Part shown: positions 1-64,000 of the stretch, one piece after another
How positions within the stretch are numbered: position 1 is the first letter of the stretch
Layout of the letters: each line of letters begins with the position of its first letter
Assembly: GCA_040388095.1 (NCBI GenBank)
Contig: JAZKCM010000001.1
Coordinates: 125,820 to 189,819, forward strand
Source of the DNA: Patescibacteria group bacterium
Lineage (GTDB): Bacteria; Patescibacteriota; Minisyncoccia; Phycocordibacterales; UBA9973
Direction of reading: 5' to 3'
Length of the DNA stretch: 64,000 nucleotides
Notes under the pieces: model-generated
Seen by the model: the letters and a program-made list of their open reading frames with translations, nothing else
Told to the model about the DNA's origin: nothing
The model's database searches: none
Made by a program: the position numbers and the translations under genes

Positions 1-342
1 TAAAATACAACAAAGGATAAGTATTAACCCTTGAAATATGGAATGATATAAAATCATAAAAGATACCATTGCCGTAACCAGCCAAAGAATGACAGTAACA
101 AAAACAAAGGTATCCTCATTTTCAGAAGCAAAAGTTTTCCCTTTCAATTTGTCATGATTTCGATCAAAATAATCATTGGTAAGCATTGTATTCATTGTTC
201 CTAATGCCACGATAAATGTAATCAATAAAACATAACCATCGATAGCTTTGTTCGCTAAAACGAAACTACTGATAACAAGCAAACTAGCAAAAATTGCCAT
301 TTGTATTCTGAGGCTTTCGAGCCATTTTACATATGTCTTCAT
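1..342 (-). CDS. UbiA-family prenyltransferase, N-terminal part (gene runs off the left edge)
   Basis: Own minus-strand translation from the ATG (rc of cat 340-342): MKTYVKWLESLRIQMAIFASLLVISSFVLANKAIDGYVLLITFIVALGTMNTMLTNDYFDRNHDKLKG... It has hydrophobic helices and the Asp-rich motif NDYFDRNHD (NDxxDxxxD) typical of UbiA prenyltransferases. No stop before position 1. Confidence 0.5.
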   Translation of the reverse strand, partial: MKTYVKWLESLRIQMAIFASLLVISSFVLANKAIDGYVLLITFIVALGTMNTMLTNDYFDRNHDKLKGKTFASENEDTFVFVTVILWLVTAMVSFMILYHSIFQGLILILCCIL

Positions 343-473
343 ATTTTCTATTTTTATGTGAGATGTCTAAGAACTTTTCCTAAACTATTTAAACATAAAA
401 TACCACATAAACAGAGTAAAAGCAAATACTTGAAATAATTCATAAAAAAATGTACTATTTGTGGGTATTCTAT

Positions 474-545
474 GCGCGATTAGCTCAGTGGTAGAGCGAC
501 CCCTTGACGTGGGGTAGGCCGGGGGTTCAATCCCCTCATCGCGCA
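474..545 (+). tRNA. tRNA-Val (anticodon GAC)
   Basis: Hand-folded cloverleaf: acceptor GCGCGAT/ATCGCGC, D arm GCTC-AGTGGTA-GAGC, anticodon arm ACCCC-TTGACGT-GGGGT, T arm GGGGG-TTCAATC-CCCTC, discriminator A. No encoded CCA. Confidence 0.9.
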
Positions 546-690
546 CAAGTGCAGAATAAAGGAAACTGCTTTTCTTTATTCGCCTTGTGCGAGGCGGAGC
601 CATATTTTTTCAGCAGAAAAAAATAGCGAGCCAGGGTCGTGAAAATTTTGCTTTGACGAAAGCAAAATTATTCCTGACCACAGTAAACAC
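546..690 (+). ncRNA. Candidate structured RNA fused to the tRNA-Val trailer (copy A of a 2-copy motif)
   Basis: Shares the blocks TTGTGCGAGGCGGAG, GAGCCAGGGTCGTG, AAAATT and TGACCACA with 33433-33545. The three intervening hairpins differ in sequence between copies but stay self-complementary. The frame has no protein-like conservation between copies. Confidence 0.4.
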
Positions 691-703
691 AACAACAAAT
701 TTT

Positions 704-1753
704 ATGAAAATCCTCAGCATTGAAACATCCTGCGATGAAACAGGTATCACTATATTAAATATATCTGGAAATGAAAAAAATCCAGTTTTTGAGGTGATCG
801 CAAATAGCCTCGCTTCACAAATAAAAATCCACGCAGAGTACGGCGGTGTCTATCCTGCACTCGCAAAAAGAGAGCATATAAAAAATCTACCGATACTTTT
901 GGGAAAAACTTTAAAGAAAGTAGGTTTAGAAAAAAATAAAAAGCCTGTCAATATGATCGCTGTGACTTCCGGCCCAGGCCTCGAGCCTGCGCTTTGGACG
1001 GGCATAGTTTTTGCAAAAGAATTAGGTAAAAAATGGAATGTGCCTGTCGTACCTGTAAACCATATGGAAGGTCATATTTTGTCAGTCTTTGCGAAAAAAG
1101 GAAAATTCAAGATTCCACAAATCAAATTCCCTGCGCTTTCATTACTTGTTTCCGGTGGGCATACCGAGCTAGTACTTGTGAAAGATTGGATGAAATATAA
1201 AAAAATCGGTGAGACGTGCGACGATGCAGCCGGCGAAGCATTTGATAAAGTCGCACGAATGCTTTCACTATCGTATCCTGGCGGTCCGCAGATTTCAAAA
1301 TTAGCAGCTTTAGGCAGAAAAAATCTTTCTAAAAATGAGATAACTCTTCCTCGCCCAATGATGTATTCAAAAAATTATGATTTTTCATTTTCAGGTCTCA
1401 AGACTGCAGTACTTTACCTAATCCAAAAAATCGGTAAGCTCGATGATAAAACAAAAATTGCTATTGCAACAGAATTTGAAAATGCTGTCGTCGATGTACT
1501 CACTCACAAAACAATTAAAGCAATAAAAGAACATAAAATACAAACACTCATCGTCGCTGGAGGTGTCGCTGCAAATACAGAGCTCAAGAAAATTCTTAAA
1601 AAGAAGATAAAAGAAAATAAATTAAATACAGAGATACTTTTCCCAAATAAAAGCCTATCGACAGATAATGCAATTATGATCGCCCTCGTCGGCTATTTCC
1701 GCAGGAAAAACAAGAAAACCAACATAAAAGCTGATGGCGGACTTTCTCTTTAA
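704..1753 (+). CDS. tsaD: tRNA N6-adenosine threonylcarbamoyltransferase TsaD (Kae1/Gcp family)
   Basis: ORF 587..1753, with the start moved to ATG 704 (MKILSIETSCDETG is the family N-terminus). Contains the VNHMEGH metal site and SGGHTEL. The upstream GTG extension covers the noncoding motif. Confidence 0.9.
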   Translation: MKILSIETSCDETGITILNISGNEKNPVFEVIANSLASQIKIHAEYGGVYPALAKREHIKNLPILLGKTLKKVGLEKNKKPVNMIAVTSGPGLEPALWTGIVFAKELGKKWNVPVVPVNHMEGHILSVFAKKGKFKIPQIKFPALSLLVSGGHTELVLVKDWMKYKKIGETCDDAAGEAFDKVARMLSLSYPGGPQISKLAALGRKNLSKNEITLPRPMMYSKNYDFSFSGLKTAVLYLIQKIGKLDDKTKIAIATEFENAVVDVLTHKTIKAIKEHKIQTLIVAGGVAANTELKKILKKKIKENKLNTEILFPNKSLSTDNAIMIALVGYFRRKNKKTNIKADGGLSL

Positions 1754-1769
1754 ATGCTAGTATATAAGG

Positions 1770-3926
1770 ATGGAAATCAACGAAAAGCTTTTAAAACCAT
1801 ACGATCCGACCAATACAGAAAAAAGAATTTACGAACTTTGGGAAAAGTCTGGTTTTTTTAATCCTGACAATCTCCCGGATGAAAGGAAGGATGCTTTTAC
1901 AATAATCATGCCTCCACCGAATGTTACTGGTGTACTCCACATGGGTCATGCACTTATGATCACACTTGAAGACATCATGATCCGTTATAAAAGAATGAGC
2001 GGATTCAAAACTCTCTGGCTTCCAGGTACAGACCACGCAGCGATAGCGACTCAATCAAAAGTAGAAAAAGAAATACAAAAAAAAGAAGGACTTTCACGTC
2101 ACGATCTCGGCCGTGAAGAAATGTTAAGTAGAGTACGAACATTTGCACAAGAAAGCCATGACACTATCGTCTCACAAGTAAAAATTATGGGAGCGAGTTG
2201 TGATTGGTCACGTGAAGCATTTACCCTCGATGAAAAAAGAAATCTTGCTGTAAATACAATATTTAAAAAAATGTACGATGATGGACTTATTTATCGTGGA
2301 AATAGAATCGTGAACTGGGATCCAAAAGGACAAACAACAATCTCTGATGATGAAATCGTGTACCAAGAAAGAATGTCAAAGATGTATACATTCAAGTATT
2401 CAAAAGACTTCCCTATTGCTATCTCAACAACACGCCCAGAGACAAAAGTCGGTGACGTAGCGGTCGCTGTGCATCCGGAAGATATTCGTTACAAAGAATT
2501 CGTCGGCAAAGAATACGATTTAGAATTCTGTGGAGTTCCAATTCATATTAAAATAATCGCTGACAGTGCTGTCGAAAAAGATTTTGGTACTGGTGCACTC
2601 GGTGTGACTCCAGCTCATTCGATGACCGACTGGGAAATAGCAGATAGACATAATCTCCTTCGTCCGCAAGTTATCAACGAATATGCAAAGATGTCTGTTG
2701 GTGGAGAAAATCTACTTGGTAAGAAAGTAACTGAAGCGAGAGAGATAGTAGCGGCTTGGCTCCGTGAGCAAAATCTTTTAGAAAAAGAAGAAGATGTGAA
2801 GCAAAACATCGGTACAGCAGAGCGTACAGGTGGTATTATAGAACCACTTCCAAAACTCCAATGGTTCATAGATGTAAATAAACCAATACCAGAAAGAGAA
2901 AATAAAACACTCAAAGATTTGATGCGTGAGCCTTTTGAAAATTCAGAGATACAAATAATTCCTGATTATTTTTCTAAAACCTATTTTCATTGGATAGAAA
3001 ATCTTCGTGACTGGTGTATTTCCCGCCAGATTTGGTATGGTCACCGTATTCCTGTTTGGTATAAAAACGAAGAAATTTTTGTAGGAATTGAAAAACCTGA
3101 TGGAGATGATTGGAAACAAGACGAAGACACGCTCGACACTTGGTTCTCTTCCGGGCTTTGGAGTTTCTCTACGCTCGGCTGGCCAGAGAAAACGAAAGAC
3201 TTGGAAACATATCACCCGACCGATGTACTCGAAACTGGATACGAGATCCTTTTCTTCTGGGTTGCAAGAATGGTACTTATGACAAAATATGCGCTCAACG
3301 AAATACCGTTCAAAAAAGTTTTCCTACACGGCACAGTACGCGATGGACAAGGACGCAAGATGTCGAAATCTCTCGGCAACGGAATCGACCCACTCGATAT
3401 TGCAGAAAAATTCGGAGCTGATGCAGGACGAATGGCTCTCGTCGTCGGCACTGCTCCAGGTACAGACAGTAAAGTATCGGAAGATAAAATCAAAGGCTAC
3501 AAAAATTTCGCAAACAAGATCTGGAATATCACACGCTTTGTTTTAGACAATGTTAGTGAAGATAATTTTGAAAATGAAGTAGAGAATGAACTTACGAAAG
3601 AATTCAAGAAAATTATAGAAGACATTACTGCAGATATGGAAAACTATCGCTTTCACTTAGCTTCAGAAAAAATCTATCATTTTATCTGGCACAGATTTGC
3701 AGATGAGCTCATCGAAGAAAGTAAAGAAATCATCAAAGCTGGCGGAGAAAAAGCAGAAGAAAGAAAAAATACCCTCGTCTCAATCTGGAAAGACTGTTTG
3801 AAAGTACTTCATCCATTTATGCCATTCGTCACAGAAGAAATCTGGTCGATACTTCCTATTAAAGATAGAAATCTCTTAATTATTGAAAAATGGCCCTTCG
3901 ACCATGCTCAGGACAAGCCACAGTAA
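1770..3926 (+). CDS. valS: Valyl-tRNA synthetase (short form, 718 aa)
   Basis: HIGH-type motif PPPNVTGVLHMGHA, KMSKS motif KMSKSLGN, and a CP1 editing-domain region (TTRPETKVGDVAVAV). Confidence 0.9.
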   Translation: MEINEKLLKPYDPTNTEKRIYELWEKSGFFNPDNLPDERKDAFTIIMPPPNVTGVLHMGHALMITLEDIMIRYKRMSGFKTLWLPGTDHAAIATQSKVEKEIQKKEGLSRHDLGREEMLSRVRTFAQESHDTIVSQVKIMGASCDWSREAFTLDEKRNLAVNTIFKKMYDDGLIYRGNRIVNWDPKGQTTISDDEIVYQERMSKMYTFKYSKDFPIAISTTRPETKVGDVAVAVHPEDIRYKEFVGKEYDLEFCGVPIHIKIIADSAVEKDFGTGALGVTPAHSMTDWEIADRHNLLRPQVINEYAKMSVGGENLLGKKVTEAREIVAAWLREQNLLEKEEDVKQNIGTAERTGGIIEPLPKLQWFIDVNKPIPERENKTLKDLMREPFENSEIQIIPDYFSKTYFHWIENLRDWCISRQIWYGHRIPVWYKNEEIFVGIEKPDGDDWKQDEDTLDTWFSSGLWSFSTLGWPEKTKDLETYHPTDVLETGYEILFFWVARMVLMTKYALNEIPFKKVFLHGTVRDGQGRKMSKSLGNGIDPLDIAEKFGADAGRMALVVGTAPGTDSKVSEDKIKGYKNFANKIWNITRFVLDNVSEDNFENEVENELTKEFKKIIEDITADMENYRFHLASEKIYHFIWHRFADELIEESKEIIKAGGEKAEERKNTLVSIWKDCLKVLHPFMPFVTEEIWSILPIKDRNLLIIEKWPFDHAQDKPQ

Positions 3927-3929
3927 AAA

Positions 3930-4622
3930 ATGACTAACGATCCAAAAATCCTAGGGCTCGCACTGTTAGGAGGAGTTCTTCCTGCGCTTATTTGGCTCTG
4001 GTTTTGGCTTCGTGAAAATGACGAAAAACCAGAGCCAAAAGGAACACTCATACTTTGTTTCTTACTTGGAATGATTGCAGTCATTATCGTCCTTCCTATT
4101 GAGAAATTTTTACAAACACACATAAATTCACAACAATTACAGATTGTTTCTTGGGCAAGTGTCGAGGAATTGGTAAAATATTTAGTAATTTTCATAGCGC
4201 TCTTCAACAGCACACAAATAAAAAGTCCTCTTGATTATGCTATTTATATTATTACCACAGCACTCGGCTTCGCTGCACTTGAAAATACATTTTTTCTCAT
4301 CAAGCCACTTTCACTCGACCACTCCACTGTCGGACTTCTGACAAGCCAGCTTCGCTTCCTTGGTTCTACACTACTTCACTCTGTTTCAAGTGGACTCATT
4401 GGTATTTCATTAGGTCTAGCTTTCTATATGGGACAATTTGCAAAGAAAATATATCTTTTTATTGGTATCATCGCAGCGATTGCCTTGCATACTGCCTTTA
4501 ATTTTTTTATAATAGAGAATAACGGAAACAATTTTTTAAGTGTCTTTGCATTGCTTTGGGTCGTCACCGTCATCAATATGCTTCTTTTGGAAAAATTAAG
4601 GAGAATGAGTGGTGAATATTAA
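3930..4622 (+). CDS. PrsW-family intramembrane protease-like membrane protein
   Basis: Polytopic membrane protein of 230 aa. Contains EELVK (EExxK-like) and ALHTAFNF (HxxxN) motifs in hydrophobic helices, as in the PrsW family. Confidence 0.5.
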   Translation: MTNDPKILGLALLGGVLPALIWLWFWLRENDEKPEPKGTLILCFLLGMIAVIIVLPIEKFLQTHINSQQLQIVSWASVEELVKYLVIFIALFNSTQIKSPLDYAIYIITTALGFAALENTFFLIKPLSLDHSTVGLLTSQLRFLGSTLLHSVSSGLIGISLGLAFYMGQFAKKIYLFIGIIAAIALHTAFNFFIIENNGNNFLSVFALLWVVTVINMLLLEKLRRMSGEY

Positions 4623-4649
4623 AATTATTAAATAACTATAAAATATATT

Positions 4650-5108
4650 ATGAAAAAAAGATCATTTTTTGAAAGACTTACAGGAAGTGTCGATATGGAC
4701 GAATACACAGAAGAAACAAAAACTATCTCTGTGCAAGGAAATAAAAAAGAAAATCCTGCATGGATGGAAGAAGAGGAAGATGCAGAGCTCACTGTGGACG
4801 TCTACCAAACTCCAAATGACATCGTCGTACAGACAATGGTCGCTGGTGTGCGCCCTGAAGATCTTGAAATCACGATTACTCGAGATATGATTTCAATTCG
4901 TGGTAAGCGCGAAGAATCCCGCACAATCAATGAAGATAATTATTTCAGTAAAGAGCTTTACTGGGGATCATTCTCAAGAACTATTTCCCTTCCTGAAGAA
5001 GTCGATCCAGAAGAATCAGAAGCGACAGAAAAACACGGCTTGCTCACTATCAAGCTTCCAAAGATAGATAAAGAAAAGAAAAAGAACGTTAAAGTAAAAT
5101 CACTCTAG
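4650..5108 (+). CDS. Hsp20/alpha-crystallin small heat-shock protein
   Basis: Alpha-crystallin domain pattern: VDVYQTPNDIVVQTMVAGVRPEDLEITI...FSRTISLPEEVDPEESEATEKHGLLTIKLPK. Confidence 0.85.
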   Translation: MKKRSFFERLTGSVDMDEYTEETKTISVQGNKKENPAWMEEEEDAELTVDVYQTPNDIVVQTMVAGVRPEDLEITITRDMISIRGKREESRTINEDNYFSKELYWGSFSRTISLPEEVDPEESEATEKHGLLTIKLPKIDKEKKKNVKVKSL

Positions 5109-5113
5109 AAATT

Positions 5114-5138
5114 AAAAAACCGCTTATAGCGGTTTTTT
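5114..5138. terminator. Bidirectional intrinsic terminator (hsp20 / tRNA-Phe)
   Basis: Stem AACCGCT, loop TAT, stem AGCGGTT, flanked by an A-run upstream and a T-run downstream. Lies between convergent genes. Confidence 0.75.
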
Positions 5139-5146
5139 AATTAATG

Positions 5147-5219
5147 TGCCGAGGACCAGATTTGAACTGGTGACATCTCCCTCTTCAGGGGAGCGCTCTA
5201 CCAACTGAGCTACCTCGGC
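5147..5219 (-). tRNA. tRNA-Phe (anticodon GAA)
   Basis: The rc reads GCCGAGGTAGCTCAGTTGGTAGAGCGCTCCCCTGAAGAGGGAGATGTCACCAGTTCAAATCTGGTCCTCGGCA. The anticodon loop is CTGAAGA. Confidence 0.9.
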
Positions 5220-5238
5220 AATGGTAATATTTTTAAAA

Positions 5239-5532
5239 TTATCTCGGCAATTTAGTTCCGAGATTTCTTATATTGTTCAGTTCTGTCTGAGAAGTCTGAA
5301 AAATATTAATCATTTGATCTACATATGGCTGTGCAAATGTATATGCTCCGTAAGAAACAATCAAAACAAGAATCCAGTAAAAAATACGCATTATTGATGC
5401 CATTTTTTGAGAACGACGAATATGCTTTAGCATTTTGTGATTCTCCTGAGAAAGCTCTAGAGTTTCCTCTAACATCTGTTTTTCTTCTGGATTCATAAAA
5501 GTTATATTATCATAAAAAGACACAAAAGCCAA
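5239..5532 (-). CDS. Hypothetical small membrane protein (97 aa)
   Basis: ORF-track ORF with one clear hydrophobic helix (IFYWILVLIVSYGAY). No recognisable family. Confidence 0.5.
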   Translation of the reverse strand: MAFVSFYDNITFMNPEEKQMLEETLELSQENHKMLKHIRRSQKMASIMRIFYWILVLIVSYGAYTFAQPYVDQMINIFQTSQTELNNIRNLGTKLPR

Positions 5533-5540
5533 TAAATCTG

Positions 5541-5612
5541 TGCCCTCGGTACGAATCGAACGTGCATCTATTCCTTAGGACGGAACTGTTCTATCCATTG
5601 AACTACGAGGGC
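5541..5612 (-). tRNA. tRNA-Arg (anticodon CCU)
   Basis: The rc reads GCCCTCGTAGTTCAATGGATAGAACAGTTCCGTCCTAAGGAATAGATGCACGTTCGATTCGTACCGAGGGCA. The anticodon loop is GTCCTAA. Confidence 0.85.
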
Positions 5613-5623
5613 TATACGGCCTC

Positions 5624-5857
5624 CTAGAGGCCTAGTAATTCGACTATCTTCGGTTTGTTGAAGCCGACGATCAAGTCCTCACCGATGACGATGACTGGCA
5701 CGCCCATCTGCCCGCTCTGCTCGATGATCTGTGCCCTTTTTTCCATATCAGCAGCGACATCGTATTCAGTATACGGTACGTTTTTTTCTTTGAAGAATTC
5801 TTTTGCCATATGACAGAAGTGGCAGTTTGGAGTTGAATAAATGGTGACGTCTTTCAT
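5624..5857 (-). CDS. Glutaredoxin-like protein (NrdH/YruB-type)
   Basis: 77 aa with the CxxC redox motif TPNCHFCHMAK and a GVPVIVIG thioredoxin-fold segment. Confidence 0.8.
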   Translation of the reverse strand: MKDVTIYSTPNCHFCHMAKEFFKEKNVPYTEYDVAADMEKRAQIIEQSGQMGVPVIVIGEDLIVGFNKPKIVELLGL

Positions 5858-5904
5858 AAAATATAAAAATTAATAAGTAATATCTCTATTATACTCGAAG
5901 AATT

Positions 5905-6309
5905 TTAAACAACCAAATCATCAAAATTTCCCTCGAATTTACTTGTTTTTACCAGAAGATTGTCTATCCAATGATAGTTCCCTCCTCTTGGTTTGTTGAA
6001 AATGATATTGTGATATTTGAAACCGTGTTCCTCGAGCCATTTCTTTGTTATGTCTCCGTGCTCTACGTCTCTGCGTGAAGTAAAAAATGTAATGATGTTC
6101 CCTGCATCGTACCATTCATTGATGCGCCTTTTTGCATTAGGCATTTCTTCCGCTGTCGCCATACGCTCTGGCTCTTCATTTGGAATGTCATCACAAATCG
6201 TACCATCTATATCGATAATTAGGTTCTGTATTTTTGAAGAAAGAAGCGGGCTTGCATGCCTGCCTTTCTCATCCAATGTGATTTGTAAATCAATTGTTGT
6301 TTCTATCAT
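5905..6309 (-). CDS. HAD-superfamily phosphatase-like protein
   Basis: Contains HAD motif I in IIDIDGTICDD (DxDGT). Small 134 aa single-domain protein. Confidence 0.55.
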   Translation of the reverse strand: MIETTIDLQITLDEKGRHASPLLSSKIQNLIIDIDGTICDDIPNEEPERMATAEEMPNAKRRINEWYDAGNIITFFTSRRDVEHGDITKKWLEEHGFKYHNIIFNKPRGGNYHWIDNLLVKTSKFEGNFDDLVV

Positions 6310-6354
6310 AAGTCTTATAGTAGCAAAATAAAAAATATTTTGGAAGTATTTTTT

Positions 6355-6723
6355 TTATTTAAACAAATTTCTTATTCGCGCCCAAAAAGATAATTTTGTT
6401 TTTTGTGTTTGAGGAGTGTCATCATCCAAAACAACAATTAGTCCCTCCCCGTCTTTCGCAAGAGCAAATTTATTACGAATGTTTTCTTCGACACCGGCAT
6501 CGGTATTAAGCCTTTCTATTTCCAAATTTAGACGATCCTTTTCTTTCTGCAAATTAGTGACTTTCTCTTGCGCTATTACTTTATTTTCTCGTGTTTCGAA
6601 TGCTTTAATAGAAAATCTAATAACGTTATAAAGAAAAAAAACAACAAAACAAAGAAAGATCAATAAAACGATCTTTGAATGTATGAGTCGGTCTATAAAA
6701 CGATCATCTTGAAAATTCTTCAT
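6355..6723 (-). CDS. Septum-formation-initiator (FtsB/DivIC)-like protein
   Basis: An N-terminal TM helix is followed by a coiled coil (VTNLQKEKDRLNLEIERLNTD). Size and layout fit DivIC/FtsB. Confidence 0.5.
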   Translation of the reverse strand: MKNFQDDRFIDRLIHSKIVLLIFLCFVVFFLYNVIRFSIKAFETRENKVIAQEKVTNLQKEKDRLNLEIERLNTDAGVEENIRNKFALAKDGEGLIVVLDDDTPQTQKTKLSFWARIRNLFK

Positions 6724-6875
6724 AATCTGATACTATGATTATACATTAATAGTGATTATTTTATAACATGCTTTTAAACCCAAAACACAAAAAGAAAATA
6801 CAAATTATCTGGGGAGTACTCTGCGTACTCATCATAGCGAGTATGATTATGCTCTATATGCCTTCCTTTCAGTAA

Positions 6876-8678
6876 TTAGTTATCTCCTGAACGCATCATC
6901 TTGAGAAAGACTTCCTGTGGAATATTCACCCTTCCACGCTCTTTCATTTTCTTCTTTCCGCTCTTCTGTTTCTCTCGAAGCTTCATTTTTCGAGTGATGT
7001 CTCCGCCATACATATGCTGAGTTACGTCCTTCATAAATGCTTGAGTCGTACGTGAGGAAATAATTTTCCCTAATGCTTTACCTTGGATCTTGGTAGCGAA
7101 CATCTGTCTTGGCAAAAGCGAATGCAATTTCTCGACTGCTTCTTCCGCATCTTCTTGAACTCTCTTCCTAGAGACAACACGAGAAAATGCTGGCACTATT
7201 TCGTCTGCGACGAGTAAGTCGAGGCGAGTAACATTCGCATCACGCATCTCACCTATCTCATATGAAATTGAAGCATAACCAGATGAAACACTTTTTAATT
7301 CATCAAAGAAATTGCGCATCAGTTCACGCAGAGGCATCTTGAGTGAGACAGATGTTCTGTTGTCTCCAAAACTTTCTGTGTCGCCGACTTCTGCTTCGTG
7401 TATGAAAAGCAATTGCATAATCGGGCCAAGGTAAATGGATGGTGTGATAATTTTTACAAATACCCATGGTTCAAAGACTTCTTTAATATCACCTTCTTCG
7501 GGGAAGAAGTATGGCGAATATATTTTCACTTTCTTTCCATTATTTAGTAATACTTCGTATGTGATAGACGGCGTCGTGACGACGAGACTCAAATTGAATT
7601 CCCTTTTCAATCGTTCAATGATTATTTCCAAATGAAGCATACCAAGAAATCCGCAACGAAAACCACGCCCGAGCGAGCCTGATGATTCTTCTTCGTATGA
7701 AAAAGCAGAATCTGAAAGTTTCAATTTACCAAAAGATGCTTTCAAGTCATTGAATTGGTCTGCATCTTCTGGGAAAACAGAAGCCCAGACGACAGGCCTC
7801 GGTTGCATATATCCAGGAAGCGGTGGGAGCGGATTCTTAAGCATCGTGATCGTATCTCCGACACTCGCAATACCCGGCTTCTTAATACCAGTGACTATGT
7901 AACCTGTTTCTCCTGCAGAGAGGAATTCGCGAGGAGTTTCTTCAGGAGAAAATGTGCCGACTTCGAGAGAAATAAATTTTTCTTTTGATGCAGAGAAAAT
8001 AAGATTTTCATTTTTTGAAATTTTACCGTCGAGCACACGAGCATAGACGATGACTCCTTTATGATTTGAATATTTAAAATCGAAAACGAGTGCACGGAAA
8101 TTATTTCCATCTACATATGTTTCTGTCGGAGGTGGAACACGCTTTACTACTTCAGCAAGCAATTCTGCTACACCTTCGCCTGTACGCCCAGAAACTAAAA
8201 GAATTTCGTCTGGATCACAATTTAAAAGCTTTATAACTTCTTCTTTTACATCTTCGACACGAGAAAGTGGTGAATCGATTTTTGAAAGCACTGGAATTAT
8301 TTTAAGTCCACCTTCGCGAGCCATAGCGAGCGTAGTCAATGTCTGTGCCTGCACACCTTGCGTTGAGTCAACGAGAAGTATCGAGCCTTCGACGGCTTTA
8401 AGTGCACGGGAAACTTCATAAGAGAAATCTATATGCCCAGGAGTGTCGATGAGATTTAATGTGTAATTTTGCTCATCATTTTTGTATTCCATTCTTACAG
8501 GTTGCATCTTAATTGTGATGCCACGCTCACGCTCAAGTTCCATACTATCGAGTACTTGGTCACGCATTTTACGTGTTTCTATAGTGTGTGTAATTTCGAG
8601 CATTCGATCAGCCAAAGTAGACTTACCGTGGTCTATATGGGCGATAATGCTGAAATTCCTAATATGTTTCAAATCCAT
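6876..8678 (-). CDS. lepA: Elongation factor 4 (LepA)
   Basis: Contains G1 IIAHIDHGKSTLADR, G3 DTPGHIDF and a LepA C-terminal region. 600 aa. Confidence 0.95.
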   Translation of the reverse strand: MDLKHIRNFSIIAHIDHGKSTLADRMLEITHTIETRKMRDQVLDSMELERERGITIKMQPVRMEYKNDEQNYTLNLIDTPGHIDFSYEVSRALKAVEGSILLVDSTQGVQAQTLTTLAMAREGGLKIIPVLSKIDSPLSRVEDVKEEVIKLLNCDPDEILLVSGRTGEGVAELLAEVVKRVPPPTETYVDGNNFRALVFDFKYSNHKGVIVYARVLDGKISKNENLIFSASKEKFISLEVGTFSPEETPREFLSAGETGYIVTGIKKPGIASVGDTITMLKNPLPPLPGYMQPRPVVWASVFPEDADQFNDLKASFGKLKLSDSAFSYEEESSGSLGRGFRCGFLGMLHLEIIIERLKREFNLSLVVTTPSITYEVLLNNGKKVKIYSPYFFPEEGDIKEVFEPWVFVKIITPSIYLGPIMQLLFIHEAEVGDTESFGDNRTSVSLKMPLRELMRNFFDELKSVSSGYASISYEIGEMRDANVTRLDLLVADEIVPAFSRVVSRKRVQEDAEEAVEKLHSLLPRQMFATKIQGKALGKIISSRTTQAFMKDVTQHMYGGDITRKMKLREKQKSGKKKMKERGRVNIPQEVFLKMMRSGDN

Positions 8679-8709
8679 AGCATTATCTTAGCAGAAAATT
8701 GGGAAAAAT

Positions 8710-9180
8710 TCAGCTCTTTGGCATTTCTATACCTCGGTCTTCGAGTGTACGCTTGATGTGAATAAAAAGATATATAACACGACCGAGCATAACGCCAGCA
8801 AGAAAACTAAAAGTAAAAGCAGTAAGCAAAACGCCGTGAAGCCAGTTTTCTAAAATGCGTTCTCTATATATACTAAAAATCGTGTATGGAACGAGAATAA
8901 TAAAACCGAGTACATCGATGCGAGCGATAACTTTTTTTTCATTCTGATTCCAACGAATCTTAAATGCTCTTCCTGTTAAAATACCGACTACGAATCCGAC
9001 TACGAGACCAATGCTCGCCAAGAATATTCCTATCTTATTTTCAAAAACATTAAAAATGATGAGTCCTGCCATTATAAGGAAAATTATAATGAAAATCATT
9101 ACTCTAAAAAATAATGATTTATCTAAATGCTTTTTCGCAAAAGTATGATGTTCTTTGATATTATTTAAAATTCTTTTCAT
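8710..9180 (-). CDS. Hypothetical polytopic membrane protein (156 aa)
   Basis: Four predicted hydrophobic helices. No family recognised. Confidence 0.55.
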   Translation of the reverse strand: MKRILNNIKEHHTFAKKHLDKSLFFRVMIFIIIFLIMAGLIIFNVFENKIGIFLASIGLVVGFVVGILTGRAFKIRWNQNEKKVIARIDVLGFIILVPYTIFSIYRERILENWLHGVLLTAFTFSFLAGVMLGRVIYLFIHIKRTLEDRGIEMPKS

Positions 9181-9183
9181 AAA

Positions 9184-10296
9184 TTATTGATATTGAATAT
9201 AGATAGGTTTAGGACGAAGTTTCAATACTTCTTCTGGAGTTAGCATTCTACTTCCCTTTTCCCTAAAATCATTTTTATAAAATAATTTAAAGCCAGTAAA
9301 TTGCACAGGCTGTTTGTATATAACCTCTCTGTAAGTATTTAATTTTCTTGCTTGTATTCCCCAACCATCCATATCCATCACGATTTGTACTTCAGGTAAT
9401 GGTTTTATATTTTTATAATTCGTCACCATCGGCCCAGTAAAACGATGCACGACTAAGATCTTTGGCGTGAGATTATTTTCTTTGACGATTCGTGCTAAAA
9501 ATTCTGCTGCATAATTCACATCAACTGCATCAAAAGTACCTATCACGCTTCCTGGCTTCTTTCCTGTTTTCATTGAAAATTCTGGATCAATACCGAGATG
9601 CACTTCCGGCATCTTTAGATATTTCTCAAGTGGTGGAAGTTCTGAATGCAGATCACTCAGTGCAACCTGAATATCTAAAAAAACAAGTCCATTTACTTTC
9701 TTTGCCATTGCTAAGGCTTTGTCTATCTCTTTGTCAGGCATACGCAAACGGTATTTACCATCTGCTCCTGCACTTCCTTGAGCCGTCACAGCGATGTAAT
9801 GTATTGCTGGTATCGTCGGTGTATTCGGATCAGCTACTTGCCATTTTTTTGCTTCATTGGTGAGTTTCACCAACATTTCATCTTCTGGATATTCACCCAG
9901 AGCTCCCATTTTTTTAGAATAGAAATTACCATAATACGCAACAACTCTACTAAAAGGAAGTATTGCGCCAGCATTTGGATACACGGTCTTCACTGGCCAA
10001 AGGTTCGGCTTTACTTCTACGGTTTTTGCTGGGGCTTTATTTGGATCTACTACGACAGGCGTAGCAGGAGGAACGACGACGGGATTGTTTGCAAGCTGTT
10101 CTAATTTTGCATCATATAAAGCTTTGTCGAGTTGAGGAATTTTTTTTACAATATCATTTTCAAGTAAACCACTTGCTTGGTCGTATTTTATCGGAAAAAT
10201 ATTTCCAAAATAAAATACGACCACTATTACGATAGTAGTGAAAAGAAATATTGATACTAGCCTGACTTTACTGAATTGTTTAAAAAATTTATTCAT
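9184..10296 (-). CDS. Hypothetical membrane-anchored/secreted protein (370 aa)
   Basis: N-terminal anchor (LVSIFLFTTIVIVVVFYF) followed by a large soluble domain. Tightly coupled to the downstream ORF. Family not recognised. Confidence 0.6.
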   Translation of the reverse strand: MNKFFKQFSKVRLVSIFLFTTIVIVVVFYFGNIFPIKYDQASGLLENDIVKKIPQLDKALYDAKLEQLANNPVVVPPATPVVVDPNKAPAKTVEVKPNLWPVKTVYPNAGAILPFSRVVAYYGNFYSKKMGALGEYPEDEMLVKLTNEAKKWQVADPNTPTIPAIHYIAVTAQGSAGADGKYRLRMPDKEIDKALAMAKKVNGLVFLDIQVALSDLHSELPPLEKYLKMPEVHLGIDPEFSMKTGKKPGSVIGTFDAVDVNYAAEFLARIVKENNLTPKILVVHRFTGPMVTNYKNIKPLPEVQIVMDMDGWGIQARKLNTYREVIYKQPVQFTGFKLFYKNDFREKGSRMLTPEEVLKLRPKPIYIQYQ

Positions 10297-10340
10297 ATAT
10301 CTTAAGCATTATAACAGGTCACAGGAAGAATTGAAATTAT

Positions 10341-12083
10341 TTAATTCCTCTCACCCACTTGCTGACGCCACATTGCATTGTAGAGCCCTTTTTGATCAAG
10401 AAGTTCATTATGTGTTCCCTTTTCACTAACACTTCCTTTTTCCAATACATAGATACAGTCTGCATGCATTATAGTCGAGAGTCTATGTGCAATGAGAATC
10501 GTAATATGAGATTTGATTTCAGAAACATTCTTGATTGTCTTACCTATTTCTTCTTCGGTAAGAGAGTCGAGCGATGATGTTGCTTCATCAAAGACAAGAA
10601 TCTTTGGCTTGCGCAAAAGTGCACGAGCAATTGAGAGACGTTGTTTTTCTCCGCCAGAAACTTTCACTCCGCCTTCACCGATAACTGTATCTAAACCTTT
10701 ACCGCCACGCTCGAGCAGATTCTGACACTGTGCTTTGCCGAGTGCATCCAAACATTCTATATCAGTTGCATTTGGACTGACGAATAAAAGATTTTCGCGA
10801 ATAGTACCAGAGAAGAGCTGTGTATCCTGCGTGACGAATCCGATCTGCTTGCGCAATTCTTCTTTATTTATTTCATCATAGCGAACTCCATTGTAGAGAA
10901 TAGCCCCTTCTGTCGGCACATAGAGCCCGACGAGCAATTTCACCATTGAAGTTTTTCCTGATCCGGATGGACCAACAAAAGCAATGGTGTTCCCTCGTTT
11001 TATATTATATGAAATATTTGAGAGTGCCTGGGTCGTAGCTGATTGATACTGGAAAGAAAGATTTTTAAATTCGAGTTCTGTAACTTCACCGATCTCACGT
11101 GGATGTTCTGCGCTCGGTTCAGGAGGAGTCTCCATAAGCTTCTGATAGTTCGCAAGCGAAGCTTCAGTTTCACGATAGGCTGCGATAAATGGTGCGATTT
11201 GTTGGAGCGGAAAAAAGAGCCAGAAACTGTAAATGTTGAGAGAGAAGTATTGGCCGATAGTGATCGTACGGGTGTAGATAAGATACAAGAGAAAGAAAAC
11301 AAGTCCAGCGCGAATCGCATTGGTAATCGTACCTTGTACGAAATCAAGGCTACGGAGATAGCGAAGTTTTTTAAGCTCAAGTTTTAAAATTTTCTCTGTA
11401 GTTGTATTTAAGCGTTCCACTTCCTGCCCAGCAAGGCCAAGTGATTTTACAAGTTCAATGTTGCGAAGCGATTCAGTAGTGGAACCAGCGAGTGCTGTCG
11501 TTTCCGCTACGATTGTTTGCTGGATCTTCTTAATGCGTTTTGACATCAACACACTCACTATGCCAATGACAAAAATCATAGTAAAAAATACTATCGGAAT
11601 AAGCCAATAGATAGTACCCGAATAGATAGCAATAAAAACAAAAATGATAGAGGAAATAAAGATCGTGTTTACAATTTGAATCATCAGATTTTCCGTATCT
11701 TGACGAGCTTTTTGTAATTTACCAAGTGTTTCTCCTGAGCGTTCGTCTTCAAAGATACTGTATGGAAGCGAGAGCGAATGTCGTACTCCCTCTCGGTACA
11801 TATCTGCACCAGTATGCTTACTAATCGTATTCAAATAATAATCCTGAAAATTCTTGGCAACACGAGACACAAGTGCTGTGCCGATGAAAGCAAGGATGAG
11901 AAGCCCAACACCACGCAAAAAAGCCGACTCCGTGTAGTCAATAAAATGGCTCGCGTACTTGTCGATAAGCAATTGCGTGATATATGGCTCAAGCAGTGAG
12001 AAGAATTGATTAATGAGCGCCAATACGAGAACCAAAATACAAAGCTTCCAATATTTCTTAAGGTATATATATAATGTATTCAT
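10341..12083 (-). CDS. ABC transporter, fused permease/ATPase (MsbA-like exporter)
   Basis: Walker A GPSGSGKTS, signature VSGGEKQRLSIARAL, Walker B ILVFDEATSSLD, and an N-terminal 6-TM domain. Start set at ATG 12083 (MNTLYIYLKKYWKL). The ORF track extends to a TTG at 12110. Confidence 0.9.
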   Translation of the reverse strand: MNTLYIYLKKYWKLCILVLVLALINQFFSLLEPYITQLLIDKYASHFIDYTESAFLRGVGLLILAFIGTALVSRVAKNFQDYYLNTISKHTGADMYREGVRHSLSLPYSIFEDERSGETLGKLQKARQDTENLMIQIVNTIFISSIIFVFIAIYSGTIYWLIPIVFFTMIFVIGIVSVLMSKRIKKIQQTIVAETTALAGSTTESLRNIELVKSLGLAGQEVERLNTTTEKILKLELKKLRYLRSLDFVQGTITNAIRAGLVFFLLYLIYTRTITIGQYFSLNIYSFWLFFPLQQIAPFIAAYRETEASLANYQKLMETPPEPSAEHPREIGEVTELEFKNLSFQYQSATTQALSNISYNIKRGNTIAFVGPSGSGKTSMVKLLVGLYVPTEGAILYNGVRYDEINKEELRKQIGFVTQDTQLFSGTIRENLLFVSPNATDIECLDALGKAQCQNLLERGGKGLDTVIGEGGVKVSGGEKQRLSIARALLRKPKILVFDEATSSLDSLTEEEIGKTIKNVSEIKSHITILIAHRLSTIMHADCIYVLEKGSVSEKGTHNELLDQKGLYNAMWRQQVGERN

Positions 12084-12121
12084 AAGTGAACTACAGTATA
12101 GCATACTCAAAACGACAAATC

Positions 12122-12754
12122 TTAATCGCTATTAACTAGAAATTTAATACTTTTTACGATATTCTCCATATCTGTAACTATCATATTTTTGTCGAATTCT
12201 TTGATTCCTTGATCTGGAGAATAATTGCCGATGTTGGTGGAATGAATCGTATATTCGACAACATAACAATCTCCATCGACGATTCCTCTATAGCTCGTTG
12301 TTTCATAAAAATTCCCTGCTCCAGCATCACTTGATAAAATTTTTGTAAATGGATAACCGCCCACATTCACAGTGTAATTAGTAATTTCTTTCATAGGCAT
12401 ATCAGCAGTCGTACAAGATTTAATAGCATTTACATCAGCAGATCTGCCGACAGTAAGTTTTGCACCGCTAAAATTAGTACTTGGCATATATTCTCTTGGA
12501 ACTGAAACACTCGCTAAAATTATCCCTTTTTGTTTTGCATTTAATTTCCAATCTGATGTAGGTGTATTATCCTCTGCACGAGCTGTAAAAAATGAATTGT
12601 AATAAAAAGAAATTACTCCTTCATCATAGTAAGAAGTTTTTGTAGAATTTTCTAATGGGTTAGGAGTACTTTTACCGCCCTTATCTTTGTAAATAGAATA
12701 AAAACCAAACGCTAATAAAAGCACAATAACAACAATAGTTAATATTTTTTTCAT
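12122..12754 (-). CDS. Hypothetical secreted protein (210 aa)
   Basis: N-terminal signal/anchor MKKILTIVVIVLLLAFGF followed by a soluble beta-rich-looking domain. Confidence 0.6.
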   Translation of the reverse strand: MKKILTIVVIVLLLAFGFYSIYKDKGGKSTPNPLENSTKTSYYDEGVISFYYNSFFTARAEDNTPTSDWKLNAKQKGIILASVSVPREYMPSTNFSGAKLTVGRSADVNAIKSCTTADMPMKEITNYTVNVGGYPFTKILSSDAGAGNFYETTSYRGIVDGDCYVVEYTIHSTNIGNYSPDQGIKEFDKNMIVTDMENIVKSIKFLVNSD

Positions 12755-12792
12755 ACTACTATTATACCTTATATCAACAATAATAGATCTAG

Positions 12793-13083
12793 CTAGATCA
12801 AATAAAGCACAATTACAAAAATAGCTACAAAGCAGGCAAAAAAGCCGACAATCTTAAGAAAGAAAGCGAGCGCTTCTTGCTTACGATTTTCGAGGAATAA
12901 TTTTACTGGTTCAGAGAGAAATAAAAATCCCATAATTGCAGCCGATAATACAAACAAGCCGAGCATAATCATCGGAATGATAATAGTTTCCTTTTGTGGA
13001 AAGTGAGTCGTCGCATTTACACCGAGAACTATGAGGACAATATAAGCCACCGCGCCTAATGCAAAATAAATTGGTTTTTTCAT
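12793..13083 (-). CDS. Hypothetical small membrane protein (96 aa)
   Basis: Three hydrophobic helices span the ORF. Confidence 0.5.
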   Translation of the reverse strand: MKKPIYFALGAVAYIVLIVLGVNATTHFPQKETIIIPMIMLGLFVLSAAIMGFLFLSEPVKLFLENRKQEALAFFLKIVGFFACFVAIFVIVLYLI

Positions 13084-13159
13084 ATTTGTATTATAACAGA
13101 CAATCTTAGTTGAAAAAAGACTGTTTTTATTGTAAACTAGCTTTGTTATTGTTTTATAT

Positions 13160-13230
13160 TGGGAGATCGTCTAACGGTAGGACAGAGGCCTTTGAAGCCT
13201 TTAATTGGGGTTCGATTCCCTATCTCCCAG
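13160..13230 (+). tRNA. tRNA-Gln (anticodon UUG)
   Basis: Acceptor TGGGAGA/TCTCCCA (U1-A72 as in E. coli tRNA-Gln), D arm GTC-TAACGGTAG-GAC, anticodon arm GAGGC-CTTTGAA-GCCTT, T arm TGGGG-TTCGATT-CCCTA, discriminator G. Confidence 0.85.
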
Positions 13231-13251
13231 CAAGGAACTTCGTTTAAATTT

Positions 13252-13752
13252 ATGGAAAACAACAAACAAAAAGAAAAAAATTTTCATATTACAGATTTAA
13301 TTAAAAAAATAAACAAATTTTTATCTGAAGAAAAATCAGCCGATATTTTAATTATAAAAGCGCATTTATTGTGTGAATATTACGTAAATCAAATTTTGAT
13401 TTTAAGAGAAAAGTGTTCTCATAAAGAGGTCGAGTCTCTTACTTTCAAAGAAAAAATTACTAAAGCGCTTGATTTAAATGATACTGGGGAAAAATTAATA
13501 TTTGATTATATTAATAAATTAAACAAATTACGTAATAAAGTAGGACATGAACTGGAATATACTTTATCAGAATCAGATGTTGACTCACTGGGATATGTTC
13601 AAGGAAAAGAATATATACTAAATAAATTTGAACACGAAACTGATCTTGAACGACTAAGAAGTGTTCTTAATACAATTGTTATTAAAACTGCTCTGTTACT
13701 AATAAATAGTGTTGACCTGGAGAGAAAAAAAATAAAGCAAGAAACTGTTTAA
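13252..13752 (+). CDS. Small stand-alone HEPN-like protein (Rx4H motif)
   Basis: Start moved to ATG 13252, because the ORF-track start lies inside tRNA-Gln. All-helical-looking 166 aa protein with LRNKVGHE (R-N-x-x-x-H, the HEPN Rx4-6H signature, resembling the RNxxAH of Abi-type HEPN proteins). Confidence 0.55.
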   Translation: MENNKQKEKNFHITDLIKKINKFLSEEKSADILIIKAHLLCEYYVNQILILREKCSHKEVESLTFKEKITKALDLNDTGEKLIFDYINKLNKLRNKVGHELEYTLSESDVDSLGYVQGKEYILNKFEHETDLERLRSVLNTIVIKTALLLINSVDLERKKIKQETV

Positions 13753-13799
13753 AGTAAATAGTTTTAATCTAATGTCTTCTTTTAATACAAGAGAATTTT

Positions 13800-14831
13800 T
13801 TAACTAAGTATTTTTATCAATGCAAGCTCGAGCGGAAGTTCGGAGACAAAAGATTTGTCTATGTTTTGGTAAGCTTCGAGGAGTATTGAAAGCGAAGGTG
13901 AACGCATCATTCCCTCTTTATCTTTCTTTGAAAGTTCTTTAAGGAAAATAACGTCTTCAGGCGAAAGATCGGCAGACATTTCAGCTTCGAGTTTTGGTGC
14001 ATACTTAATGATGATAGCCATACGGAATTTCTGAATTATGAGTTTCATAAAGAGCTTCATATCGAGGTTTTCTTTCGCAGCATTACGCACAGTGCTGATG
14101 CCAGCTTCGAGGTCTTTCTCAGCAATAGCAGAAATAAAATCATTCACCAGCGTCGTCTTTGGCGCGCCAGTGATAGCCTCTATGTCTTCCCTTTTTATAT
14201 TTTTGCTTTCAGAAAAATTAAGCACTTTCTGAAGAGCTCCTAGCGTATCGCGATATGAACCGTCACCAAGTATTGAAATGAGTTCTGCAGAGCCAGCATC
14301 CATTTTAAATCCTTCTTTCTTTGCAGTATCGAGAATCATTTCTTTGAGGATCACATCAGTCGGCTTTTTGAAATTAAATACCTGACAACGAGAAACTATA
14401 GTGTCAGGCACTTTCTGAAGCTCCGTCGTCGCTAAAATAAATATCACGTGCGCTGGTGGTTCTTCGAGAGTTTTGAGAAGTGCTCCCCAAGCATCTTTCG
14501 AAAGCATATGGACTTCGTCGATAATGTAGACTTTGTATTTCGAATCAAAAGGAAGCACTCGTACACCGTCACGAAGTTCACGAATGTCGTCGATGCCTCT
14601 GTTGGAAGCAGCATCTATTTCGTATAAGTCATTGACCGAGATGCCGAGCTTGCTCGCAAATATCCTCGCCATACTTGTCTTGCCTGTACCTCGAGAACCG
14701 ACGAAAAGATATGCGTGAGAAATCTTCCCCGAGTCGATCGAACTCTCCAAGACTTTAGTAATATGGTCCTGCCCGAGTACTTCACCGAAATCTTTCGGCC
14801 TGTATTTGCGATAGAGTGCTAATTCTTGCAT
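13800..14831 (-). CDS. dnaX: DNA polymerase III gamma/tau subunit (short, 343 aa)
   Basis: Walker A GSRGTGKTS, Walker B YIIDEVHML, and the sensor region TLEEPP...ILATTE. Confidence 0.9.
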   Translation of the reverse strand: MQELALYRKYRPKDFGEVLGQDHITKVLESSIDSGKISHAYLFVGSRGTGKTSMARIFASKLGISVNDLYEIDAASNRGIDDIRELRDGVRVLPFDSKYKVYIIDEVHMLSKDAWGALLKTLEEPPAHVIFILATTELQKVPDTIVSRCQVFNFKKPTDVILKEMILDTAKKEGFKMDAGSAELISILGDGSYRDTLGALQKVLNFSESKNIKREDIEAITGAPKTTLVNDFISAIAEKDLEAGISTVRNAAKENLDMKLFMKLIIQKFRMAIIIKYAPKLEAEMSADLSPEDVIFLKELSKKDKEGMMRSPSLSILLEAYQNIDKSFVSELPLELALIKILS

Positions 14832-14843
14832 AGGACTACTATA

Positions 14844-15803
14844 TCAAATTTTCATTAAAAAATCATTTGTAATTTTTCCTACTTCCTCCGCATTTTCTGC
14901 TTCCATAAGCTTCATACGGAGTTCTTTTGCCCCGTCGAAACCGTTGCAATATGCTTTGTAATGTTTTTTCATAATTGCAAAATTTTTATGAGCTCCGAGT
15001 TTCTCTTCAAAAAGTTTTGTGTGCTCGCACATGACTTCCAGTTTTTCTCGTATTGAAATTTGTTTTTTATTTTCATCAAACAGCCACGGATTTCCAAATA
15101 TCGCACGCCCAAGCATCACTCCATCACAACCAGTTTCAAAAATTTTCTTTTTTCCATCTTCAACATTCAAAACATCACCGTTACCAATTATCAAAGTCTC
15201 AGGTGCGATCTTATCTCGAAGTGCGATGATTTGTGACATAAGTTCCCAATGCGCTGGCACGAGTGACATTTCTTTTCTTGTCCGCAAATGCACTGTCAGC
15301 ACAGCAACACCTTCTTTTAAAATTTCTGGTATCCAAGTTTCTATTTCATTTTTGTTATAACCAATACGAGTCTTCACTGATATAGGCAAATGTGGCGCGC
15401 CGGCTTTTGCTGCTTTAATAATTTCTCTCGCATGAGCTGGGTTTTTGATTGCAGACGCTCCTGCTCCTTGCTTTTCGATAGATTTATCAGGGCAACCCAT
15501 ATTGATATCAACACCATCAAAACCAAGCTCTGCGCAGAGTTTGGAAGCTTCACGAATATTGTCTACATTTGATCCAAAAATTTGGGCGACAATAGGATGT
15601 TCATTTTTTTCAAATTTCAAATCAATAAGAAGTTTTTCTCGAGCATCCGGATGTGCGAGCCCGTCAGCAGAAACAAATTCTGTCCAAAACACATCTGGCT
15701 TACCATACTTCGCAATAATCTGCCTAAAAACACAGTCCGTGACATCTGCCATAGGTGCTAATACAAATATTGGCTTATGTAATTTTAACCAAAAATTATT
15801 CAT
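14844..15803 (-). CDS. dus: tRNA-dihydrouridine synthase
   Basis: Contains LAPMADVTD, DINMGCP and VTVHLRTR motifs of the Dus family. Start set at MNNFWLKL (15803). Confidence 0.85.
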   Translation of the reverse strand: MNNFWLKLHKPIFVLAPMADVTDCVFRQIIAKYGKPDVFWTEFVSADGLAHPDAREKLLIDLKFEKNEHPIVAQIFGSNVDNIREASKLCAELGFDGVDINMGCPDKSIEKQGAGASAIKNPAHAREIIKAAKAGAPHLPISVKTRIGYNKNEIETWIPEILKEGVAVLTVHLRTRKEMSLVPAHWELMSQIIALRDKIAPETLIIGNGDVLNVEDGKKKIFETGCDGVMLGRAIFGNPWLFDENKKQISIREKLEVMCEHTKLFEEKLGAHKNFAIMKKHYKAYCNGFDGAKELRMKLMEAENAEEVGKITNDFLMKI

Positions 15804-16641
15804 TGAATTTATAATATATTTTATTTCCAAAACGCAGATCAATATACAAAAGTGAGTTCATATTATTTTTAAAAAGACTCTTGAAAGGTTCTGTAGAAAT
15901 AGTAGCTTGTAGATTTTGGGCGAGCTTATTACTATCAGCAATAGTATTGAAACGGATTTCTGCACCAGAAGGAAGGTACATATTCATATCGCCATTTTCT
16001 TGTTTCAAAAAAGAAACAACTTTCAAATCCATATGTTCTAGCAAATCTTTGAAATGAATAATATTTTCAAAAATATCTGGCATAAAATATGCTCCTATTT
16101 TTTCTTGATTTTCAATCTTACCATAGAACTTGAGATAAATACCATCGGAAAAATATGGGGCTTCATCAAAAATATATCCATCAGAATTTAAGAAATAACA
16201 TTTTTGGTCAATTGTGTTTTCTAGGCGCACATCACCACACCATAAATACTTACCTGCTCTTTCAACTAAAGATATTTCTAAAACTTTATTATCTTTCACA
16301 GTGAGTTTTACTTCTGTCAGGCGTTTAAATTTTTCTAATAAACCTTTTCTAATCTTTTTTTCTGGATAGATAAAAGAATTATTCTTTGGGAAAAGCCAAA
16401 GGTAACTTGGTTGTAATTCTTTTTGCACAAAAGCTTCAACATCTTTTATATCAATAACTTTATTACCTGAAACAACGACCTGGTCTATTCGTATTTTTTC
16501 AATACGAGAAATAAAGGTGCAAGCTATTACTAATGCAACAAATAAAAAGAAAATTATAAGTATTTTTCTTTTAAGTATTTTGCTTTTTTTATTTCTATAC
16601 TCCTCAAAACGAGGAGAATTTAAAATATGTTCTTTCCTCAT
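15796..16641 (-). CDS. FtsQ/DivIB-like cell-division protein (TM + POTRA-like)
   Basis: A basic N-terminus and a single TM are followed by a POTRA-like segment (IRIDQVVVSGNKVIDIKDVEAFV). Its start overlaps the serS stop by 1 nt. Confidence 0.45.
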   Translation of the reverse strand: MRKEHILNSPRFEEYRNKKSKILKRKILIIFFLFVALVIACTFISRIEKIRIDQVVVSGNKVIDIKDVEAFVQKELQPSYLWLFPKNNSFIYPEKKIRKGLLEKFKRLTEVKLTVKDNKVLEISLVERAGKYLWCGDVRLENTIDQKCYFLNSDGYIFDEAPYFSDGIYLKFYGKIENQEKIGAYFMPDIFENIIHFKDLLEHMDLKVVSFLKQENGDMNMYLPSGAEIRFNTIADSNKLAQNLQATISTEPFKSLFKNNMNSLLYIDLRFGNKIYYKFNE

Positions 16642-17909
16642 TATTTAGAGATGCGATCTTTCCCTCCCATATATTTACGCAATACTTCGGGAATAACAAT
16701 AGATCCATCTTCTTGTTGGTAGTTCTCCACGAGCGCTGCTGGAAGGCGTGATGTCGCGCAAGCAGTATTATTGAGTGAGTGAACAAATTGTAATTTTCCT
16801 TCATCGTCTCTATAACGAATATTGAGACGACGAGTCTGGAAATCGTGGAAATAACTTGATGAATGTGTTTCTCGATATTTATCTTGTGAAGGCATCCAGG
16901 CTTCGATATCGTATTTTTTTACTTGTCCGAGCCCAAGGTCTCCTCCGCAGTTTACGACGACATGATATGGGAGTTTCAAATCTTGCATCAATTTTTCTAC
17001 GTGAGCAGTTATTTCTTCATGCCATTTTACAGATTCTTCGTGTGAAGCTTCGGTAAGTATTACTTGTTCTATTTTGAAAAATTCATGTACACGGATGATT
17101 CCTTTGACATCTTTACCATGCTTGCCTGCTTCTGCACGGAAACACGGAGAAAAAGAAATAAATTTCTTTGGTAAATCTTTTTTATCTAAAACTTCATTCA
17201 TATAGTAGCCCATAGTTGCTACTTCAGCTGTACCAGCAAGATACTCATTCTCTCCAACTTTATACAAATCTTCTTCTGATTGTGGAAGCATTCCTGTACC
17301 AATCAATGATTCTTTGCGTACAAGAGAAGGCACGATCATCGGTGTATAGCCAGCCTCGATAAAATAATTTAAAAAATACTGCCAGAGTGCAAAGAAAAGT
17401 GTCGCTCCTTCATTTTTCATAAAGTATCCACGGAAACCTGAGACTTTCACTCCACGATCAAAATCAACCATATCTAAATTCTCCATAAGTTCGATATGGT
17501 TTTTTGGAGTAAAATTAAAAACTGGTTTCTCTCCCCATACACGAACTTCAACATTGTCTTCATCATCTTTGCCGTCAGGTACAGTCATATCTGGAACATT
17601 CGGCACATGGATCATCATCTTCTGCCAAGCTTCCATAATCTCTTTCAATTTTTCTTCTTTTCCTTTTATTTCGTCCTTGACGATGCGCATTTCTTCGATG
17701 AGTTGGATTTTCAAAGCTTGGTCTTGGTCGCGAGCGATGTCATTTGAAACTCTATTTACTTCAGTACGGAGTTCTTCCACTTCTTTGAGGAATTTCAAAC
17801 GCTCGTCATCAAGGGCGATGAGCTTTTCAATATCGATATCGACGTGCTTTTTGACAGCACCTGCCTGGACTATATCCTTATTTTCTCGTATGAATTTAAT
17901 ATCTAACAT
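16641..17909 (-). CDS. serS: Seryl-tRNA synthetase
   Basis: N-terminal coiled-coil arm plus class II motifs (FSPCFRAEAG, TACATSRLPAALVENYQ). Confidence 0.95.
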   Translation of the reverse strand: MLDIKFIRENKDIVQAGAVKKHVDIDIEKLIALDDERLKFLKEVEELRTEVNRVSNDIARDQDQALKIQLIEEMRIVKDEIKGKEEKLKEIMEAWQKMMIHVPNVPDMTVPDGKDDEDNVEVRVWGEKPVFNFTPKNHIELMENLDMVDFDRGVKVSGFRGYFMKNEGATLFFALWQYFLNYFIEAGYTPMIVPSLVRKESLIGTGMLPQSEEDLYKVGENEYLAGTAEVATMGYYMNEVLDKKDLPKKFISFSPCFRAEAGKHGKDVKGIIRVHEFFKIEQVILTEASHEESVKWHEEITAHVEKLMQDLKLPYHVVVNCGGDLGLGQVKKYDIEAWMPSQDKYRETHSSSYFHDFQTRRLNIRYRDDEGKLQFVHSLNNTACATSRLPAALVENYQQEDGSIVIPEVLRKYMGGKDRISK

Positions 17910-17947
17910 AATTTTTATTATATAAAAGTTTTGATATAATTACAAAT

Positions 17948-18814
17948 ATGAAGATAAGGAAACTTTTAGAAAAAGAATTCCCTCAAGCATTACTCGAAAT
18001 TCCCCAGCCACCGAAAGAACTTTGGATTTGTGGTGATTGGCCGGAAAAAGTAGAAGACCAAATATATTTATGCATCGTCGGTTCTCGGCGTTTTACTTCA
18101 TACGGAAAAGATATATGTGAAAAAATAATCGATGGACTCAAAGGCTATCCGATAATCATCGTCTCCGGTTTTGCTATGGGTATCGACACAATTGCACACA
18201 AACGTGCAATGAAAAATAATTTACAAACAATTGTATTCCCTGGTTCTGGTTTATCTAAAGAAGCGATGTACCCAAAAACAAATGTACGGATGATTGAAGA
18301 AATTATAGAAAATGGTGGATGTCTCGTTTCAGAATTCGAACCCGATTTCAAAGCGACGCATTGGAGCTTCCCTATGCGAAACAGACTTATGGCAGGGCTA
18401 TGTAAAGCAACATTGATAATAGAAGCAGAAGAAAAATCCGGCACACTCATCACTGCTCGGCTTGCGACTGAATACAATAGAGATGTCTTAGCTGTTCCGG
18501 GCTCAGTCTTTTCTCCGAGCTCAAAAGGAACGAATAAACTTCTCCGCCAAGGCGCAACGCCGATCACATGTGCAGAAGATGTTTTAGAAGCACTTGGATT
18601 TGATTTGCCTAATGATGAAGATAAACAAATGAAACTTTTTGAAGACTTGTCACCTGAAGAAAAAATAGTCGTCGATCTGCTCCGTGAACCGACAGAAAGA
18701 GATGATCTCATCCGTGCAATGAAAATGCCGATTCAAAATGCAAATTCAATACTTTCAGTGATGGAAATAAAAGGACTTATTAAAGAAGAATTAGGAGAGA
18801 TAAGATTAGCATAA
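17948..18814 (+). CDS. dprA: DNA processing protein DprA (Smf)
   Basis: Rossmann-like DprA core: IVGSRRFTSYG, SGFAMGIDTIAHKRA, SGTLITARLA. Shows the classic dprA-topA synteny. Confidence 0.9.
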   Translation: MKIRKLLEKEFPQALLEIPQPPKELWICGDWPEKVEDQIYLCIVGSRRFTSYGKDICEKIIDGLKGYPIIIVSGFAMGIDTIAHKRAMKNNLQTIVFPGSGLSKEAMYPKTNVRMIEEIIENGGCLVSEFEPDFKATHWSFPMRNRLMAGLCKATLIIEAEEKSGTLITARLATEYNRDVLAVPGSVFSPSSKGTNKLLRQGATPITCAEDVLEALGFDLPNDEDKQMKLFEDLSPEEKIVVDLLREPTERDDLIRAMKMPIQNANSILSVMEIKGLIKEELGEIRLA

Positions 18815-18853
18815 TTTGCTAAAAAGTTATTTGTCGTGTAATACTTGAAGCGT

Positions 18854-21109
18854 ATGAAACTATTAATAGTGGAATCACCAAGCAAAGCAAAGACGATTGA
18901 GAAATATCTCGACGGCGCTTTTACTGTGCGCGCATCTGTCGGACATGTGCGTGATTTACCGAAATCAAATAAAAAAGCTATAGACATTCCTGGTGGATTT
19001 ATTCCTCATTATGAAATCTCAAAAGGTAAAGAAAAAGTCATCAGTGAGCTTCGAGGACTTGCAGAAAAAGCGACAGAAATAATGCTTGCTACTGACCCCG
19101 ACCGCGAAGGAGAAGCTATTTCTTGGCATTTGAAAGAAATTTTAGATGACGACAAGAAAGTGAAAGCTCCTATTAAAAGAGTGACCTTTAACGAAATCAC
19201 AAAAGAAGCAGTCGAAATAGCACTCAAAGCTCCTCGAGACATTGATGCGAAAATGGTCAAAGCTCAAGAAGCACGCCGTGTACTCGACCGCCTCGTCGGC
19301 TATGATCTCTCTGGTATCATTTGGAAAAAAGTCCGTTACGGCCTTTCAGCAGGACGAGTACAATCCCCTGCGCTTCGCATCATTATGGAACGCGAAAGAG
19401 AAATCCGTGCGTTCGTCCCAGAAAAATATTGGGTGCTCGAAGGACTTTTTAAAACAGAAAAGAAAGAAGAATTGAAACTCACTTGCAATGAAGAACCTCG
19501 TGATGAGAAAGTCGTAGAAAATATTTTAGAGATAGGCAAAAAAGGAAATTGGATCGTCTCCGATGTGAAAGAAAGTGAACAGAAAAGAGTTCCTCGTGCG
19601 CCATTTACAACTTCATCACTTCAACAAACTGCATCGACTCGCCTCGGATTTTCTCCTTCACGCACGATGCAAGTCGCACAGAAGCTCTACGAAGCCGGAC
19701 ATATCACATATATGCGTACTGACTCGACCAATCTTTCAAAAGTTGCTCAAGATTCCATCCTCGCACTCGTAGAAAAAAAATACGGAAAAGAATATGCTGA
19801 GGCGCACATCTATAAAGCGAAAAGTAAAAATGCTCAGGAAGCCCACGAAGCTATCCGCCCAACTCACGTCGAAAATCTTTCTGCTGGAATGAATGAGGAA
19901 CAGAGTAGACTTTATAAATTGATTTGGGAGCGTGCTGTTTCTTCGCAGATGACTGATGCGAAATTGCTCAAGACAAAAGTTTCAGCGCAAGTCGAAGGTC
20001 ACGATGAAATTCCAGAATTTTCTGCAAACGGTTCACGAGTACTTTTCCCTGGCTGGCTTAAGGTGGACGCTGATGCACGAGGCGAAGATGTCGAACTTCC
20101 AGAAGTAAAAAAAGGAGAGAAATTAAATTTGATCGACCTCGTCAGTATCGGAAAAGAAACACAACCGCCAGGCAGATACAGTGAAGCAGGACTCGTCAAA
20201 GAACTCGAAGCACGCGACATCGGCCGACCTTCGACCTACGCTTCTATTATGCGCACACTCGAAGACCGTGAATACGTCCGCAAAGAAGGCAGGACGCTCT
20301 TCCCTACAGACACTGGCGAAGTCGTCTCTGATTTCTTGGAAACTAATTTTGCAGAATATATTTCAGACACATTCACTGCAGATATAGAAGATCAGCTCGA
20401 CGCCATCTCTCGAGGAGAACGAGAATATTTGAAAACTCTGAAAGATTTCTATGGTCCATTCCTTAAAGACGTCAAAGAAAAAGACAAACTTGCGAAAGCG
20501 ACAAATATGGGCGAAGCGCCTGACGATATGAAATGCCCAGTTTGCGGAAGTAGTATGATTATCAAGCTTGCTCGCAATGGAAAATTTTATTCTTGCAGTA
20601 GATTTCCTGAATGCAAAGGTGCACGAACACTTGAAGGCTTGGAACTTGAAGGACCGAAAGACTTGGGCCGTCCTTGTCCAAAATGCGGAACACCAGTCGA
20701 AGATTCTGGACTTGATAAAAATGGAAAGAAGAAAAGAAAGAGTACAAAAGTTCCTGAGCTCGGGCACCTCGTCCTAAGACAAGGGAAATTTGGTGCATTC
20801 GTTTCTTGCTCTCGCTATCCGAAATGTAAATATATAGAAGAAGACGAAGAAGAGAAGAAAAAGAAAATGTCTGGTGTCGCCTGCCCTGTTTGTAAAAAAG
20901 GAGAAATGATGGAACGCCGAGGAAGATTTGGAATTTTCTATTCTTGTTCAAATTACCCTGATTGTAAAAACGCTATCAAAGCAAAACCAACAGGCCGTAT
21001 CTGCGACCTTTGCGGATCTCTTATGATGGAAGGCACAAAAACTATCCCTGAACGCTGTTCACTTAAAACTTGCCCGAATCATAATCCGCATAAGTTGGAA
21101 AAGAAATAA
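18854..21109 (+). CDS. topA: DNA topoisomerase I
   Basis: Toprim domain LLIVESPSKAKTIEKYL, active-site region ITYMRTDS, and four C-terminal C4 zinc-ribbon repeats (for example CPVCGS...CSRFPECK). ATG at 18854; the ORF-track start is a TTG at 18845. Confidence 0.95.
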   Translation: MKLLIVESPSKAKTIEKYLDGAFTVRASVGHVRDLPKSNKKAIDIPGGFIPHYEISKGKEKVISELRGLAEKATEIMLATDPDREGEAISWHLKEILDDDKKVKAPIKRVTFNEITKEAVEIALKAPRDIDAKMVKAQEARRVLDRLVGYDLSGIIWKKVRYGLSAGRVQSPALRIIMEREREIRAFVPEKYWVLEGLFKTEKKEELKLTCNEEPRDEKVVENILEIGKKGNWIVSDVKESEQKRVPRAPFTTSSLQQTASTRLGFSPSRTMQVAQKLYEAGHITYMRTDSTNLSKVAQDSILALVEKKYGKEYAEAHIYKAKSKNAQEAHEAIRPTHVENLSAGMNEEQSRLYKLIWERAVSSQMTDAKLLKTKVSAQVEGHDEIPEFSANGSRVLFPGWLKVDADARGEDVELPEVKKGEKLNLIDLVSIGKETQPPGRYSEAGLVKELEARDIGRPSTYASIMRTLEDREYVRKEGRTLFPTDTGEVVSDFLETNFAEYISDTFTADIEDQLDAISRGEREYLKTLKDFYGPFLKDVKEKDKLAKATNMGEAPDDMKCPVCGSSMIIKLARNGKFYSCSRFPECKGARTLEGLELEGPKDLGRPCPKCGTPVEDSGLDKNGKKKRKSTKVPELGHLVLRQGKFGAFVSCSRYPKCKYIEEDEEEKKKKMSGVACPVCKKGEMMERRGRFGIFYSCSNYPDCKNAIKAKPTGRICDLCGSLMMEGTKTIPERCSLKTCPNHNPHKLEKK

Positions 21110-21137
21110 AAAAAACTGAGCAATGCTCAGTTTTTTG
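21110..21137 (+). terminator. Intrinsic terminator after topA
   Basis: CTGAGC-AAT-GCTCAG hairpin followed by TTTTTTG. Confidence 0.75.
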
Positions 21138-21138
21138 T

Positions 21139-21351
21139 TTAGTATGATTTATAATCAATTCGCTTTTCTCCAAAAACAGTCTCGTACAAAAGCTCTTCTA
21201 TTTTAGAAACTAAACGTTCTGCTTTCTTATACTTTTTTTCTCGCAAAATATTTTTCTCAGTGTTTGCCGAAATATTTAATAAGAAAAAATGGCAATCTCG
21301 AATTATTTTTGCTTTTCGATATGCTTTTCTAATTGAAGTTAACATGTCCAT
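21139..21351 (-). CDS. Hypothetical small protein (70 aa)
   Basis: ORF-track ORF in an otherwise empty gap. Basic and helical-looking. No family. Confidence 0.35.
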   Translation of the reverse strand: MDMLTSIRKAYRKAKIIRDCHFFLLNISANTEKNILREKKYKKAERLVSKIEELLYETVFGEKRIDYKSY

Positions 21352-21459
21352 CTCTTATAAAAATTAAATTGTGAATACTACTATTTTTCCTTACATTACA
21401 ACAAAAAGTTACTTTTAGCAAATAATTCACTTTCAATAAATAAATGCTATACTTTTTCT

Positions 21460-22929
21460 ATGCCTACAAATGTACAAGAGATATTTGACCTCGCTGGAGA
21501 ATTAAAAGCTGGAGAAAAAGAGCTTATTGAAAATGCATACCATTTTGCCGAAAAAGCTCACGAAGGACAAAAGCGTCATAGTGGTGAACCATATTTTGTC
21601 CACGTTGTTGAAACAGCAAAAATATTGGCAATGCTTGGTATCGACGCAAAGACTATTGCTGCTGGCCTTATGCACGATGTCTTGGAAGATACAGAAATAA
21701 AAGAAAGTGAAATGGAAGAGAAATTTGGTAAAGATATTGTCTTCCTCGTAAACGGCGTTACAAAACTTGGAACATTGAAATATCGCGGACATGAGCGCCA
21801 CGTTGAAAGTCTACGCAAATTTTTTATGGCAATGTCCAACGACCTCCGCGTCGTCATAATCAAGCTCGCCGACAGACTTCACAATCTACGCACACTGCAA
21901 CACGTCCGTGAAGACAAGCGAAGCAGAATTGCCCTTGAATCTATCGATGTCTATGCTCCACTTGCGAACCGTCTCGGTATGGGAAAACTCAAAGGTGAAA
22001 TAGAAGATGCTGCATTTCCCTACGCATATCCAAAAGAATACGCAGAAGTAGAAAATATGATCAAAGAAAAAGAAAAAAGCTTTCAGAAGAATCTGAATGA
22101 GGTTTCTCTTGGATTAGAAAAAGAATTACAGAAAAATAATATAAAAGTTATCGAGATGGATTATCGTCTCAAACACAAATACAGCCTATATAAAAAATTA
22201 CTTAAATATAATATGGACTTGGAAAAGATCAACGATATCGTAGCGCTTCGCGTCGTTGTTGAAAATGTCGAAGACTGTTATCGAGTGCTCGGTATCGTGC
22301 ACAGCATTTGGAAACCTGTTCCAGGCAGAATCAAAGACTACATTGCCTTACCAAAACCAAACGGTTACAGAAGTCTGCATACGACTATTTTTACCGGTTC
22401 TGGAGGAGTCGCTGAAATACAAATACGCACACTCAAAATGCACGCAGAAGCAGCGTACGGTATCGCAGCACACTTTGCATACAAAGAAGATGGCGATAAA
22501 AAAGCACGTGATGATAAAAGTAAATTTGATTGGATAGAACAATTGCAAGATTTAAAAGAAATTGCTGGCAATCCAGAAAAATTCATCGAGCATTTGAAAA
22601 TGGATTTCTTTAATGATCGTATTTTCATCCTCACGCCCGGTGGAGACGTCGTAGACTTACCTGAGAATTCTAGCCCGATAGATTTTGCATATTCAATACA
22701 TTCAGATATCGGTGACCACATCTCAAGTGTAAAAATAAATGGCAAGATGTCTCCCCTTTCTACTATACTTAAAAACAGAGACATCGTAGAAATAATTACA
22801 AAAGAAAATTCACATCCATCAAGCAAATGGCTCGATCATGCAAAGACAACCGTCGCAAAAAAACATATTCGCTCATATATGGAGAAAAATAGCCTCCTTA
22901 ATAAATTGAAATCTTTTGGTAGAAGCTAG
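21460..22929 (+). CDS. Bifunctional RelA/SpoT homolog ((p)ppGpp synthetase/hydrolase), short form
   Basis: HD hydrolase motif HDVLEDT, synthetase region DYIALPKPNGYRSLHT, and a TGS domain (IFILTPGGDVVDLPENSSPIDFAYSIHSDIG). Confidence 0.9.
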   Translation: MPTNVQEIFDLAGELKAGEKELIENAYHFAEKAHEGQKRHSGEPYFVHVVETAKILAMLGIDAKTIAAGLMHDVLEDTEIKESEMEEKFGKDIVFLVNGVTKLGTLKYRGHERHVESLRKFFMAMSNDLRVVIIKLADRLHNLRTLQHVREDKRSRIALESIDVYAPLANRLGMGKLKGEIEDAAFPYAYPKEYAEVENMIKEKEKSFQKNLNEVSLGLEKELQKNNIKVIEMDYRLKHKYSLYKKLLKYNMDLEKINDIVALRVVVENVEDCYRVLGIVHSIWKPVPGRIKDYIALPKPNGYRSLHTTIFTGSGGVAEIQIRTLKMHAEAAYGIAAHFAYKEDGDKKARDDKSKFDWIEQLQDLKEIAGNPEKFIEHLKMDFFNDRIFILTPGGDVVDLPENSSPIDFAYSIHSDIGDHISSVKINGKMSPLSTILKNRDIVEIITKENSHPSSKWLDHAKTTVAKKHIRSYMEKNSLLNKLKSFGRS

Positions 22930-23930
22930 ACACTAAAATTAGAAATATTATAAAGCTCAGCTTCGTCTTTTACTTCATCTTCTTTACTCGTATCATCTAT
23001 TGGTGCAGTAGATTCTGAAACAATTTCATCTGTAGGAATAGATTCTACACTTTCTGTATTCTGTGCGATAAAATTATCCATCATTTCTTCAGGTTTCTTT
23101 TCACCTTGTGCTTTACCGAGCATATCTAAAATACTTCTCAAATCGTCTGCAGAAAAATAATCGATTTTTATTTGCCCGCCAATTTCTTTTTTCTCTATGT
23201 GCACACGTGTACCAAGTTTCTCTTGAAATTCTTCTTCGAGATCAGTGATCTCAGGGTCAGGCATATATTCTTTCTTGCGAACGCGGTCATAAGCAATCTT
23301 GCGGGCGATCTTTTCTGCTTCACGCACAGTGAGCTTCTTATATAAAATCTCCTTAAACAAAACTATCTGCTCTTCTGGCCTGTCTGCAAGCATCAGGATC
23401 GGGCGTGTATGCCCTTCGCTGATTTTTCCTTCTGAAAGTGCATTCAATACTTCTTCTGGTAGTGTGAGGATGCGGAGTGTATTTGAAACGTGCTCGCGAC
23501 TTTTGCCGACTTTGATACCGACTTGTGCGTGAGTAAATTTAAATTCTTCAATCAAACGGAAAAATGCTCGGGCACGATCGACGACATTCAAATCTTCTCT
23601 CTGTAAATTTTCAATAATCGCAAGCTCGAGCTTCATCATCGAACTGTCACCGACGCGGATGATCGTCGGCACTTGTTTTACTCCAGCAAGTTTTGAAGCA
23701 CGAAGACGGCGTTCTCCGGCAATGAGTTCGTATTCAGTCATAAGCCCTCCTTCTTCTTTTTCAACTTCTACACGAGAAACTGTGAGAGGTTGAAGCACGC
23801 CGTATTGGCGGATAGAATCAGCAAGGTCGCGAAGGCGTGCTTCATCGAATTCCCTGCGGGGCTGATATGGATTTGGCTTGATCTTATCGACATCAACCCA
23901 GAAAATTGAATTGGAATATAAGTTGGACAT
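22926..23930 (-). CDS. parB: ParB/Spo0J-family partition protein
   Basis: ParB box GERRLRASKLAG, an HTH region, and an acidic C-terminal tail. No parA in the window. Confidence 0.85.
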   Translation of the reverse strand: MSNLYSNSIFWVDVDKIKPNPYQPRREFDEARLRDLADSIRQYGVLQPLTVSRVEVEKEEGGLMTEYELIAGERRLRASKLAGVKQVPTIIRVGDSSMMKLELAIIENLQREDLNVVDRARAFFRLIEEFKFTHAQVGIKVGKSREHVSNTLRILTLPEEVLNALSEGKISEGHTRPILMLADRPEEQIVLFKEILYKKLTVREAEKIARKIAYDRVRKKEYMPDPEITDLEEEFQEKLGTRVHIEKKEIGGQIKIDYFSADDLRSILDMLGKAQGEKKPEEMMDNFIAQNTESVESIPTDEIVSESTAPIDDTSKEDEVKDEAELYNISNFSV

Positions 23931-24004
23931 GGAGATATTTTAGCACAAAAGCTTTCTTTGCAATAATTGATTTTAAATCATTTTTTGTGTAAAATGTGTG
24001 AATT

Positions 24005-24086
24005 GCCGGAGTGGCGGAATTGGTAGACGCGCACGACTCAAAATCGTGTATCGCAAGGTGTGAGAGTTCGATTCTCTCCTCCGGCA
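24005..24086 (+). tRNA. tRNA-Leu (anticodon CAA)
   Basis: Class II tRNA: acceptor GCCGGAG/CTCCGGC, anticodon arm CACGA-CTCAAAA-TCGTG, long variable arm, T arm GAGAG-TTCGATT-CTCTC. Confidence 0.9.
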
Positions 24087-24095
24087 CAAGTACAT

Positions 24096-24977
24096 ATGGC
24101 TCAAATTAAAATGCAAAAAGTTATTGTCATTTTAGGACAAACAGCTACAGGTAAAAGTGATTTGGCTGTACAGATTGCCAAGCAAGTTGGTGGAGAGATT
24201 ATCTCTGCTGATTCACGGCAAGTATACACAGACCTCGACATCGGCTCTGGTAAAATCACAAAAAAAGAAATGAGTGGTATTCCCCACTATCTTTTAAATG
24301 TAGCCAATCCAAAAAGGAAATTTACTGTCACGCAATATAAAAAACTCGCTGATAAAAAAATAGAAGAAATACTAAAAAGAAATAAAGTACCGATTATTTG
24401 TGGTGGTACAGGTTTTTACATCGACGCTGTCGTGCACAATATGATCCTGCCGGAAGTAAAACCAAATATAAAACTCCGAAAAGAATTAGAAAAAAAATCA
24501 GAAACAGAACTTTTTAAAATACTAAAAAACCTAGATGCAGAGCGAGCAAAAACTATCGATGCGAAAAATAAAGTCCGTCTCGTGCGGGCAATAGAGATAG
24601 CGCAGGCACTTGGCAAAGTGCCTATGCTAAAAAAAGCACCTATAAAATACGAATTCATAAAAATTGGACTTTGTGCGCCGACCGACATACTTTCAAAAAG
24701 AATTGAAAAACGATTACTCTCAAGAATAAAAACAGGAATGCTCCTTGAAGCAAAAAAACTTCACAGAAAAGGAATTTCTTGGAAACGAATGGAAGAGCTA
24801 GGATTAGAATATAGATTTATGGCACTCCATCTGCAAGGTAAAATCACAGAAAAAGAAATGATAGAGAAATTACAAACTGCAATCATCCAATACGCAAAAC
24901 GCCAGATGACATGGTTCAAAAAAGATAATGAAATTAAATGGTACACTCTAGACCAAATAAAAAAGATTAAAATTTAA
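24096..24977 (+). CDS. miaA: tRNA dimethylallyltransferase
   Basis: P-loop GQTATGKS, then SADSRQVY...DIGSGK. Start moved to ATG 24096, because the ORF-track start lies inside tRNA-Leu. Confidence 0.9.
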   Translation: MAQIKMQKVIVILGQTATGKSDLAVQIAKQVGGEIISADSRQVYTDLDIGSGKITKKEMSGIPHYLLNVANPKRKFTVTQYKKLADKKIEEILKRNKVPIICGGTGFYIDAVVHNMILPEVKPNIKLRKELEKKSETELFKILKNLDAERAKTIDAKNKVRLVRAIEIAQALGKVPMLKKAPIKYEFIKIGLCAPTDILSKRIEKRLLSRIKTGMLLEAKKLHRKGISWKRMEELGLEYRFMALHLQGKITEKEMIEKLQTAIIQYAKRQMTWFKKDNEIKWYTLDQIKKIKI

Positions 24978-25570
24978 TTTTTTCTTTTTCGCATTACTTC
25001 TATAATTGCAGGAACAATAGATAAAATAACAACTGTGATCATAATCACTGGCATATAATCCTTTATCCAAGGAAACGTATTACCGAGAAAATATCCAATA
25101 AAAGTTATAATCGTTGACCACAAGAGAGAGCTCAACAAAGAGTATCGTATAAATAATTTATAATCCATCTTCACAATTCCTGCGACGATCGGCATAAAGG
25201 TGCGCACAACAGGAACAAAGCGTGAGAAGATAATTGCGGACTTTCCATACTTTTCAAAAAATACTCGTGCTTTTTGTATATCTTTTTCTCTGAGAATTTT
25301 TCTAAATAGTGAATAGTGAAGAAGTTTTTCAATATGAGTACCGACATAGTAGCCAAACATTCCACCTAGAAATGTGCTAACAAAAATCATCGGTATGAGT
25401 ATAAAAATATTTAATATACCGCTTGAAGCCAGAATCCCAGTAGAGAAAAGCAAGCTATCCCCCGGCAATGCAAAAAATATTCCTGACTCTAGAAAGACAA
25501 CAATAAAAATCCCAAAGTATCCGTAAGTAGAAATGAGATAGGTTATATTGAAAAGATTTGAGAATATCAT
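24974..25570 (-). CDS. DedA-family membrane protein
   Basis: Contains the DedA/SNARE-associated pattern (FFALPGDSLLF...FSRFVPVVRTF). Confidence 0.8.
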   Translation of the reverse strand: MIFSNLFNITYLISTYGYFGIFIVVFLESGIFFALPGDSLLFSTGILASSGILNIFILIPMIFVSTFLGGMFGYYVGTHIEKLLHYSLFRKILREKDIQKARVFFEKYGKSAIIFSRFVPVVRTFMPIVAGIVKMDYKLFIRYSLLSSLLWSTIITFIGYFLGNTFPWIKDYMPVIMITVVILSIVPAIIEVMRKRKN

Positions 25571-25571
25571 T

Positions 25572-25643
25572 GCGGGCGATGAGGGAATCGAACCCCCACC
25601 AAAGGTTTTGGAGACCTTCGTTCTACCACTAAACTAATCGCCC
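25572..25643 (-). tRNA. tRNA-Trp (anticodon CCA)
   Basis: The rc reads GGGCGATTAGTTTAGTGGTAGAACGAAGGTCTCCAAAACCTTTGGTGGGGGTTCGATTCCCTCATCGCCCG. The anticodon loop is CTCCAAA. Confidence 0.9.
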
Positions 25644-25800
25644 ATACCCCGGCATAGCCGGAGTACAAAGACACTGAAATAATAATTCTAGTGTCCCCTA
25701 GGGTTATCCATAACAGACAACCCTTTAAAACAAAGAACACGCAGTATACTTTTTACTGCGAGTCCATTGTAACATAAGAATCAGAAATTGAGAATTACTT

Positions 25801-25965
25801 TTAGCCAGTAATTTTAGCCTCTTTGTGCTTGGTTTTCTTTCTACAAGTTTTACAAAACTTCAAAAGCTCGATCTTTTTTGTGACGAGTTTCTTGTTTTTA
25901 GTACTGTAATAATTGGCGTTTTTGCAAGTACTGCATTTGAGCCTAAAAAGTCTATCGTTTGACAT
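25801..25965 (-). CDS. rpmG: 50S ribosomal protein L33
   Basis: Not in the ORF track (54 aa). Own translation: MSNDRLFRLKCSTCKNANYYSTKNKKLVTKKIELLKFCKTCRKKTKHKEAKITG. It has the CxxC...CxxC zinc ribbon and the YxTxKNK motif of L33. Confidence 0.85.
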   Translation of the reverse strand: MSNDRLFRLKCSTCKNANYYSTKNKKLVTKKIELLKFCKTCRKKTKHKEAKITG

Positions 25966-26010
25966 AAAGCTATCTTAATATAAAAATCCTAGAAAAGCAA
26001 ATAATTAATT

Positions 26011-26096
26011 TGGTGCGTCGGGAAGGATTTGAACCTTCGTAGGCCGAAGCCGACAGATTTACAGTCTGTTGTAATTGACCACTCTACCACCGACGC
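26011..26096 (-). tRNA. tRNA-Tyr (anticodon GUA), with encoded CCA
   Basis: The rc reads GCGTCGGTGGTAGAGTGGTCAATTACAACAGACTGTAAATCTGTCGGCTTCGGCCTACGAAGGTTCAAATCCTTCCCGACGCACCA. It has a long variable arm. It is the only tRNA in the window with a genomic CCA. Confidence 0.9.
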
Positions 26097-26147
26097 ATAC
26101 AAAAAAGATACCATAAAATTATTTTTTATGCATCTTTTTTATAGTTT

Positions 26148-28838
26148 TTAAACCTTTGATCTGAAACCAGATTTCACACTAATAGGGCTCTTTATCTTTG
26201 CCTTTTTTGTCTCTATCAATAGCTCTTTATTTTTTACAGAGACGAATACTGCGTCATCTTTCTTCACACCATTTGAAATAATATATGAGGCAACTTGGTT
26301 TAATATTTTATTCTGTATCAAGCGATTGAGTGGTCGTGCACCAAAATGTGGATCATATCCCTCTTTGGCGAGATATTCGAGAGCTTCTTCGGAAATTTCA
26401 AAACCAATTCCCTTTCCTGCAAGTCTCTCACGCACGACATTGATACGGATATTCACAATCTGTTTTATAGATTCTTTAGAAAGAATATCAAAGGCAATAA
26501 TCTCATCGAGGCGGTTTAAGAATTCAGGACGGAAGTGGTCTTTCAAGCTTCCAAGTAATTTCTCTTTTGTATCAGTATAATCATCAGCTTCGGTCTTATT
26601 GGAAAAACCAATTGATTCCATTTTTTCTATATATTCAGAACCAATGTTTGAAGTAAGGATGATAATCGTATTTTTAAAATTAACAACTCTTCCTTTTCCA
26701 TCAGTAAGTCTACCTTCATCAAGCATTTGGAGAAGCATATTGAATACTTCAGGATGCGCTTTTTCTATTTCATCAAAAAGAATCACGGCATATGGCCTGT
26801 GTCTGATCGCTTCTGTGAGCTGTCCAGATTCTTCATAACCGACATATCCTGGTGGTGAACCGATTAATTTTGAAACAGTGTGTCTTTCCATATATTCAGA
26901 CATATCGACGCGTATGAGTGCTTTGTCGTCATTGAACATAAATTGCGCCAATGCTTTCGTAAGCTCTGTTTTTCCGACTCCAGTAGGACCAAGGAAAATA
27001 AACGAACCTATTGGTCTATTTGGATCTGAAATACCAGCTCGAGAACGGCGTATAACATCAGATACTCGCTTGATAGCTTCATCTTGGCCGATCACTCGCT
27101 TGTGCAATTCACTCTCCATACGAGCAAGTTTTGCGCGCTCTTCTTCGAGCATTTTTGTCAGTGGTATTCCTGTCCAACGAGCGACAACTTCTGCAATATC
27201 TTCTGACGTAATTTCTTCTTTGAGTATTCGACGAGATTTCTGAAGTTTCTTTAAGCGTACAAGTTTATTTTCTAATTCTTTTTTAAGAGTTGGAATTTTT
27301 CCATAACGAATCTCGGCTGCAAGAGAAAGATCAGCACGCATTTCTGCATTTTCTGCTTCTAGGCGCAGAGTTTCCAAATCCTTCTTAATCGTACGAATAT
27401 CCAAAACAGTATTTTTTTCATTTTGCCATTTGAGTTCTATCTCTTTTGTCTTCTCACGAAGATTACTAATGTCAGTATCGATAGCTTTGACACGTGTCTT
27501 TGTATTTTTAATATCAGTAACACTTGCACTCTCAAGTTCTTTTTTTAATGCTTCTTTTTCAATCTCTAGGCGCATTATTTTGCGATGTGCTTCTTCGAGG
27601 ATTGGAGGTTTATTTTCAAGAGCAATTTTTAAAGATGATGAAGCTTCGTCAATGAGATCAATAGCTTTGTCTGGAAGAAATCTATTAGTTATGTACCGTG
27701 TACTCAAATTCACTGCTGAAATAATCGCATCATCTGTAATGCGCACACCATGAAAAAGCTCATATCTCTCCTTGAGCCCACGAAGTACAGCAATAGCATC
27801 TTCGACGCTTGGTTCATCGACATAGACAGGCTGGAAACGCCTTGCAAGCGCAGGATCTTTTTCAATATGCTTTTGATATTCTCGAAGTGTCGTCGCACCA
27901 ACAGCACGAAGTTCACCTCGAGCAAGTGCGGGTTTGAGCATATTTGAAGCATCAACAGTACCTTCTGCTCCACCTGCACCGACGATAGTATGTATTTCAT
28001 CGATAAAGAGAATTATTTTTCCGTCTGATTTTTGTATTTCTTTCATAATACCATTGAGACGTTCTTCAAATTCACCTCGGTATTTTGTCCCAGCGATAAG
28101 CGACCCAAGATCAAGTGAAACAATCTCTTTGTCACGAAGAGATTCAGAGACATCGCCTTTAGCGATTCTATTTGCAAGCCCTTCGACAACAGCAGTCTTT
28201 CCTGTACCAGCCTCACCGATAAGTATCGGATTATTTTTTGTACGACGAGAGAGAATCTGCATAATACGCATAATCTCTGTATCACGCCCGATGACAGGGT
28301 CGAGCTTATCTTCACGCGCAAGTTTCGTGAGGTTTCTTGTATATTTTAAAAGTAATTTATTTTTCTTTGGTGCACTTAACTCAGACATATCTTGTCCTTT
28401 AAATTCTTCAAAAATTTTAACAACTATATCTTTAGCAATATGGAATTTGGAAAGTATTTCTTTTGCTTCACTTTGTACTTCTAAAATAGAAATAAAAAGA
28501 TGCTCAGTAGAAACAAATTCATCTTTCAATGATTTTGCAACCTTAGCAGAATTTTCTAATACTTGTGCAAGGTCTGGAGTTAAATATATTTGATAAGATG
28601 GTGAAAGTGTACTGCGAGATTCTGGTGATTCTATTGATTCTAAAACTATATCTGTCAGAGCTATTGTATCTATTTCAAGACGATCTAAAATCGAAAGAAC
28701 CATACTTTCATCTTGTAAAAGTAGAGCATAGAGCATATGAGAACTCGAAACATGGTTCTGCCCACGTTCAATAGCGAGCTCGTGGGCTTTTTTTATCGCA
28801 TCTTTTGCTTTGGTTGTAAAATGGTGTAGTGGTGGCAT
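26148..28838 (-). CDS. clpB: ATP-dependent chaperone ClpB
   Basis: Clp N domain, two AAA+ modules (GEAGTGKTA and GPTGVGKTE), and a long middle coiled coil. Confidence 0.95.
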
Positions 28839-28892
28839 ATTTTTATAAAACTATAATAAAACATTTATCACTAAAAGTCAATAATCTGACTC

Positions 28893-29408
28893 TTATAGTT
28901 TTGGTGTTTCGGTAGTTGTACCAGACGTAGTCGTGTCTGTATTTGTTGCATCTGTTTTAGTGAGCTCAATGATAGTAAAATCTTTTTCTTGGCTTATTTT
29001 TGAAACTTTTTGTTCACCAAGAACACTCTTCACAACATATACTTCCCCTTCTTTCGGTTCTGCGATAATTGATGCTATGACAACTTTATCATCTCCAAGG
29101 AACAATCCCGTTCCTAAAATTTTATCTTCTTTTTCAGTTTTCAAAAACAAGGAAACGGTTAATGGTTTAATTGCTTTTAACTCTTCAAGGAGTTTTTGTT
29201 GGTCTGCTGAAAGTGGTTGAGTTTTACTTTCTACTGGTACAACTTTCTCAATGGTCTGTTTTACGATTCTATTTATCGGCACTGTGACAGAGCTCGGTGC
29301 TTGTTGCATCAATGTGACAGTAGAAATCCCTGTCGCAATAGATGTGACAAAAGAAATCAATATTGCTAAAAGTATTAATTGTGATTTATTCAAATCTTGT
29401 ATGTCCAT
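28893..29408 (-). CDS. Hypothetical membrane-anchored protein (171 aa)
   Basis: N-terminal TM (LILLAILISFVTSIATGI), a soluble domain, and a Thr-rich tail. Confidence 0.55.
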   Translation of the reverse strand: MDIQDLNKSQLILLAILISFVTSIATGISTVTLMQQAPSSVTVPINRIVKQTIEKVVPVESKTQPLSADQQKLLEELKAIKPLTVSLFLKTEKEDKILGTGLFLGDDKVVIASIIAEPKEGEVYVVKSVLGEQKVSKISQEKDFTIIELTKTDATNTDTTTSGTTTETPKL

Positions 29409-29411
29409 ATT

Positions 29412-30689
29412 TTAAGTATACCACTTTTTCAATTTGGTCAAAATTTCTTTCAAAGATTTTAAGGTAAAATCTATATCTTCTTTTTTCGTCATACGTCCGA
29501 GAGAAAAACGGATACTTCCAGTCTCTTGATTCGCTTCTGGTTTGATCGCTCGTATGACATATGACTCACCTTCTTCGCCTGATTTACACGCGCTCTTTGC
29601 GGAAACCATTATTCCTCGAGCCGAAAGCTCTATCACGAGTAAGTCACTAGGAATTTTTGGAATCGTGACATTGATATTGTTTGGCAATCTATTTTCCCTA
29701 TCACCATTAATAATAATTTCGCAAAACTGAGAATTTTTTATGGTCTGGCTGACTTCCCCCGAGGACCTAAAAATATTATCGGTTTTCGAAATTATTTCTC
29801 GAATAAAATAATCCTGTAATTTCTTTAATCTTTTAACTTCTTTTTCTTTAATCTTTTCTGTTATTTTCAAAGCTTCAGCAAATCCTGCAATACTCGCAAG
29901 ATTTTCTGTCCCTGCTCGCAAGCCACGCTCTTGATCTCCACCAAATATGATTTTAGATATTGGTGTTTTTCTTTTTATATACAAAATACCGATTCCTTTC
30001 GGGCCGTAAATTTTCCCTGCATTGAAAGACATCATATCGATTCCCAATTTCTCAACATTGATATCCAGATAATTTATCGCTTGCGTCGCATCAATATGAA
30101 AAAGTATTTTTGTATTATGTAATTTATTGTAATGACGAATCTCTTTTGCAATTTCACGAATTGGTTGAATCGTGCCAATCTCATTATTTGCATACATAAC
30201 AGAAACCAAAATAGTTTCCGGTCGCAATGCTTTTTTGATATTTTTCGGATCAACAATACCATTTTCTTCGACTGGAACATACGCCACTTCAGCTAATTTA
30301 TTTTTTTCAAGATATTTGCAAACTTCCAAAACAGAAGCATGTTCTATATTCGTAGTAACAATATGCGGAAGATTTTTTAATGGTCTGGTGACTTTCCCCG
30401 AGGACCTGAAAAAATCTTCCGCATATTTTTTAACTATCCCATTGATCGCCAAATTATTACTTTCAGTTGCTCCGCTTGTAAAAACAATTTCATCACTATG
30501 CGCATTTAAAACCTGAGCAATAGTTTTTCGATAAACTTCAATCATATTCTTACAATGTACACCGAGGTCGTGAATAGCACTTGGATTTGCAAATTCTCCC
30601 CTTAAAGCTTTACTCATAACAGAAAAAACGCTCTTTTCGAGAGGTGTCGCTGAAGCGTAATCCAAATATATTTTCTTTGATTTTTTCAT
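29412..30689 (-). CDS. Cysteine desulfurase (NifS/IscS-like, class V aminotransferase) with two short insertions
   Basis: Contains the PLP-lysine region SFNAGKIYGPKG, the HIVTTNIEHASV motif, and the active-site Cys region SAKSACKSGE. At 425 aa it is longer than typical at two loops, which coincide with a DNA repeat. Confidence 0.85.
   Translation of the reverse strand: MKKSKKIYLDYASATPLEKSVFSVMSKALRGEFANPSAIHDLGVHCKNMIEVYRKTIAQVLNAHSDEIVFTSGATESNNLAINGIVKKYAEDFFRSSGKVTRPLKNLPHIVTTNIEHASVLEVCKYLEKNKLAEVAYVPVEENGIVDPKNIKKALRPETILVSVMYANNEIGTIQPIREIAKEIRHYNKLHNTKILFHIDATQAINYLDINVEKLGIDMMSFNAGKIYGPKGIGILYIKRKTPISKIIFGGDQERGLRAGTENLASIAGFAEALKITEKIKEKEVKRLKKLQDYFIREIISKTDNIFRSSGEVSQTIKNSQFCEIIINGDRENRLPNNINVTIPKIPSDLLVIELSARGIMVSAKSACKSGEEGESYVIRAIKPEANQETGSIRFSLGRMTKKEDIDFTLKSLKEILTKLKKWYT
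29734..29773. repeat. ~40 bp intragenic repeat, copy 1 (inside the desulfurase gene)
   Basis: ttttttatggtctggctgacttcccccgaggacctaaaaa. Near-identical to 30373-30414. Encodes NIFRSSGEVSQTIKN. Confidence 0.8.
30373..30414. repeat. ~40 bp intragenic repeat, copy 2 (inside the desulfurase gene)
   Basis: ttttttaatggtctggtgactttccccgaggacctgaaaaaa. Encodes DFFRSSGKVTRPLKN. Confidence 0.8.
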
Positions 30690-30713
30690 ATAAAAAGTAT
30701 ATACTATCTACTC

Positions 30714-31172
30714 ATGACAGCCAAAATTGAAATCATTTTTCTAATAGTGTCTGGACTTGCTATTCTAGTGGGTATTGTTTGGATTGTCAAAACAGAGAAA
30801 CGCTTAAACAGGTTTTTTATGGGCAAAAAAGCAAGCAACTTGGAGGACACAATAAACCTCTTACAAGAGGAAATTGTGAGCTTGAAAGCAAGCAGAAATG
30901 TCATCGAAAAAGAACTTACTACCGTCAACACTAAATTGAAGCAAAGCATCCGTGGAGTTGAGACCATTAGATTCAACCCATTTCCTGATCAAGGTTCAAA
31001 CCAAAGTTTTGCAATAGCAATGCTCAATGAAGAAAATAATGGTGTCGTCATCTCAAGTCTCTATTCACGAGAGAGAATGAGTATTTTTGCAAAGCCAATC
31101 AAAAATGGAAAATCAGAATACGAATTGACGAATGAAGAGAAAGAAGCGTTGGCAAAATCTGAAATAAAATAA
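30714..31172 (+). CDS. DUF4446-family protein
   Basis: N-terminal TM, a coiled coil, then IRFNPFPDQGSNQSFAIAMLNEENNGVVISSLYSRE, which matches my memory of DUF4446. Confidence 0.6.
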   Translation: MTAKIEIIFLIVSGLAILVGIVWIVKTEKRLNRFFMGKKASNLEDTINLLQEEIVSLKASRNVIEKELTTVNTKLKQSIRGVETIRFNPFPDQGSNQSFAIAMLNEENNGVVISSLYSRERMSIFAKPIKNGKSEYELTNEEKEALAKSEIK

Positions 31173-32680
31173 TGACTCAAAAAAATGAAGAAAAAAATGT
31201 GGTAGAAAGACCACCAATAGTTGCAGTTATGGGTCATATCGACCATGGTAAATCAACATTGCTTGATTACATCAGAAAGACAAATATTGTCGACAAAGAA
31301 GCTGGAGGTATTACTCAACACATCTCAGCATACGAAGTCATCCATAAAGATGAAAATGGAAAAGATAAAAAAATCACTTTTTTAGATACACCAGGACACG
31401 AAGCATTTTCCAAAATGCGCGAACGCGGAGCTCACATTGCAGACATTGCAATACTTGTCGTATCAGCTGAAGACGGTGTCAAACCACAGACAATCGAAGC
31501 ATACAAAGCAATAGCAGGAAGCAATACTCCATTTGTCGTTGCAATAAATAAAGTAGACAAGCCTGGTGCTGACATAGAACGCACAAAGATGAACCTCGCT
31601 GAGAATGAAATCTATTTGGAAAATTATGGTGGTAAAGTACCTTTCGCACCAATCTCAGCGAAAACTGGAGAAGGTATCGACAACTTACTCTCGCTTATTT
31701 TAATTCTTGCAGAGCTTGAAAATTTTACTGGTAATACAGAAGAAAATGCAGATGGCTTTGTCCTTGAATCAAATATGGATTCAAAACGTGGAATACAAGC
31801 GACACTTATCGTAAAAAATGGAACACTGAAAAAAGGTATGTTTGTCGTATCAGAAGAAAGTATTTGTGGAACGAGAATTATCGAGAATTTCTTAGGTAAA
31901 GTCATCGATGGAGCAAGTTTCTCATCCCCTGTCAGATTGATTGGTTTTGATAAAATGCCAAAAGCAGGAAGTATTTTTAAAAGTTTTTCAAACAAAAAAG
32001 ATGCTGAAGAATATGCAAAAAACTGGAAAACAGACAATGCTCCAAATAAAGACAAACAAGAAGAAAGTAATAAAAAGATCATCCCTATTATCCTCAAAGC
32101 TGATGCATATGGTGGACTTGAAGCGATCGAAAAAGAAATCAGTAAAATCGAAAGCGAAAGTGCTGAATTCCGAATCGTCGGAAAAGGTGTCGGTCCGATA
32201 TCAGAATCTGACGTAAAAAATGCAGGTGGAAAAGAACAAAAAGCGATTATCGTCGGTTTCCATGTAAAGATAGATAAGAATGCTATTGATATAGCAGAAA
32301 AAATGGAACTCAAACTTTCTACATTTGACATCATCTACAAAATGACTGACTTCTTGAAAGAAGAAATGGAAAGTCGTAGACCAAGAGTTGAAAGCATTGA
32401 AACTACAGGTAAAGCAAAAATCTTGAAAAGCTTTAGCCAGACAAAAGAACGCCAGATTGTCGGAGGAAAAGTAATTGAGGGAGCTATAGGACTTAATCAA
32501 AATGTAAAGATAATGCGTCGTGATTTTGAAATCGGTCAAGGAAAAATAGTAAACCTCGAAAAAGGCAAAACAAAAACAAGCACTGTCGAAGAAGGAACAG
32601 AATTCGGTATGATGATTGAATCAAAAATAGAAGTTGTCGCTGGAGATGTCATTGAATGTTTTGCTGTATTTCAAAAATAA
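31172..32680 (+). CDS. infB: Translation initiation factor IF-2 (short, 502 aa)
   Basis: GTPase motifs GHIDHGKSTLLD, DTPGHEAF and NKVD, plus C-terminal beta-barrel domains. The long N-terminal region is absent. Confidence 0.95.
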   Translation: MTQKNEEKNVVERPPIVAVMGHIDHGKSTLLDYIRKTNIVDKEAGGITQHISAYEVIHKDENGKDKKITFLDTPGHEAFSKMRERGAHIADIAILVVSAEDGVKPQTIEAYKAIAGSNTPFVVAINKVDKPGADIERTKMNLAENEIYLENYGGKVPFAPISAKTGEGIDNLLSLILILAELENFTGNTEENADGFVLESNMDSKRGIQATLIVKNGTLKKGMFVVSEESICGTRIIENFLGKVIDGASFSSPVRLIGFDKMPKAGSIFKSFSNKKDAEEYAKNWKTDNAPNKDKQEESNKKIIPIILKADAYGGLEAIEKEISKIESESAEFRIVGKGVGPISESDVKNAGGKEQKAIIVGFHVKIDKNAIDIAEKMELKLSTFDIIYKMTDFLKEEMESRRPRVESIETTGKAKILKSFSQTKERQIVGGKVIEGAIGLNQNVKIMRRDFEIGQGKIVNLEKGKTKTSTVEEGTEFGMMIESKIEVVAGDVIECFAVFQK

Positions 32681-32681
32681 T

Positions 32682-33005
32682 ATGTCAGAACGTATAGAAA
32701 AAGTAAATAAATTGATAAAAGGATTGGTTGCAAATTTCTTAAATGAAGAAAGTACTTCTGCTTCTTTGATATCGGTCACTAGTATAGACACATCACCTGA
32801 CCTAAAAAAGGCGACAATATATTTGAGTATCTTACCAGAGAATCAAGAAAAGACTGCTCTTCTTTTCGCAAAAAGGAAACTTCCAGATATACGAGAACAT
32901 TTAAAGAAAAATATGGAAACAAAACATATTCCATTTTTGGAAGTAGCATTGGATATGGGAGAGAAAAATAGACAGAAAATTGACGAATTGCTTCGAGAAA
33001 AGTAA
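32682..33005 (+). CDS. rbfA: Ribosome-binding factor A
   Basis: Start at ATG 32682 (MSERIEKVNKLIKGLVANFL). KH-like RbfA pattern. Shows infB-rbfA synteny. Confidence 0.85.
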   Translation: MSERIEKVNKLIKGLVANFLNEESTSASLISVTSIDTSPDLKKATIYLSILPENQEKTALLFAKRKLPDIREHLKKNMETKHIPFLEVALDMGEKNRQKIDELLREK

Positions 33006-33017
33006 TATGTAAAAGTC

Positions 33018-33089
33018 GGCCTAGTCGCCAAGTGGTAAGGCAAAGATCTGCAAAATCTTTATACGACGGTTCGATTCCGTCCTAGGCCT
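33018..33089 (+). tRNA. tRNA-Cys (anticodon GCA)
   Basis: GGCCTAG-TC-GCC-AAGTGGTAA-GGC-A-AAGAT-CTGCAAA-ATCTT-TATAC-GACGG-TTCGATT-CCGTC-CTAGGCC-T. Confidence 0.9.
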
Positions 33090-33129
33090 CAGTTGTAATT
33101 TTAAAATTTAATATTATAATTTGTTCATT

Positions 33130-33211
33130 GCCCGGATGGCGGAATTGGTATACGCGCACGACTTAAAATCGTGTCTCGCAAGGGATGTGGGTTCGACCCC
33201 CACTCCGGGCA
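33130..33211 (+). tRNA. tRNA-Leu (anticodon UAA)
   Basis: Acceptor GCCCGGA/TCCGGGC, anticodon arm CACGA-CTTAAAA-TCGTG, long variable arm, T arm GTGGG-TTCGACC-CCCAC. Confidence 0.9.
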
Positions 33212-33246
33212 CAAAAATCAATTTTGATTTTTAAAGAATTTAAGAA

Positions 33247-33359
33247 GTTTGCACCCATAAACTTTTGGTAAATAATAGTAAAGTTTGCACCCATAAACTT
33301 TTGGTAAATAATAGTAAAGTTTGCACCCATAACTGTTTTGGTAAATAATAGTAAAGTTT
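33247..33359 (+). repeat. Tandem 36-37 bp repeat (3 full units) that copies the upstream region plus the first ~12 nt of tRNA-Lys
   Basis: Units start at 33247, 33283 and 33319: gtttgcacccataaacttttggtaaataatagtaaa, with the third unit showing ..aactgtttt... A fourth start at 33356 runs into the real tRNA-Lys (gcacccataactcagctgg). Confidence 0.9.
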
Positions 33360-33432
33360 GCACCCATAACTCAGCTGGTAGAGTAGCTCCCTCTTAAGGA
33401 GAATGTCGCAGGTTCGATCCCTGCTGGGTGCA
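33360..33432 (+). tRNA. tRNA-Lys (anticodon CUU)
   Basis: Acceptor GCACCCA/TGGGTGC, D arm ACTC-AGCTGGTA-GAGT, anticodon loop CTCTTAA, T arm GCAGG-TTCGATC-CCTGC. Confidence 0.9.
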
Positions 33433-33545
33433 CAAATTAAAAAGTTTACGGGGTAAAGTTTTTAATTTGTGCAAGGCGGAGGCACGACGGTGCCGAGCCG
33501 GGGTCGCGTAAAAATTCAGTAGAATTTTATATGTGACCACAATTG
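33433..33545 (+). ncRNA. Candidate structured RNA fused to the tRNA-Lys trailer (copy B of a 2-copy motif)
   Basis: Contains the blocks TTGTGCAAGGCGGAG, GAGCCGGGGTCGCG, AAAATT and TGACCACA, plus three hairpins (CACAAATTAAAAAGTTTAC/GTAAAGTTTTTAATTTGTG, GGCAC/GTGCC, AAAATTC/GAATTTT). Homologous to 546-690. Confidence 0.4.
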
Positions 33546-33561
33546 CACAGAAAAATAAATC

Positions 33562-33643
33562 GCTGGAGTGGCGGAATTGGTATACGCGCTAGTCTTAGGA
33601 ACTAGTACCGCAAGGTTTGAGGGTTCGAGTCCCTCCTCCAGCA
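33562..33643 (+). tRNA. tRNA-Leu (anticodon UAG)
   Basis: Acceptor GCTGGAG/CTCCAGC, anticodon arm CTAGT-CTTAGGA-ACTAG, long variable arm, T arm GAGGG-TTCGAGT-CCCTC. Confidence 0.9.
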
Positions 33644-33657
33644 CATTAAATAAGTAC

Positions 33658-33686
33658 TTGACTTTTAAAGTCATATATGCTATACT
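33658..33686 (+). promoter_or_regulatory. Near-consensus sigma70-type promoter (TTGACT-N17-TATACT)
   Basis: The -35 TTGACT is at 33658-33663, followed by a 17 nt spacer and the -10 TATACT at 33681-33686. The ATG at 33693 lies about 7 nt downstream of the -10, so the mRNA may be leaderless. Confidence 0.5.
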
Positions 33687-33692
33687 TTATGT

Positions 33693-34436
33693 ATGATGAA
33701 TAAAATACAAAACAAAAAAATAATTTTAACCTTATCTCTACTAGTTATTTTAGGCACAACAGTACTTATCGCCCCACAGAAAGCGAGTGCTCTCAATGCC
33801 TCTTATAACATAGAAACTGCAGGTTCAAGTACACAATCAAATACAAATAATAATTACAATAATAACCAAAATGTTACTTATTATAACGATACTACAAATT
33901 ACAATACTACACCTATTATCTATTCTATTAGCCCAAACAGTGCTGTATCAGGAAATAATACAGTCGTAGCGACTATCACTGGTGCAAACTTTACACCAGG
34001 ATCTACAGCAAGATTTAACGGTGCTGATAAAGAAACAAGATATTATGATTCTAGACACCTCGGAATGGTTCTCTCTCCTATCGATCTTGATGGAAAAGGA
34101 ACTTATTTTGTAACAGTCTATAATCCTTCAAATGGAAGTATTTCAAATGGAGTATCATTTACACTTAACAAAACAGTAGCTACTTCTTCAGGAAGTGTTA
34201 CAAAAAAGGTAACGAAAAGTACTACATCTACAGTAGCAAAAGCAAAAACATCATCTACAAGTACTTCTAATAATTCAAATGCTTTAAGTGCAAATGCATT
34301 ATCTGGATCAAATGGATTCTTTCCATCAAGTCTTATAGAATGGTTATTGCTCGCAATTCTTATCTTCCTAGTCGTCATATTGGTTCGTAAGACATATATG
34401 AGTCACGAAGAACACGCACCACTCAAACATGCTTAA
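33693..34436 (+). CDS. Secreted IPT/TIG-domain protein with C-terminal membrane anchor
   Basis: Signal peptide ending APQKASA, an Asn-rich linker, an Ig-like IPT/TIG-type segment (PIIYSISPNSAVSGNNTVVATITGANFTPGSTARFNG...VTVYNPSNGSISNGVSFTL), a Ser/Thr-rich stalk, and a C-terminal TM (LLLAILIFLVVILV). Confidence 0.6.
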   Translation: MMNKIQNKKIILTLSLLVILGTTVLIAPQKASALNASYNIETAGSSTQSNTNNNYNNNQNVTYYNDTTNYNTTPIIYSISPNSAVSGNNTVVATITGANFTPGSTARFNGADKETRYYDSRHLGMVLSPIDLDGKGTYFVTVYNPSNGSISNGVSFTLNKTVATSSGSVTKKVTKSTTSTVAKAKTSSTSTSNNSNALSANALSGSNGFFPSSLIEWLLLAILIFLVVILVRKTYMSHEEHAPLKHA

Positions 34437-34455
34437 AATATAAGCTAAAATGTAC

Positions 34456-34488
34456 AAAAAAGTCAGGCAGAAATGCTTGACTTTTTTG
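34456..34488 (+). terminator. Intrinsic terminator after the IPT/TIG gene
   Basis: AAGTCAGGC...GCTTGACTT hairpin followed by a T-run. Its 3' half overlaps the -35 of the next promoter. Confidence 0.7.
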
Positions 34489-34505
34489 TTTGTTTATGCT
34501 ATACT
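34477..34505 (+). promoter_or_regulatory. Near-consensus promoter (TTGACT-N17-TATACT) for the SPFH operon
   Basis: TTGACT at 34477-34482, a 17 nt spacer, and TATACT at 34500-34505. Confidence 0.5.
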
Positions 34506-34550
34506 TGTATTAGAAAATGTAATATTAACAATTAAATAAAAAACAAAAAA

Positions 34551-35495
34551 ATGACAGCAACAACTCCAACAACAAAAATGAACATCCCGAAAACACCGAC
34601 TGGCGTAGGAATATTACTTACAAATCTTTTAATTGTATTGCTATCTATCTTTCTAGTCAACATCAAACTTCCATTATTAATAAGTATTGGTATAGTACTC
34701 ATAGCATTAGCATCAATTCTTAAAAAATACTTTTTGTTTGAAGTACTAGCTTATCATGCAATAGTAATGACTAACGCATTTACTGGTGCAAGAAGAGTGC
34801 TCTTCCCTGGATTAAATATTATTCTTCCATGGGAATCAGCTGAGGAAAAAGAAGATAATGATGAATTAAATTACATTGATTTGAAAAAATCTATTCCTTG
34901 TATATGTAAAGGTAAAATTTTTCAAACAAAAGATTCGACAATGGTGGTAGATTATCTTATCGCGATGCATTTAAACATTTCAGGAAGCTACCATGATGCA
35001 AGTACAAATGTTTTAAATTTTGATTCTATAAAAGAAGAAGCTTTAAAAGAACTTGCGGAGAAAAAAATTACAGGAATATTTTCTGGATATTACTCTACGC
35101 ATGAACTTAATAACCTTATCGACGAATCAGCTGTTATGCAAGAAATGTTTGAAAAAACTTCATCAATACCAGATATAGCAAAAAGAAATAATGCTATAGT
35201 ATCAGAAATAGAATCCAACTATGGAGTAAAAGTTACAATAGTTCTAGAAAACAGTAATCCTGACAAACTAGTTCAAGAATACTACGATACCGTTGCTAAG
35301 GCTGATGCTTTTGATAAAGCAGTAGATGTATTAGTAAAAGGTGGGATGGACAGATCAAAAGCGGAGTTGAAAGTAGAAAAAATGATGACTGACATGAACA
35401 CTACTGAACAAATCTTTACTATAAAAGGTTTAGAAAAACTTACTAGTCTTGTAATGCCAAATGTAGGAGGAACATCAACAAAAAAAACTAAATAA
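34551..35495 (+). CDS. SPFH/Band-7-like membrane protein
   Basis: Two N-terminal TM helices are followed by an SPFH-like pattern (VLAYHAIVMTNAFTGARRVLFPGLNIILPW...QTKDSTMVVDYLIAMHL...NYGVKVTIVLENSNP) and a helical tail. Confidence 0.5.
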   Translation: MTATTPTTKMNIPKTPTGVGILLTNLLIVLLSIFLVNIKLPLLISIGIVLIALASILKKYFLFEVLAYHAIVMTNAFTGARRVLFPGLNIILPWESAEEKEDNDELNYIDLKKSIPCICKGKIFQTKDSTMVVDYLIAMHLNISGSYHDASTNVLNFDSIKEEALKELAEKKITGIFSGYYSTHELNNLIDESAVMQEMFEKTSSIPDIAKRNNAIVSEIESNYGVKVTIVLENSNPDKLVQEYYDTVAKADAFDKAVDVLVKGGMDRSKAELKVEKMMTDMNTTEQIFTIKGLEKLTSLVMPNVGGTSTKKTK

Positions 35496-35497
35496 AA

Positions 35498-35947
35498 ATG
35501 AGCGATACACATGGAACGAGTTCTGGAACTCCTAAAAAAACCAAAACGGCTGATATAATCAGCAAAATCATTTTGTATGTTGGAATAATTGCTATTTCTT
35601 ATGGTCTTTGGTATTACTTTTCAGATAAATGGAATGTTAATATAAATAAAGAAACAGGAAATATTGAAGTATTTAGCACAGAAGGTAACGGATACGCTAC
35701 AAAAAACAATCCTGTTAAAGCATATCTAGATCCAAAACTTAGCTACACAAGACACCGGCACGGAAATGGAGCACCAGGAATAGCTAAAGCAAAGTATGTT
35801 CTTGCTTCAAATCATCATTTGTTTTTTATTTCATCTGATGCACCCGAAGATACTTCAAACATAAATGCTTGGGCAGAAATGCCAGCTGGGAATTACCTAA
35901 TTTATCCTATAGATGAAGAAGGAATAACTTTCTGGTGGTATAAGTAA
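35498..35947 (+). CDS. Hypothetical membrane-anchored protein (149 aa), coupled to the SPFH gene
   Basis: Starts 3 nt after the SPFH stop. One TM (IILYVGIIAISYGLWYYF) and a small soluble domain. Its position resembles the NfeD-type partner of SPFH proteins (inference). Confidence 0.5.
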   Translation: MSDTHGTSSGTPKKTKTADIISKIILYVGIIAISYGLWYYFSDKWNVNINKETGNIEVFSTEGNGYATKNNPVKAYLDPKLSYTRHRHGNGAPGIAKAKYVLASNHHLFFISSDAPEDTSNINAWAEMPAGNYLIYPIDEEGITFWWYK

Positions 35948-35969
35948 AACGCACAAAATGTGCAAAACA

Positions 35970-36004
35970 AAAAGGCAGTTCGCAAAGCGAACTGCCTTTT
36001 TTTC
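35970..36004. terminator. Bidirectional intrinsic terminator
   Basis: AGGCAGTTCGC-AAA-GCGAACTGCCT flanked by an A-run and a T-run, between convergent genes. Confidence 0.8.
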
Positions 36005-36021
36005 TTTATAAAATGTATCCT

Positions 36022-36378
36022 CTAGTCTTTAAGGAAAGGATTTGGATTACTCGGATTATAGTCCTGCAATTCAACTGTACCTTCCTTTGGATTTATTCCT
36101 GTGATATTGAGCGTATTCATAATAATACTGAGGATACTCCATACAGCAATCATAATAAATATACCAATGACACCAAAGAGCATATGTTTCTTGCCGATGG
36201 TTCGTGCTTCTTCATTTTCAGTATTTGAAATAAATTCAAAGATACCCCAAAGAAAATAAACGACCGCTAAGGCAAACAAAAGTATGATGATTGGGTTGAT
36301 GATCAACCTATCAACATTACTAATGAAAGCATCGAGGCTCTCACTTGCATATGCAACATTTGTAAAGAATACATTCAT
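36022..36378 (-). CDS. VirB2/TrbC-like (T4SS-pilin-like) small membrane protein, paralog 1
   Basis: Two hydrophobic helices flank a charged loop: ILLFALAVVYFLWGIFEFISNTENEEARTIGKKHMLFGVIGIFIMIAVWSIL. Same core as paralogs 2-4. Confidence 0.65.
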   Translation of the reverse strand: MNVFFTNVAYASESLDAFISNVDRLIINPIIILLFALAVVYFLWGIFEFISNTENEEARTIGKKHMLFGVIGIFIMIAVWSILSIIMNTLNITGINPKEGTVELQDYNPSNPNPFLKD

Positions 36379-36384
36379 AAAGTA

Positions 36385-36798
36385 TTAACAACTTCCTGGA
36401 ATACAAGGCACTTGAATACTTGCGTTGTTTGTAACACCGAAAGTATCCTTGAGGATAGTAACAAGTCCCCAGATAGAAACGATAACAGCGAGACCGATAA
36501 GACCATAGATCATCTTGTCGCGTCCTGCAGTCTTTGCTTCTTCTTCTTTTGCAACAACATAAGAAACAACTCCCCAGATAAAGTACACAACTCCAAGACC
36601 AATGAGTATTGGAATTATGAGGTTAATAAATTCACTGATTTTACAAATGATATAACCTAAAGTAACACCGTTTGCACCAGCTACGATAGATGATGATGCA
36701 CATGTTGCAGTTGATGTTCCAATTGTTTGAGCGAAAGCTAAAACAGGAAGGAGTAATGCTGAAGCGAAACCTGTCAAACCAATAATTTTCTTTTTCAT
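36385..36798 (-). CDS. VirB2/TrbC-like (T4SS-pilin-like) protein, paralog 2
   Basis: Start set at MKKKIIGLTGF (36798). Signal peptide ending VLAFAQ. Core IPILIGLGVVYFIWGVVSYVVAKEEEAKTAGRDKMIYGLIGLAVIVSIWGLV. Confidence 0.7.
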   Translation of the reverse strand: MKKKIIGLTGFASALLLPVLAFAQTIGTSTATCASSSIVAGANGVTLGYIICKISEFINLIIPILIGLGVVYFIWGVVSYVVAKEEEAKTAGRDKMIYGLIGLAVIVSIWGLVTILKDTFGVTNNASIQVPCIPGSC

Positions 36799-36911
36799 AT
36801 ATAATTTTATATTTAATAATAATAATTTAAACCCAGCGACCTTTTTTAAAATAAATTCCCTAAACAAATAGGCTTCCTACATTATATCGTGTACTGAAAA
36901 TAGGCGCAATA

Positions 36912-37391
36912 CTATGGCGTCGTCTCCAATTGTGGACCAGCAGATTGTATACCAAAGGTATCACCCAATATCTGTACCATCCCATAGATCGATACAATGA
37001 CCGTAATAGCTATCAACCCCCATATGATAAACTGTCTGCCCTTTTCTCTCTTTGCTTCTTCTTCTGCTCCTGCGATGTATTGGACGACGCCCCAGATGAA
37101 GACGACGAGAGCCATACCCATAATGAGCGGAATAATAGAATGACTGATAATACAAGTCGCATAATTTATGATATCTTGTGCTTTTGAATCACCAGGAAGT
37201 GTGCAAGCAATACTCGGTACTGTAACACCTGTACCTGCTTGCTCGGGATCAGTCTGTATATTATCGACTGAAGGAGCAACAGGTACTTGATGCACACCAA
37301 AAGGATTACCATTATACTGGATGGGTAATTGCGCAAAAGATATTTGCGTAGAGAAGAAAAACAAAAAAAGAAAAATAAATAATTGTTTCAT
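36912..37391 (-). CDS. VirB2/TrbC-like (T4SS-pilin-like) protein, paralog 3
   Basis: Start set at MKQLFIFLFLFFF (37391). Signal peptide ending ISFAQ. Core MGMALVVFIWGVVQYIAGAEEEAKREKGRQFIIWGLIAITVIVSIYGMV. Confidence 0.7.
   Translation of the reverse strand: MKQLFIFLFLFFFSTQISFAQLPIQYNGNPFGVHQVPVAPSVDNIQTDPEQAGTGVTVPSIACTLPGDSKAQDIINYATCIISHSIIPLIMGMALVVFIWGVVQYIAGAEEEAKREKGRQFIIWGLIAITVIVSIYGMVQILGDTFGIQSAGPQLETTP
37012..37105. repeat. 94 bp block identical to 37493-37586 (pilin paralog 3 versus 4)
   Basis: atcaacccccatatgataaactgtctgcccttttctctctttgcttcttcttctgctcctgcgatgtattggacgacgccccagatgaagacga occurs at both sites. Confidence 0.9.
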
Positions 37392-37392
37392 A

Positions 37393-37728
37393 TTAATTGT
37401 TGACATGAACTCTAGGTACAACAAATGGCACACCAAATGTATTATTGAGAACTCGTACAAGACCCCATACAGAAATCATTGCAAATATTCCGATCAACCC
37501 CCATATGATAAACTGTCTGCCCTTTTCTCTCTTTGCTTCTTCTTCTGCTCCTGCGATGTATTGGACGACGCCCCAGATGAAGACGAGAATCGCTAAACCA
37601 AAAATAAATGGTGTCACAGAAGAACCGATAATACAAACGACATAGCTAATCAGATGATGAAACTGTGGATTTACTTGAAGTACACAACCAGCGAAAAGAA
37701 TATTTGTGTTGTTTAGTTTAAAATTCAT
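37393..37728 (-). CDS. VirB2/TrbC-like (T4SS-pilin-like) protein, paralog 4 (atypical N-terminus)
   Basis: ATG at 37728 (MNFKLNN...). Core FGLAILVFIWGVVQYIAGAEEEAKREKGRQFIIWGLIGIFAMISVWGLV. Shares a 94 bp identical DNA block with paralog 3. No clear signal peptide. Confidence 0.6.
   Translation of the reverse strand: MNFKLNNTNILFAGCVLQVNPQFHHLISYVVCIIGSSVTPFIFGLAILVFIWGVVQYIAGAEEEAKREKGRQFIIWGLIGIFAMISVWGLVRVLNNTFGVPFVVPRVHVNN
37493..37586. repeat. 94 bp block identical to 37012-37105
   Basis: Same sequence as above. The flanks are diverged. Confidence 0.9.
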
Positions 37729-37729
37729 A

Positions 37730-38176
37730 TTATAGAGCAAGTATTGTTTCTGATATAAGCTGTGCTAAAGCCCATGAACCAAGAAGTATTGCAGCACCAA
37801 TACACGTATACAATAATGCATCTTTTGCTGTTTTTAATTTCTCACTATTTCCTCTAGCAGATACGAAAAGGAAACCAGAGTAAATAATAGCGAGTGCAAT
37901 GATAGGTATACCAATCTTCAGTACCCCAGCAAGAATAGCCTTGATGAAAGAATTGATATCATTATATTTAATAGGATTAGTAATCTTACCGTCAGAAGAA
38001 ACTGAATTTTGTCCTGTAGGATTTGTACCGCCCGTATTAGAACCTGATGTATTAGAAATTACAGGATTCGTACCACCACTTTGTGCAAAAGAATACACAG
38101 GAGAAAATAAAACTAGAGAAAATAAAAATACTGAAAGGAAAAAAGAAATTCGTGTTGTTTTATTTATAGAATTCAT
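37730..38176 (-). CDS. VirB2/TrbC-like pilin-type protein, paralog 5 (second subfamily)
   Basis: Start set at MNSINKTTRISFF (38176). Signal peptide ending YSFAQ, a Gly/Thr/Asn-rich linker, and the core IGIPIIALAIIYSGFLFVSARGNSEKLKTAKDALLYTCIGAAILLGSWAL. Confidence 0.65.
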   Translation of the reverse strand: MNSINKTTRISFFLSVFLFSLVLFSPVYSFAQSGGTNPVISNTSGSNTGGTNPTGQNSVSSDGKITNPIKYNDINSFIKAILAGVLKIGIPIIALAIIYSGFLFVSARGNSEKLKTAKDALLYTCIGAAILLGSWALAQLISETILAL

Positions 38177-38195
38177 TTTTATATTATACATTATA

Positions 38196-38603
38196 TTAAA
38201 AACCAATCCAAGAGCCATCGTAGCCAAGCGTATCGAGCACCAGATGGACGATGAGCCAAGCGGCGGCGGCAAATATAAGCCCCATAACAACTCCCCCTGC
38301 TATTGATTTGGCTTTATTTCGTGCACCAGCACTCTCATCTCCAGCAGTAATCATCAAGAACCCCGCATAACAAAACATAATAGCAGCGATAGGAATCGCT
38401 AATTTAAATAAAATAAAATTTAAAACTTTATTTATGAGATCCATCAAATCATCCCAACCACATCCAGCCTTAGGACAAGGCACACTGATACCTTCCCCTT
38501 TCGTAGAAAGATCTATCGTAGTATCAGCAAAAGAAAAAACCGGTCCGAGTAAAAGACAAAGTATCACAAATACGAAACAAGATTTTAGAAAAATTTTATA
38601 CAT
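38196..38603 (-). CDS. VirB2/TrbC-like pilin-type protein, paralog 6 (second subfamily)
   Basis: Signal peptide ending FSFAD. Core LAIPIAAIMFCYAGFLMITAGDESAGARNKAKSIAGGVVMGLIFAAAAWLIV, the classic TrbC/VirB2 two-helix layout. Confidence 0.7.
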   Translation of the reverse strand: MYKIFLKSCFVFVILCLLLGPVFSFADTTIDLSTKGEGISVPCPKAGCGWDDLMDLINKVLNFILFKLAIPIAAIMFCYAGFLMITAGDESAGARNKAKSIAGGVVMGLIFAAAAWLIVHLVLDTLGYDGSWIGF

Positions 38604-38608
38604 ATAAA

Positions 38609-39916
38609 TTATTTTGATAAAAGAAGGTTGAGTTTCGACGAAGCATCACTGATACTATTTTCAATTGATAAATTGTTTGATAAAACATTTTCTACCATTC
38701 TCTGGAAGACTGCATCAGTTTCTGCTGGTGCAGGGTCGAGCCAGCTTCGAGCAAATAATGCGGAATTATAAAAAACTGGGAAATACGCATCCGTGGGCTT
38801 TGTATTTAAAAGGTCTCTTCTCGCTGGAGCGAGAAGTAAGTTGTTGGCAAATTGTTTAGAAAAATCTCCTGTTGCTAAAAGTCCTGCAACGGTAAAAGCG
38901 ACAGTTGGATTTTTTGTCGATGCAGATATTGCGACAGCTTGTGTATGCCCAAAAGTAAGTTTGAAATTTGAATTTTTAATCTGTGGTACTGGAGCAATAT
39001 AAAAATTCTCATTTGGGTTACGCGCAGTGAGGTCAGCGAGTTCGCTCGCAAAACCAAAATAAAAAGTTAATTTTTCAGAAGAAAAAGCATCTCGAGAATT
39101 TTGTAAAGATCTATTCCAGGAATACAAAGAATTTGCAGGATCTGCAAATGAAGTATAGAAACGAAGCACTGAGCTCAGATTTCCACCAAGTGTATTTTCT
39201 CCATCATTGTTGAGAACAGACAACAATGTACCATTTTTTTCACGAACAATCGGGTTACCTAATTGCATAAAAATCATAGAAATAATGTCTTTCGCGTGTA
39301 AAATATTACTAAATTGTCCGAGAGCAAAAGCACTTTTTGTAATCTTTCTATCTTGATCTTTTTTTGTAAATACTGGTACGAGACTTTCCAAATCATTCCA
39401 ATAGACTGGAGGAGTCACAATGCCTTCAGCATCAAGATGGCTACGATTGTAATACATAATCATAGGATCAATAGAGAGTGGTAAAGCAAGTGTTCCCTTT
39501 TCACTTAAATAAATCTCACCTGCTCCAGCAAAAGTATTTTGGAAAGTTGCCTGCGGGAAACTTGCATAAGGTATAGGCATAATTTTATTTCTGAAATGAA
39601 CGATCATATCATCGGGTAAGATGAAAAGGTCCGGACCTGTATTTGTAGCAAGTGCTTCAAGTAAATCTTGGTCAAAACTTGCTCTATTTTTCTGTACATA
39701 TTTGACCGTCAGTGTTTTGTTTTGAGAAGTAAAATTATTAATCAAATTATTCATCATATCAGCTTTTGCTGTACCCCAAAGGACAACACTACCAGTGACG
39801 ACAGCCTCATCTTTACCTCCGATTTTTACAATACCTGCAAAAACCAAAACACCAAAAACTGCCAAAGCGACAAAGACGATCAAAACAATGAGTTGAAAAT
39901 TTCCTAATTTTTTCAT
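38609..39916 (-). CDS. Extracellular solute-binding protein (ABC-type, family-1-like), orphan
   Basis: N-terminal anchor followed by an SBP pattern (VVLWGTAKADMMNNLINNFTSQNKTLTVKYVQ...GPDLFILPDD...PLSIDPMIMYYN). No permease or ATPase genes adjacent. Confidence 0.7.
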   Translation of the reverse strand: MKKLGNFQLIVLIVFVALAVFGVLVFAGIVKIGGKDEAVVTGSVVLWGTAKADMMNNLINNFTSQNKTLTVKYVQKNRASFDQDLLEALATNTGPDLFILPDDMIVHFRNKIMPIPYASFPQATFQNTFAGAGEIYLSEKGTLALPLSIDPMIMYYNRSHLDAEGIVTPPVYWNDLESLVPVFTKKDQDRKITKSAFALGQFSNILHAKDIISMIFMQLGNPIVREKNGTLLSVLNNDGENTLGGNLSSVLRFYTSFADPANSLYSWNRSLQNSRDAFSSEKLTFYFGFASELADLTARNPNENFYIAPVPQIKNSNFKLTFGHTQAVAISASTKNPTVAFTVAGLLATGDFSKQFANNLLLAPARRDLLNTKPTDAYFPVFYNSALFARSWLDPAPAETDAVFQRMVENVLSNNLSIENSISDASSKLNLLLSK

Positions 39917-40434
39917 ATCTTTCTAAATATCATACCATAATGGTGCTCACCAACGTCAATATCTCTATCGAAAACAAATTTTTGAGCTTTAAACATATCT
40001 CGAGCGACTGTCGGCATAATCAAAGCTTCTTTCTTTGGGCTGAAAGTAGAGACCTCAGACCAATCGATAAATAAAATCCTACCACCTATTTTGAGGACTC
40101 TATATGCCTCTTCTAAAACTTTCTCTTTGTGTATTGCTTGGAATAAAATATTTGAAATAATAACGACATCGACAATAGAATCGTTTAATTTTGTCCCGCC
40201 AGATTTTTCTATATCAGCCCAAAGTATTTCTATATTTCTGACATTTTCTTTTTCTGCTTTGTCTTTAAGAGTAGTTAAAAAATCTTTTTGTATTTCTATT
40301 GCATAGACTTTACCATTTTGTGCAAGTTTTGCAGCTGGAATAGAATAAAATCCAGACCCTGCGCCAAAGTCAGCGACAATCATCGTATCAGCAATACCAA
40401 AATTTCTTAAAATTTTTACTGGATCAGCAAACAT
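39913..40434 (-). CDS. Class I SAM-dependent methyltransferase
   Basis: Motif I VADFGAGSGFYS, with the post-I acidic residue in YAIE, and GGRILFIDW. 173 aa. Overlaps the SBP start by 4 nt. Confidence 0.8.
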   Translation of the reverse strand: MFADPVKILRNFGIADTMIVADFGAGSGFYSIPAAKLAQNGKVYAIEIQKDFLTTLKDKAEKENVRNIEILWADIEKSGGTKLNDSIVDVVIISNILFQAIHKEKVLEEAYRVLKIGGRILFIDWSEVSTFSPKKEALIMPTVARDMFKAQKFVFDRDIDVGEHHYGMIFRKI

Positions 40435-40461
40435 GATTTTATTATAGCAACAAGTGAGAAT

Positions 40462-42924
40462 TTATGCACAGGTGAGAGATGCAATACCATCACCAGCGCG
40501 GAGACGCATAATAGTCACTCCTTGAGTTTGTCTGCCAAGCGAAGGAATATCTTTGAGCGCTGTGCGGATGACTTGTCCTTTCTTTGACATAGCGATCAAT
40601 TCTTCTTCATCACCCATCAAAACTTTTGCAACAATGAGCTTGCCTGTTTTTGGAGTGACTTTTGCAGTCTTGATACCAGAGCCACCACGATTTTGAACTT
40701 TGTATTCAGAAAGTTTTGTCTTTTTACCGAGTCCATTTGCAGACATAATAAGGAAAGAACCGTCGCCATGACCTTTTTTAATAACATCTACACCAATAAT
40801 CTCATCGCCTTTGTCGAGTTTCATACCACGCACACCTCCTGCAGTACGGCCCATTTCACGTATATCGGATTCTTTGAAACGAATAGATTGACCACTTGAT
40901 GTCGCAAGCATAACTTCATCGCCTTTTTCTACGAGAAGTGCTGAAGCAAGCTCATCGCCTTTGTCGAGACGAATAGAAATAATTCCACTTCGACGAACAT
41001 CTTTAAAACTCTCACCTGACATTTTCTTTGCTGTACCATTTTTTGTGACAAGCATAAGAGATATTGCAGATTTCTTTGATTCTTTTGTCATCGGCAAAAT
41101 TGAAGTGACTTTTTCTTCGGATGTGAGAGAAAGGAAGTTCATAATCGACTTACCTTTCGTCGCGCGACGACCTTCAGGAATATCGTACATTTTTATCTGA
41201 TATGCCTTGCCAAGGTTTGTGAAGAAAAGAAGATCACTATGCGTAGAACCTGAGACTAGCATAGTGACGAAGTCCTCTTCTTTCGTCTCAAGATCAACAA
41301 CGCCGACACCACCACGCTTCTGAGCGCGATATTCTGATGGGTCAGTACGCTTTACATAGCCACCCGCAGTGAAGACGAGCATTGTTTCTTTTTCTGGTAC
41401 GAGATCTTCTTCAGAAATTTCTTTCACTCCGCCTTTGATGATTTTTGTACGGCGATCATCTGCATATTTATCTTTTATCTCAGCAAGCTCTGTAGAAATA
41501 ACTTTAAGCATTTTCTTTGGACTTGCGATGAGCTCTTGCATTTCTTTTATGAAATTTTGTTTTTCTTTCAATTCTTCTTCGATGAGTTTTCTTTCGAGAC
41601 CAGCGAGCTTCTGGAGCTTCATATCGAGAATAGCCTGTGCCTGAAGATCTGAGAATTTAAATTCTTTCATTAAGGCGAGCTTTGCTGTCGCTCCGTCTTT
41701 GGATGCGCGAATCGTCTTGATAACTTTATCGATAAAATCGAGTGCTTTTTTCAAGCCGAGCAAGATGTGCTCACGCTCTTGTGCTTTGCGAAGATCGTAC
41801 TCTGATCTTCTTCGGACTATTTCTTTTCTATGTAAAATAAATTCATCAAGGATTGATTTGAGAGAAAGTGTCTGTGGCACGCCGTCGACAAGTGCGACCA
41901 AGTTGTAGTTGAAATTCTGTTCGAGCTGAGTGTTTTTGTAAATATAGTTGAGAACTTTTTCTGGATATGCGCCAGCTTTCAAGTCGATAGCAATACGAAT
42001 ATCTTTTGTAGATTCATCACGAAGTCCTTTGATACCTTCTATCTTTTTCTCTTGGACGAGTTCAGCGATAGACATAATCAAGTTTGATTTGTTTACACGG
42101 AAAGGGATAGAAGTAATGATGATTTGAAATATTCCACCTTTCTGCTCGACAATTTCCGCTTCACCACGACAGACAACGCCTCCACGACCAGTCGAATATG
42201 CATGAAGCATATCCTTGTATCCGTAGACGAGACCACCCGTAGGAAAATCTGGACCTTTGATGAATTGCATCAAGTCTTCTGTCGTCGCATCTGGATTGTC
42301 TATAAGATGAAGTGTGCCTTCGATGACTTCAGCGAGATTGTGTGAAGGAATATTTGTTGCCATACCGACAGCGATACCGAGTGTGCCATTGAGCAATAGT
42401 GATGGAACAGCAGAAGGAAAAACAATTGGTTCTTTGCGTGTCTGGTCATAGTTTGAACGATAGTCGACTGTCTCTTTTTCAAGATCACGAAGAAGCTCGC
42501 CTGAGACTTTTGACATCTTTGCTTCGGTATAACGCATCGCTGCGGCATTGTCGCCATCGATAGAACCGAAGTTACCCTGACCGATGACGAGCGGATAGCG
42601 ATATGAGAAATCCTGTGCCATATTGACCATTGCATCGTAGACAGATGCATCGCCGTGCGGGTGGTATTTTCCGAGCACATCTCCCACTACGAGCGCTGAT
42701 TTTCGGAAACGTGCAGACGATGTGAGGCCGAGCTCGCTCATCGCAAATAAAATTCTCCTGTGCACTGGTTTCAAACCATCACGGACATTTGGCAATGCTC
42801 TATCGGTAATGACAGACATAGCATAAGAAATGAAAGAGTCTTTCATTTCTGTGACAATATTGACTGGGAGTATCCCGTCGCGTCTTTCTATTATTTCTTC
42901 TGGTTCTATATCTTTCTTCGCCAT
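40462..42924 (-). CDS. gyrA: DNA gyrase subunit A
   Basis: Contains GKYHPHGD, the active-site Tyr region [10 protein letters not shown], and C-terminal beta-pinwheel repeats. Confidence 0.95.
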
Positions 42925-42929
42925 AAAAT

Positions 42930-43178
42930 TTATCTTACCACATCAGGAGAGTCGCTGGAAATATTTTTGTATCCATCGACAACACTGGCCTTAAGAACTG
43001 TGAACGGTTCTAAATCTTTTTTAACAGAAACTTGCGTTTCTTTTTTACCAAGCGTTTGATCGAGACTATACACCCAAAGAAGAACGAGGATGGTTGTAAA
43101 AACAAGCATAGATATATGCAAAATTTGTTTTCTTACGTGTTCTGGTTGTGTCCTTAATTGTCGGATAAATTTTCTCAT
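42930..43178 (-). CDS. Hypothetical small membrane protein (82 aa)
   Basis: Start set at MRKFIRQL (43178), directly after the upstream stop. One TM ([16 protein letters not shown]). Confidence 0.45.
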
Positions 43179-43179
43179 A

Positions 43180-43815
43180 TTATGATTGTTGTAATACAAT
43201 GACTTCCCCTTCTTTGCCGTCGAGATCTTTTCTCTTGAGTGTAAGTTTATCGACTTTTTCTGCACTCTCAGCACCTTCTTCTTTAAGAAAAGCTTTGAGT
43301 GATTCTATATCGTAATCCATTGGAATGATGAGCTTCGGTTCAAGTGATGCAGAAAGTTTTGATGCATTTTTTGCATCGAGCACATCCTTTCCTCCGACTG
43401 GAATAAAAAGAATATCAGGATTGCCTATCGCTTCGATTGCTTCTTTTGGAAGAGTTCCTTCTCCAAGTGCTCCAAGAAAAGCGATATTGATATTGTCCAT
43501 CGAAAGCGTATAAATAGTATTGATATATTTCTTACCACCGAGAGTTGCATCGGACATGATACCTTTGACGAAGATCTCTCGAACTTCATAATCTCCAGGG
43601 CCTGAGATGATAAATGGCTCACGCTCGCCATGAGAAAGCTGAGCGACGCCATTGTAGTCTGCATGGTTTGTCGTAATGAGTGCTATGTCAGAGCCGAATT
43701 TTGTACCAGAAGAACTTTTTGAATCTTTACTGATCGGATTGAAAGCAACGGTCAATTCCCCTTGTTGAATCTTGAAAAACTGCTTGCCGAAATATGTGAT
43801 TATCATAGGTTGCAT
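43180..43815 (-). CDS. MBL-fold metal-dependent hydrolase (UPF0173-like)
   Basis: The pattern ITYFGKQFFKIQ...VAFNPIS...ALITTNHADYNG...FIPVGG resembles the UPF0173 beta-lactamase-fold family. Confidence 0.6.
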   Translation of the reverse strand: MQPMIITYFGKQFFKIQQGELTVAFNPISKDSKSSSGTKFGSDIALITTNHADYNGVAQLSHGEREPFIISGPGDYEVREIFVKGIMSDATLGGKKYINTIYTLSMDNINIAFLGALGEGTLPKEAIEAIGNPDILFIPVGGKDVLDAKNASKLSASLEPKLIIPMDYDIESLKAFLKEEGAESAEKVDKLTLKRKDLDGKEGEVIVLQQS

Positions 43816-43906
43816 TATAACAAAATTTTTGATAGAGTGGAAGTATTAAAAGTATGGATTTAGGATAACACCGTGAGACACGAGTCAAGCGACGCCTAGA
43901 CCTGAC

Positions 43907-43931
43907 AATCCGCTTTTTATGCGGATTTTTT
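43907..43931 (+). promoter_or_regulatory. Terminator-like hairpin plus T-run immediately upstream of the rpsA start
   Basis: AATCCGC-TTTTTAT-GCGGATT followed by TTTTT, ending 9 nt before ATG 43940. Could be an attenuator or the end of a small RNA. Confidence 0.4.
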
Positions 43932-43939
43932 AATTTATT

Positions 43940-45034
43940 ATGAAAAAAGATATAGAAGAAGTAAAAGTAGACGATTCACCACTCAAGATCATGCTTGATA
44001 AAAGTATGAACTGGCCAGAGATGGATTCTCTTATAGAAGGACCGGTTATTCTCATTCAGAAATCATCTGTCTATGTGGACCTTGCACCTTTCGGTACAGG
44101 TATCATATACGGCCGTGAATTCATGAATGCGAAAGACATTATCAAGAAGATTGCTATCGGTGATACGATCAAAGCAAAAATCGTCGACCCAGAAAACGAA
44201 GACGGTTATGTCGAGCTCTCTCTCAAAGAAGCAAAGCAAGCCCTCATCTGGTCTGATGCTGAAAAAGCAATCAAGTCAAAGACGATAATGAGCCTCGAGA
44301 TCAAGGATGCCAACAAAGGCGGACTTATCTTGGAATGGCAAGGTATCCAGGGCTTCCTCCCCGCTTCACAGCTCAAGCCTGAGCACTACCCTCGCGTAGA
44401 AGATTCTGACAAAGATAAGATCTTGAAAGAATTGAAGAAGCTCGTCGGAACAAAAATTTCTGTCATGATCATCTCAACACTTCCAAAAGAAGGCAGACTT
44501 ATCTTCTCTGAAAAAGAAAACAATCCTGAAGAGAAACAAGAAATCATTAGCAAGTACGCTCTCGGTGAAGAAATCGAATGCACTATTGCAGGACTCGTCG
44601 ACTTCGGCGTCTTCCTTAAATTAGAAGAAGGTCTTGAAGGTCTCGTCCACATCTCTGAACTCGACTGGGGCCTCGTAGAAGATCCTCGTACGATGTTTAA
44701 AGTCGGCGACAAGATCCGTGCAAAGATCATCGACATCAAAGAAGGCAAGATTTCCCTTTCAATCAAAGCTCTCAAGGAAAATCCTTGGAAAGAATATGAA
44801 GGCAAGTTGAAGAAAGGAGACATCATCAAAGGTGTCGTCATCAAGTACAACAAGCACGGCGCATTGGTTTCTATCAAAGAAGGTGTTGCTGGACTCGTCC
44901 ACAATTCTACTTTCGGTACAGAAGCAAAGCTCCGTGAAAGTTTGGAACTCGGTAAGACATACAGTTTCCAAATCACGCTCTTTGAGCCAAAAGATCACAA
45001 GATGACTCTTGCATTCCTCGAAGAAAAGAAATAA
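43940..45034 (+). CDS. rpsA: 30S ribosomal protein S1 (four S1 domains)
   Basis: Repeated S1/OB motifs (for example GFLPASQL, GLVDFGVFLKLEEGLEGLVHISEL, GVVIKYNKHGALVSIKEGVAGLVH). Confidence 0.85.
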   Translation: MKKDIEEVKVDDSPLKIMLDKSMNWPEMDSLIEGPVILIQKSSVYVDLAPFGTGIIYGREFMNAKDIIKKIAIGDTIKAKIVDPENEDGYVELSLKEAKQALIWSDAEKAIKSKTIMSLEIKDANKGGLILEWQGIQGFLPASQLKPEHYPRVEDSDKDKILKELKKLVGTKISVMIISTLPKEGRLIFSEKENNPEEKQEIISKYALGEEIECTIAGLVDFGVFLKLEEGLEGLVHISELDWGLVEDPRTMFKVGDKIRAKIIDIKEGKISLSIKALKENPWKEYEGKLKKGDIIKGVVIKYNKHGALVSIKEGVAGLVHNSTFGTEAKLRESLELGKTYSFQITLFEPKDHKMTLAFLEEKK

Positions 45035-45042
45035 TCTTCATT

Positions 45043-45070
45043 AAAAAATCCCTCATACGAGGGATTTTTT
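45043..45070 (+). terminator. Intrinsic terminator after rpsA
   Basis: AAAAAATCCCTC-ATAC-GAGGGATTTTTT. Confidence 0.8.
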
Positions 45071-45144
45071 AATTTGACAGAAGTATTAGGAAGAGTACAT
45101 TTATATTAAACACGCTTTATGTCTCACCTTTAATTCTTTGTAAA

Positions 45145-45498
45145 ATGGAAAATAATAAAATCCTTACCTTGAAAAAATTAATACCTCTAATAGAAATTCT
45201 TAAAGAGAAAGATTACGTTGCAGACATTTTACCTTCTAAAAATGAAGAAGAATATATATTTTTTGCACACTTAGATGATAAAAATACAAACATTAAGTCA
45301 TTGTATTACATAACTTTACATTTTTTTCAATACGACAATTATAAAATAATAAAAAAAACAAAAAAAAGAATTGTTTTATGGAAAGAAAATATTGACCTAG
45401 AAATAACAATGTATCCTTACTTTTTATTTAGCAGGAATATTAGTTTTAGTAATTTTTTTGAAGGTTTTATAACAAAAATAAAATTATTCAAAAACTAA
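45145..45498 (+). CDS. Hypothetical protein (117 aa), AT-rich
   Basis: ORF-track ORF flanked by two terminators. No family recognised. Confidence 0.45.
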   Translation: MENNKILTLKKLIPLIEILKEKDYVADILPSKNEEEYIFFAHLDDKNTNIKSLYYITLHFFQYDNYKIIKKTKKRIVLWKENIDLEITMYPYFLFSRNISFSNFFEGFITKIKLFKN

Positions 45499-45527
45499 AA
45501 AACAGAAGCAATGCTTCTGTTTTTTTA
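45497..45527. terminator. Bidirectional intrinsic terminator
   Basis: AAAAAACAGAAGCA-ATGCTTCTGTTTTTTT between convergent genes. Confidence 0.8.
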
Positions 45528-46049
45528 ATTATACAAACTCATCGCTTTGCCTAGACCGTCTGAATAAAAAGTATCTATGGCTTCAACTATTTTCTTTGAA
45601 AGTTTTTTCAATTCTGCTAATTCTTCTTTTTTGAATTCTCCGAGTAGGAATTTGAGCACTGCATCTTCCCCTTTCGGCTTTTTCAATTTCCCTGTCGGCG
45701 TCGAGGGACAAATACCGACGCGAATGCGAACGAATTCTTCTGTCTTTAATGACTTGATAATCGAGCCGACGCCATTATGACCTCCAGCAGACCTATTGAA
45801 AGAGATTTTCATTTTTCCAAGAGGTAAATCAATATCGTCATATATAACAATAAGATCACTTAAATCTTTTTTGGATTTTATAAGTGGGGCTACAACTTTA
45901 CCAGAATTATTCATAAAACTATCTGGCATAACAAATTTCACTTTAGCTTGTATTTTTTCTTCAATAAAAGAAATCATAATACGCCCAGTATTATGGCGTG
46001 TTTTTTCGTATTCTACTCCGGGATTTCCAAGTCCGACAATATATTTCAT
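45525..46049 (-). CDS. pth: Peptidyl-tRNA hydrolase
   Basis: Contains IVGLGNPG...YEKTRHNTG, the GGHNG motif, and a family-typical length. Confidence 0.9.
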   Translation of the reverse strand: MKYIVGLGNPGVEYEKTRHNTGRIMISFIEEKIQAKVKFVMPDSFMNNSGKVVAPLIKSKKDLSDLIVIYDDIDLPLGKMKISFNRSAGGHNGVGSIIKSLKTEEFVRIRVGICPSTPTGKLKKPKGEDAVLKFLLGEFKKEELAELKKLSKKIVEAIDTFYSDGLGKAMSLYN

Positions 46050-46159
46050 GTTTATATGATACCATCAAAAAAAAATTAAAGAATTATATATCAACAGAAA
46101 ATAAATTAGAAAACATATTTGTCCTTTGTGTCAATGTTGTTTTGTGGTAAAATAGACCA

Positions 46160-46738
46160 ATGGAACAACAAAATGAATTGAAAAATCTAGATAAAAAACA
46201 AACTTTCAAAGAATCCTTCTGGGAGCTTGTTCGTTTTGCATTAATCGCAATTGCGATAGTACTACCCGTCCGCATATTTATCGCTCAGCCATTTATCGTC
46301 TCAGGATCTTCTATGGTTCCGACATTTCAAAATGGTCAGTATTTAATCGTCGATGAGATCAGCTACCGATTTGAAGATCCAAAAAGAGGTGACGTGATAG
46401 TATTTCGTTACCCAAATGACACAAAGAAATTTTTTATAAAAAGAATCATCGGACTTCCTGGTGAAACTGTCGATGTGAAAAAAGAAGAAACGATAATTAC
46501 AAATAAAGAAAACCCAAATGGTTTTGTTCTCGATCAATCATATGTCGTAAACCATTCACAAGATAATGCGCATAAAGTCTTAGGGAGTGATGAATACTTT
46601 GTGATGGGAGACAATAGATCAGGAAGTTCAGATTCAAGATACTGGGGCCCAGTACAGAAAAAATTATTAGTCGGTCGTGCATTTTTACGTTTATTTCCAG
46701 TAAATCAAATCGATGTTTTACCAGGAGCATATAATTAA
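46160..46738 (+). CDS. lepB: Signal peptidase I
   Basis: Catalytic Ser box SGSSMVPT, Lys box KRIIGLPGE, and GDNRSGSSDSR. Confidence 0.9.
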   Translation: MEQQNELKNLDKKQTFKESFWELVRFALIAIAIVLPVRIFIAQPFIVSGSSMVPTFQNGQYLIVDEISYRFEDPKRGDVIVFRYPNDTKKFFIKRIIGLPGETVDVKKEETIITNKENPNGFVLDQSYVVNHSQDNAHKVLGSDEYFVMGDNRSGSSDSRYWGPVQKKLLVGRAFLRLFPVNQIDVLPGAYN

Positions 46739-46740
46739 TT

Positions 46741-48045
46741 ATGAAAAAAACAACAAGTACAAAAAAAGCTGCAAGCAAGAATTTAGGATCACCGAAAGGA
46801 ATGAGAGATATTATGAATGAGGAGTATTACAGCTTCCAAGGCTTTTTTGAAAAAGCGCAAGAGGTGGCTATCTACTACGGTTTCAAACCAATAGAAACAC
46901 CAATGATGGAACATGAAGAAGTATTCACATCTGGTATCGGTGAAGGCACTGACATTGTCGATAAAGAAATGTATACACTCAAGACTAAAGGTGGTGACCA
47001 TCTTGCACTCCGCCCAGAACACACAGGTTCCTTAATGCGTGCATATATCGAGCAAGGTATGCAAAATATGCCTCAGCCAGTAATGTTCTATCAATACGGC
47101 CCAGTATTCAGACACGACAATCCTCAGAAAGGACGTTACCGACAATTTTGGCAATTTGATATGGATTCTCTAGGTAGTGAAAAAAGTATTATGGATGCGC
47201 TTGTCATCAAGGCTGGTATGAGTATCTTAGAAGAAGCAGGAGCATCGAACCTTTCAATCGATATCAACTCTATCGGTGACAAAGAATGCCGATCAGGATA
47301 TATAAAAGAGCTCGTCAGCTACTACAAAAAACATATGAATGACTTGCCTGCGATCGACCGAGAAAGATTAAAGACTAATCCCCTCCGTATTCTCGATTCA
47401 AAAGATTTAAAAACAAAAGAAATAAATGAGGGAGCTCCTGATGCAGTTTCATTTCTCTGTCCTGCGTGCAAAAAGCACTTCAAAGAAGTTTTAGAATATC
47501 TAGAAGAAATGGGAATCCAGTACAACTTAAACAAATGTTTAGTGCGTGGACTTTCATATTACACAAGAACTGTTTTTGAAATTATCGATGAATCAGATAG
47601 TGAGACAAAAGGTATGGCAATCGCTGGTGGAGGTAGATATGATTATCTCGGCAAACAACTTGGTAGCAAAAAAGATGTCCCAGCAGTCGGACTTTCTCTT
47701 TCTGCAGACCGCGTACTCCTTATGCCTTGGTACAAAAAACTTTCTCCGAGAATTCTGAAAAAACCAAAAGTATATTTTATTCAGCTTGGTAGTGATGCAA
47801 AATTGAAAAGCTTAAATGTTATAGATTTGTTGCGCAAAGCGCATGTGCCAATAGCGCAATCACTTTCAAAAGACACACTCGGTGCACAGCTCGCTATCGC
47901 TGAAAAATTGCAGATCCCATATGCGCTCATCTTCGGACAAAAAGAAGCCCTCGACAATGCAGTCATCGTCCGTGATATGTCTAATCGTTCTCAAGAAACC
48001 ATCAAACTCTCCAGATTGCTCGAATATTTAAAAGAAATTAAATAA
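46741..48045 (+). CDS. hisS: Histidyl-tRNA synthetase
   Basis: Contains LRPEHT, RQFWQFD and GGGRYD motifs, plus an anticodon-binding C-terminal domain. Confidence 0.95.
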   Translation: MKKTTSTKKAASKNLGSPKGMRDIMNEEYYSFQGFFEKAQEVAIYYGFKPIETPMMEHEEVFTSGIGEGTDIVDKEMYTLKTKGGDHLALRPEHTGSLMRAYIEQGMQNMPQPVMFYQYGPVFRHDNPQKGRYRQFWQFDMDSLGSEKSIMDALVIKAGMSILEEAGASNLSIDINSIGDKECRSGYIKELVSYYKKHMNDLPAIDRERLKTNPLRILDSKDLKTKEINEGAPDAVSFLCPACKKHFKEVLEYLEEMGIQYNLNKCLVRGLSYYTRTVFEIIDESDSETKGMAIAGGGRYDYLGKQLGSKKDVPAVGLSLSADRVLLMPWYKKLSPRILKKPKVYFIQLGSDAKLKSLNVIDLLRKAHVPIAQSLSKDTLGAQLAIAEKLQIPYALIFGQKEALDNAVIVRDMSNRSQETIKLSRLLEYLKEIK

Positions 48046-48049
48046 CACT

Positions 48050-48628
48050 ATGGTAAAAGAAATTCTCCAAAGAAATGAAAAAGTTCTACGAGAAGTTGCA
48101 AAAGCTGTACTGATAAAAGATATCGGTTCTCTCAAGATTAAAAAAGTTCTCAAAGATATGGCTATCGCTCTTGAAAAACAGCCAGATGGCGTGGCTATTG
48201 CAGCACCACAGATAGGTTCGTCCCTTCGTATTTTTCTCGTTGCTGGAAAAGTTTTTGACGAAAATTTTTTGAAAGATGAAGATGAAAAAACATCTGATAA
48301 AAAAACTGTTATAGATAGTCTGGAAGAGAAAAAAGGAAATCATAATCTTGTTTTTATTAATCCAAAAATTCTAAAATTATCAAGAGAAAAAAAATGGGTT
48401 CCTGAAGGATGCCTTTCTGTGCGATGGCTGTATGGTAGGACGCATCGTTCTACTAAAGCAACAATAGAAGCACACAATGAAAAGGGAGAGAAATTTATCC
48501 GTGGAGCAAGTGGATTGCTCGCACAGATCTTTCAACACGAGACAGATCACTTGAATGGCATTTTATTCCACGATCACGCAAAAGATTTAAAAGAAGAGGA
48601 AGATCCACAAAATCAACATGCCAAATAG
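48050..48628 (+). CDS. def: Peptide deformylase
   Basis: Contains the motifs APQIG, EGCLS and HETDHLNG. Confidence 0.9.
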   Translation: MVKEILQRNEKVLREVAKAVLIKDIGSLKIKKVLKDMAIALEKQPDGVAIAAPQIGSSLRIFLVAGKVFDENFLKDEDEKTSDKKTVIDSLEEKKGNHNLVFINPKILKLSREKKWVPEGCLSVRWLYGRTHRSTKATIEAHNEKGEKFIRGASGLLAQIFQHETDHLNGILFHDHAKDLKEEEDPQNQHAK

Positions 48629-49454
48629 AAAAGATTTAAATTTTGTGTTTTTTGGAACACCGGACGTCGCAAATGAGACACTTACGATATTAAAAAATTC
48701 TGGATATATTCCCACACTCATTGTCACTGCTCCAGATAAACCACAAGGAAGAAACCTTGTACTCACTGCCCCGCCAGTGAAAAATTGGGCAATAGAAAAT
48801 AATATCCCATACATACAACCAGAAAAAATAACTCTTGAAGAATTAAAAATTACTTCATCTGATCTTTTTATTGTTGTTGCATACGGAAAAATACTACCAG
48901 AAAATATTATTATATTCCCTCAAAATGGTTGCTTAAATATTCACTACTCTCTCTTACCGAAATACAGAGGAGCTTCACCTGTCGAATCAGCAATTTTACA
49001 CGGCGATACAGAAACAGGTGTCACTATCCAAAAAATGGAATATAAAATGGATTCTGGTCCGATCGTTGCACAAGAAAAAACAATAATTCCACCTGATGAA
49101 AAAGCATCTGATTTAAAAAAACGATTGATACAAATCGGTGGTGATCTCTTAGTCAAAACCTTACCTGATTTTATAGATGGAAAGATTGAATGTGTGAAAC
49201 AAAATGAAGAGCAATCAACATACTGCGCAAAAATCAAAAAAGAAAATGGCCTAGTAGATTTAGAAAAAGATTTACCAGAAAATATCTACAACAAATTTAG
49301 GGCATATGCTACATGGCCAAGAACGTTCTTTTTTAAAGATAATAAAAGAATTATCATTACCGATGCGGTAATGGAAGATGGTAAGTTTACAATAAAAAAA
49401 GTCCTTCCTGAAGGCAAAAAAGAAATTGACTACTTGCTCTTCCTTTCTCAGTAA
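48618..49454 (+). CDS. fmt: Methionyl-tRNA formyltransferase
   Basis: Contains NIHYSLLPKYRGASPV. Shows def-fmt synteny with an 11 nt overlap. Confidence 0.9.
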   Translation: MPNRKDLNFVFFGTPDVANETLTILKNSGYIPTLIVTAPDKPQGRNLVLTAPPVKNWAIENNIPYIQPEKITLEELKITSSDLFIVVAYGKILPENIIIFPQNGCLNIHYSLLPKYRGASPVESAILHGDTETGVTIQKMEYKMDSGPIVAQEKTIIPPDEKASDLKKRLIQIGGDLLVKTLPDFIDGKIECVKQNEEQSTYCAKIKKENGLVDLEKDLPENIYNKFRAYATWPRTFFFKDNKRIIITDAVMEDGKFTIKKVLPEGKKEIDYLLFLSQ

Positions 49455-49538
49455 ACCTTTCTTCCCTATATCTTTCATATTTAGTATAATAAAGAGTATT
49501 AACAATATATATTAATATTAGTAAATAGAATTTATCAT

Positions 49539-51227
49539 ATGAATAAAAAATTGAGTGTAGGTGTTGTTTTAGGAACCTTAATCGTGCTTGGTGTACTTAT
49601 CGGAATTGTTTTCAATAGAAATTTAATTACTGATACAAACAACCAGCTTGCAAGTGTCATCGGTCCAACAATTACAAATATTAAGGTAAGTAACATTACT
49701 GCAACAGGAGCAATTGTTACTTGGACAACCAGTAAAGCTTCATCGACAAGCGTAGAAACTAAAGAAAATTTCTTGTCAGTCTGGGTAGTAGCTCCATATA
49801 ATGTTGGCAATATCAATGGTTTAACAACACACAAAGCTATCATTACTGATCTTAAATCAAATACAAAATATTCTTACCGTGTGACTTCTTGTGATAGTAC
49901 AAATAGCTGTAAAACTTCAAGCAGTAATTCATTTACAACAATCAAAGCTATCGATACTACAGCACCATCGACTCCTACAGATCTCGTAACAACAAATATT
50001 ACTGATACAACAGCGACTATTTCTTGGTCAGCATCGACAGACAATGTAGCAGTTGCAGGATACAATATATATAAAAATGGATCTACTATTGCGAGTAACA
50101 GTAGCCTCATCACAACAACAAGCTACCTCGCAACAGGACTCATAGCTGGTACTTCCCGTACATATGCAGTGAGTGCTGTTGATGCTACAGGAAATATGTC
50201 AGCACGAAGTACAGAATTTACATTTACAACAACAGGAGGAGTTTTAGCGACAGATACCTGTCCGAATGCAGTTACCAATCCTTCAGATGCGAGAGATGTC
50301 TGGGCATGGCATTCAAATACACAACTCGTAACACCAAACTCAACATATCAAAATCAATTCTTTGCTTTTGCTGATTCACATAAAGTGAAGACTATCTATC
50401 TCAATGCAAATCCATCTTTCCTATCTGGAAGTTCCGCAAACAATATAAAAGATTTCTTAAATAAAGCAAAGACACACTGTATGGATGTCGAAGCACTCGG
50501 TGGTGCTGAGAATTGGGTCGCAACTCCAGGTAATCCTTACTTTACTAAAGGGGTAACAACAACAGCTGCAGTTGATTTTGCTAATGCAGTCAAAAATTTC
50601 AACAATAGCATCGTCAGCCCAAATGCTAAATTCTCAGCAATACAACTCGATGTAGAGCCACACACAATCAGCTCCACTGATGGATATTATCCTTACTGGA
50701 ATATGGCTGATGCAACATATACAAAAGAACAATCAAACATAGCAATTGCAAATGCACTCATTGATATGCTTCACGAAGTCAGAGGTGTCGTTGGAACAAG
50801 TGTAAAAATAAATCTCGCTCCTCCACGCTGGTATGATACAAATGCTACTCTTCAATCATTCAATCGTACAGGTGCTGGCATCACAGGCAAAAATGCTATG
50901 CAATATATGTTTGATGAAGTAGATACAATCACTCTTCAGGATTATGTCACTACAGCAGACTCTATTTACACTTATGCAAAAGGTGAATTAGATTATGCAG
51001 TAGCAAATGGTAAAAAAGTAAAAATTGGTCTTCTCCTCGATCAAGATACAAGTGCTCCAACAAGTACATACTACGGCAGTACTTGTACAAAATTAAATAC
51101 TGATATTGCATCTTCATATGCAATGATGACTTCAGCACAAAAAGCAGTATTTGATGGATATGCTATCGAACAGTATGATACATCTGCTGGCTATCCAAGC
51201 TCATGGTCTAGTTTCTGTCCGCAATAA
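49539..51227 (+). CDS. Surface protein: N-terminal anchor + 2 FN3-like domains + ~330 aa Cys-bracketed C-terminal domain (paralog A)
   Basis: Anchor LSVGVVLGTLIVLGVLIGIV. FN3 signatures AIVTWTTSKASSTSVE and ATISWSASTDNVAVAGYNIY. The C-terminal domain runs from CPNAVTNPSDARDVWAWH to SSWSSFCPQ and contains AIQLDVEPH. It matches the C-terminus of 51350..55051. Confidence 0.75.
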   Translation: MNKKLSVGVVLGTLIVLGVLIGIVFNRNLITDTNNQLASVIGPTITNIKVSNITATGAIVTWTTSKASSTSVETKENFLSVWVVAPYNVGNINGLTTHKAIITDLKSNTKYSYRVTSCDSTNSCKTSSSNSFTTIKAIDTTAPSTPTDLVTTNITDTTATISWSASTDNVAVAGYNIYKNGSTIASNSSLITTTSYLATGLIAGTSRTYAVSAVDATGNMSARSTEFTFTTTGGVLATDTCPNAVTNPSDARDVWAWHSNTQLVTPNSTYQNQFFAFADSHKVKTIYLNANPSFLSGSSANNIKDFLNKAKTHCMDVEALGGAENWVATPGNPYFTKGVTTTAAVDFANAVKNFNNSIVSPNAKFSAIQLDVEPHTISSTDGYYPYWNMADATYTKEQSNIAIANALIDMLHEVRGVVGTSVKINLAPPRWYDTNATLQSFNRTGAGITGKNAMQYMFDEVDTITLQDYVTTADSIYTYAKGELDYAVANGKKVKIGLLLDQDTSAPTSTYYGSTCTKLNTDIASSYAMMTSAQKAVFDGYAIEQYDTSAGYPSSWSSFCPQ

Positions 51228-51232
51228 GCTAC

Positions 51233-51270
51233 AAAAAAAGCCTCGCAACCTTTGGTTGCGAGGCTTTTTT
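51233..51270 (+). terminator. Intrinsic terminator
   Basis: AAAGCCTCGCAACC-TTTG-GTTGCGAGGCTTTTTT. Confidence 0.85.
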
Positions 51271-51349
51271 ATTTCACCTTTATTTCCCTTGCAGTAAAAT
51301 ATTTAGTATTATATAAGTATTAATAATATTATAAACTAGAATATTTTGT

Positions 51350-54300
51350 ATGAATAAAAATTTAAGACTTGGCGTTGTATTAGGGAGTTTAATTTCGCTC
51401 GTCGTACTCGGTGTTATCGTTTCTAATAAAAATTTAGGTAATACAAGTAGCCAGCTCGCAAGCCTCGTTGGTCCAACAATTACAAATGTCAAAGTAAGTA
51501 ACATCAGTACAACCAAAGTAAGTATTGATTGGAAAACTGACGTACCAAGCACCACAAAAATAGAAATCAAAAAAGCTTGGACGGTAAGTTGGGTCATTCC
51601 TTCAGGTAGTGGAACTAGCACAAATCTCACCACTGATCATACTGTTGATATCGACAACCTTATTTCGAATACAAAATATTCTTACCGTGTGACTTCTTGT
51701 GAAGACACCATCGGTTGTAAAACATGGACATCAAGCACACGATTCACAACACTCAAAACAACTGGCACTGACCCTACTGATACAGAAAATCCAACAATAC
51801 CGACAAATCTTAATGTCTCAAATATTACACAAACAAGTGCTACAATTTCTTGGACAGCAAGTACAGATGATGTCGCAGTCTCAGGATATAATATCTATAA
51901 AAAAGACACATCTGGCGTTGTTACTAAAAGTAATACTTCCCTAATCACAGGAACGACTTATAATGCAACTGGTTTAACTCCTGGTATTACAAGAAGTTAT
52001 CAAGTGGAAGCAGTAGATACGTCAGGTAAACTTTCTGGATTAAGTAATGCTGTTGTTTTTGCAACAACAGGTGGTGTGACTAGTGACACCACCTCCCCAA
52101 CCTCTCCTACAGGACTTTCTTCTTCAAATATTACACAAACAAGTGCCACAATTTCTTGGACTGCAAGTACTGATAATATTGGAGTTACTGGATACGATGT
52201 GTATGTTGGTGGAATTTTAAAGACTAGTGTTACAAGTACTACTGCTTCTCTTACAGGGCTTACTGCTGGTACTACATATAGTGTTACAGTGAAAGCTAAA
52301 GATGCTGCGGGAAACCCTCCTACTGCGAGTACTGCTCTGTCTTTAACAACCCTATCTTCAATAATAATTCCTCCTGCTGATATGCAAGCGCCAAGCATAC
52401 CAACTTTAACTCTTATTTCAAAAACAGATGTAAGTGCAGCAATACAATGGACAGCAAGTACTGATAATGTCGCTGTTGCTGGTTATCATGTTTATAACAA
52501 TGGAGTTGAAATAGGTAATACATCTACTGCAACTTCAATCACAGCTAATGGCCTTAGTCCTGCAACCACATATAATTTCACTGTAAAAGCTTTTGATACA
52601 GCGACACCAGCAAACTTATCTACAGCAAGTAATATTCTTACTATAACTACAGATGCTTTACATGATGTTACGCCTCCAACAGCTCCAAGCAATTTAACTT
52701 CTTCAAATCTAACTCCACATTCAGTAGATATTGCTTGGACAGCAAGTACAGATAATGTCGGAGTTATCGAATATCAAGTTTATGTAAATGGAACACTTGT
52801 AGGTGGTACAACTTTAGCTACTTCTATACATGCTTCAACTCTTTTCGAAAATACAACATATACTTTTACAATCAGTTCAAAAGACGCAGCAAACAATTAC
52901 TCTCTACTAAGTACTCCTTTAACGATAACAACACCACAAGACAATCCATCTGCACCGACAAATCTAATCCTAATTTCTAAAACCCATAACTCAGCAGCAA
53001 TGCAATGGACTGTTCCCGTAGTAACAGGAGGATTATCACCTATCGCTTCTTATGAAATTTATGTAAACGGTACATTAATAGGATCAACACTTTCTGCAAC
53101 TTCAATCACAGCTAATGGCCTTAGTCCTGCGACCACCTATGTATTCACAGTAAAAGCAAAAAATAGTTTAGGTCATCTTTCATCTTCAAGTAACTCTCTT
53201 TCTGTTACAACAGATACAGCACCCGATACTCAAGCACCAACTGCTCCTACAGGACTCAATGCTCCAGCCACAGAGATTACGACAAATTCTCTCAATCTCT
53301 ATTGGACAGCAAGTACTGACAACGTTGGAGTAGTAGAATATCAAGTATTCAAAAATGGAGTTCTTATTACCGGAACAGTAACAGCAACATCAGTACCAAT
53401 CACCAGCCTTACTCCTGCGACCACATACACATTCACAATCAAAGCAAAAGACGCTGCGGGGAATCTCTCTCCTCTTAGTACTGCCCTTTCAGTGACAACA
53501 AAAACTCCAGCCGACACCACCTCCCCATCAACACCTACAGGACTTACAACTTCAAACATTACACAAACAAGTGCAACAGTTTCTTGGACAGCAAGTACTG
53601 ATAATATTGGAGTTACTGGATACGATGTGTATGTTGGTGGAATTTTAAAGACTAGTGTTACAAGTACTACTGCTTCTCTTACAGGGCTTACTGCTGGTAC
53701 TACATATAGTGTTACAGTGAAAGCTAAAGATCTTGCGGGGAATGTTTCAGTGGCAAGTAATGTTTTGTCTGTGGTGACAGTTAGTGCTGACACAACAGCA
53801 CCGACTATTTCTGCAATTAGTTCAATACCAAATGATACTGGTGTGACGATAACTTGGACGACGAACGAAGCATCTGATTCACAAATCAGTTATGGTTTAA
53901 CGAGCTCCTACGGTACAACAAGTGTCCTCAATACAAGTCTCGTTACATCACATTCTGTCACTGTCACAGGACTCACTTCAGGAACACTCTATCACTATAA
54001 AGTTACTTCAAAAGACGCTTCATTAAATAGTGCTTCATCTGCCGACCAAACATTTACCACGACAACTCCTGCCCCAGTGTGTTTGAATGCAATTACGAAT
54101 CCTGCAGATGGCCGAGATGTCTGGGCATGGCATGGTAACACAGTCCTCATAACACCAAATTCTACTTACCAAAATAATTTCTTTACCTATGCTGATTCAC
54201 ATAAAATACAGACAATATATCTTAATGCAAACGCATCTTTTGTTAATAACAATGCAACAAATATCAAAGACTTCTTAAACAAAGCAAAAACACATTGTAT

Positions 54301-55051
54301 GAGTGTCGAAGCTTTAGGCGGTGCTGAAAATTGGGTAGCACTTCCAGGTAATCCATACTTCACTCAAGGCGCGACAACGACAGCAGCATTGGATTTTGCT
54401 ACAGCAGTAAAAAATTTAAACAATAGTATCACAGGAAATAATGCAAAATTCTCAGCGATACAGTACGATGTGGAGCCTCACACAATCGGTTCGACAGACG
54501 GTTATTATCCATATTATGGATTAAGTGATGCAAACTATACACCATTACAAGCAAACACAGCCATACTAAATGCATTGATAGATATGACTCAAGCAGTAAA
54601 AGCAATCACTGGATCAAGCGTGAAAGTAAATCTTGCTCCACCACGATGGTATGACACTTCAGCTAACCTCAACCCTTTCTCTCGTACAGGAGTTGGAGTG
54701 ACAGGTAAAAATGCAATGGAATATTTATTTGATAATGTTGATATTCTTTCGATTCAGGATTATGTAAATACTGCTAGCAATATTCATGACGATGCAGTCG
54801 GTGAATTAAATTATGCTGCAGCTCATAATAAAAAAGTAAATATTGGAATCCTACTTGATAACAGTGCCCCAGCTTCATCAAACTTCTTTGGTAGTACCTG
54901 TGCAAACCTTAACTCAACACTCCAAGGAGCGTACAACCTGATGACCGCAACAGAGAAAAGTGGCTTTGGTGTATTCTCTATAGAACAATACGATACAGGA
55001 GCTGGTTATACTGCTGGTACACCGAGTTCTTGGACTGGTATGTGCCCATAA
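51350..55051 (+). CDS. Giant surface protein: N-terminal anchor + ~9 FN3-like domains + the same C-terminal domain (paralog B)
   Basis: The W-T-A-S-T-D-N-(V/I)-G/A-V-x-G/E-Y signature recurs about 7 times, plus 2 divergent FN3 domains (VSIDWKTD, VTITWTTNEASDSQISYG). The C-terminal domain runs from VCLNAITNPADGRDVWAWH to SSWTGMCP and contains AIQYDVEPH. Confidence 0.8.
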   Translation: MNKNLRLGVVLGSLISLVVLGVIVSNKNLGNTSSQLASLVGPTITNVKVSNISTTKVSIDWKTDVPSTTKIEIKKAWTVSWVIPSGSGTSTNLTTDHTVDIDNLISNTKYSYRVTSCEDTIGCKTWTSSTRFTTLKTTGTDPTDTENPTIPTNLNVSNITQTSATISWTASTDDVAVSGYNIYKKDTSGVVTKSNTSLITGTTYNATGLTPGITRSYQVEAVDTSGKLSGLSNAVVFATTGGVTSDTTSPTSPTGLSSSNITQTSATISWTASTDNIGVTGYDVYVGGILKTSVTSTTASLTGLTAGTTYSVTVKAKDAAGNPPTASTALSLTTLSSIIIPPADMQAPSIPTLTLISKTDVSAAIQWTASTDNVAVAGYHVYNNGVEIGNTSTATSITANGLSPATTYNFTVKAFDTATPANLSTASNILTITTDALHDVTPPTAPSNLTSSNLTPHSVDIAWTASTDNVGVIEYQVYVNGTLVGGTTLATSIHASTLFENTTYTFTISSKDAANNYSLLSTPLTITTPQDNPSAPTNLILISKTHNSAAMQWTVPVVTGGLSPIASYEIYVNGTLIGSTLSATSITANGLSPATTYVFTVKAKNSLGHLSSSSNSLSVTTDTAPDTQAPTAPTGLNAPATEITTNSLNLYWTASTDNVGVVEYQVFKNGVLITGTVTATSVPITSLTPATTYTFTIKAKDAAGNLSPLSTALSVTTKTPADTTSPSTPTGLTTSNITQTSATVSWTASTDNIGVTGYDVYVGGILKTSVTSTTASLTGLTAGTTYSVTVKAKDLAGNVSVASNVLSVVTVSADTTAPTISAISSIPNDTGVTITWTTNEASDSQISYGLTSSYGTTSVLNTSLVTSHSVTVTGLTSGTLYHYKVTSKDASLNSASSADQTFTTTTPAPVCLNAITNPADGRDVWAWHGNTVLITPNSTYQNNFFTYADSHKIQTIYLNANASFVNNNATNIKDFLNKAKTHCMSVEALGGAENWVALPGNPYFTQGATTTAALDFATAVKNLNNSITGNNAKFSAIQYDVEPHTIGSTDGYYPYYGLSDANYTPLQANTAILNALIDMTQAVKAITGSSVKVNLAPPRWYDTSANLNPFSRTGVGVTGKNAMEYLFDNVDILSIQDYVNTASNIHDDAVGELNYAAAHNKKVNIGILLDNSAPASSNFFGSTCANLNSTLQGAYNLMTATEKSGFGVFSIEQYDTGAGYTAGTPSSWTGMCP

Positions 55052-55065
55052 AAATTATTAATAAA

Positions 55066-55103
55066 AATAAAAAGCCGATTCGCATTTTGCGAATCGGCTT
55101 TTT
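55066..55103. terminator. Bidirectional intrinsic terminator
   Basis: AAGCCGATTCGC-ATTTT-GCGAATCGGCTT flanked by an A-run and a T-run. Confidence 0.85.
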
Positions 55104-55119
55104 TAATTAGCTTTTCTGA

Positions 55120-55779
55120 TTAATGATCTTTATCTAGTTGTTCACGTTCATTAACAATTACTCCTTCGAGGATAATATGTTCAGGTTTTGAAGGCTGTGG
55201 AGGTGCTCCATCGAATACAAGATAAACACTTCTGTATTTAACATTAATCAAACAAGTTTTGTTGTCGTATTTCAAAGCAACTTCTCCTGCTTTATTTTCT
55301 TTACCCGTTAAAAAAAGATAATACTTACCATCTACTGGTTTATATTTAAAAGGTAATAATGCAGTAAAACTTTTTTTTGTGAAACGAACATTCAAAGTAG
55401 AAAGATCTTTACTATAACTCTCCACAACACCTGGCGTAAGATTATTAAGATCGGCTATTTGGCTATCTCTTTTTTTACCATACACAAGTACACCATCTGT
55501 AATTTTTTTTACATTTGTATCCTCATAAAGAACCAAAACAGCAGGACCGGCATTATAAAATTGGAAAATTTTTGTTTCTTCTCCAGTTATATTAAATGTA
55601 TCTCTAATTGCTGTTGTCCAAGGAATTTTTGCAGATTTTTGCTGTGTTTCATTATTGTAACCCGTACTTTCTTTTGAGCTTTTGCATGACCCAAGTGACA
55701 ATATAGCTAAAAAAATAATAGCTCTACAAACTTTTTTCTGTATTTTTGGATCCAAAGATTCCAAATCATTATTTTCCAT
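55120..55779 (-). CDS. Hypothetical lipoprotein-like protein (219 aa)
   Basis: Signal with a lipobox-like sequence ILSLGSC, followed by a beta-rich-looking domain. Confidence 0.6.
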   Translation of the reverse strand: MENNDLESLDPKIQKKVCRAIIFLAILSLGSCKSSKESTGYNNETQQKSAKIPWTTAIRDTFNITGEETKIFQFYNAGPAVLVLYEDTNVKKITDGVLVYGKKRDSQIADLNNLTPGVVESYSKDLSTLNVRFTKKSFTALLPFKYKPVDGKYYLFLTGKENKAGEVALKYDNKTCLINVKYRSVYLVFDGAPPQPSKPEHIILEGVIVNEREQLDKDH

Positions 55780-55843
55780 TTGTTTTATATTTAAGGTTTA
55801 TATTTCAAAGATATTTATTCCCTATTATCTTAGCATAAATGAT

Positions 55844-55872
55844 TTGACAAGTCAAGCTAATTTTGGTAATAT
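55844..55872 (+). promoter_or_regulatory. Consensus-like promoter (TTGACA-N17-TAATAT)
   Basis: TTGACA at 55844-55849, a 17 nt spacer, and TAATAT at 55867-55872. It drives a transcript of ~280 nt ending at the 56127-56157 terminator. Confidence 0.55.
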
Positions 55873-55939
55873 TTAAATAGGATTTGTTCATCAAATTTCG
55901 ATAATAAATAATAAATTTAATCTTTAAAAATCTAATTTT

Positions 55940-56053
55940 ATGGCTAAAAGAAGCATTTCTAAATTACCAGTCGGTAATCCATTTCCAAGTATTATATTTG
56001 GTAAAAATGTTCCCGGAATAACTGAACAAAAAAATCAAAAACTATCAAGCTAA
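55940..56053 (+). CDS. Candidate small ORF (37 aa): MAKRSISKLPVGNPFPSIIFGKNVPGITEQKNQKLSS
   Basis: The only ATG-initiated ORF in the promoter-to-terminator unit. Below the ORF-track cutoff. Coding status is uncertain and the unit could be an sRNA. Confidence 0.25.
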   Translation: MAKRSISKLPVGNPFPSIIFGKNVPGITEQKNQKLSS

Positions 56054-56126
56054 AAACGATTTTTACAAAACACCTTTAATCAAAAAACTAAAAAGCCACG
56101 TCAAGAAATAACGGTTAAATTACAAA

Positions 56127-56157
56127 CAAAAAAACTCTGCAATTGCAGAGTTTTTTT
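56127..56157. terminator. Bidirectional intrinsic terminator
   Basis: A-run, CTCTGC-AATT-GCAGAG, T-run. Confidence 0.8.
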
Positions 56158-56172
56158 AATTTAAAAAGAAAA

Positions 56173-56298
56173 TTATTTCTTTTTCTTTTTTGCAGCTTTT
56201 TTATCAAGCATGACTTTCTTAACAGCCAATCGCTTTTTAGTTTTCTTTGAATGCCTTGATGGTTTCTTCGGGCTCAATGTTGTACTTCTTTTTGCCAT
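56173..56298 (-). CDS. Candidate small, very basic protein (41 aa): MAKRSTTLSPKKPSRHSKKTKKRLAVKKVMLDKKAAKKKKK
   Basis: Own translation. Has its own consensus promoter (TTGAAT-N17-TATAAT) and the shared terminator. Composition is ribosomal-protein-like, but I cannot assign a family. Confidence 0.45.
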   Translation of the reverse strand: MAKRSTTLSPKKPSRHSKKTKKRLAVKKVMLDKKAAKKKKK

Positions 56299-56332
56299 AT
56301 AAATTTATTTTAATTATTGATAAGATAGTTTT

Positions 56333-56361
56333 ATTATACTTGATAAATACAAAAAATTCAA
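56333..56361 (-). promoter_or_regulatory. Consensus promoter on the minus strand (TTGAAT-N17-TATAAT)
   Basis: The rc of 56356-56361 is TTGAAT and the rc of 56333-56338 is TATAAT, with a 17 nt spacer. Confidence 0.55.
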
Positions 56362-56396
56362 ATGCTATCATCCTTAGAATTTGATAAAATCACTAT

Positions 56397-56648
56397 ATGA
56401 TTAAAAAAGTGATTTCTCACGGCATAACACACAAAACACCAGCTGATTTACAGAAAGCTCTTATTTCTGCTCCGAGAGCTCTAGCGATATGGGAAAACAT
56501 TACTCCCCTAGCCCGCAATGAATGGATATGTTGGGTAATATCTGGCAAGAAAATAGAAACGAGGGTTATACGCATTAAAAAAGGAATATCGAAATTAAGT
56601 GGCGGAATGCGCCGCCCTTGTTGCTGGGCTGGATGTATTCATAGATAG
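56397..56648 (+). CDS. YdeI/OmpD-associated (OmdA) domain protein
   Basis: PADLQKALISAPRALAIWENITPLARNEWICWVISGKKIETRVIRIKKGISKL matches the YdeI/OmdA C-terminal domain pattern as I remember it. Confidence 0.65.
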   Translation: MIKKVISHGITHKTPADLQKALISAPRALAIWENITPLARNEWICWVISGKKIETRVIRIKKGISKLSGGMRRPCCWAGCIHR

Positions 56649-56692
56649 AATATGGTAAAATTATAAGTAATTATAATTAACTAAATGATTCT

Positions 56693-58642
56693 ATGAAGCA
56701 AAAATATTTTATTTATTTTCTCGCACCTATAGTATTTTTAGGTTTTATTCAAATAGTAAATTCGCAAACAATCGATAGCCAAAAGCTCGATCCTAATCCT
56801 CCAGTAATTACAAACATAAGTGTCACGCCTTTCTCATCTACTTCTGTAATAATCACATGGACTACAGACGAATTAAGTAATTCAAAAGTTTTATATGGTA
56901 AAGGCCGAACCAGCAAAAACGAAATTGATCAAAATGATGTAATTTCGCATTCTATTAAATTAGAAAATTTAGATATTGCTACTGAATATGTTTTTTGCGT
57001 CGAATCACGTGATAAGGTACAAAACATAGGGCAAAGTTGCGACCACACTTTTACTACGAGCACTCCTATTCCAGCTGACACAACTGCACCAATAATTACT
57101 GATGTAATCGCAGAAGATATTTCAACTTCAACAGCCACTATTTCTTGGGTGACAAATGAAATAGCTACAGGCCAAGTAGAATATGGGCTCACATCAACAT
57201 ATGGATTACAAAGTCCATATGATCAGACCCTCAACTTGAATCACTCAATAAGACTAACCGATCTTACAGAAGATACAACTTACCATATACAAGTAGAATC
57301 CAAAGATAATTCTAATAACTCATCAAAATCTCAAGATATTACTTTCAAAACACTTAAGAATGAAATTGTGATTCCGCCTTCCACTGCTCTTCCTATCATC
57401 ACAAATATAACTTCACACAATCAAACATCTTCAAGTGTTTCAATATCGTGGACAACAAACAAAATAACTGATGGCCAGATCGAATACGGAATAAATACAG
57501 ACTACGGAACAACAACAAACTTAGATAGTGATCTTATAAAACATCATACACAAATAATCACTGGACTTGAAGCAAATACTGCCTACTATGCACGAATACA
57601 TTCACACGATAACGAAGGTAATGAAGCCATATCCGAAGACTTTATTTTTCAAACGACGAACGGTACGACCATCACACCTCCAGATGAAAATCCACCACCT
57701 GTCGAAGAACCTGGTGATGGTTCTGATAATGGTTCTGGTGGAGGTGATACCAATACACCTAGAGATGAAAATCCGGCAGATGCAACTACACCAATAAATA
57801 ACACAGAAGGTGTATTTAAAAATGGTTCTGGTACTATACAAATCAATCAAGTATCGGGTGTTACTGCATATGGACTCAATCACACAATTCTTATACTTTG
57901 GAACAAAGCAAATGAAGCTGATCGTACTGGAATTAAAATTGTCCGTAGTAAAGAAGATTATCCAACAAATCCAAACGATGGTGACCTATTGTATCAAGGC
58001 AACGGTATGATATTTAGTGACGTAAACCTAACCAACAATAAGACGTATTATTATTCAGTCTTCGCATATAAAGAAAACTCAATTTATTCAGAACCAGTCC
58101 AGCTCTCTATCGCCCCTGTTGAAGACCCATCAAAATATACTTCAGTTCAAATTGATAATGGAAAAATACAAATACTTACGACTCGTGACTTTGGTCTCGG
58201 TACACGAGGATTTGTCGTTAATTATCTACAGAACCTTCTAGCTTCTGACCCTACCCTATATCCTGAGGGATTGGTAACTGGATATTTTGGACCATTAACA
58301 AAATCTGCAATCATAAGATTCCAAAAAAGACACGGGATACCAGAAACAGGGATAGTCGATGCAAATGTCCGAGCTATCACACGCGACTTAACTGTCCCAC
58401 AAAACGTCAAACCTGAATTATCACCTCGTAGCAATATGTCACTTGGTTCAACAGGTGACAATGTAAAAGTTTTACAGACTGCATTAGTTCAACTTGATTA
58501 TTTAGATGAAACTTTTATTGATGGAAATTTTGGAATAGAAACACAACAAGCTGTACTCAAATTCCAAAAAGATAACAATCTTGTAGTAGACGGAATAGTA
58601 GGACCAGTCACTCGAGCAAAAGCAATCTTGAAAGTGCACTAA
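56693..58642 (+). CDS. Secreted protein: 3-4 FN3-like domains + Pro/Gly/Asp linker + two peptidoglycan-binding (PG_binding_1-like) repeats
   Basis: Signal peptide. FN3 signatures VIITWTTDELSNSKVLYG, ATISWVTNEIATGQVEYG and VSISWTTNKITDGQIEYG. C-terminal repeats GYFGPLTKSAIIRFQKRHGIPETGIVD and GNFGIETQQAVLKFQKDNNLVVDGIVGPVT. Confidence 0.75.
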   Translation: MKQKYFIYFLAPIVFLGFIQIVNSQTIDSQKLDPNPPVITNISVTPFSSTSVIITWTTDELSNSKVLYGKGRTSKNEIDQNDVISHSIKLENLDIATEYVFCVESRDKVQNIGQSCDHTFTTSTPIPADTTAPIITDVIAEDISTSTATISWVTNEIATGQVEYGLTSTYGLQSPYDQTLNLNHSIRLTDLTEDTTYHIQVESKDNSNNSSKSQDITFKTLKNEIVIPPSTALPIITNITSHNQTSSSVSISWTTNKITDGQIEYGINTDYGTTTNLDSDLIKHHTQIITGLEANTAYYARIHSHDNEGNEAISEDFIFQTTNGTTITPPDENPPPVEEPGDGSDNGSGGGDTNTPRDENPADATTPINNTEGVFKNGSGTIQINQVSGVTAYGLNHTILILWNKANEADRTGIKIVRSKEDYPTNPNDGDLLYQGNGMIFSDVNLTNNKTYYYSVFAYKENSIYSEPVQLSIAPVEDPSKYTSVQIDNGKIQILTTRDFGLGTRGFVVNYLQNLLASDPTLYPEGLVTGYFGPLTKSAIIRFQKRHGIPETGIVDANVRAITRDLTVPQNVKPELSPRSNMSLGSTGDNVKVLQTALVQLDYLDETFIDGNFGIETQQAVLKFQKDNNLVVDGIVGPVTRAKAILKVH

Positions 58643-58656
58643 AAGTTATTTTTTAC

Positions 58657-59247
58657 TTATCTACTTTCCCCTTCAAAATTCTGCTCAACAACACCAAATT
58701 GCATTGTCTTTGGGTTAAGTTTTAACCAAATACTTTTTCCAACCGATGGTGCCACAGTAAAACTTTCTCCAGGATTTCTATCTGCATAATTTACAACAAT
58801 AACATTCTGTCTATTGGTTCCATTCGTTGTTTTTCCTTCGTCTATATTAATTGTTTGTGGAGCAATTCGATCTCCCAATAGTACTCCATCTGATCCAATA
58901 GGACCACTTACTGTATCAAGTAACGCTACTACATAATAAAATGTGCCACTACCACCTGTATCTTGTGTTACTAAAAAAACCTTATCTACCCTACCATCTT
59001 CATTTAAGTCATGTTTTAAATCATTACCGAAATATTTAGTAACTATCTTTGAAGCAGAGCCAGGAGCTGCTTCAATTTCTGAAATGCCGTTCTTTAATGT
59101 AATTTTCTGCCCAGCTATCATATATGTACCATCGTGTGAAAAATCCTCTTTAACTGCTTGATTATTAATACTTGTATTATTTTTATATATCGAAAATCCT
59201 ATAATTATCAAAACTATGGCTACCAAAATTACTGATGTTTTTTTCAT
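58657..59247 (-). CDS. Hypothetical secreted protein (196 aa)
   Basis: N-terminal anchor MKKTSVILVAIVLIIIGF followed by a soluble domain. Confidence 0.6.
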   Translation of the reverse strand: MKKTSVILVAIVLIIIGFSIYKNNTSINNQAVKEDFSHDGTYMIAGQKITLKNGISEIEAAPGSASKIVTKYFGNDLKHDLNEDGRVDKVFLVTQDTGGSGTFYYVVALLDTVSGPIGSDGVLLGDRIAPQTINIDEGKTTNGTNRQNVIVVNYADRNPGESFTVAPSVGKSIWLKLNPKTMQFGVVEQNFEGESR

Positions 59248-59337
59248 ATATTAAGTATATACCTATCTACCAAATTACCTAGGACTAAAACAGCATAAAA
59301 AACCTTGACTTGTAAAGTTATTTTAAATACTCTAAAT

Positions 59338-59353
59338 GTGGGACAATGTTCGA
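59338..59353 (+). repeat. Island intergenic motif, copy 1 (GTGGGACAATGTTCGA)
   Basis: Matches GTGGG-N5-T-N-TTCGA, which also occurs at 59891, 61329 and 61891, all in the same orientation. Confidence 0.6.
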
Positions 59354-59374
59354 GTAGCGACTTTGAGTCGGAAA

Positions 59375-59406
59375 TAAAAAAACAGTTCGTTGTAAACGAA
59401 CTGTTT
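59375..59406 (-). terminator. Intrinsic terminator (minus strand) after 59434..59748
   Basis: The rc reads AAACAGTTCGTT-TACA-ACGAACTGTTTTTTT. Confidence 0.75.
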
Positions 59407-59433
59407 AAAATAAACTTTCTTATTCCTTGTTAC

Positions 59434-59748
59434 TTAAAAAACGAAATCTAATCCACCATTTGATGAGCATCCTTTAAGGATCACCAAATCTTTTGGATTT
59501 TTTTCATCTACATACGCTTTCATTTGTGGCAATAGCTCAATACTGTGTTTGAAAGATTTACTACAAATTTTAGGTATAAATATAGCCAATGAACTCTTAA
59601 AAAGATTTTGTGTAGCTTTTTTTCCAAGGCCTTTTCTAAAATAGAATCTTTTAGGAAAAGACATTTTGAAAATGGTCCATAATACTAAATGTGTTATCCT
59701 ATACAGAAAAACAGGAATATTTAAAGTAAAAACAATTATTTTTTTCAT
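59434..59748 (-). CDS. Hypothetical basic protein (104 aa)
   Basis: ORF-track ORF. Preceded by a possible 26-37 aa hydrophobic mini-ORF (59755-59870 region) and a TTGACT-N16-TATACT promoter on the minus strand. Confidence 0.45.
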   Translation of the reverse strand: MKKIIVFTLNIPVFLYRITHLVLWTIFKMSFPKRFYFRKGLGKKATQNLFKSSLAIFIPKICSKSFKHSIELLPQMKAYVDEKNPKDLVILKGCSSNGGLDFVF

Positions 59749-59870
59749 TTTTTAATTATTAAGTTTTTGCATTATTGCTTTTTGAAAACCAGTAAACTGA
59801 CGCCCAAAGAGCAATATGCAAAGCAAAATAACCAAACATATCAAAGAACCTATACTGAATGTAGTATATC

Positions 59871-59910
59871 ATATATAGTCAAAAAGTCAATGCTACGAAC
59901 GTGGGAGGAT
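59871..59910 (+). repeat. Island intergenic motif, copy 2 (40 nt unit)
   Basis: aaaaagtcaatgctacgaacgtgggaggatgttcgaatga is 38/40 identical to 61308-61347. It contains CGAAC-N10-GTTCG and, on the minus strand, a TTGACT -35 box. Confidence 0.85.
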
Positions 59911-59934
59911 GTTCGAATGATTATTTTGGGGAAA

Positions 59935-59966
59935 TAAAAAAAGCCGCTCCTTATTAAAAGCGGCTT
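59935..59966 (-). terminator. Intrinsic terminator (minus strand) after 59987..60613
   Basis: The rc reads AAGCCGCT-TTTAATAAGG-AGCGGCTTTTTTT. Confidence 0.75.
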
Positions 59967-59986
59967 TATAAAATTTCTAAAACTTA

Positions 59987-60613
59987 TTACAAACCACCAA
60001 CAAAAGTACCAGCGCTATAACTCTTTTCTTTACATTTTTCGCAGTAAGCTTTTCCTGGTTGGCAATTGAGTGACCCATCATCTATTCCGATATGCATAAT
60101 TTTACTCATAATTTCTTGTGTAGTTAATTTTTCTCCACAATCGCTACAAATTATCTGCTCAATATTTTTTAATGAGAGTTCTTTCTTTGATTGCATTACA
60201 AAGAACATTGAGTCCTCAAGTAAATGCTTGCGATCGGTATCATTTCTCCACGGCTCAACAAAGAAATTTCCATTTGGATTTTCCCCTGTAGTATAGGTTC
60301 CCTTAGACCATGCATGCACGTGAACCCAATGATAAGTATTATAGAGATCACATTTCCTTAAGAAGAAAAGGTTCTTGCTGGCAAGCGATTTATCTTCCAG
60401 GAAGAATTTATTTTTTGTCATAAGCTCTTCAAATACACCGTGGAAAGAAATAGATTCCAGGGTGACATTATTCGATACAGGAAGATCATTCATGATGTCA
60501 CCATATGTAGAAGGCACAGCATTTTTAATAAGCTTGTAACCTTTTACAGCAATAAGAAGCGATGCTTTGGGTATCTCAAGAGAAAAACCCATTGCTGGTT
60601 GTAAATACTGCAT
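59987..60613 (-). CDS. Hypothetical protein with C-terminal zinc-ribbon (208 aa)
   Basis: Contains CSDCGEKL...CQPGKAYCEKCKEK (a CxxC..CxxC-like pair). The rest is unrecognised. Confidence 0.55.
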   Translation of the reverse strand: MQYLQPAMGFSLEIPKASLLIAVKGYKLIKNAVPSTYGDIMNDLPVSNNVTLESISFHGVFEELMTKNKFFLEDKSLASKNLFFLRKCDLYNTYHWVHVHAWSKGTYTTGENPNGNFFVEPWRNDTDRKHLLEDSMFFVMQSKKELSLKNIEQIICSDCGEKLTTQEIMSKIMHIGIDDGSLNCQPGKAYCEKCKEKSYSAGTFVGGL

Positions 60614-60695
60614 TTTGTTTCAATTTTCCCCTGACTAGCGGAGCGCTAATAAATTAATTATTTTATAGAAGACGTTTATTTAGTTACTTACATTC

Positions 60696-61169
60696 CTATA
60701 AGTAAACCGTAACCCTAGGGATTGATTTTTGAATTGCCCCTAAAATTAGAGAACTGTTGTCCTCTTCTTTATTCATTACTTCTTTCCCCAAACGAAAAGA
60801 AACAGGATTTTTTGTTTCTCTCGCTACTTTATTTAAGCACTCCTGAATAGAAACAGAAGTTTTATTTCGGAGCTTATCGCTCAAATCGTAGCAAACAATA
60901 CCCCAATAGACATGATCCTTTTTCTCAAATTTAATAATATCACCAAAAGTTTTTCTTCCAATTTGAGTTAATTCAGGAATTATATTATAACGAGAAAGGA
61001 ATCCAGCAAAACTCTGTACTGCATCATTTGTATAAAATTGACTACTCAGATCATTGAAGCCACAAGAGAGGTACGTATAGGTACTATCTGTGTTCAACGA
61101 AATGATAATATCCTTATTTAAGGTTAACGCAATCGACTCGATTGAATTATTTTTTTTATGTTCTATCAT
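60696..61169 (-). CDS. Hypothetical protein (157 aa)
   Basis: ORF-track ORF, co-oriented and probably co-transcribed with 59987..60613. No secure family. Confidence 0.55.
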   Translation of the reverse strand: MIEHKKNNSIESIALTLNKDIIISLNTDSTYTYLSCGFNDLSSQFYTNDAVQSFAGFLSRYNIIPELTQIGRKTFGDIIKFEKKDHVYWGIVCYDLSDKLRNKTSVSIQECLNKVARETKNPVSFRLGKEVMNKEEDNSSLILGAIQKSIPRVTVYL

Positions 61170-61307
61170 AATTTTATATTTATTTGTTTATAGTTTATTG
61201 AAACACTCACCCTGGCCTCCAAAAATGAAAAACAAAGCGAGTAATTCAATAAATAAACAAGAGTTGTGAAAGACCAAATACTTTGCTTAAAGTACTATAG
61301 TAAAGAT

Positions 61308-61347
61308 AAAAAGTCAATGCTCCGAACGTGGGAAGATGTTCGAATGA
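61308..61347 (+). repeat. Island intergenic motif, copy 3 (40 nt unit)
   Basis: aaaaagtcaatgctccgaacgtgggaagatgttcgaatga. Confidence 0.85.
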
Positions 61348-61358
61348 ACATAATCAAA

Positions 61359-61880
61359 TTAATTTGCAACTCTTTCTAATTTGATATTTTCATGTGTACC
61401 TATAAAATAGGCGTCTTCACTTTCATCGACATATATAACCGAACCATTTAGTATTTTTCCTCCTCCTGCAATTTGAAACATAAAACAACCAAATCCGAAA
61501 CTATTCCGATCTTTTTCCTTATGAGTAATGCGCACAAAACCATCTTTTATTTCTCCTTCAAAACAATATTTATTTGTATCTATTATTTTTATTTCTTCTG
61601 AGCTAGTACTTAATTTTTGAATAGACTCAACCACCATCTCGCCTTTAACCTTATCACCTGTTTGATTAAGAGTCATATTAAATGTAAATGATTTTGTTTT
61701 ACCATTCCATTTTCCACCAATTAGTGTTGATTTATATTTTTTTGAGAAATACCAAGGTAAAATTATTTTACTGAATAATTTGTCAAAAATCAAAACATAA
61801 CAAACCGTAGAAATAATACCAATAACTATTGGGTAGAAAAAGTACTTTGATAAAAACAGTATCGTCCAATTAATATTCAT
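61359..61880 (-). CDS. Hypothetical membrane protein: N-terminal TM hairpin + beta-rich soluble domain (173 aa)
   Basis: Two hydrophobic helices (ILFLSKYFFYPIVIGIISTVCYVLIF, then a weaker second) are followed by alternating-pattern segments (GGKWNGKTKSFTFNMTLNQTGDKVKGEMVV...FGFGCFMFQIAGGGKILNGSVIYV). Confidence 0.55.
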   Translation of the reverse strand: MNINWTILFLSKYFFYPIVIGIISTVCYVLIFDKLFSKIILPWYFSKKYKSTLIGGKWNGKTKSFTFNMTLNQTGDKVKGEMVVESIQKLSTSSEEIKIIDTNKYCFEGEIKDGFVRITHKEKDRNSFGFGCFMFQIAGGGKILNGSVIYVDESEDAYFIGTHENIKLERVAN

Positions 61881-61890
61881 GCTCGCTCTA

Positions 61891-61906
61891 GTGGGCGACT
61901 TTCGAA
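61891..61906 (+). repeat. Island intergenic motif, copy 4 (GTGGGCGACTTTCGAA)
   Basis: A divergent copy between the divergently transcribed 61359..61880 and 62001..62408. Confidence 0.5.
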
Positions 61907-62000
61907 CTATAAATTGGGTGGACGAATACCATTTCCCTAGTATAGCATTACAGGAAATTAAGTCATTATTGGCTTAAAAAGGCTGAAACATTTTAATATT

Positions 62001-62408
62001 ATGAAAACATCACGACCCACAACTACTCTAAAACAAAAGAAGGTCCTCAAGCTTTTAGGGGAAAATGGGGGAAATTTAAGAAAAGCTATCAAAGAAGCTG
62101 GCTACTCTCAGAAGTATGCTGATAACCCTCAAAGACTAACTACTACACAAACATGGCAAGAAATTACAGACGAGACATTCCCTGACGCATTACTAGCCCT
62201 TGTGCACCGTAAACTTTTAGAAAATGAATATACAGCACTTAAAGCACTCGACCTCGCTTATAAGCTCAAAGGAAGATACAAGGAAGCTGAAAAGCCAGTG
62301 CTCGAGAATAAGCAAATCATAGTTGAGATAATGCACTATGGAGACAGGAACAAAGAAAAGAAAATAATAGAGGAAGAAGTAGCTCACGCTCTTAAGTCAG
62401 ATGACTAA
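62001..62408 (+). CDS. Phage small-terminase-like HTH protein (135 aa)
   Basis: N-terminal KQKKVLKLLGENGGNLRKAIKEAGYSQKYADNPQRL resembles the HTH region of small terminase / Terminase_2-type proteins. Translationally coupled (ATGA overlap) to the next gene. Confidence 0.45.
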   Translation: MKTSRPTTTLKQKKVLKLLGENGGNLRKAIKEAGYSQKYADNPQRLTTTQTWQEITDETFPDALLALVHRKLLENEYTALKALDLAYKLKGRYKEAEKPVLENKQIIVEIMHYGDRNKEKKIIEEEVAHALKSDD

Positions 62409-62790
62409 ATTAAACACAAAACAAGAATTATTTTGTAAATTATACTCTGGTCCTAGAGAGTTCTTTGGAAATGCGACTCAGTCTTACATTGAAGCATACA
62501 AACCAGATCAGAAACCTAAAAACTGGTATAAATCGGCTCAAGCCTCTGCGTCTCGATTGTTATCAAATGTTATCATTTCTGAGCGTATTAAGGAGTTGTT
62601 TGAAGAGCTGGGGCTGACTGACAAGATGGTTGATACTGAATTGGCTTTTGTAATAATACAGAGAAAAGATCTTGGAGCTAAGATACGTGCAATAGCTGAA
62701 TATAATAAGATCAGGCAACGTATAGAAATAAAAGAATACGAGGTCCCTGTAATAACAGGAATGCAGATTATTTATGAGGGAAAAGAATAA
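62401..62790 (+). CDS. Phage terminase small subunit (Terminase_2/P27-like)
   Basis: KQELFCKLYSGPREFFGNATQSYIEAYKP...KSAQASASRLLSNVIISERIKEL matches the KQxLFxxxY...GNATxAY...AxxxASRLLxNVxV signature of Terminase_2 as I remember it. Confidence 0.65.
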   Translation: MTKLNTKQELFCKLYSGPREFFGNATQSYIEAYKPDQKPKNWYKSAQASASRLLSNVIISERIKELFEELGLTDKMVDTELAFVIIQRKDLGAKIRAIAEYNKIRQRIEIKEYEVPVITGMQIIYEGKE

Positions 62791-62821
62791 GTGTTTGGTT
62801 TAAAATATCTTTATTTATCGC

Positions 62822-63898
62822 TTATTTACCTCTAGCAATATCTAATTGCAACTGTTGTTCTTCCTCCCATTCTTCAGCTGCTCTGATTATAAAAGACTCT
62901 ATCATTTCAAGTGGAGTGTTAAGCCGTTCGTAAGTTCTTAACGTTTCGTGCATATTTTTAGAATTTTTAATCTTTTGAATACTACTCTTTAACTTTATAA
63001 AAGTTGTAAATCTTATATTTGGAGTAAAATTTGTTCGAGCTTTTAAATTTTCTGTCTCGAGGAGACCCATCTCTTTTTGAAAGTCAGTCTTACTAATTGA
63101 TTGGTCATGAATTTTATATCTTAGCCCATACAAGCGTTTCGTCAGTTCCTTAAATTCGTTCGTTTGTTCGAATTCATACATTTTAAACAAAAAATCTAAA
63201 TCCTTGTCTTTATTTTTAAGTTCTGGTAAGTCGTATTCAATCATTCGATCAACTTCTTCTAGACGATTCTGTAGATCAAAAGCGAGATCATTTTTTACTG
63301 AATTTAAAGAAACCCTGATGCCTTTACTGACTTTCAAAACAACCACTTTTGAAAAATCTCGATAATTTACATGATTACCTGAAATATATCTAGATGCCCA
63401 TGATGGCGTACCATTATAGTATGCACTATGTCCCTTATTTTGAAGTCTCACAAAAAAATCACATACAACCTGAAAAAGTATTTTTGCAAAGACTATTATA
63501 GTTTCAGGATTGTGTTCATCATTATGTTGAGCACCATTCCTATAAGAATGACATATTGTAACTATTGTTTCTTCCTTTTTTGTAAGCTTTTTTATTTTTT
63601 TTCTTAAAACTTTAATTTTTCCTTGAATGCTATCTTTTGCGTCAGAAATTTCTTTTTCCGAGAACTCTGGAGGCATGATTCTCATTGTAAATTCATCATA
63701 ACTAAATTTTGAGAGACAATATCTGTGCATGAGAATATCTATTAAGTTATCTAGAAGTATAATTGCCATCCTTGATTTTAAAGGGCTTTTTGATTTAATT
63801 AGCTCTGAAGAAACTTCAAGTTGTTCAATAATTAGGGCTAGTTTTTCGTCACTATTTTTTGTGTAATCAAATTTCGACATATTATTTAAAGTATTCAA
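62822..63898 (-). CDS. HEPN-like protein with Rx4H motif (358 aa), possibly Abi-type
   Basis: Helical protein with CHSYRNGAQHNDEH (R-N-x-x-x-H). Size is similar to AbiD/AbiF-type HEPN proteins. Convergent with the terminase-like genes. Confidence 0.5.
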   Translation of the reverse strand: MNTLNNMSKFDYTKNSDEKLALIIEQLEVSSELIKSKSPLKSRMAIILLDNLIDILMHRYCLSKFSYDEFTMRIMPPEFSEKEISDAKDSIQGKIKVLRKKIKKLTKKEETIVTICHSYRNGAQHNDEHNPETIIVFAKILFQVVCDFFVRLQNKGHSAYYNGTPSWASRYISGNHVNYRDFSKVVVLKVSKGIRVSLNSVKNDLAFDLQNRLEEVDRMIEYDLPELKNKDKDLDFLFKMYEFEQTNEFKELTKRLYGLRYKIHDQSISKTDFQKEMGLLETENLKARTNFTPNIRFTTFIKLKSSIQKIKNSKNMHETLRTYERLNTPLEMIESFIIRAAEEWEEEQQLQLDIARGK

Positions 63899-64000
63899 TC
63901 AACTACAAACGCAACATTATATCTAGCCTGTTTTAATAACATTATAAATGTAACGTATCAAAGAGGAACAAAAAACTAATTTTAGAGTGCCAATAACTTT

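Follow-up and report, generated by a model that had tools for sequence, protein, structure and literature searches.

RtT RNA (Rfam RF00391) of the E. coli tyrT operon consists of repeated units in a tRNA 3' trailer that are released by tRNA processing, and tRNA-snoRNA and tRNA-miRNA dicistrons are found in plants and in MHV68. Motifs that recognise tRNA ends include the UGGN bulge of the T-box and the GGU of RNase P L15. Group IIC introns insert after terminator hairpins, and the 5' HDV-like ribozyme of the R2 retrotransposon recruits host 28S rRNA as part of its P1, self-cleavage then freeing the element from the co-transcript. The HDV-like fold itself is a nested double pseudoknot (P1, P2, P3, P1.1 and P4) with cleavage 5' of P1. 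Theta ribozymes, which are minimal HDV-like ribozymes located 3' of CCA-less phage tRNAs, have been put forward as a means of releasing the 3' end of the tRNA (PMC10879173). Here we describe two stretches, 3' of tRNA-Val and tRNA-Lys in a 64-kb window (the whole stretch of DNA that was analysed), as members of a large and apparently undescribed family of structured RNA elements of 75-150 nt that are gained and lost at such sites.

Fold and covariation of the two copies

The alignment of copies A and B (Table 1) contains three shared blocks, TTGTGC[G/A]AGGCGGAG, GAGCC[A/G]GGGTCG[T/C]G and TGACCACA, together with three helices whose sequences are unrelated in the two copies, each remaining self-complementary. 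This pattern was the starting claim of an earlier note on this DNA, and both the positions and the alignment confirm it. There are exactly two instances of GAGCCRGGGTCG in the 64 kb, four further matches at ≤2 mismatches being unrelated, and the fold stability of the two copies relative to shuffled sequences is z = -6.1 and -9.0, with 0/200 shuffles doing as well. The earlier note had taken the shared blocks to be single-stranded; their conservation stands, but they are partly paired, since they include the GGC/GCC of P2a, the GGUCG/UGACC of the P3 base and UUGUGCR, the 3' strand of helix 1. Nor are the variable letters [A/G] and [T/C] single-stranded, as they form a covarying pair (A633-U640 in copy A, G33500-C33507 in copy B).

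Table 1 Positions of the two copies, their parts and the adjoining genes within the 64-kb window.
Feature	Coordinates	Strand	Details
Copy A, whole element	542-703	+	3' of tRNA-Val
tRNA-Val(GAC)	474..546	+	ARAGORN; Rfam tRNA, 67.8 bits; discriminator A at 545, then C546; CCA not encoded
Copy A, helix P1	542..591	+	MFE fold; hairpin with CUGC-type apical loop; 5' strand from tRNA position 70 (c542); 3' strand (guide) UUGUGCG at 585-591, pairing with tRNA positions 70-74
Copy A, junction A592 and P2 domain	592..632	+	Covarying pairs in homologues; P2a GGC 593-595 with GCC 630-632; internal loop GGA 596-598 opposite GA 628-629; P2b variable hairpin 599-627 with AU bulge and AGCA-type loop
Copy A, junction J2/3 (A633, G634) and non-nested tertiary pair A633-U640	633..640	+	Mutual information; P3 base 5' strand enclosed by the tertiary pair
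Copy A, helix P3, long type	635..679	+	Base GGUCG 635-639 / UGACC 675-679 with invariant G.U wobble; distal hairpin loop GACG
Copy A, 3' tail	680..703	+	A-C-A, then A-rich spacer up to the tsaD start codon
tsaD, outside the element	704..1753	+	Downstream of copy A; homologues carry Pfam TsaD
Copy B, whole element	33429-33561	+	3' of tRNA-Lys
tRNA-Lys(CTT)	33360..33433	+	ARAGORN and Rfam tRNA; discriminator A 33432, then C33433
Copy B, helix P1	33429..33473	+	MFE fold; begins at tRNA position 70; guide UUUGUGCA at 33466-33473
Copy B, junction A33474 and P2 domain, short type	33474..33499	+	R1 match, 55.4 bits, E 1.4e-10; P2a GGC 33475-33477 / GCC 33497-33499; internal loop GGA 33478-33480 versus GA 33495-33496; hairpin GGCAC-GACG-GUGCC at 33481-33494
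Copy B, junction J2/3 (G33500, G33501), tertiary pair G33500-C33507 and P3	33500..33538	+	P3 at 33502-33538; base GGUCG/UGACC, loop AGUA
Copy B, 3' tail	33539..33561	+	A-C-A and A-rich spacer, up to the 5' end of tRNA-Leu(TAG) (33562)

Covariation was assessed in sets of 59 to 123 homologues, and it supports the structure, in line with the earlier inference of a functional structured RNA. Paired cells amount to 93-94% compared with 36-47% in slid controls, 25 of the 34 pairs are altered on both sides and 0/500 shuffles attain the score. Within P3, changes on both sides affect 15/20 pairs, and the base pairs of this helix covary in variant copies (GGCU/AGCC and GGCC/GGCC). The invariant G.U wobble of P3 would be a mismatch if the other strand were read, and thus fixes the RNA strand. 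The middle pair of P2a also covaries (GC in 96, CG in 13 and AU in 7), as do pairs of P2b. The letters of the GGA/GA internal loop are nearly invariant, also in copies outside the search-pattern selection, and conservation extends to the hairpin loops GACG and AGCA and to one A after P1. A kink-turn reading of the GGA/GA loop was rejected because the required register disrupts pairs 17-42 and 18-41, which covary strongly. The tertiary pair (columns 49-56) joins the first base of the 2-nt junction J2/3 to a base six positions inside P3; its mutual information with APC is 0.89 (AU 48, GC 41, CG 7, GA 18), and 83% of its cells are Watson-Crick in a MAFFT alignment, versus 39% for the nested alternative. 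We note that the ~20 near-invariant nucleotides, the tertiary pair and the long compensatory evolution could equally fit a host function unrelated to removal, an observation that counts against the reading preferred below.

Since P1 begins at position 70 of the tRNA, the end of the element's own tRNA and the trailer are matched by complementary bases in the P1 3' strand. The median length of P1 is 21 bp in 84 tRNA-linked homologues, and in many of these the apical part is terminator-like, with a GC stem, a CUGC loop (36/84) and a U run. A terminator scan called P1 in neither window copy, and the conserved core lies downstream of the P1 hairpin; scans for promoters and terminators show nothing convincing inside the two window elements, and such readings of them were set aside. 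Threading onto an HDV-like fold also fails, because P1 is a continuous hairpin: its strands are separated by the fully paired apical hairpin alone, leaving no segment for an HDV P2 or P3. When fully formed, P1 puts the A73|C74 boundary four pairs away from the junction and within a regular helix, which is poor geometry for the known small self-cleaving ribozymes and likewise speaks against the reading preferred below. TTGTG had been suggested to pair instead with the distal CACA; this remains possible, but the support for it is weak. The corresponding closing stem P0 (guide plus 3' flank) forms 4.13 of 6 pairs in class-1 copies versus 3.93 ± 0.08 when permuted, a difference so small that an alternative fold or switch is retained as a possibility rather than a finding.

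Distribution and coupling to tRNA genes

A pattern scan of species-representative genomes returned 93 matches, 83 of them in Patescibacteria MAGs, and a covariance model, the route to further copies that had been foreseen, recovers ~124 copies at E<1e-3, their helices kept by compensatory changes. The hosts, which are ultra-small bacteria, are represented by Paceibacteria/Minisyncoccia-type MAGs, and conservation reaches across many candidate lineages (Nomura-, Kaiser-, Adler- and Taylorbacteria), among which helix sequences have fully turned over. The sampled loci were picked by the motif itself, so frequencies per tRNA are biased. A scan of viral_contigs gave four matches, which are regarded as chance because none has a tRNA or a CM match, and a phage origin was therefore rejected. 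Placement outside the known families, as originally proposed, agrees with the database searches: nothing but tRNA families reached the Rfam 15 gathering threshold across the whole window, and at E≤10 with permissive filters, copies A and B and one further locus (L020) yielded only weak chance matches of snoRNA/miRNA type, far below gathering. Hammerhead, twister, twister-sister, pistol, hatchet and hairpin ribozymes are absent among the Rfam matches up to E=10, and no description of the motif was found in full-text literature searches or in the 224-motif paper.

Most copies (84/124) follow, within 80 nt, the 3' end of a tRNA encoded on the same strand, and a further 16 come 3' of another copy; their orientation relative to the tRNAs is fixed, with the element on the tRNA strand. 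Together with the mixed downstream neighbours described below, these counts uphold the view of the earlier note that the RNA is coupled to tRNAs and is not a gene-specific leader. The element accompanies 84 of the 207 tRNAs in the sampled loci, and the named hosts are tRNAs for Ala, Arg, Lys, Val, Ile, Leu-GAG and Glu, mostly without an encoded CCA. The guide follows its own tRNA: N70-N8 is paired in 96% and N71-N7 in 90%, compared with 58% and 55% in permuted copies. Nearly all tRNA genes of the loci have C-A after the discriminator (N73-C-A), and A-C-A follows P3. With GG(U) paired to (A)CC and A-C-A thereafter, P3 has the look of an acceptor end and satisfies the criterion for an acceptor-end mimic (a helix, an unpaired discriminator and a (C)CA-type tail), recognition by RNase P, RNase Z or the CCA-adding enzyme being hypothetical. 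Class-2 copies take their closing stem from the 3' part of the neighbouring tRNA, forming a 12-17-bp helix with the acceptor and T-stem 3' strand, and terminate with a literal copy of the 3' 17 nt of that tRNA. Mimicry directed at aminoacyl-tRNA synthetases was considered for class-2 copies and is unlikely, since the G3.U70 of tRNA-Ala is A-U in the L020 mimic. Some copies adjoin duplicated tRNA 3' parts that run from the T loop to the discriminator.

Comparison of close relatives shows the element to be an insertion subject to both gain and loss. Nothing is inserted at the tRNA-Val/tsaD junction of L099, L101, L102 and L103, four loci whose TsaD proteins are 70-87% identical and in which the tsaD ATG stands 0-6 nt past tRNA-Val; a fifth locus, L098, has a different insert at this junction. 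In the tRNA-Lys/tRNA-Leu spacer, copy B is kept in L105, where the orthologue has a compensatory P2a change and a similar tail with GCACAG, and is absent from L106. Empty sites in relatives imply gain and loss of the element, which is thus not essential at these sites. The tail of copy A is like that of copy B and is missing in the empty-site relatives, and the window spacer is unlike the empty-site spacers, so the insertion boundaries cannot be fixed. Terminal inverted repeats are lacking, and a clear target-site duplication could not be delimited; the 3' flank ACAAA is similar to the tRNA trailer, a likeness that is largely one of generic composition. No recurring family of transposase, integrase or reverse transcriptase was found within the 8-kb loci, whole genomes being outside the scope of the search. 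These observations count against the reading preferred below. Copies of one lineage resemble each other, and the fold of orthologous copies is kept by compensatory changes. Two or three copies may also stand in tandem arrays, whose neighbours differ in their P2a and P3-base pairs, as expected if each must fold independently in one transcript.

Proposed removal from the tRNA trailer and competing readings

The reading that we prefer, tentatively and at a probability of about 0.45, is that of an insertional structured RNA of tRNA trailers that is co-transcribed and then cut off, its core serving this removal. The function of the element is an inference and has not been demonstrated, and in the absence of expression or end-mapping data both co-transcription and cleavage are inferred only. 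In the proposed scheme, the element would be transcribed together with its tRNA, tRNA maturation would require that it be cut away, and selection on removal would keep the fold. Cuts would fall where tRNA and element meet and also at the tRNA-like 3' end of the element itself; either the tRNA 3'-end machinery would recognise the mimic and make them, or the conserved core would be a self-cleaving ribozyme held in position by the guide helix. Spread might occur by guide-directed targeting or by recombination at conserved tRNA 3'/T-loop sequences. Among the options that the earlier note had listed, a processing element, a ribozyme or the RNA of a mobile system fits best in view of the gain and loss sites, with catalysis a hypothesis only. 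A defence system is without support, because no protein family recurs beside the copies: when the 725 ORFs of the loci are clustered all against all, no family appears in >11/83 loci, and the commonest neighbour families are housekeeping ones (CCA-adding enzyme, IF-2, ClpB-like).

The location of most copies directly 3' of tRNAs and the pairing of the guide with the tRNA end would also suit a host-beneficial, non-selfish module acting in cis on tRNA 3' maturation or termination, whether as a self-cleaving ribozyme of a new class or as a signal for processing or termination. RNA cores that catalyse or bind a ligand typically combine conserved junction nucleotides with a tertiary pair, orthologous copies are retained with compensatory changes, many P1 apical parts resemble intrinsic terminators, and a precedent exists in the HDV-like theta ribozymes that follow CCA-less tRNAs of phages (PMC10879173). 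Such a module is nevertheless dispensable, as the tRNA-Val and tRNA-Lys genes of close relatives do without it; it is present on only 84/207 tRNAs of the loci, arrays of two or three copies would be superfluous for one tRNA, no known ribozyme model matches and the presumed site of cleavage is buried in a helix, which leaves this reading somewhat unlikely though a serious candidate. Patchiness at orthologous sites and the lack of a linked partner gene also weigh on an independent trans-acting small RNA or RNP scaffold, one that borrows the tRNA promoter and processing enzymes for defined ends and whose loops bind a protein or ligand. It would account for the tRNA-like 3' end, the many conserved loop and junction nucleotides (including the conserved GACG and AGCA loops) and a presence independent of downstream genes, and several gene copies would raise the dose, but we judge it unlikely, because it leaves unexplained both the tracking of tRNA positions 70-71 by the guide and the construction of class-2 copies from the 3' part of the neighbouring tRNA.

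A further variant is a new class of mobile ribozyme whose guide would recognise the tRNA 3' end and which would cleave at the boundary and join other tRNA 3' ends, either through reversal of this reaction or through recombination directed by the guide. It would in effect be a protein-free, RNA-guided parasite of tRNA trailers in the smallest bacterial genomes. As the 3' end of the element imitates a tRNA end, new copies would add on to existing ones and so produce the tandem arrays; we consider this quite a long shot. Tandem arrays, multiple copies and presence/absence polymorphism are likewise features of a DNA-level repeat (REP, MITE or att-site remnant) with hairpins that matter as DNA and without RNA function, and the duplicated tRNA 3' parts near some copies recall att-site duplications. 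A DNA repeat is nonetheless very improbable in view of G.U pairs, frequent and in one case an invariant wobble, that occur on the tRNA strand only, the non-nested covarying pair, the lack of terminal inverted repeats and the conservation across many Patescibacteria lineages despite full turnover of the helix sequences. The three-way-junction-like core with its conserved pocket, the tsaD start 20 nt past copy A and the presence of a CCA-adding-enzyme gene after tRNA-Arg(TCG) plus element in 11 loci could point to a riboswitch or 5' leader controlling the next gene (tsaD behind copy A and, in one clade, cca). Genomic context largely refutes this and leaves it with next to no credence: the downstream features are mixed, comprising 58 co-directional ORFs (of many unrelated families, at 5 to over 1000 nt), 25 convergent ORFs, 17 further copies and 15 tRNAs, and the riboswitch criterion of a constant 5' UTR position and a coherent gene set is not fulfilled. 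A tRNA follows copy B, and tsaD orthologues work without the element.

Implications and relation to known systems

If confirmed, the family would constitute an RNA class of many copies that spans the phylum, has a new fold and is coupled both physically and structurally to tRNA 3' ends, and it would take up several kilobases in otherwise extremely streamlined genomes. Should the element prove to be a ribozyme, it would represent a new catalytic RNA class and the second independent instance of RNA-based tRNA 3' processing after theta ribozymes; should it prove to be selfish, it would exemplify a so far unknown route by which a tiny protein-less element targets tRNA genes. In either case, gene callers run TsaD and other ORFs through the element and assemblies break at it, and its presence makes tRNA maturation in Patescibacteria directly testable.

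The element shares traits with several described systems and departs from each. Like REP/MITE repeats and group IIC introns, it is multi-copy, varies in presence and absence, stands beside or after a terminator-like hairpin and forms tandem arrays; unlike REP/MITE repeats, it has no terminal inverted repeats and combines strand-specific, RNA-type covariation and a tertiary pair with a fixed orientation to the tRNA, and unlike group II introns, it is far smaller and gives no RF00029 match. P3 with its A-C-A is acceptor-like in the manner of tRNA minihelices, as is the class-2 closing helix built from the tRNA 3' strand, whereas, in contrast with tRNA-like structures, the tRNA model does not match the core, and T-box features are absent. 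As in the R2 ribozyme, an insert is co-transcribed (by inference here) with a host structural RNA gene, one of its strands pairs with the host junction sequence and, in the selfish reading, selection preserves the RNA fold of the insert; the differences from R2 are the lack of a reverse transcriptase or any other ORF in the element, another fold and a bacterial host. The element resembles theta ribozymes in being a small structured RNA, present in many copies, that immediately follows CCA-less tRNA genes in the same orientation. Unlike theta ribozymes, which belong to phages of Bacteroidota/Bacillota, it resides on Patescibacteria chromosomes, its fold is unrelated, lacking the nested double pseudoknot and any Rfam match to the HDV family, its helix overlaps the tRNA end and catalysis has not been shown. 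With RtT and 3' external transcribed spacer RNAs it has in common repeated units in the tRNA 3' trailer, their release being an inference for the element; whereas RtT is confined to one operon, the element, which has no Rfam match, is phylum-wide, follows many tRNAs and pairs with the tRNA end.

A tertiary-structured RNA family in Patescibacteria

The stretches behind tRNA-Val and tRNA-Lys align block by block, as an earlier note had proposed from the sequence alone, with TTGTGC[G/A]AGGCGGAG, GAGCC[A/G]GGGTCG[T/C]G and TGACCACA as identical blocks in copies A and B. The alignment likewise confirmed three intervening segments that are unrelated in sequence between the copies, each self-complementary. 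The 64-kb window contains GAGCCRGGGTCG exactly twice, and both copies are far more stable than their dinucleotide shuffles (folding z = -6.1 and -9.0). An exact-pattern scan (AGGCGGAG..GAGCCNGGGTCG..GACCAC) of 185,579 species-representative genomes returned 93 stretches, 83 of them in Patescibacteria MAGs labelled Nomura-, Kaiser-, Adler- and Taylorbacteria, Paceibacteria/-ota, Minisyncoccia, Parcubacteria and 'Saccharibacteria'; the window, too, belongs to a Patescibacteria MAG. The remaining 10 are considered chance matches because they lie in high-GC genomes and lack flanking similarity; among viral contigs a scan found just four matches, all chance. A covariance model trained on 59 long-type copies and searched against the 8-kb scan loci and the window detected ~124 copies in scan loci at E<1e-3, plus the two window copies.

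The core, comprising helices P2 and P3, occurs in a short class (~65 nt; P2 of 4-5 bp with a GACG loop, P3 with an AGCA-type loop), which includes copy B, and a long class (~89 nt; P2 with an AU bulge and AGCA loop, P3 extended with a GACG cap), which includes copy A. When pairing was counted on a MAFFT alignment not fitted to any structure, standard pairs filled 93.2% of cells, compared with 36-47% when partners were slid by 1-3 columns; both sides changed in 25/34 pairs, and none of 500 shuffles reached the covariation score. The blocks are conserved, as the earlier note stated, but are not simply single-stranded: GGC/GCC forms P2a, the base of P2, and GGUC/GACC forms the base of P3. Variant copies replace P2a with GCC/GGC or GAC/GUC (GC 96, CG 13, AU 7) and the P3 base with GGCU/AGCC or GGCC/GGCC. 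Mutual information identified a non-nested pair joining the variable base of GAGCC-N-GGG to that of GGGUCG-N-G (AU 48, GC 41, CG 7, GA 18), which is Watson-Crick in 83% of sequences (nested alternative, 39%) and covaries between the window copies (A633-U640 in A, G33500-C33507 in B). The letters G-N-C-G-G-A-G, C-G-A-G-N-C-N-G-G-G and G-A/G-C-C are near-invariant, also among copies that the search pattern had not picked. The invariant G.U wobble of GGUCG/UGACC, together with frequent G.U pairs in other parts of the element, shows the tRNA strand to be the RNA strand. The copies form a genuine RNA family, strand-specific and with tertiary structure, whose fold has been kept over time. Covariation in homologues thus upholds the proposed signature of conserved linkers and compensated helices as regards structure; function is inferred only.

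Coupling to tRNA 3' ends

Most copies (84/124) are found at most 80 nt downstream of a tRNA on the same strand, 16/124 lie 3' of another copy, and the remainder are mostly second members of arrays. The tRNAs concerned are mainly Ala, Arg, Lys, Val, Ile(GAT), Leu(GAG) and Glu. Helix P1 (median 21 bp; apical CUGC loop in 36/84) begins at tRNA position 70. The two bases preceding the conserved A are complementary to the copy's own tRNA, pairing with position 71 in 90% of cases and with position 70 in 96%, compared with 55% and 58% for permuted copies. The core ends with P3 and then A-C-A, resembling the tRNA-gene end N73-C-A. The element is tied to tRNA 3' ends, pairs with them and itself ends like a tRNA gene. 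Neighbouring array copies differ in their P2a and P3-base pairs, as expected if independent folding is needed within one transcript.

Across the scan loci (L001-L093) and the window, C-A directly follows the discriminator in nearly every tRNA gene, with or without the element, and the full CCA is encoded by only a minority; the N73-C-A pattern may mirror a 3'-processing rule of these bacteria. In 11 loci (L013, L014, L024, L058, L069 and six others) a CCA-adding-enzyme gene starts ~20 nt downstream of tRNA-Arg(TCG) and its element, so that a tRNA-end mimic sits right before the gene whose product completes tRNA ends. This adjacency could be mere synteny of one clade.

Gain, loss and variant copies

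Orthologous loci in relatives were recovered through TsaD and IF-2 homologues. The copy A site is empty in L099, L101, L102 and L103 (TsaD identity 84%, 87%, 70% and 70%), where gaps of 1, 1, 6 and 0 nt separate tRNA-Val(GAC) from the tsaD ATG. Since the start codon follows the tRNA by 0-6 nt, tsaD, a tRNA-modification gene, is probably co-transcribed with tRNA-Val(GAC) in these relatives. Among the loci compared (these four and L098), only the window has the element at this junction, so copy A is a lineage-specific insertion, dispensable for tRNA-Val and tsaD. L098 (TsaD 88% identical) carries a different 120-nt structured insert there, with a CUGC-loop hairpin and a small three-way junction (folding z = -4.3) and without a match to R1, the covariance model of the element; the junction seems to be a hotspot, used by more than one element family. 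The copy B site is filled in the window, L105 and several scan loci, and empty in L106; in the L105 orthologue P2a carries a compensatory GAC/GUC, and P1, P2 and P3 all differ in sequence. The element has been both gained and lost. Lineage-specific variants recur behind different tRNAs; examples are the ACUUG/ACUGG loop of P2 and an unusual P2 common to L027 and L028, both from one MAG. Judged from sequence, such variants point to within-genome spread or homogenisation.

Coordinates of the elements, their tRNAs and associated features
Feature	Location	Remark
tRNA-Val(GAC)	window 474-546	upstream of copy A
Copy A	window 542-703	
tRNA-Lys(CTT)	window 33360-33433	upstream of copy B
Copy B	window 33429-33561	
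22-nt tails	window 680-703, 33539-33561	A-rich
36-bp unit x3.4	window 33245-33369	upstream of tRNA-Lys(CTT), running into it
Longest TsaD ORF	window 587-1753	GTG at 587; 388 aa
tRNA-Val/tsaD junctions without element	L099:1128-1205, L101:1-70, L102:522-605, L103:527-605	
Different insert at the same junction	L098:53-178	
Partial tRNA-Arg duplication	L013:5805-6175	minus strand
Partial tRNA-Leu(TAG) duplication	L106:3600-3704	

The tails of the two window copies are alike, with an internal (G/A)CACA(A/G), and the L105 tail has GCACAG at the equivalent place; in the window lineage the element may, on this resemblance, reach past the GACCAC block. Each 36-bp unit combines a promoter-like site, TTTGCA-17-AATAAT, with the initial 11 nt of tRNA-Lys (GCACCCATAAC). 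The longest TsaD ORF passes through the RNA element; this version, present in public databases (P0122), is probably an over-extended gene call, and the problem may extend to many TsaD homologues with lengths of 377-415 aa.

In ~15 copies, termed class-2, the same core is closed by an extra stem, P0. Its 5' strand is antisense to the T loop and 3' end of the neighbouring tRNA (5-19 nt, ending ...GAUUC-GAA) and its 3' strand repeats the last 17 nt of that tRNA in the sense orientation. Here too C-A comes after the stem, frequently with a normal unit behind it. P0 is a perfect complement rather than a copy of the tRNA 5' strand, and synthetase mimicry is disfavoured because G3.U70 of tRNA-Ala is replaced by A-U. 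Normal copies read UUUGU/ACAAA in the P0 register, with weak copy-specific support. One mundane origin of class-2 could be recombination at the palindromic T-loop TTCGAA. Partial tRNA duplications also adjoin elements: in L013 the 3' part of tRNA-Arg, starting at the T loop, is present a second time with P1 and core, and L106 has a partial duplicate of the 5' part of tRNA-Leu(TAG); both sets of breakpoints lie in or near conserved tRNA sequences.

Interpretation and relation to known systems

The reading that we favour, with a probability of about 0.45, is inferred without expression data. The element would be transcribed together with its tRNA and then need removal, either by the tRNA 3'-end machinery, which would act on the mimic, or by self-cleavage guided by P1, and selection for harmless removal would preserve the fold, as with introns. 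Its weaknesses are that the boundary between A73 and C74 falls within a helix if P1 is fully formed, and that neither mobility machinery within the 8-kb loci nor a target-site duplication was found. A processing or ribozyme module that benefits the host is possible but carries less weight, and a trans-acting sRNA or RNP that borrows tRNA processing seems unlikely. A repeat acting only as DNA is very improbable for a family with a covarying, strand-specific fold. Least tenable is a leader or riboswitch: features downstream of the copies are mixed (58 co-directional ORFs, 25 convergent ORFs, 15 tRNAs and 17 further copies), no recurrent protein family was found among the ORFs of the scan loci, and these results, with the placement behind tRNAs, bear out the original suggestion of a tRNA-coupled RNA rather than a gene-specific leader.

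At gathering thresholds, an Rfam 15 cmscan of the whole window reported 11 tRNAs and nothing else. At E<=10 with permissive filters, copies A and B and one homologous locus had no credible match, including to ribozyme, riboswitch, T-box, tmRNA, SRP, 6S and RNase P models, so the inability to place the motif in a known family stands. A full-text literature search and a 224-motif paper yielded no description of it. With no curated-family match and no publication found, the element appears to be an undescribed RNA class, its function inferred only. In the literature, the theta (HDV-like) ribozymes located 3' of phage tRNAs (PMC10879173) come closest. Among known systems there is no close equivalent to this combination, in which a guide strand pairs with the tRNA end, the element's own end mimics that of a tRNA, a tertiary pair is present, copies form tandem arrays, and the element behaves as an insertion in streamlined genomes.

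Follow-up and report, generated by a model that had tools for sequence, protein, structure and literature searches.

Rickettsia palindromic elements (RPEs) are repeats of roughly 100–150 nt with a conserved full-length consensus, found in a reduced, A+T-rich genome; they lie in-frame at loops of conserved genes and are translated, with no selection on the resulting peptide. REPs are extragenic and 20–40 nt in length, with the RAYT gene bordered by its cognate REP. Classical MITEs have conserved terminal inverted repeats, duplicate a target site of fixed length and are related to a DDE insertion sequence. Quasi-palindromes are known to form by intrastrand template switching or snap-back synthesis. 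RPE copies decay over time according to PMC6649704, which also describes coding palindromes in Nematomorpha mitochondrial genes, with template switching or repeat conversion as the proposed mechanism, and cites the 'byp' translational-bypass elements of Magnusiomyces. The REP palindrome carries a GTAG/CGTC tag (PMC3733652), and REPINs are non-autonomous elements that exploit RAYTs (PMC3337134). The G+C-rich palindromic clusters of yeast mitochondria constitute a dynamic mobile DNA family (PMC4478555).

The window (the whole 64-kb stretch of Patescibacteria DNA analysed here) contains a cysteine desulfurase gene carrying two near-identical repeats. These are probably copies of a dispersed, non-autonomous and selfish REP/RPE-like hairpin element that is common in the Paceibacteria/Nomurabacteria group of Patescibacteria. 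The features concerned are as follows.

29412..30689, minus strand: class I (IscS/NifS-type) cysteine desulfurase, 425 aa, intact ORF
29734–29773, minus (gene) strand: copy 1 of the repeat, TTTTTAGGTCCTCGGGGGAAGTCAGCCAGACCATAAAAAA, by sequence check
29742..29767, minus strand: copy 1 core GGTCCTCGGGGGAAGTCAGCCAGACC, 26 nt, profile E 4.2e-11
~29712..29796, minus strand: copy 1 whole palindrome, imperfect 29/30-nt arms
29721..29777, minus strand: stretch added with copy 1 relative to short orthologues, 57 nt or 19 codons, ~N305–C323
30373–30414, minus (gene) strand: copy 2 of the repeat, TTTTTTCAGGTCCTCGGGGAAAGTCACCAGACCATTAAAAAA, by sequence check
30382..30406, minus strand: copy 2 core GGTCCTCGGGGAAAGTCACCAGACC, 25 nt, hairpin apex, profile E 8.5e-14
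30357..30430, minus strand: copy 2 whole palindrome, arms 30357–30378 and 30409–30430, 22 nt, 95% complementary
30372..30422, minus strand: stretch added with copy 2 relative to short orthologues, 51 nt or 17 codons, ~A90–N106

The host protein shows full-length Aminotran_5 fold homology to IscS/NifS. Pfam PF00266 (Aminotran_5) is assigned to an identical protein (P0001), and PDB matches cover residues 4–421 (9wep, E 6e-80; IscS 1p3w, E 7e-72). His117, Lys226 and Cys368, which fall in invariant columns of an alignment with homologues, are retained. The gene order IF-2/DUF4446/desulfurase/ClpB is common to the window and the orthologous loci, and the closest orthologues (72–80% identical, 389–396 aa) are without both inserts. 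Alignment with the solved desulfurase 9wep leaves gaps at both insert sites, and AlphaFold models both as coil, supporting the proposal, made earlier from the sequence, of loop insertions relative to IscS/NifS; the measured lengths are 17 and 19 aa. For the copy 2 insert, pLDDT is <50 at residues 99–103, with coil at 97–108 between helix 76–96 and strand 109–113. The copy 1 insert has pLDDT <50 at residues 309–322 and forms coil between helix 264–304 and strand 326. Judging from reading frames that stay open in the surviving copies, the inserts would be translated as unstructured loop extensions of 17 and 19 residues, and insert-junction peptides can be predicted from the ORF (e.g. FFRSSGKVTRPLK).

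Global alignment of the two copies gives 38 matching columns out of 43, with one mismatch and four gap columns, and a 12-mer common to both, CCCCGAGGACCT, occurs twice where 0.04 occurrences are expected. The repeat sequences, their coordinates and the encoded peptides, NIFRSSGEVSQTIKN and DFFRSSGKVTRPLKN, agree with the sequence-only reading. That reading had also pointed to two compensating 1-nt indels, and these are indeed present: one adds a G in GTCAGCC, the other a T in CCATTA, and the four codons between them are read in different frames (V-S-Q-T-I versus V-T-R-P-L). Its ~40-nt unit, on the other hand, has to be enlarged, as the repeat is the apex of a 68–90-nt hairpin instead.

In copy 2, the arm at 30357–30378 codes for K-N-L-P-H-I-V, which is ancestral by comparison to short orthologues (L005, P0019-type). 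The arm at 30409–30430 codes for K-K-Y-A-E-D-F-F and includes GCGGAAG, the inverted form of the CTTCCGC that provides the Leu-Pro-(His) codons. The 84-nt RNA fold of this copy has a predicted energy of −31.9 kcal/mol (z −6.9; z −5.6 in a separate fold), compared to −23 kcal/mol (z −3.7) for the 91-nt fold of copy 1. The placement of the 51-nt insert is ambiguous by a few bases within A runs.

When trained on 42 copies, all from other genomes, a profile HMM recovers both window copies with the E values listed above, and finds no further copy in the 64-kb window. The copy 2 core is identical to a core in pheT of another genome (L080). Copy 1 has a core of another sub-variant, identical to that in tgt of another genome (L040). 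Recent copying of one window repeat into the other was considered and rejected, since the cores are different sub-variants, each found identical elsewhere; the separate matches indicate that the two arose independently. The occurrence of both in one gene, at 2 copies per 64 kb, argues against random insertion alone, which does not predict such a pair; a hot spot or strong filtering is needed.

A pair of copies within one gene could also be expected if the inserts were lineage-specific functional loop extensions, duplicated within the gene or selected as peptides, with the DNA likeness due to ancestry or gene conversion. Inserts are found in many Patescibacteria desulfurases at the same four loop positions, and the homologues P0091 and P0039 have an insert at the same site and in the same frame as the window. 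This explanation is nevertheless extremely improbable, and largely refuted by the frame-shifting indels that separate the two copies and by the assignment of their cores to different sub-variants known from other genomes. Furthermore, the orthologues L001 and L002 use another frame at the window's desulfurase site (QGPRGGVNQT in L001, QGPWKGVSQT in L002), and the same DNA recurs in the genes of at least 10 unrelated proteins. Between the window and L202, most changes are non-synonymous, and both peptides are modelled as low-confidence coil. No instance was seen of other DNA encoding the same peptide: in P0091/L202, the one orthologue with the window's site and frame, the DNA is a decayed form of the same core, with 5 of 6 changed codons non-synonymous.

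A genome scan with the 25–27-nt core revealed at least 41 copies in 21 Patescibacteria assemblies, including at least 6 in MDV bin93 and at least 5 in H43-bin168_1. The scan pattern is too permissive in G+C-rich genomes, and 75 of the 118 listed matches are chance hits in actinobacteria and similar organisms. A metagenome search for desulfurase orthologues returned, among the matches listed, mostly distant homologues (37–60% identity) and three extra copies of the element (L125, L129 and L132), with no new close pair of filled and empty sites. About half of the copies (~25 of the 44 listed) are located inside ORFs of 269–902 codons. Host ORFs among the copies listed include PolA, LigA, UvrA/C/D, RecJ, PheT, Tgt, MnmA, TrmD and the desulfurase, and Pfam confirms 10 housekeeping host genes for these copies. 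The listed in-gene copies are all open in the host frame, while copies with no spanning ORF lie between separate genes, many of them exactly filling the spacer of two co-directional genes.

The core is translated as RSSGKVTRP, GPRGKSPDQ or RVLGRGSARP at different loci, and as WSGDLTRGP where it is antisense. Since it is read in three frames as well as antisense, conservation is at the DNA and not the protein level, as had been proposed from the window alone. The sequence-only reading had further suggested a small frame-preserving, RPE-like insertion element, to be checked by looking for copies in related genomes, for their position in genes and in frame, and for empty-site orthologues. Every one of these tests supports it: many of the copies lie in-frame in genes, and orthologues lacking the inserts exist, with the caveat that these may be deletion derivatives.

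Each copy forms the tip of a 68–90-nt hairpin. The apex is nearly invariant over 25–27 nt, with the consensus GGTCCTCGG-N5/6-GTCA(G)CCAGACC, and has short, A/T-rich inner arms on either side, such as TTTTCA...TGAAAA. The outer arms, ~21 nt in length, differ from locus to locus, with the inner 8–10 nt common to copies. The mean arm score is 14.4 for the copies, compared to 1.0 ± 1.4 at 920 control positions, and stem length clusters at 21/22 nt. The trinucleotide T-N-C is present on both flanks in 13 of the 44 listed copies (0.15 expected; p ~3e-22), or 18 if four approximate cases are included; it is identical on the two sides in 8 and different in 5. These flanks are missing from most in-gene copies, and the reverse complement of T-N-C is GTAG in TAC cases only. 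Among the copies listed, the core has the same orientation as its host or neighbouring genes in 30 cases, versus 6 opposite (p 7e-5).

Such a constant architecture could reflect a functional RNA or ssDNA module, with an apex bound by a conserved host protein and with spread being secondary. We consider this unlikely, as we do the roles that such a module might have, for example in mRNA stability, processing, translation pausing or replication, where stem length would be set and stem sequence free. An almost invariant apex next to five variable loop positions and variable stems, the clustered stem length, and the T-N-C/T-N-C internal loop or flank at fixed distance from the apex (13–18 of 44 listed copies) are as a module would predict; so are the exact filling of intergenic spacers and the arm complementarity kept between orthologues. 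The 30 versus 6 sense-strand bias relative to transcription also agrees with a transcribed module, but fits strand-specific ssDNA insertion equally well, because genes are co-oriented with GC skew. A module is harder to reconcile with host genes and positions that are unrelated and share no common context, with copies that are absent, replaced or half-deleted in close relatives without obvious consequence, or with the decayed core in P0091. Rfam 15 provides no match for the element at gathering thresholds, where tRNAs only are found, and relaxing the limit to E 10 brings up nothing but generic plant miRNA models for long hairpins. One variant core, GGTCCTCGGAAGGGGGTCAGCC, is reminiscent of the GGAA tetraloop region of SRP RNA helix 8, and this candidate was dropped given that no SRP model matched at E up to 10. 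A virus or phage origin was likewise dismissed, with no matches found in viral contigs. A literature search found no description of this element.

The apex has one further potential source. The window tRNA-Phe gene (5146–5219) contains GTCACCAG and GGTCCTCGG, and both are present in the core; this shared 9-mer and 8-mer had already led to the suggestion that the repeat is tRNA-derived. The core would then represent a T-arm/acceptor fragment in permuted order, comparable to tRNA-derived retroposons or to the tRNA 3' ends that integrases target, and a universal source sequence would explain the strong core conservation. In trials with 11 shuffled tRNAs, a 9-mer and a separate 8-mer in one tRNA were obtained in 1.6%. 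However, this test (p ~0.016) is post hoc and involves a single tRNA-Phe, one 9-mer match is expected in 23% of shuffles, the blocks are permuted and cover only 17 of 25 nt, and the core has no predicted tRNA-like fold. Thus, while the shared words are real, derivation from tRNA-Phe is very unlikely.

Comparison of close relatives shows turnover of the element through presence/absence, replacement and partial-deletion remnants. Over 5.1 kb, L001 and L004 share 90.6% identity, and the sole large indel is the 54-nt element; the 54 nt inserted in L001 consist of the core and an inverted copy of its own left flank. L051 and L057, with flanks 98–99.5% identical, contain different elements in opposite orientation within the same spacer. 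P0002 retains the right half of copy 2 only (ACAAGACTTTTAAAAAATTTTCCACAT versus ACCAGACCATTAAAAAATCTTCCGCAT). Short orthologues may be deletion derivatives and not empty sites, in which case the L001/L004 'insertion' could be a deletion in L004.

The arms of orthologous copies differ, yet remain complementary within each copy (window versus L202; L020 versus L116). In L120, a member of a second core family, the 25-bp arms are perfect and one of them encodes the ancestral GVVRKFLEI. Other arms are shared by non-orthologous copies (L008, L033/L027, L014, L051), suggesting arms are not always made locally. Three ideas concerning the arms were discarded. The possibility that the arms copy distant targets, as guides or spacers do, was not borne out, as outer-arm 15-mers returned only orthologues or subfamily members and low-complexity noise in the Patescibacteria loci examined. 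Insertion into the centre of a pre-existing palindrome is at odds with the element-free sites of L004 and L005, which are not palindromic around the junction. A single insertion rule could not reconcile the T-N-C-flanked whole palindromes with the copies having one ancestral arm, the junctions being ambiguous owing to self-complementarity of A runs and of AAAATTTT.

Hairpin shape, strand bias and a short T-N-C flank fit ssDNA Y1 chemistry, and a Y1 (HUH) RAYT gene is present in the host lineage. It is possible, if doubtful, that the elements are classical REPs/REPINs moved by the RAYT-like Y1 transposase of the host group, with the in-gene copies being accidental. A gene resembling Y1_Tnp/REP-associated tyrosine transposases is located 370 nt from the L080 copy; its product matches PF01797 with 26.7 bits (cut-off 23; E 6.7e-6) and NCBIfam REP_Tyr_transpos with 30.3 bits, below the cut-off of 80 (E 3.2e-7). 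Annotations in Nomurabacteria, Parcubacteria and Paceibacterota include more than 1,490 homologues at ~70% identity, and each gene examined has a single genomic context, as do domesticated RAYTs. A different palindrome, GCAAGRACNGTYCTTGC, borders the RAYT-like genes in L080, L203 and L213. Many arms of the dispersed element begin GCAA...TTGC, resembling the foot of this palindrome, but the palindrome itself is another sequence, absent from the window and, in the Patescibacteria loci examined, found only beside RAYT genes and not dispersed. No RAYT gene was seen flanked by the core described here, and the window contains no RAYT gene. Moreover, half of the listed copies are intragenic, and the elements are 2–3 times REP length.

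We favour a REP/RPE-like selfish hairpin, for which the following sequence of events can be proposed. Two sub-variants entered the desulfurase gene by separate insertions, each at a permissive surface loop, and the copies that survive are those with a length and frame that keep the ORF open, the peptide sequence being free of selection. Template switching or snap-back synthesis may have lengthened the hairpin and maintained its complementarity, with one flank serving as template for the other, thus making the arms locus-specific; the donor flank is presumably the coding-constrained side. Insertion would seem to prefer sites ending in T-N-C beside A/T runs. Site 1 offers such a target in its (L/F)-P-H codons, TTCCGC, which could make the desulfurase gene a hot spot. 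The RAYT-like Y1 transposase conserved in this group is a candidate for the mobilising enzyme.

A further difficulty for this model, besides the two copies in one gene, is that the 25-nt core is identical across hosts with orthologous proteins only ~50–60% identical. Such conservation exceeds that expected of a neutral selfish repeat, and implies that the element spreads horizontally often or is constrained by a conserved trans-acting factor or function. We tentatively raise the idea of a previously undescribed class of mobile hairpin, in which the 25-nt apex is fixed across the Paceibacteria group by a conserved trans-acting enzyme (possibly the RAYT-like Y1 transposase) and the ~21-nt stem is rewritten at each locus from the target flank, by snap-back or target-primed synthesis. 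Such an element would form a perfect hairpin from host coding sequence and would repeatedly colonise loops of essential proteins of replication, repair and tRNA modification. If true, this would represent a new mode of repeat propagation and a major source of unexplained insertions in these proteins. The combination of a fixed apex with flank-copied stems is unusual and would provide a natural system for the study of template-switch palindromes, and possibly of Y1-transposase activity, in host organisms that are not culturable alone.

Unexplained extra segments are frequent in proteins of Patescibacteria (candidate phyla radiation), and at least one class of them would be translated selfish DNA. 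In alignments, structure predictions and inference of lineage-specific function, such segments are best regarded as neutral loop insertions. The phenomenon looks widespread, given that the desulfurase family alone displays four insertion hot spots and at least 4 distinct repeat families. For this bacterial group, the core also constitutes a compact marker, whose presence/absence polymorphisms could serve strain typing.

Compared to known systems, the element resembles MITEs (e.g. Correia elements) in being small and non-autonomous, with inverted-repeat ends and many copies. It differs in that the outer arms are not conserved as shared terminal inverted repeats, and no related autonomous insertion sequence with matching ends was found as a parent in the window or in ~640 kb of loci examined. 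It has in common with the yeast mitochondrial clusters and byps that G+C-rich mobile hairpin repeats invade A+T-rich compact genomes, coding regions included; those systems are organellar, however, and byps are skipped by the ribosome. None of the in-gene copies breaks the frame or introduces stop codons as a byp or spliced insert would, and no translational bypass is needed as all keep the frame open.

The Nematomorpha coding palindromes are similar in that long inverted repeats occur in functional coding sequence, are gained and lost between relatives, and maintain arm complementarity while the sequence changes. They have no conserved mobile core and both of their arms encode conserved protein, whereas the apex of the present element is always conserved and one arm encodes a dispensable loop. 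REP/REPIN-RAYT systems share the hairpin repeats, a short conserved flanking tag, strand bias and a single-context RAYT-like gene in the group. The element departs from the REP pattern of extragenic location, 20–40 nt and a 5' GTAG/CGTC tag, with half of the listed copies intragenic, a length of 68–90 nt, T-N-C as the tag, and a RAYT-flanking palindrome of different sequence.

The RPEs of Rickettsia are likewise short dispersed palindromic repeats, placed in-frame at loop positions, with copies that decay. The present elements, at 68–90 nt, combine a conserved apex with locus-specific arms and occur in a different phylum, and the difference in phylum and length makes membership in the Rickettsia RPE families proper unlikely. 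The element is dispersed, forms a hairpin, is inserted in-frame in conserved genes and is conserved at the DNA level, the four traits of the RPE-like functional class of in-frame palindromic insertion; by analogy, it would work like an RPE as opposed to being one.

Two near-identical repeats lie within a single gene, both found in the window exactly as the sequence-only reading had given them. The ~40 bp element described there is real, but both copies form the tips of far longer palindromes that were overlooked.

29412-30689, minus strand: cysteine desulfurase gene, 425 residues
29734-29773, minus strand: copy 1
30373-30414, minus strand: copy 2
30357-30378 and 30409-30430: arms of copy 2, 22 nt, 95% complementary

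Copy 2 folds as an 84-nt hairpin of -31.9 kcal/mol (z = -6.9), and copy 1, with imperfect arms of 29/30 nt, as a 91-nt hairpin of -23 kcal/mol (z = -3.7). The copy 2 arm closer to the 3' end of the gene encodes K-N-L-P-H-I-V and contains H109, a His invariant in the homolog alignment. The other arm encodes K-K-Y-A-E-D-F-F and carries GCGGAAG, which matches the inverted complement of the Leu-Pro codons exactly.

A gene-strand alignment of the copies has 43 columns: 38 identical, one mismatched and four with gaps. Two of these gaps bracket four codons and so put them in different frames in the two copies (VSQTI versus VTRPL). The 12-mer CCCCGAGGACCT, common to both copies, occurs twice against 0.04 expected. 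A profile of the core (the conserved hairpin tip), built from 42 copies of other genomes with the window excluded, recovered both copies (E 8.5e-14 and 4.2e-11) and no further ones in the 64 kb. The core of copy 2 is identical to that of locus L080, and the core of copy 1 to that of L040, both from other assemblies. The two cores are different sub-variants, which rules out a recent duplication inside the desulfurase gene as their source.

Desulfurase orthologs from other metagenome assemblies also contain the core, in a different reading frame: CAA GGT CCT CGG GGT... (QGPRGG) in locus L001, and QGPWKG in L002. A further desulfurase copy was assigned by eye to a third loop. Two ORFs with LAGLIDADG homing-endonuclease domains (L002 1190-1840 and 11228-12046) were observed near the desulfurase/ClpB region. 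A pattern scan using one genome per species listed at least 113 stretches; 75 of those listed are chance matches in G+C-rich genomes, and at least 41 are copies in at least 21 A+T-rich Patescibacteria assemblies, with at least 5 or 6 in single genomes. The carriers are annotated as Paceibacteria, Nomurabacteria, Parcubacteria, Minisyncoccia or 'Saccharibacteria'. The last label is doubtful for some third-party bins, whose DnaK shares ~92% identity with the DnaK of a Paceibacteria bin.

About 25 of 44 copies fall inside long open reading frames. Pfam-confirmed host genes are PolA, LigA, PheT, Tgt, UvrC, RecJ, MnmA, UvrA, TrmD and UvrD; further PolA, PheT, UvrC and MnmA hosts, and a methyltransferase, were assigned by eye. 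Translations of the core include GSSGKVTRP, GPRGKSPDQ and RVLGRGSARP, and antisense WSGDLTRGP. As the core is read in several frames and antisense across hosts, it is the DNA that is conserved, bearing out the sequence-only reading; a protein-level feature is refuted by the frame differences together with non-synonymous drift. In the literature searched, no such element was described for Patescibacteria.

The apex consists of GGTCCTCGG, 5 or 6 variable bases and GTCA(G)CCAGACC. It adjoins inner arms that are short and A/T-rich and come in two main types, TTTTCA...ATGAAAA and TTTTCTCG...AGCTCGAAAA. The outer arms differ at every locus (median arm 21/22 nt), with a mean alignment score of 14.4 compared to 1.0 ± 1.4 at 920 random positions. 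T-N-C is found on both sides of the palindrome in 13 of 44 copies against 0.15 expected (p about 3e-22), as the same trinucleotide in 8 cases and different ones in 5, and outside it there are often 2-5 more complementary bases. Core orientation matches that of host or neighbouring genes in 30 cases and opposes it in 6 (p = 7e-5). GC skew favours the strand that carries the desulfurase gene, hence the directions of transcription and replication are not separable in the window. Two short blocks are common to the core and tRNA-Phe in permuted order, as noted previously, and a post hoc test gives p about 0.016; the tRNA-Phe derivation at which this overlap could hint is improbable.

The suggestion that the repeats occupy loop insertions is supported by structural comparison. 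Solved desulfurases 9wep (E 6e-80) and E. coli IscS 1p3w (E 7e-72) can be aligned along the full length of the protein, with gaps at both insert sites. The closest database relatives (72-80% identity, 389-396 residues) are shorter by 17 residues at the first site and by 19 at the second. In an AlphaFold model built from 28 homologs, both insert peptides are coil with pLDDT <50 (residues 99-103 and 309-322), flanked by confidently modelled secondary-structure elements.

Comparison of relatives reveals turnover. Over 5.1 kb, L001 and L004 share 90.6% identity, and the one indel besides a 13-nt tandem unit is a 54-nt block comprising the core and the left flank copied in inverted form. The tandem unit, TTTTTGTTCATTA, has one copy more in L001 (~1856) than in L004 and L005, at or near the junction of IF-2 (368-1879) and DUF4446 (1892-2350). 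The hairpin element occupying one and the same intergenic spacer is entirely different in loci L051 (~5040-5160) and L057 (~6250-6350), with dissimilar arms and opposite core orientation; the flanks are 98-99.5% identical and the flanking genes 98-100%, which indicates a very recent replacement. In two PolA orthologs that share 78% identity, the element occupies one position in opposite orientations. At site 1, the desulfurase loop holding copy 2, all that homolog P0002 retains of copy 2 is its right half (TRLLKNFPH versus TRPLKNLPH in the window; 22/27 nt identical). In P0091 the element shares site and frame, its core has decayed, and its arms are unlike those of the window, yet still complementary to each other. 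These two cases suggest that 'short' desulfurase orthologs may be deletion derivatives instead of untouched sites; in that case site 1 is a hot spot where elements are gained, decay and are lost. A functional RNA or DNA hairpin would account for the strikingly constant apex and regular stem length, but is unlikely given that the element matches no Rfam family and is freely lost or swapped among relatives.

Desulfurase homologs have inserts at four loop positions, with peptide motifs recurring across sites and proteins, some of them at different sites of one protein. In addition to FSRVLGLDPDQLENF, these motifs are CALPRVRVGTLGD, HTY..CSARQPAQ, NRGPEKN and KRSDLKN, which account for at least four further recurrent families at these loops (locus L120 10001-11419; proteins P0015-P0111). 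In L120 DNA, two insert families share the element's architecture, with a different G+C-rich apex between long arms, forming hairpins to -59.9 kcal/mol; at site 1 the 25-bp arms are perfect, and one corresponds to ancestral GVVRKFLEI.

Other repeats were seen in the window. A perfect inverted repeat of 15 bp, TTTGGCTCTGGTTTT ... AAAACCAGAGCCAAA, its arms separated by 19 nt (3991-4039), lies inside the gene of a predicted 230-aa membrane protein (3930-4622) and encodes LWLWFWLRENDEKPEPK; it is a coding palindrome that lacks the conserved core. Three tandem 36-37-nt units, TTTTGGTAAATAATAGTAAAGTTTGCACCCATAAC (33263-33372), overlap tRNA-Lys (33360-33433). The 11 nt that begin the tRNA-Lys(CTT) gene, GCACCCATAAC, also close each unit, hence the tRNA 5' end and upstream region are triplicated before the intact gene. 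One or more large genes of repeated modules (~49500-57200) contain 108-nt units ~290-306 nt apart and 160-300-nt blocks duplicated ~3.8 kb apart at 70-90% identity, a pattern that suggests a very large repetitive surface protein.

The element is a dispersed hairpin repeat, present in frame in loops and turned over among relatives, and we infer that it is selfish and non-autonomous. In-gene copies would persist only in tolerant loops with the frame kept open, and survivors would be translated into unstructured extensions. Locus-specific arms are best accounted for by copying one flank into the other, at insertion or later, through intrastrand template switching or snap-back synthesis, in which the constrained coding side would be the donor. 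Such a mechanism has been proposed for quasi-palindrome correction and Nematomorpha coding palindromes (PMC6649704). One subfamily has identical arms at non-orthologous loci, so arms can also move with the core.

The T-N-C flanks, hairpin shape and strand bias fit Y1/HUH single-stranded-DNA chemistry. A conserved Y1 transposase gene resembling RAYT (REP-associated tyrosine transposase), encoding 222-225 aa and with >1,490 homologs at ~70% identity in Nomurabacteria, Parcubacteria and Paceibacterota, was located at three loci.

L080, 3797-4571: RAYT-like gene
L203, 2449-3223: RAYT-like gene
L213, 2394-3267: RAYT-like gene

A perfect palindrome of its own, GCAAG(A/G)AC-N-GT(T/C)CTTGC, borders the gene on either side, and in L080 one palindrome of this type lies in frame within the transposase gene, encoding EKAQGQSLRQN. 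Because this palindrome differs in sequence from the hairpin core and was not found dispersed in the window or the other Patescibacteria loci examined, mobilisation of the hairpin element by the RAYT-like gene is offered as a hypothesis.

Rickettsia palindromic elements, the analogy drawn from sequence at the outset, are indeed the closest known likeness in behaviour, and REP/REPIN hairpins the closest in form. Compared to both, the Patescibacteria element appears to be set apart by its conserved apex and flank-derived stems.

Follow-up and report, generated by a model that had tools for sequence, protein, structure and literature searches.

A recurrent folded RNA element behind tRNA genes of Patescibacteria

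What kind of RNA lies between two neighbouring tRNA genes of a Patescibacteria group bacterium, and how did it come to be there? We analysed a window of 64,000 nucleotides (by which we mean the whole stretch, GCA_040388095.1 JAZKCM010000001.1:125820-189819) in which tRNA-Lys(CUU), at 33360..33433 on the + strand (end at 33432/3; ARAGORN, Rfam and flank analysis), is followed by tRNA-Leu(UAG) at 33562..33644 on the same strand (end at 33643/4; ARAGORN and Rfam). The 129-nt spacer between the two genes folds at −54.4 kcal/mol, with z = −8.6 relative to shuffles. An initial annotation had described here copy B of a tRNA-trailer RNA motif, and both its placement between these two genes by ARAGORN and Rfam and its sequence agree with that description. 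The surrounding cluster proved smaller than described, as both programs count four tRNA genes (Cys, Leu-UAA, Lys-CUU and Leu-UAG) instead of five, and the next tRNA is nearer than the roughly 15 nt originally given: TGACCAC occupies 33534-40, and 11 nt separate CACAG from the next tRNA.

Three helices in a tRNA spacer

A promoter scan found no promoter-like site between tRNA-Lys and tRNA-Leu(UAG), and a scan of the + strand over 32950-33720, which contains copy B, found no terminator-like site; copy B therefore most likely sits within a dicistronic tRNA precursor. That it would be excised from a polycistronic precursor by tRNA-processing enzymes, as had been proposed, is a reasonable reading of its location on the tRNA strand with no promoter-like site between the tRNAs. 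Just upstream of tRNA-Lys and extending into it, 3.4 tandem copies of a 36-bp unit occupy 33245-33369, each unit carrying a promoter-like TTTGCA-17-AATAAT and the first ~10 nt of tRNA-Lys (GCACCCATAA).

The whole unit of copy B spans 33429-33542 on the + strand (fold and covariance model) and consists of three helices joined by AGGCGGAG and GAGCCGGGGTCGCG and followed by TGACCACAATTGCACAG; helices, linkers and 3′ sequence are as first described, by sequence and fold. The first helix, H1, is a 45-nt hairpin (33429..33473, + strand; fold) with a GGG loop at 33450-52. Its 5′ arm starts in the tRNA, with U70 (33429), G71, C72 and A73 followed by C A A A, and its 3′ end is an 'anti-tRNA arm', UUUGUGCA (33466-33473), which pairs with the U70-A73 and CAAA side. 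As its H1 opens at tRNA nucleotide 70, the unit has its 5′ border within the tRNA; the extent of 33426-33545 given earlier holds as a rough span, with the true start at 33429 and the end near 33542. Linker A33474 and module P2 come next (33474..33499, + strand; fold and covariation). In P2, GGC (33475-77) pairs with GCC (33497-99), an internal loop is formed by GGA (33478-80) and GA (33495-96), and hairpin H2 (33481-33494) carries a GACG tetraloop at 33486-89. A junction, x-G (G33500 and G33501; 33500..33501, + strand; mutual information and triple counts), leads to P3/H3 (33502..33538, + strand; fold and covariation), at whose base GGUCG (33502-06) pairs with UGACC (33534-38), including the wobble G33506·U33534, and whose H3 part has a bulged A33529 and an AGUA loop at 33518-21. 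The unit closes with the tail ACAA (33539..33542, + strand), the same letters as the tRNA flank A73-C-A-A, and C33538 plus this tail can pair with arm positions 33467-33471 in a candidate closing stem of 5 bp, P0. Beyond the tail, the hexamer TGCACA (33545..33550, + strand; sequence) exactly repeats the tRNA-Lys 3′ end (33429-33434), and the tRNA 5′ end, once freed, is its partner in the minimum-energy fold. Such a repeat of the tRNA terminal hexamer was rejected as a family feature, as it occurs in 2 of 103 copies, which is the chance level.

The other copy in the window, copy A (542..682, + strand; pattern, fold and covariance model), is a long form behind tRNA-Val(GAC) (474-545). Its parts, all on the + strand, are H1 (542-591), P2 (593-595 / 630-632, with GGA at 596-598 and GA at 628-629), H2 (599-627, with an AGCA loop), x = A633, P3/H3 (635-679, with a GACG loop) and the tail ACA (680-682). 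Copies A and B follow the same plan and have in common just the junction nucleotides; the helices of copy A are long and A/U-rich, and its apical loops are swapped relative to copy B, with AGCA on H2 and GACG on H3. The linker pattern AGGCGGAG...GAGCCRGGGTCGYG matches exactly two sites in the window, 592-641 and 33474-33508, and 0 of 100 shuffles; under a covariance model of the family the two copies reach 85 and 57 bits, and the next best site in the window 10 bits. An ORF resembling tsaD begins at 705, 3′ of copy A, and this Val-GAC > element > tsaD synteny recurs at two other loci (L049 and L083).

Searches of known families returned nothing that resembles this structure. At the gathering threshold, Rfam 15 reports just 11 tRNAs in the whole window, and ARAGORN finds the flanking tRNAs alone around copy B. 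At E ≤ 10, Rfam gave chance-level matches to unrelated families around copy B and across L074, a locus with long forms, and none to tRNA or tRNA-like families (RF00005, CL00001) over 33434-33545 or in the L074 long forms. Neither copy B nor L074 matched Rfam ribozyme (hammerhead, twister, pistol, hatchet and HDV-like), group I/II intron, T-box, 6S, SRP or RNase P families. Literature searches by topic and by sequence strings yielded no description of the element, and the Patescibacteria group I intron paper and the TIGR-Tas paper concern unrelated matters. An intrinsic terminator was likewise rejected for copy B, whose H1 has no U-tract and is followed by a tRNA. More generally, a terminator, attenuator or antitermination element of the tRNA gene is the least probable explanation that we considered. 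It draws on the long-form H1, which often resembles an intrinsic terminator (A-tract, GC stem with CUGC loop, U-tract), yet such copies also occur in operons and rRNA spacers, the element lies between co-transcribed tRNAs and inside 16S-23S spacers, the scan of the + strand around copy B gave no terminator-like site, as noted above, and the conserved core is downstream of H1 and so cannot control it.

A family with a shared core

Copy B genuinely belongs to a very large family of folded RNAs that appears to be undescribed, and more than 250 copies were retrieved from Patescibacteria genomes and metagenomes. The comparative search for the linkers near tRNA genes that the initial annotation had called for was run as a strict three-block pattern on one-genome-per-species contigs. 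This first scan found at least 118 stretches and, among the matches listed, 107 in Patescibacteria MAGs, that is, at least 107 Patescibacteria loci at one genome per species, from Paceibacteria/Parcubacteria, Nomura-, Kaiser-, Adler- and Taylorbacteria and RAAC4_OD1_1. Throughout, estimates of copy number, phyletic range and the proportion of tRNA genes occupied are rough, as the scans are pattern-based and the figures apply among the matches listed. Eleven pattern matches outside Patescibacteria (Actinomycetota, Chloroflexia and others) fall in GC-rich coding DNA and were discarded; 7 lie below threshold and 4 score at most 26 bits, versus 40-105 bits for real copies. Viral contigs contain 0 matches to the family, and a phage origin was set aside. 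The covariance model, built from the retrieved copies, detected 151 copies in 100 sources.

Covariation across these copies supports the fold in detail. In the first alignment, 98.4% of cells are paired and double changes occur in 22 of 23 pairs; pairing falls to ~36% in a control in which the 3′ partner is slid by 1-3 columns, and 94.8% of cells are paired in an independent metagenome set. Even the 'invariant' linkers are broken compensatorily in ~45 of the 151 copies, with GGC:GCC replaced by GCC:GGC or GAC:GUC and GGUC:GACC by GGCC:GGCC, and the middle pair of GNC/GNC covaries (G:C 111, C:G 22, A:U 7). G·U combinations outnumber A·C by 237 to 14 in family pairs, so the structure is read as RNA on the tRNA strand and the reverse strand is ruled out; H1 alone gives no strand bias. 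With hundreds of copies elsewhere, different helices and compensatory changes, this is a recurrent tRNA-trailer motif and not a recent segmental duplication, the outcome that would have undone the original proposal.

More than the linkers is conserved, contrary to what had first been noted: the P3 base GGUCG/UGACC with its conserved G·U wobble, the bulged A, the ACA tail (134, 128 and 109 of 150 copies at its three positions) and one G(A/G)CG tetraloop per copy, carried on H3 in the long form or on H2 in the short form, are kept across the family. Among unpaired positions, conservation covers G-G-A / G-A in P2, the G that precedes P3, the bulged A and the A-C-A that follows P3. In P2, GA faces GA beside a Watson-Crick stem of 3 bp, which resembles the non-bulged strand of a K-turn; a K-turn was rejected because the columns, GNC-G-GA-G opposite C-GA-GNC, give a bulge of 1 nt (G) instead of 3 nt. 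By mutual information and triple counts, G33500 (x) covaries with C33507 (y) and G33533 (w). These positions (633/640/674 in copy A) take the combinations (G,C,G), (A,U,C), (G,A,G) and (C,G,C), the junction nucleotide x being Watson-Crick to a base within P3 that is itself opposite the third base; the triple may be a base triple or an alternative fold, and no secondary-structure model explains it.

So much conservation raises the question of whether, in extension of the first proposal, the excised RNA of 110-130 nt acts in trans, as a putative stable small RNA or RNP component made together with certain tRNAs, with the GGA/GA loop, the G(A/G)CG tetraloop and the invariant P3 base as candidate protein- or RNA-binding sites. 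The conserved unpaired nucleotides and the invariant helix do exceed folding needs, every copy has its one tetraloop, and the multi-copy tandem arrays are reminiscent of sponge or decoy RNAs; in MoMuLV RNA, loop-loop dimerisation proceeds through GACG tetraloops. We nonetheless hold a trans-acting RNA to be doubtful, as the tetraloop covaries with no part of the element (a kissing interaction with GUCG of P3 was rejected on this ground) and as the complementarity between arm and tRNA and the repeat of the tRNA 3′ half, both described below, would be left unexplained.

Resident copies evolve in place. Paceibacterota MAGs share synteny with the window, at a nucleotide identity of 70-77%, and five syntenic orthologues of copy B show differences at 8 of 19 scored pairs, 7 of which are changed on both sides, with 0 of 95 cells unpaired. 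Compensatory changes of this kind argue that resident copies stay folded over long times and that their structure is kept by selection, as that of a dead relic would not be.

The genomic surroundings are recurrent in some respects and diverse in others. From the end of the tRNA gene to the start of the core there are 24 nt (short form) or ~47 nt (long form), and the host tRNAs include Arg, Lys, Val, Ala, Ile, Leu, Glu and others. tmRNA genes (...GGGTTCGATTCCCGCCATCTCCA) also precede the element (L139, L155, L160, L173, L182, L210 and L236), and copies lie behind tRNA-Ile or tRNA-Ala in 16S-23S spacers (L050 1-1455, L086 4720-7405). In L086 no tRNA was found in the interval from the 16S gene to the element; one that contains an intron is a possibility there. 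The arrangement Lys-CTT > element > Leu-TAG occurs in 7 genomes, and other recurrent positions are Val-CAC > element > Pro-CGG, Arg-TCG > element > cca and Val-GAC > element > tsaD. A gene identified by eye as that of the CCA-adding enzyme starts 6-27 nt after the Arg(TCG) element in both short and long forms (L016 (4251-5996, − strand), L017, L030, L036, L067, L071 and L080). Counted together, the 3′ neighbours are 55 co-directional ORFs, 30 convergent ORFs, 22 tRNAs and 21 further copies, and the downstream ORFs are too diverse (89 clusters) for a conserved partner gene. Downstream proteins were named by eye from sequence, not by profile search; on this basis 20 representative downstream sequences contain housekeeping genes, for example cca, tsaD, murA and uppS, and no integrase, transposase or reverse transcriptase beside the cores. 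By estimate from the fetched loci, the element follows one fifth to one third of the tRNA genes in many Patescibacteria, at roughly 10 copies of 110-130 nt per genome. We rejected a processing stem that would join the 5′ leader of the tRNA to the tail of the motif, as UGUGG-type words are not enriched upstream of motif-bearing tRNAs.

Arm, border and repeat at the tRNA 3′ end

What ties the element to its tRNA is the arm. Among 94 tRNA-adjacent copies, it pairs exactly with nucleotides 70-72 and A73 in 75, plus the following CA, and the discriminator is A in 91. Since it pairs nucleotides 70-73 of its own host tRNA, the arm covaries with the tRNA. It is also complementary to C-A-C-A-A after P3, which yields the candidate stem P0 and with it a predicted three-way junction of the form P0-3 nt-P2-2 nt-P3. 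In type 1 copies, to which copy B belongs, P0 would comprise 4-5 bp resting mostly on conserved UGUG/CACA; the mean contiguous pairing is 5.16, versus 4.49 ± 0.09 in permuted data, with tetramers that are mostly conserved, and a single position covaries weakly (Fisher p = 0.017). In a second subtype, type 2, the mean is 6.3 contiguous pairs versus 4.6 ± 0.13 permuted, and the stem often reaches 7-14 bp. By these comparisons, support for P0 appears weak in type 1 and strong in type 2. Tail position +3 was rejected as a copy of the H1 5′ arm, being mostly A regardless, with weak covariation.

An arm with two mutually exclusive partners is what a purely host-serving cis element might use: the arm would transiently sequester the tRNA 3′ end, through acceptor nucleotides 70-73 or, in type 2, the T-arm, and release it once the tail is transcribed, thereby timing or ordering RNase P, RNase Z and CCA addition, or protecting the downstream RNA, and duplications would be incidental. 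The uniform architecture with its 3-nt invasion of the tRNA in 75 of 94 copies, compensatory evolution in place among orthologues, positions conserved across lineages and inside rRNA and tRNA operons, and cca and tsaD directly downstream in several genomes all speak for a host role of this sort, which we regard as a tentative possibility. It accords less well with carriage by just about one fifth to one third of tRNA genes, with tandem arrays and decayed copies, with the filled/empty polymorphism and its perfect 19-bp repeat described below, or with the 30 of ~130 copies that face a convergent gene, which means that no downstream target is required; nor would a simple timing hairpin give a reason for the invariant P2/P3 core.

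The border at which the arm pairs is itself distinctive. Both borders of the unit read helix-A|CA, as do tRNA genes without the element. In the window, 10 of 11 tRNA genes carry N73-C-A without CCA (for example at 545-547, 33432-33434 and 33643-33645); in tRNA-Lys(CUU), flank analysis places A73 at 33432, then C33433 and A33434, with CCA not encoded. The exception in the window is tRNA-Tyr (26011-26096). Related genomes have C after N73 in 146 of 161 tRNA genes without the element, mostly as C-A, which suggests that the lineage has an unusual and uniform tRNA 3′-end signal, N73-C-A. RNase Z cleaves after N73 of CCA-less precursors. Because the A|CA border is common to tRNA genes without the element, we infer that a common trans-acting 3′ processing enzyme acts at both element borders.

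Type 2 copies extend the relationship with the tRNA. Their arm, ...GGNNGAAUCGAA, is complementary to the T-loop and the 3′ strand of the T-stem, a metagenome scan found at least 120 loci, and the type 1 covariance model scores these loci at 28-95 bits. P3, whose 3′ strand was left out of the search pattern, again reads GGUCG/UGACC, with the G·U in 92 of 103 copies. Directly after P3, the tRNA's own 3′ half is repeated: 75 of 96 copies have an exact repeat of at least 9 nt, which begins 17 nt ahead of N73 (nucleotide 56/57) in 49 of those 75 and ends at +1 to +3, and the arm pairs with the downstream repeat copy over 7-14 bp in about half of all copies. The upstream tRNA is always complete. Often CCA is kept downstream and CA stands in the functional upstream copy, as at L028, L041, L138, L149 and L236 (in L236 the upstream copy is the tmRNA gene); other downstream tRNA 3′ halves are decayed, and some units form tandem arrays. 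The direct repeat measures ~18 nt in type 2 versus 2-4 nt in type 1, and in copy B the repeat of the tRNA 3′ segment is just CACA. Some units are preceded by a small hairpin (..CUGUAAGG..) that is not a tRNA (L016 5880-5960 (− strand), L163, L168, L174, L209 and L217). The hairpin CUGUAAGG is joined to GAUUCC... tRNA-3′-half fragments at the same T-loop point, and these units may represent a second kind of fragment or element.

Another explanation is a self-cleaving ribozyme or an intron-like sequence that would cut itself out at its borders or, in type 2, between nucleotide 56 and the CCA-bearing downstream half, which could then complete the tRNA. Small ribozymes typically combine a conserved junction with helices that vary, the G·U pair in P3 is invariant, and the tmRNA T-loop is a known site of group I introns (PMC11915505). 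Such self-removal is nevertheless improbable, given no ribozyme or intron family match at E ≤ 10, an upstream tRNA that never needs completing, downstream halves that are often decayed, and an A|CA border that recurs in element-free tRNA genes and so points to an enzyme acting in trans.

One locus captures the element as a polymorphism. Behind tRNA-Leu(UAG) in L022, a 134-bp element lies between perfect 19-bp repeats (GAGTCCCTCCTCCAGCACA), and the empty site with the same downstream promoter is found in our window (33644 onward) and in L068. This filled and empty pair shows that new copies are acquired at the tRNA 3′ end through insertion or duplication; in principle, a precise deletion from one repeat to the other could account for the pair in place of insertion. 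The stable 'by-product' RNA envisaged at first undersells the element, which behaves as an insertion element under structural selection.

It is possible, though we would not bet on it, that the family constitutes a new non-coding mobile class, in which the folded RNA is itself active, its arm recognizes the 3′ end of the tRNA or tmRNA and it copies itself there. Copying might proceed via an RNA intermediate carrying tRNA nucleotides 57-75, so that CCA becomes CA, and copies would persist because the three-way-junction fold returns the tRNA end for normal processing. Observations that weigh against a spreading element, here and in the explanation favoured below, are that no mobility enzyme is seen beside the cores and the genes downstream are diverse housekeeping genes (both by eye), that matches in viral contigs number 0, and that the Lys-CTT/Leu-TAG, Arg-TCG/cca and Val-GAC/tsaD positions are conserved across distant lineages, which fits host function as well as, or better than, mobility.

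Known counterparts and a proposed explanation

Several known systems share parts of this behaviour. Williams is said to have described in 2002 how genomic islands and prophages integrate into tRNA and tmRNA genes at the T-loop. Like such islands, the element targets tRNA and tmRNA genes, is flanked (in type 2 only) by a direct repeat from the T-loop to the gene end, and brings a new 3′ half with its insert so that the old half stays downstream. Unlike them, it measures ~130-250 bp, is non-coding and has no integrase recognised nearby, with no ORF within the 130-250 bp between type 2 repeats; a P3 strand, not an inverted integrase core site, lies to the left of the downstream repeat, and the insert is a covarying RNA structure on the tRNA strand. 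The Islander database of such islands is cited in PMC11915505.

Small mobile and palindromic repeats offer a second comparison, among them Correia, RPE and REP/BIME elements and the PATEs of IS200/IS605. The element resembles these in being small, non-coding, multi-copy, structured, co-transcribed and present in tandem arrays. It differs in that copies share just junction nucleotides, with helices fully diverged and compensatory, in lacking terminal inverted repeats, in its strict tRNA 3′-end target, in having one arm matched to each host tRNA and in the structural selection on its orthologues. A MITE or DNA transposon was rejected, as H1, the left end, is not conserved, the repeat length varies and the window copies share junctions alone.

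Two groups of RNAs provide functional parallels. T-box leaders and RNase P RNA L15 pair with the tRNA 3′ end, and a strand of the element likewise pairs with the 3′-terminal nucleotides of a specific tRNA; it does so in cis, however, with unprocessed N70-A73-C-A or the T-loop and not with NCCA, and unlike a T-box it has no specifier loop, expression platform or Rfam match. RNAs that RNase P or RNase Z releases from tRNA precursors include E. coli 3′ETS-leuZ, mascRNA from MALAT1 and plant tRNA-snoRNA dicistrons. Copy B shares with them a position in a transcribed tRNA-operon spacer, which is the same in 7 genomes, and the element shares a trailer or spacer location, likely release by tRNA enzymes and a border that imitates a tRNA 3′ end. 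It differs from them in having no cloverleaf and a conserved multi-helix structure, in pairing with its own tRNA and in duplicating. The plant tRNA-snoRNA dicistrons are cited in PMC12045711.

We favour, with a probability of roughly 0.55, a non-coding, duplicatively spreading RNA element that is co-transcribed at tRNA 3′ ends, copy B being an old, fixed copy of this Patescibacteria tRNA/tmRNA 3′-end element family. In outline, the element would be transcribed together with the upstream tRNA, and during synthesis its arm would pair with the 3′ end of that tRNA; the arm could switch to the tail as soon as this is complete (P0), closing the three-way junction and returning the acceptor end. An RNase Z-type endonuclease at A|CA and RNase P at the next tRNA would then free the tRNA, and the same cuts would release an RNA of ~110 nt (about 33433-33539). 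The conserved core may keep the insertion harmless or useful, or may have some function in trans, and new copies, made by insertion or duplication, repeat tRNA nucleotides 57 to ~74 and leave the old CCA-bearing half downstream. What tempers this explanation is that type 1 P0 consists mostly of two conserved tetramers, and that we infer the arm switch and the RNase Z/P release. The favoured explanation overlaps with the host switch and with the trans-acting RNA, and the three are not mutually exclusive.

A folded RNA thus stands behind many tRNA and tmRNA genes and in rRNA spacers of Patescibacteria, with no description found in the databases and literature searched. These organisms have minimal genomes, in which ~10 copies of 110-130 nt amount to a substantial investment or burden. 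The family opens to study how tRNA 3′ ends are made in a phylum with N73-C-A genes instead of CCA, whether a trailer can gate tRNA maturation in cis, and how a non-coding RNA structure spreads to dozens of tRNA genes. Patescibacteria genomes would be better annotated with a covariance model of the family, which would also account for many 'tRNA fragments' beside their tRNA genes.
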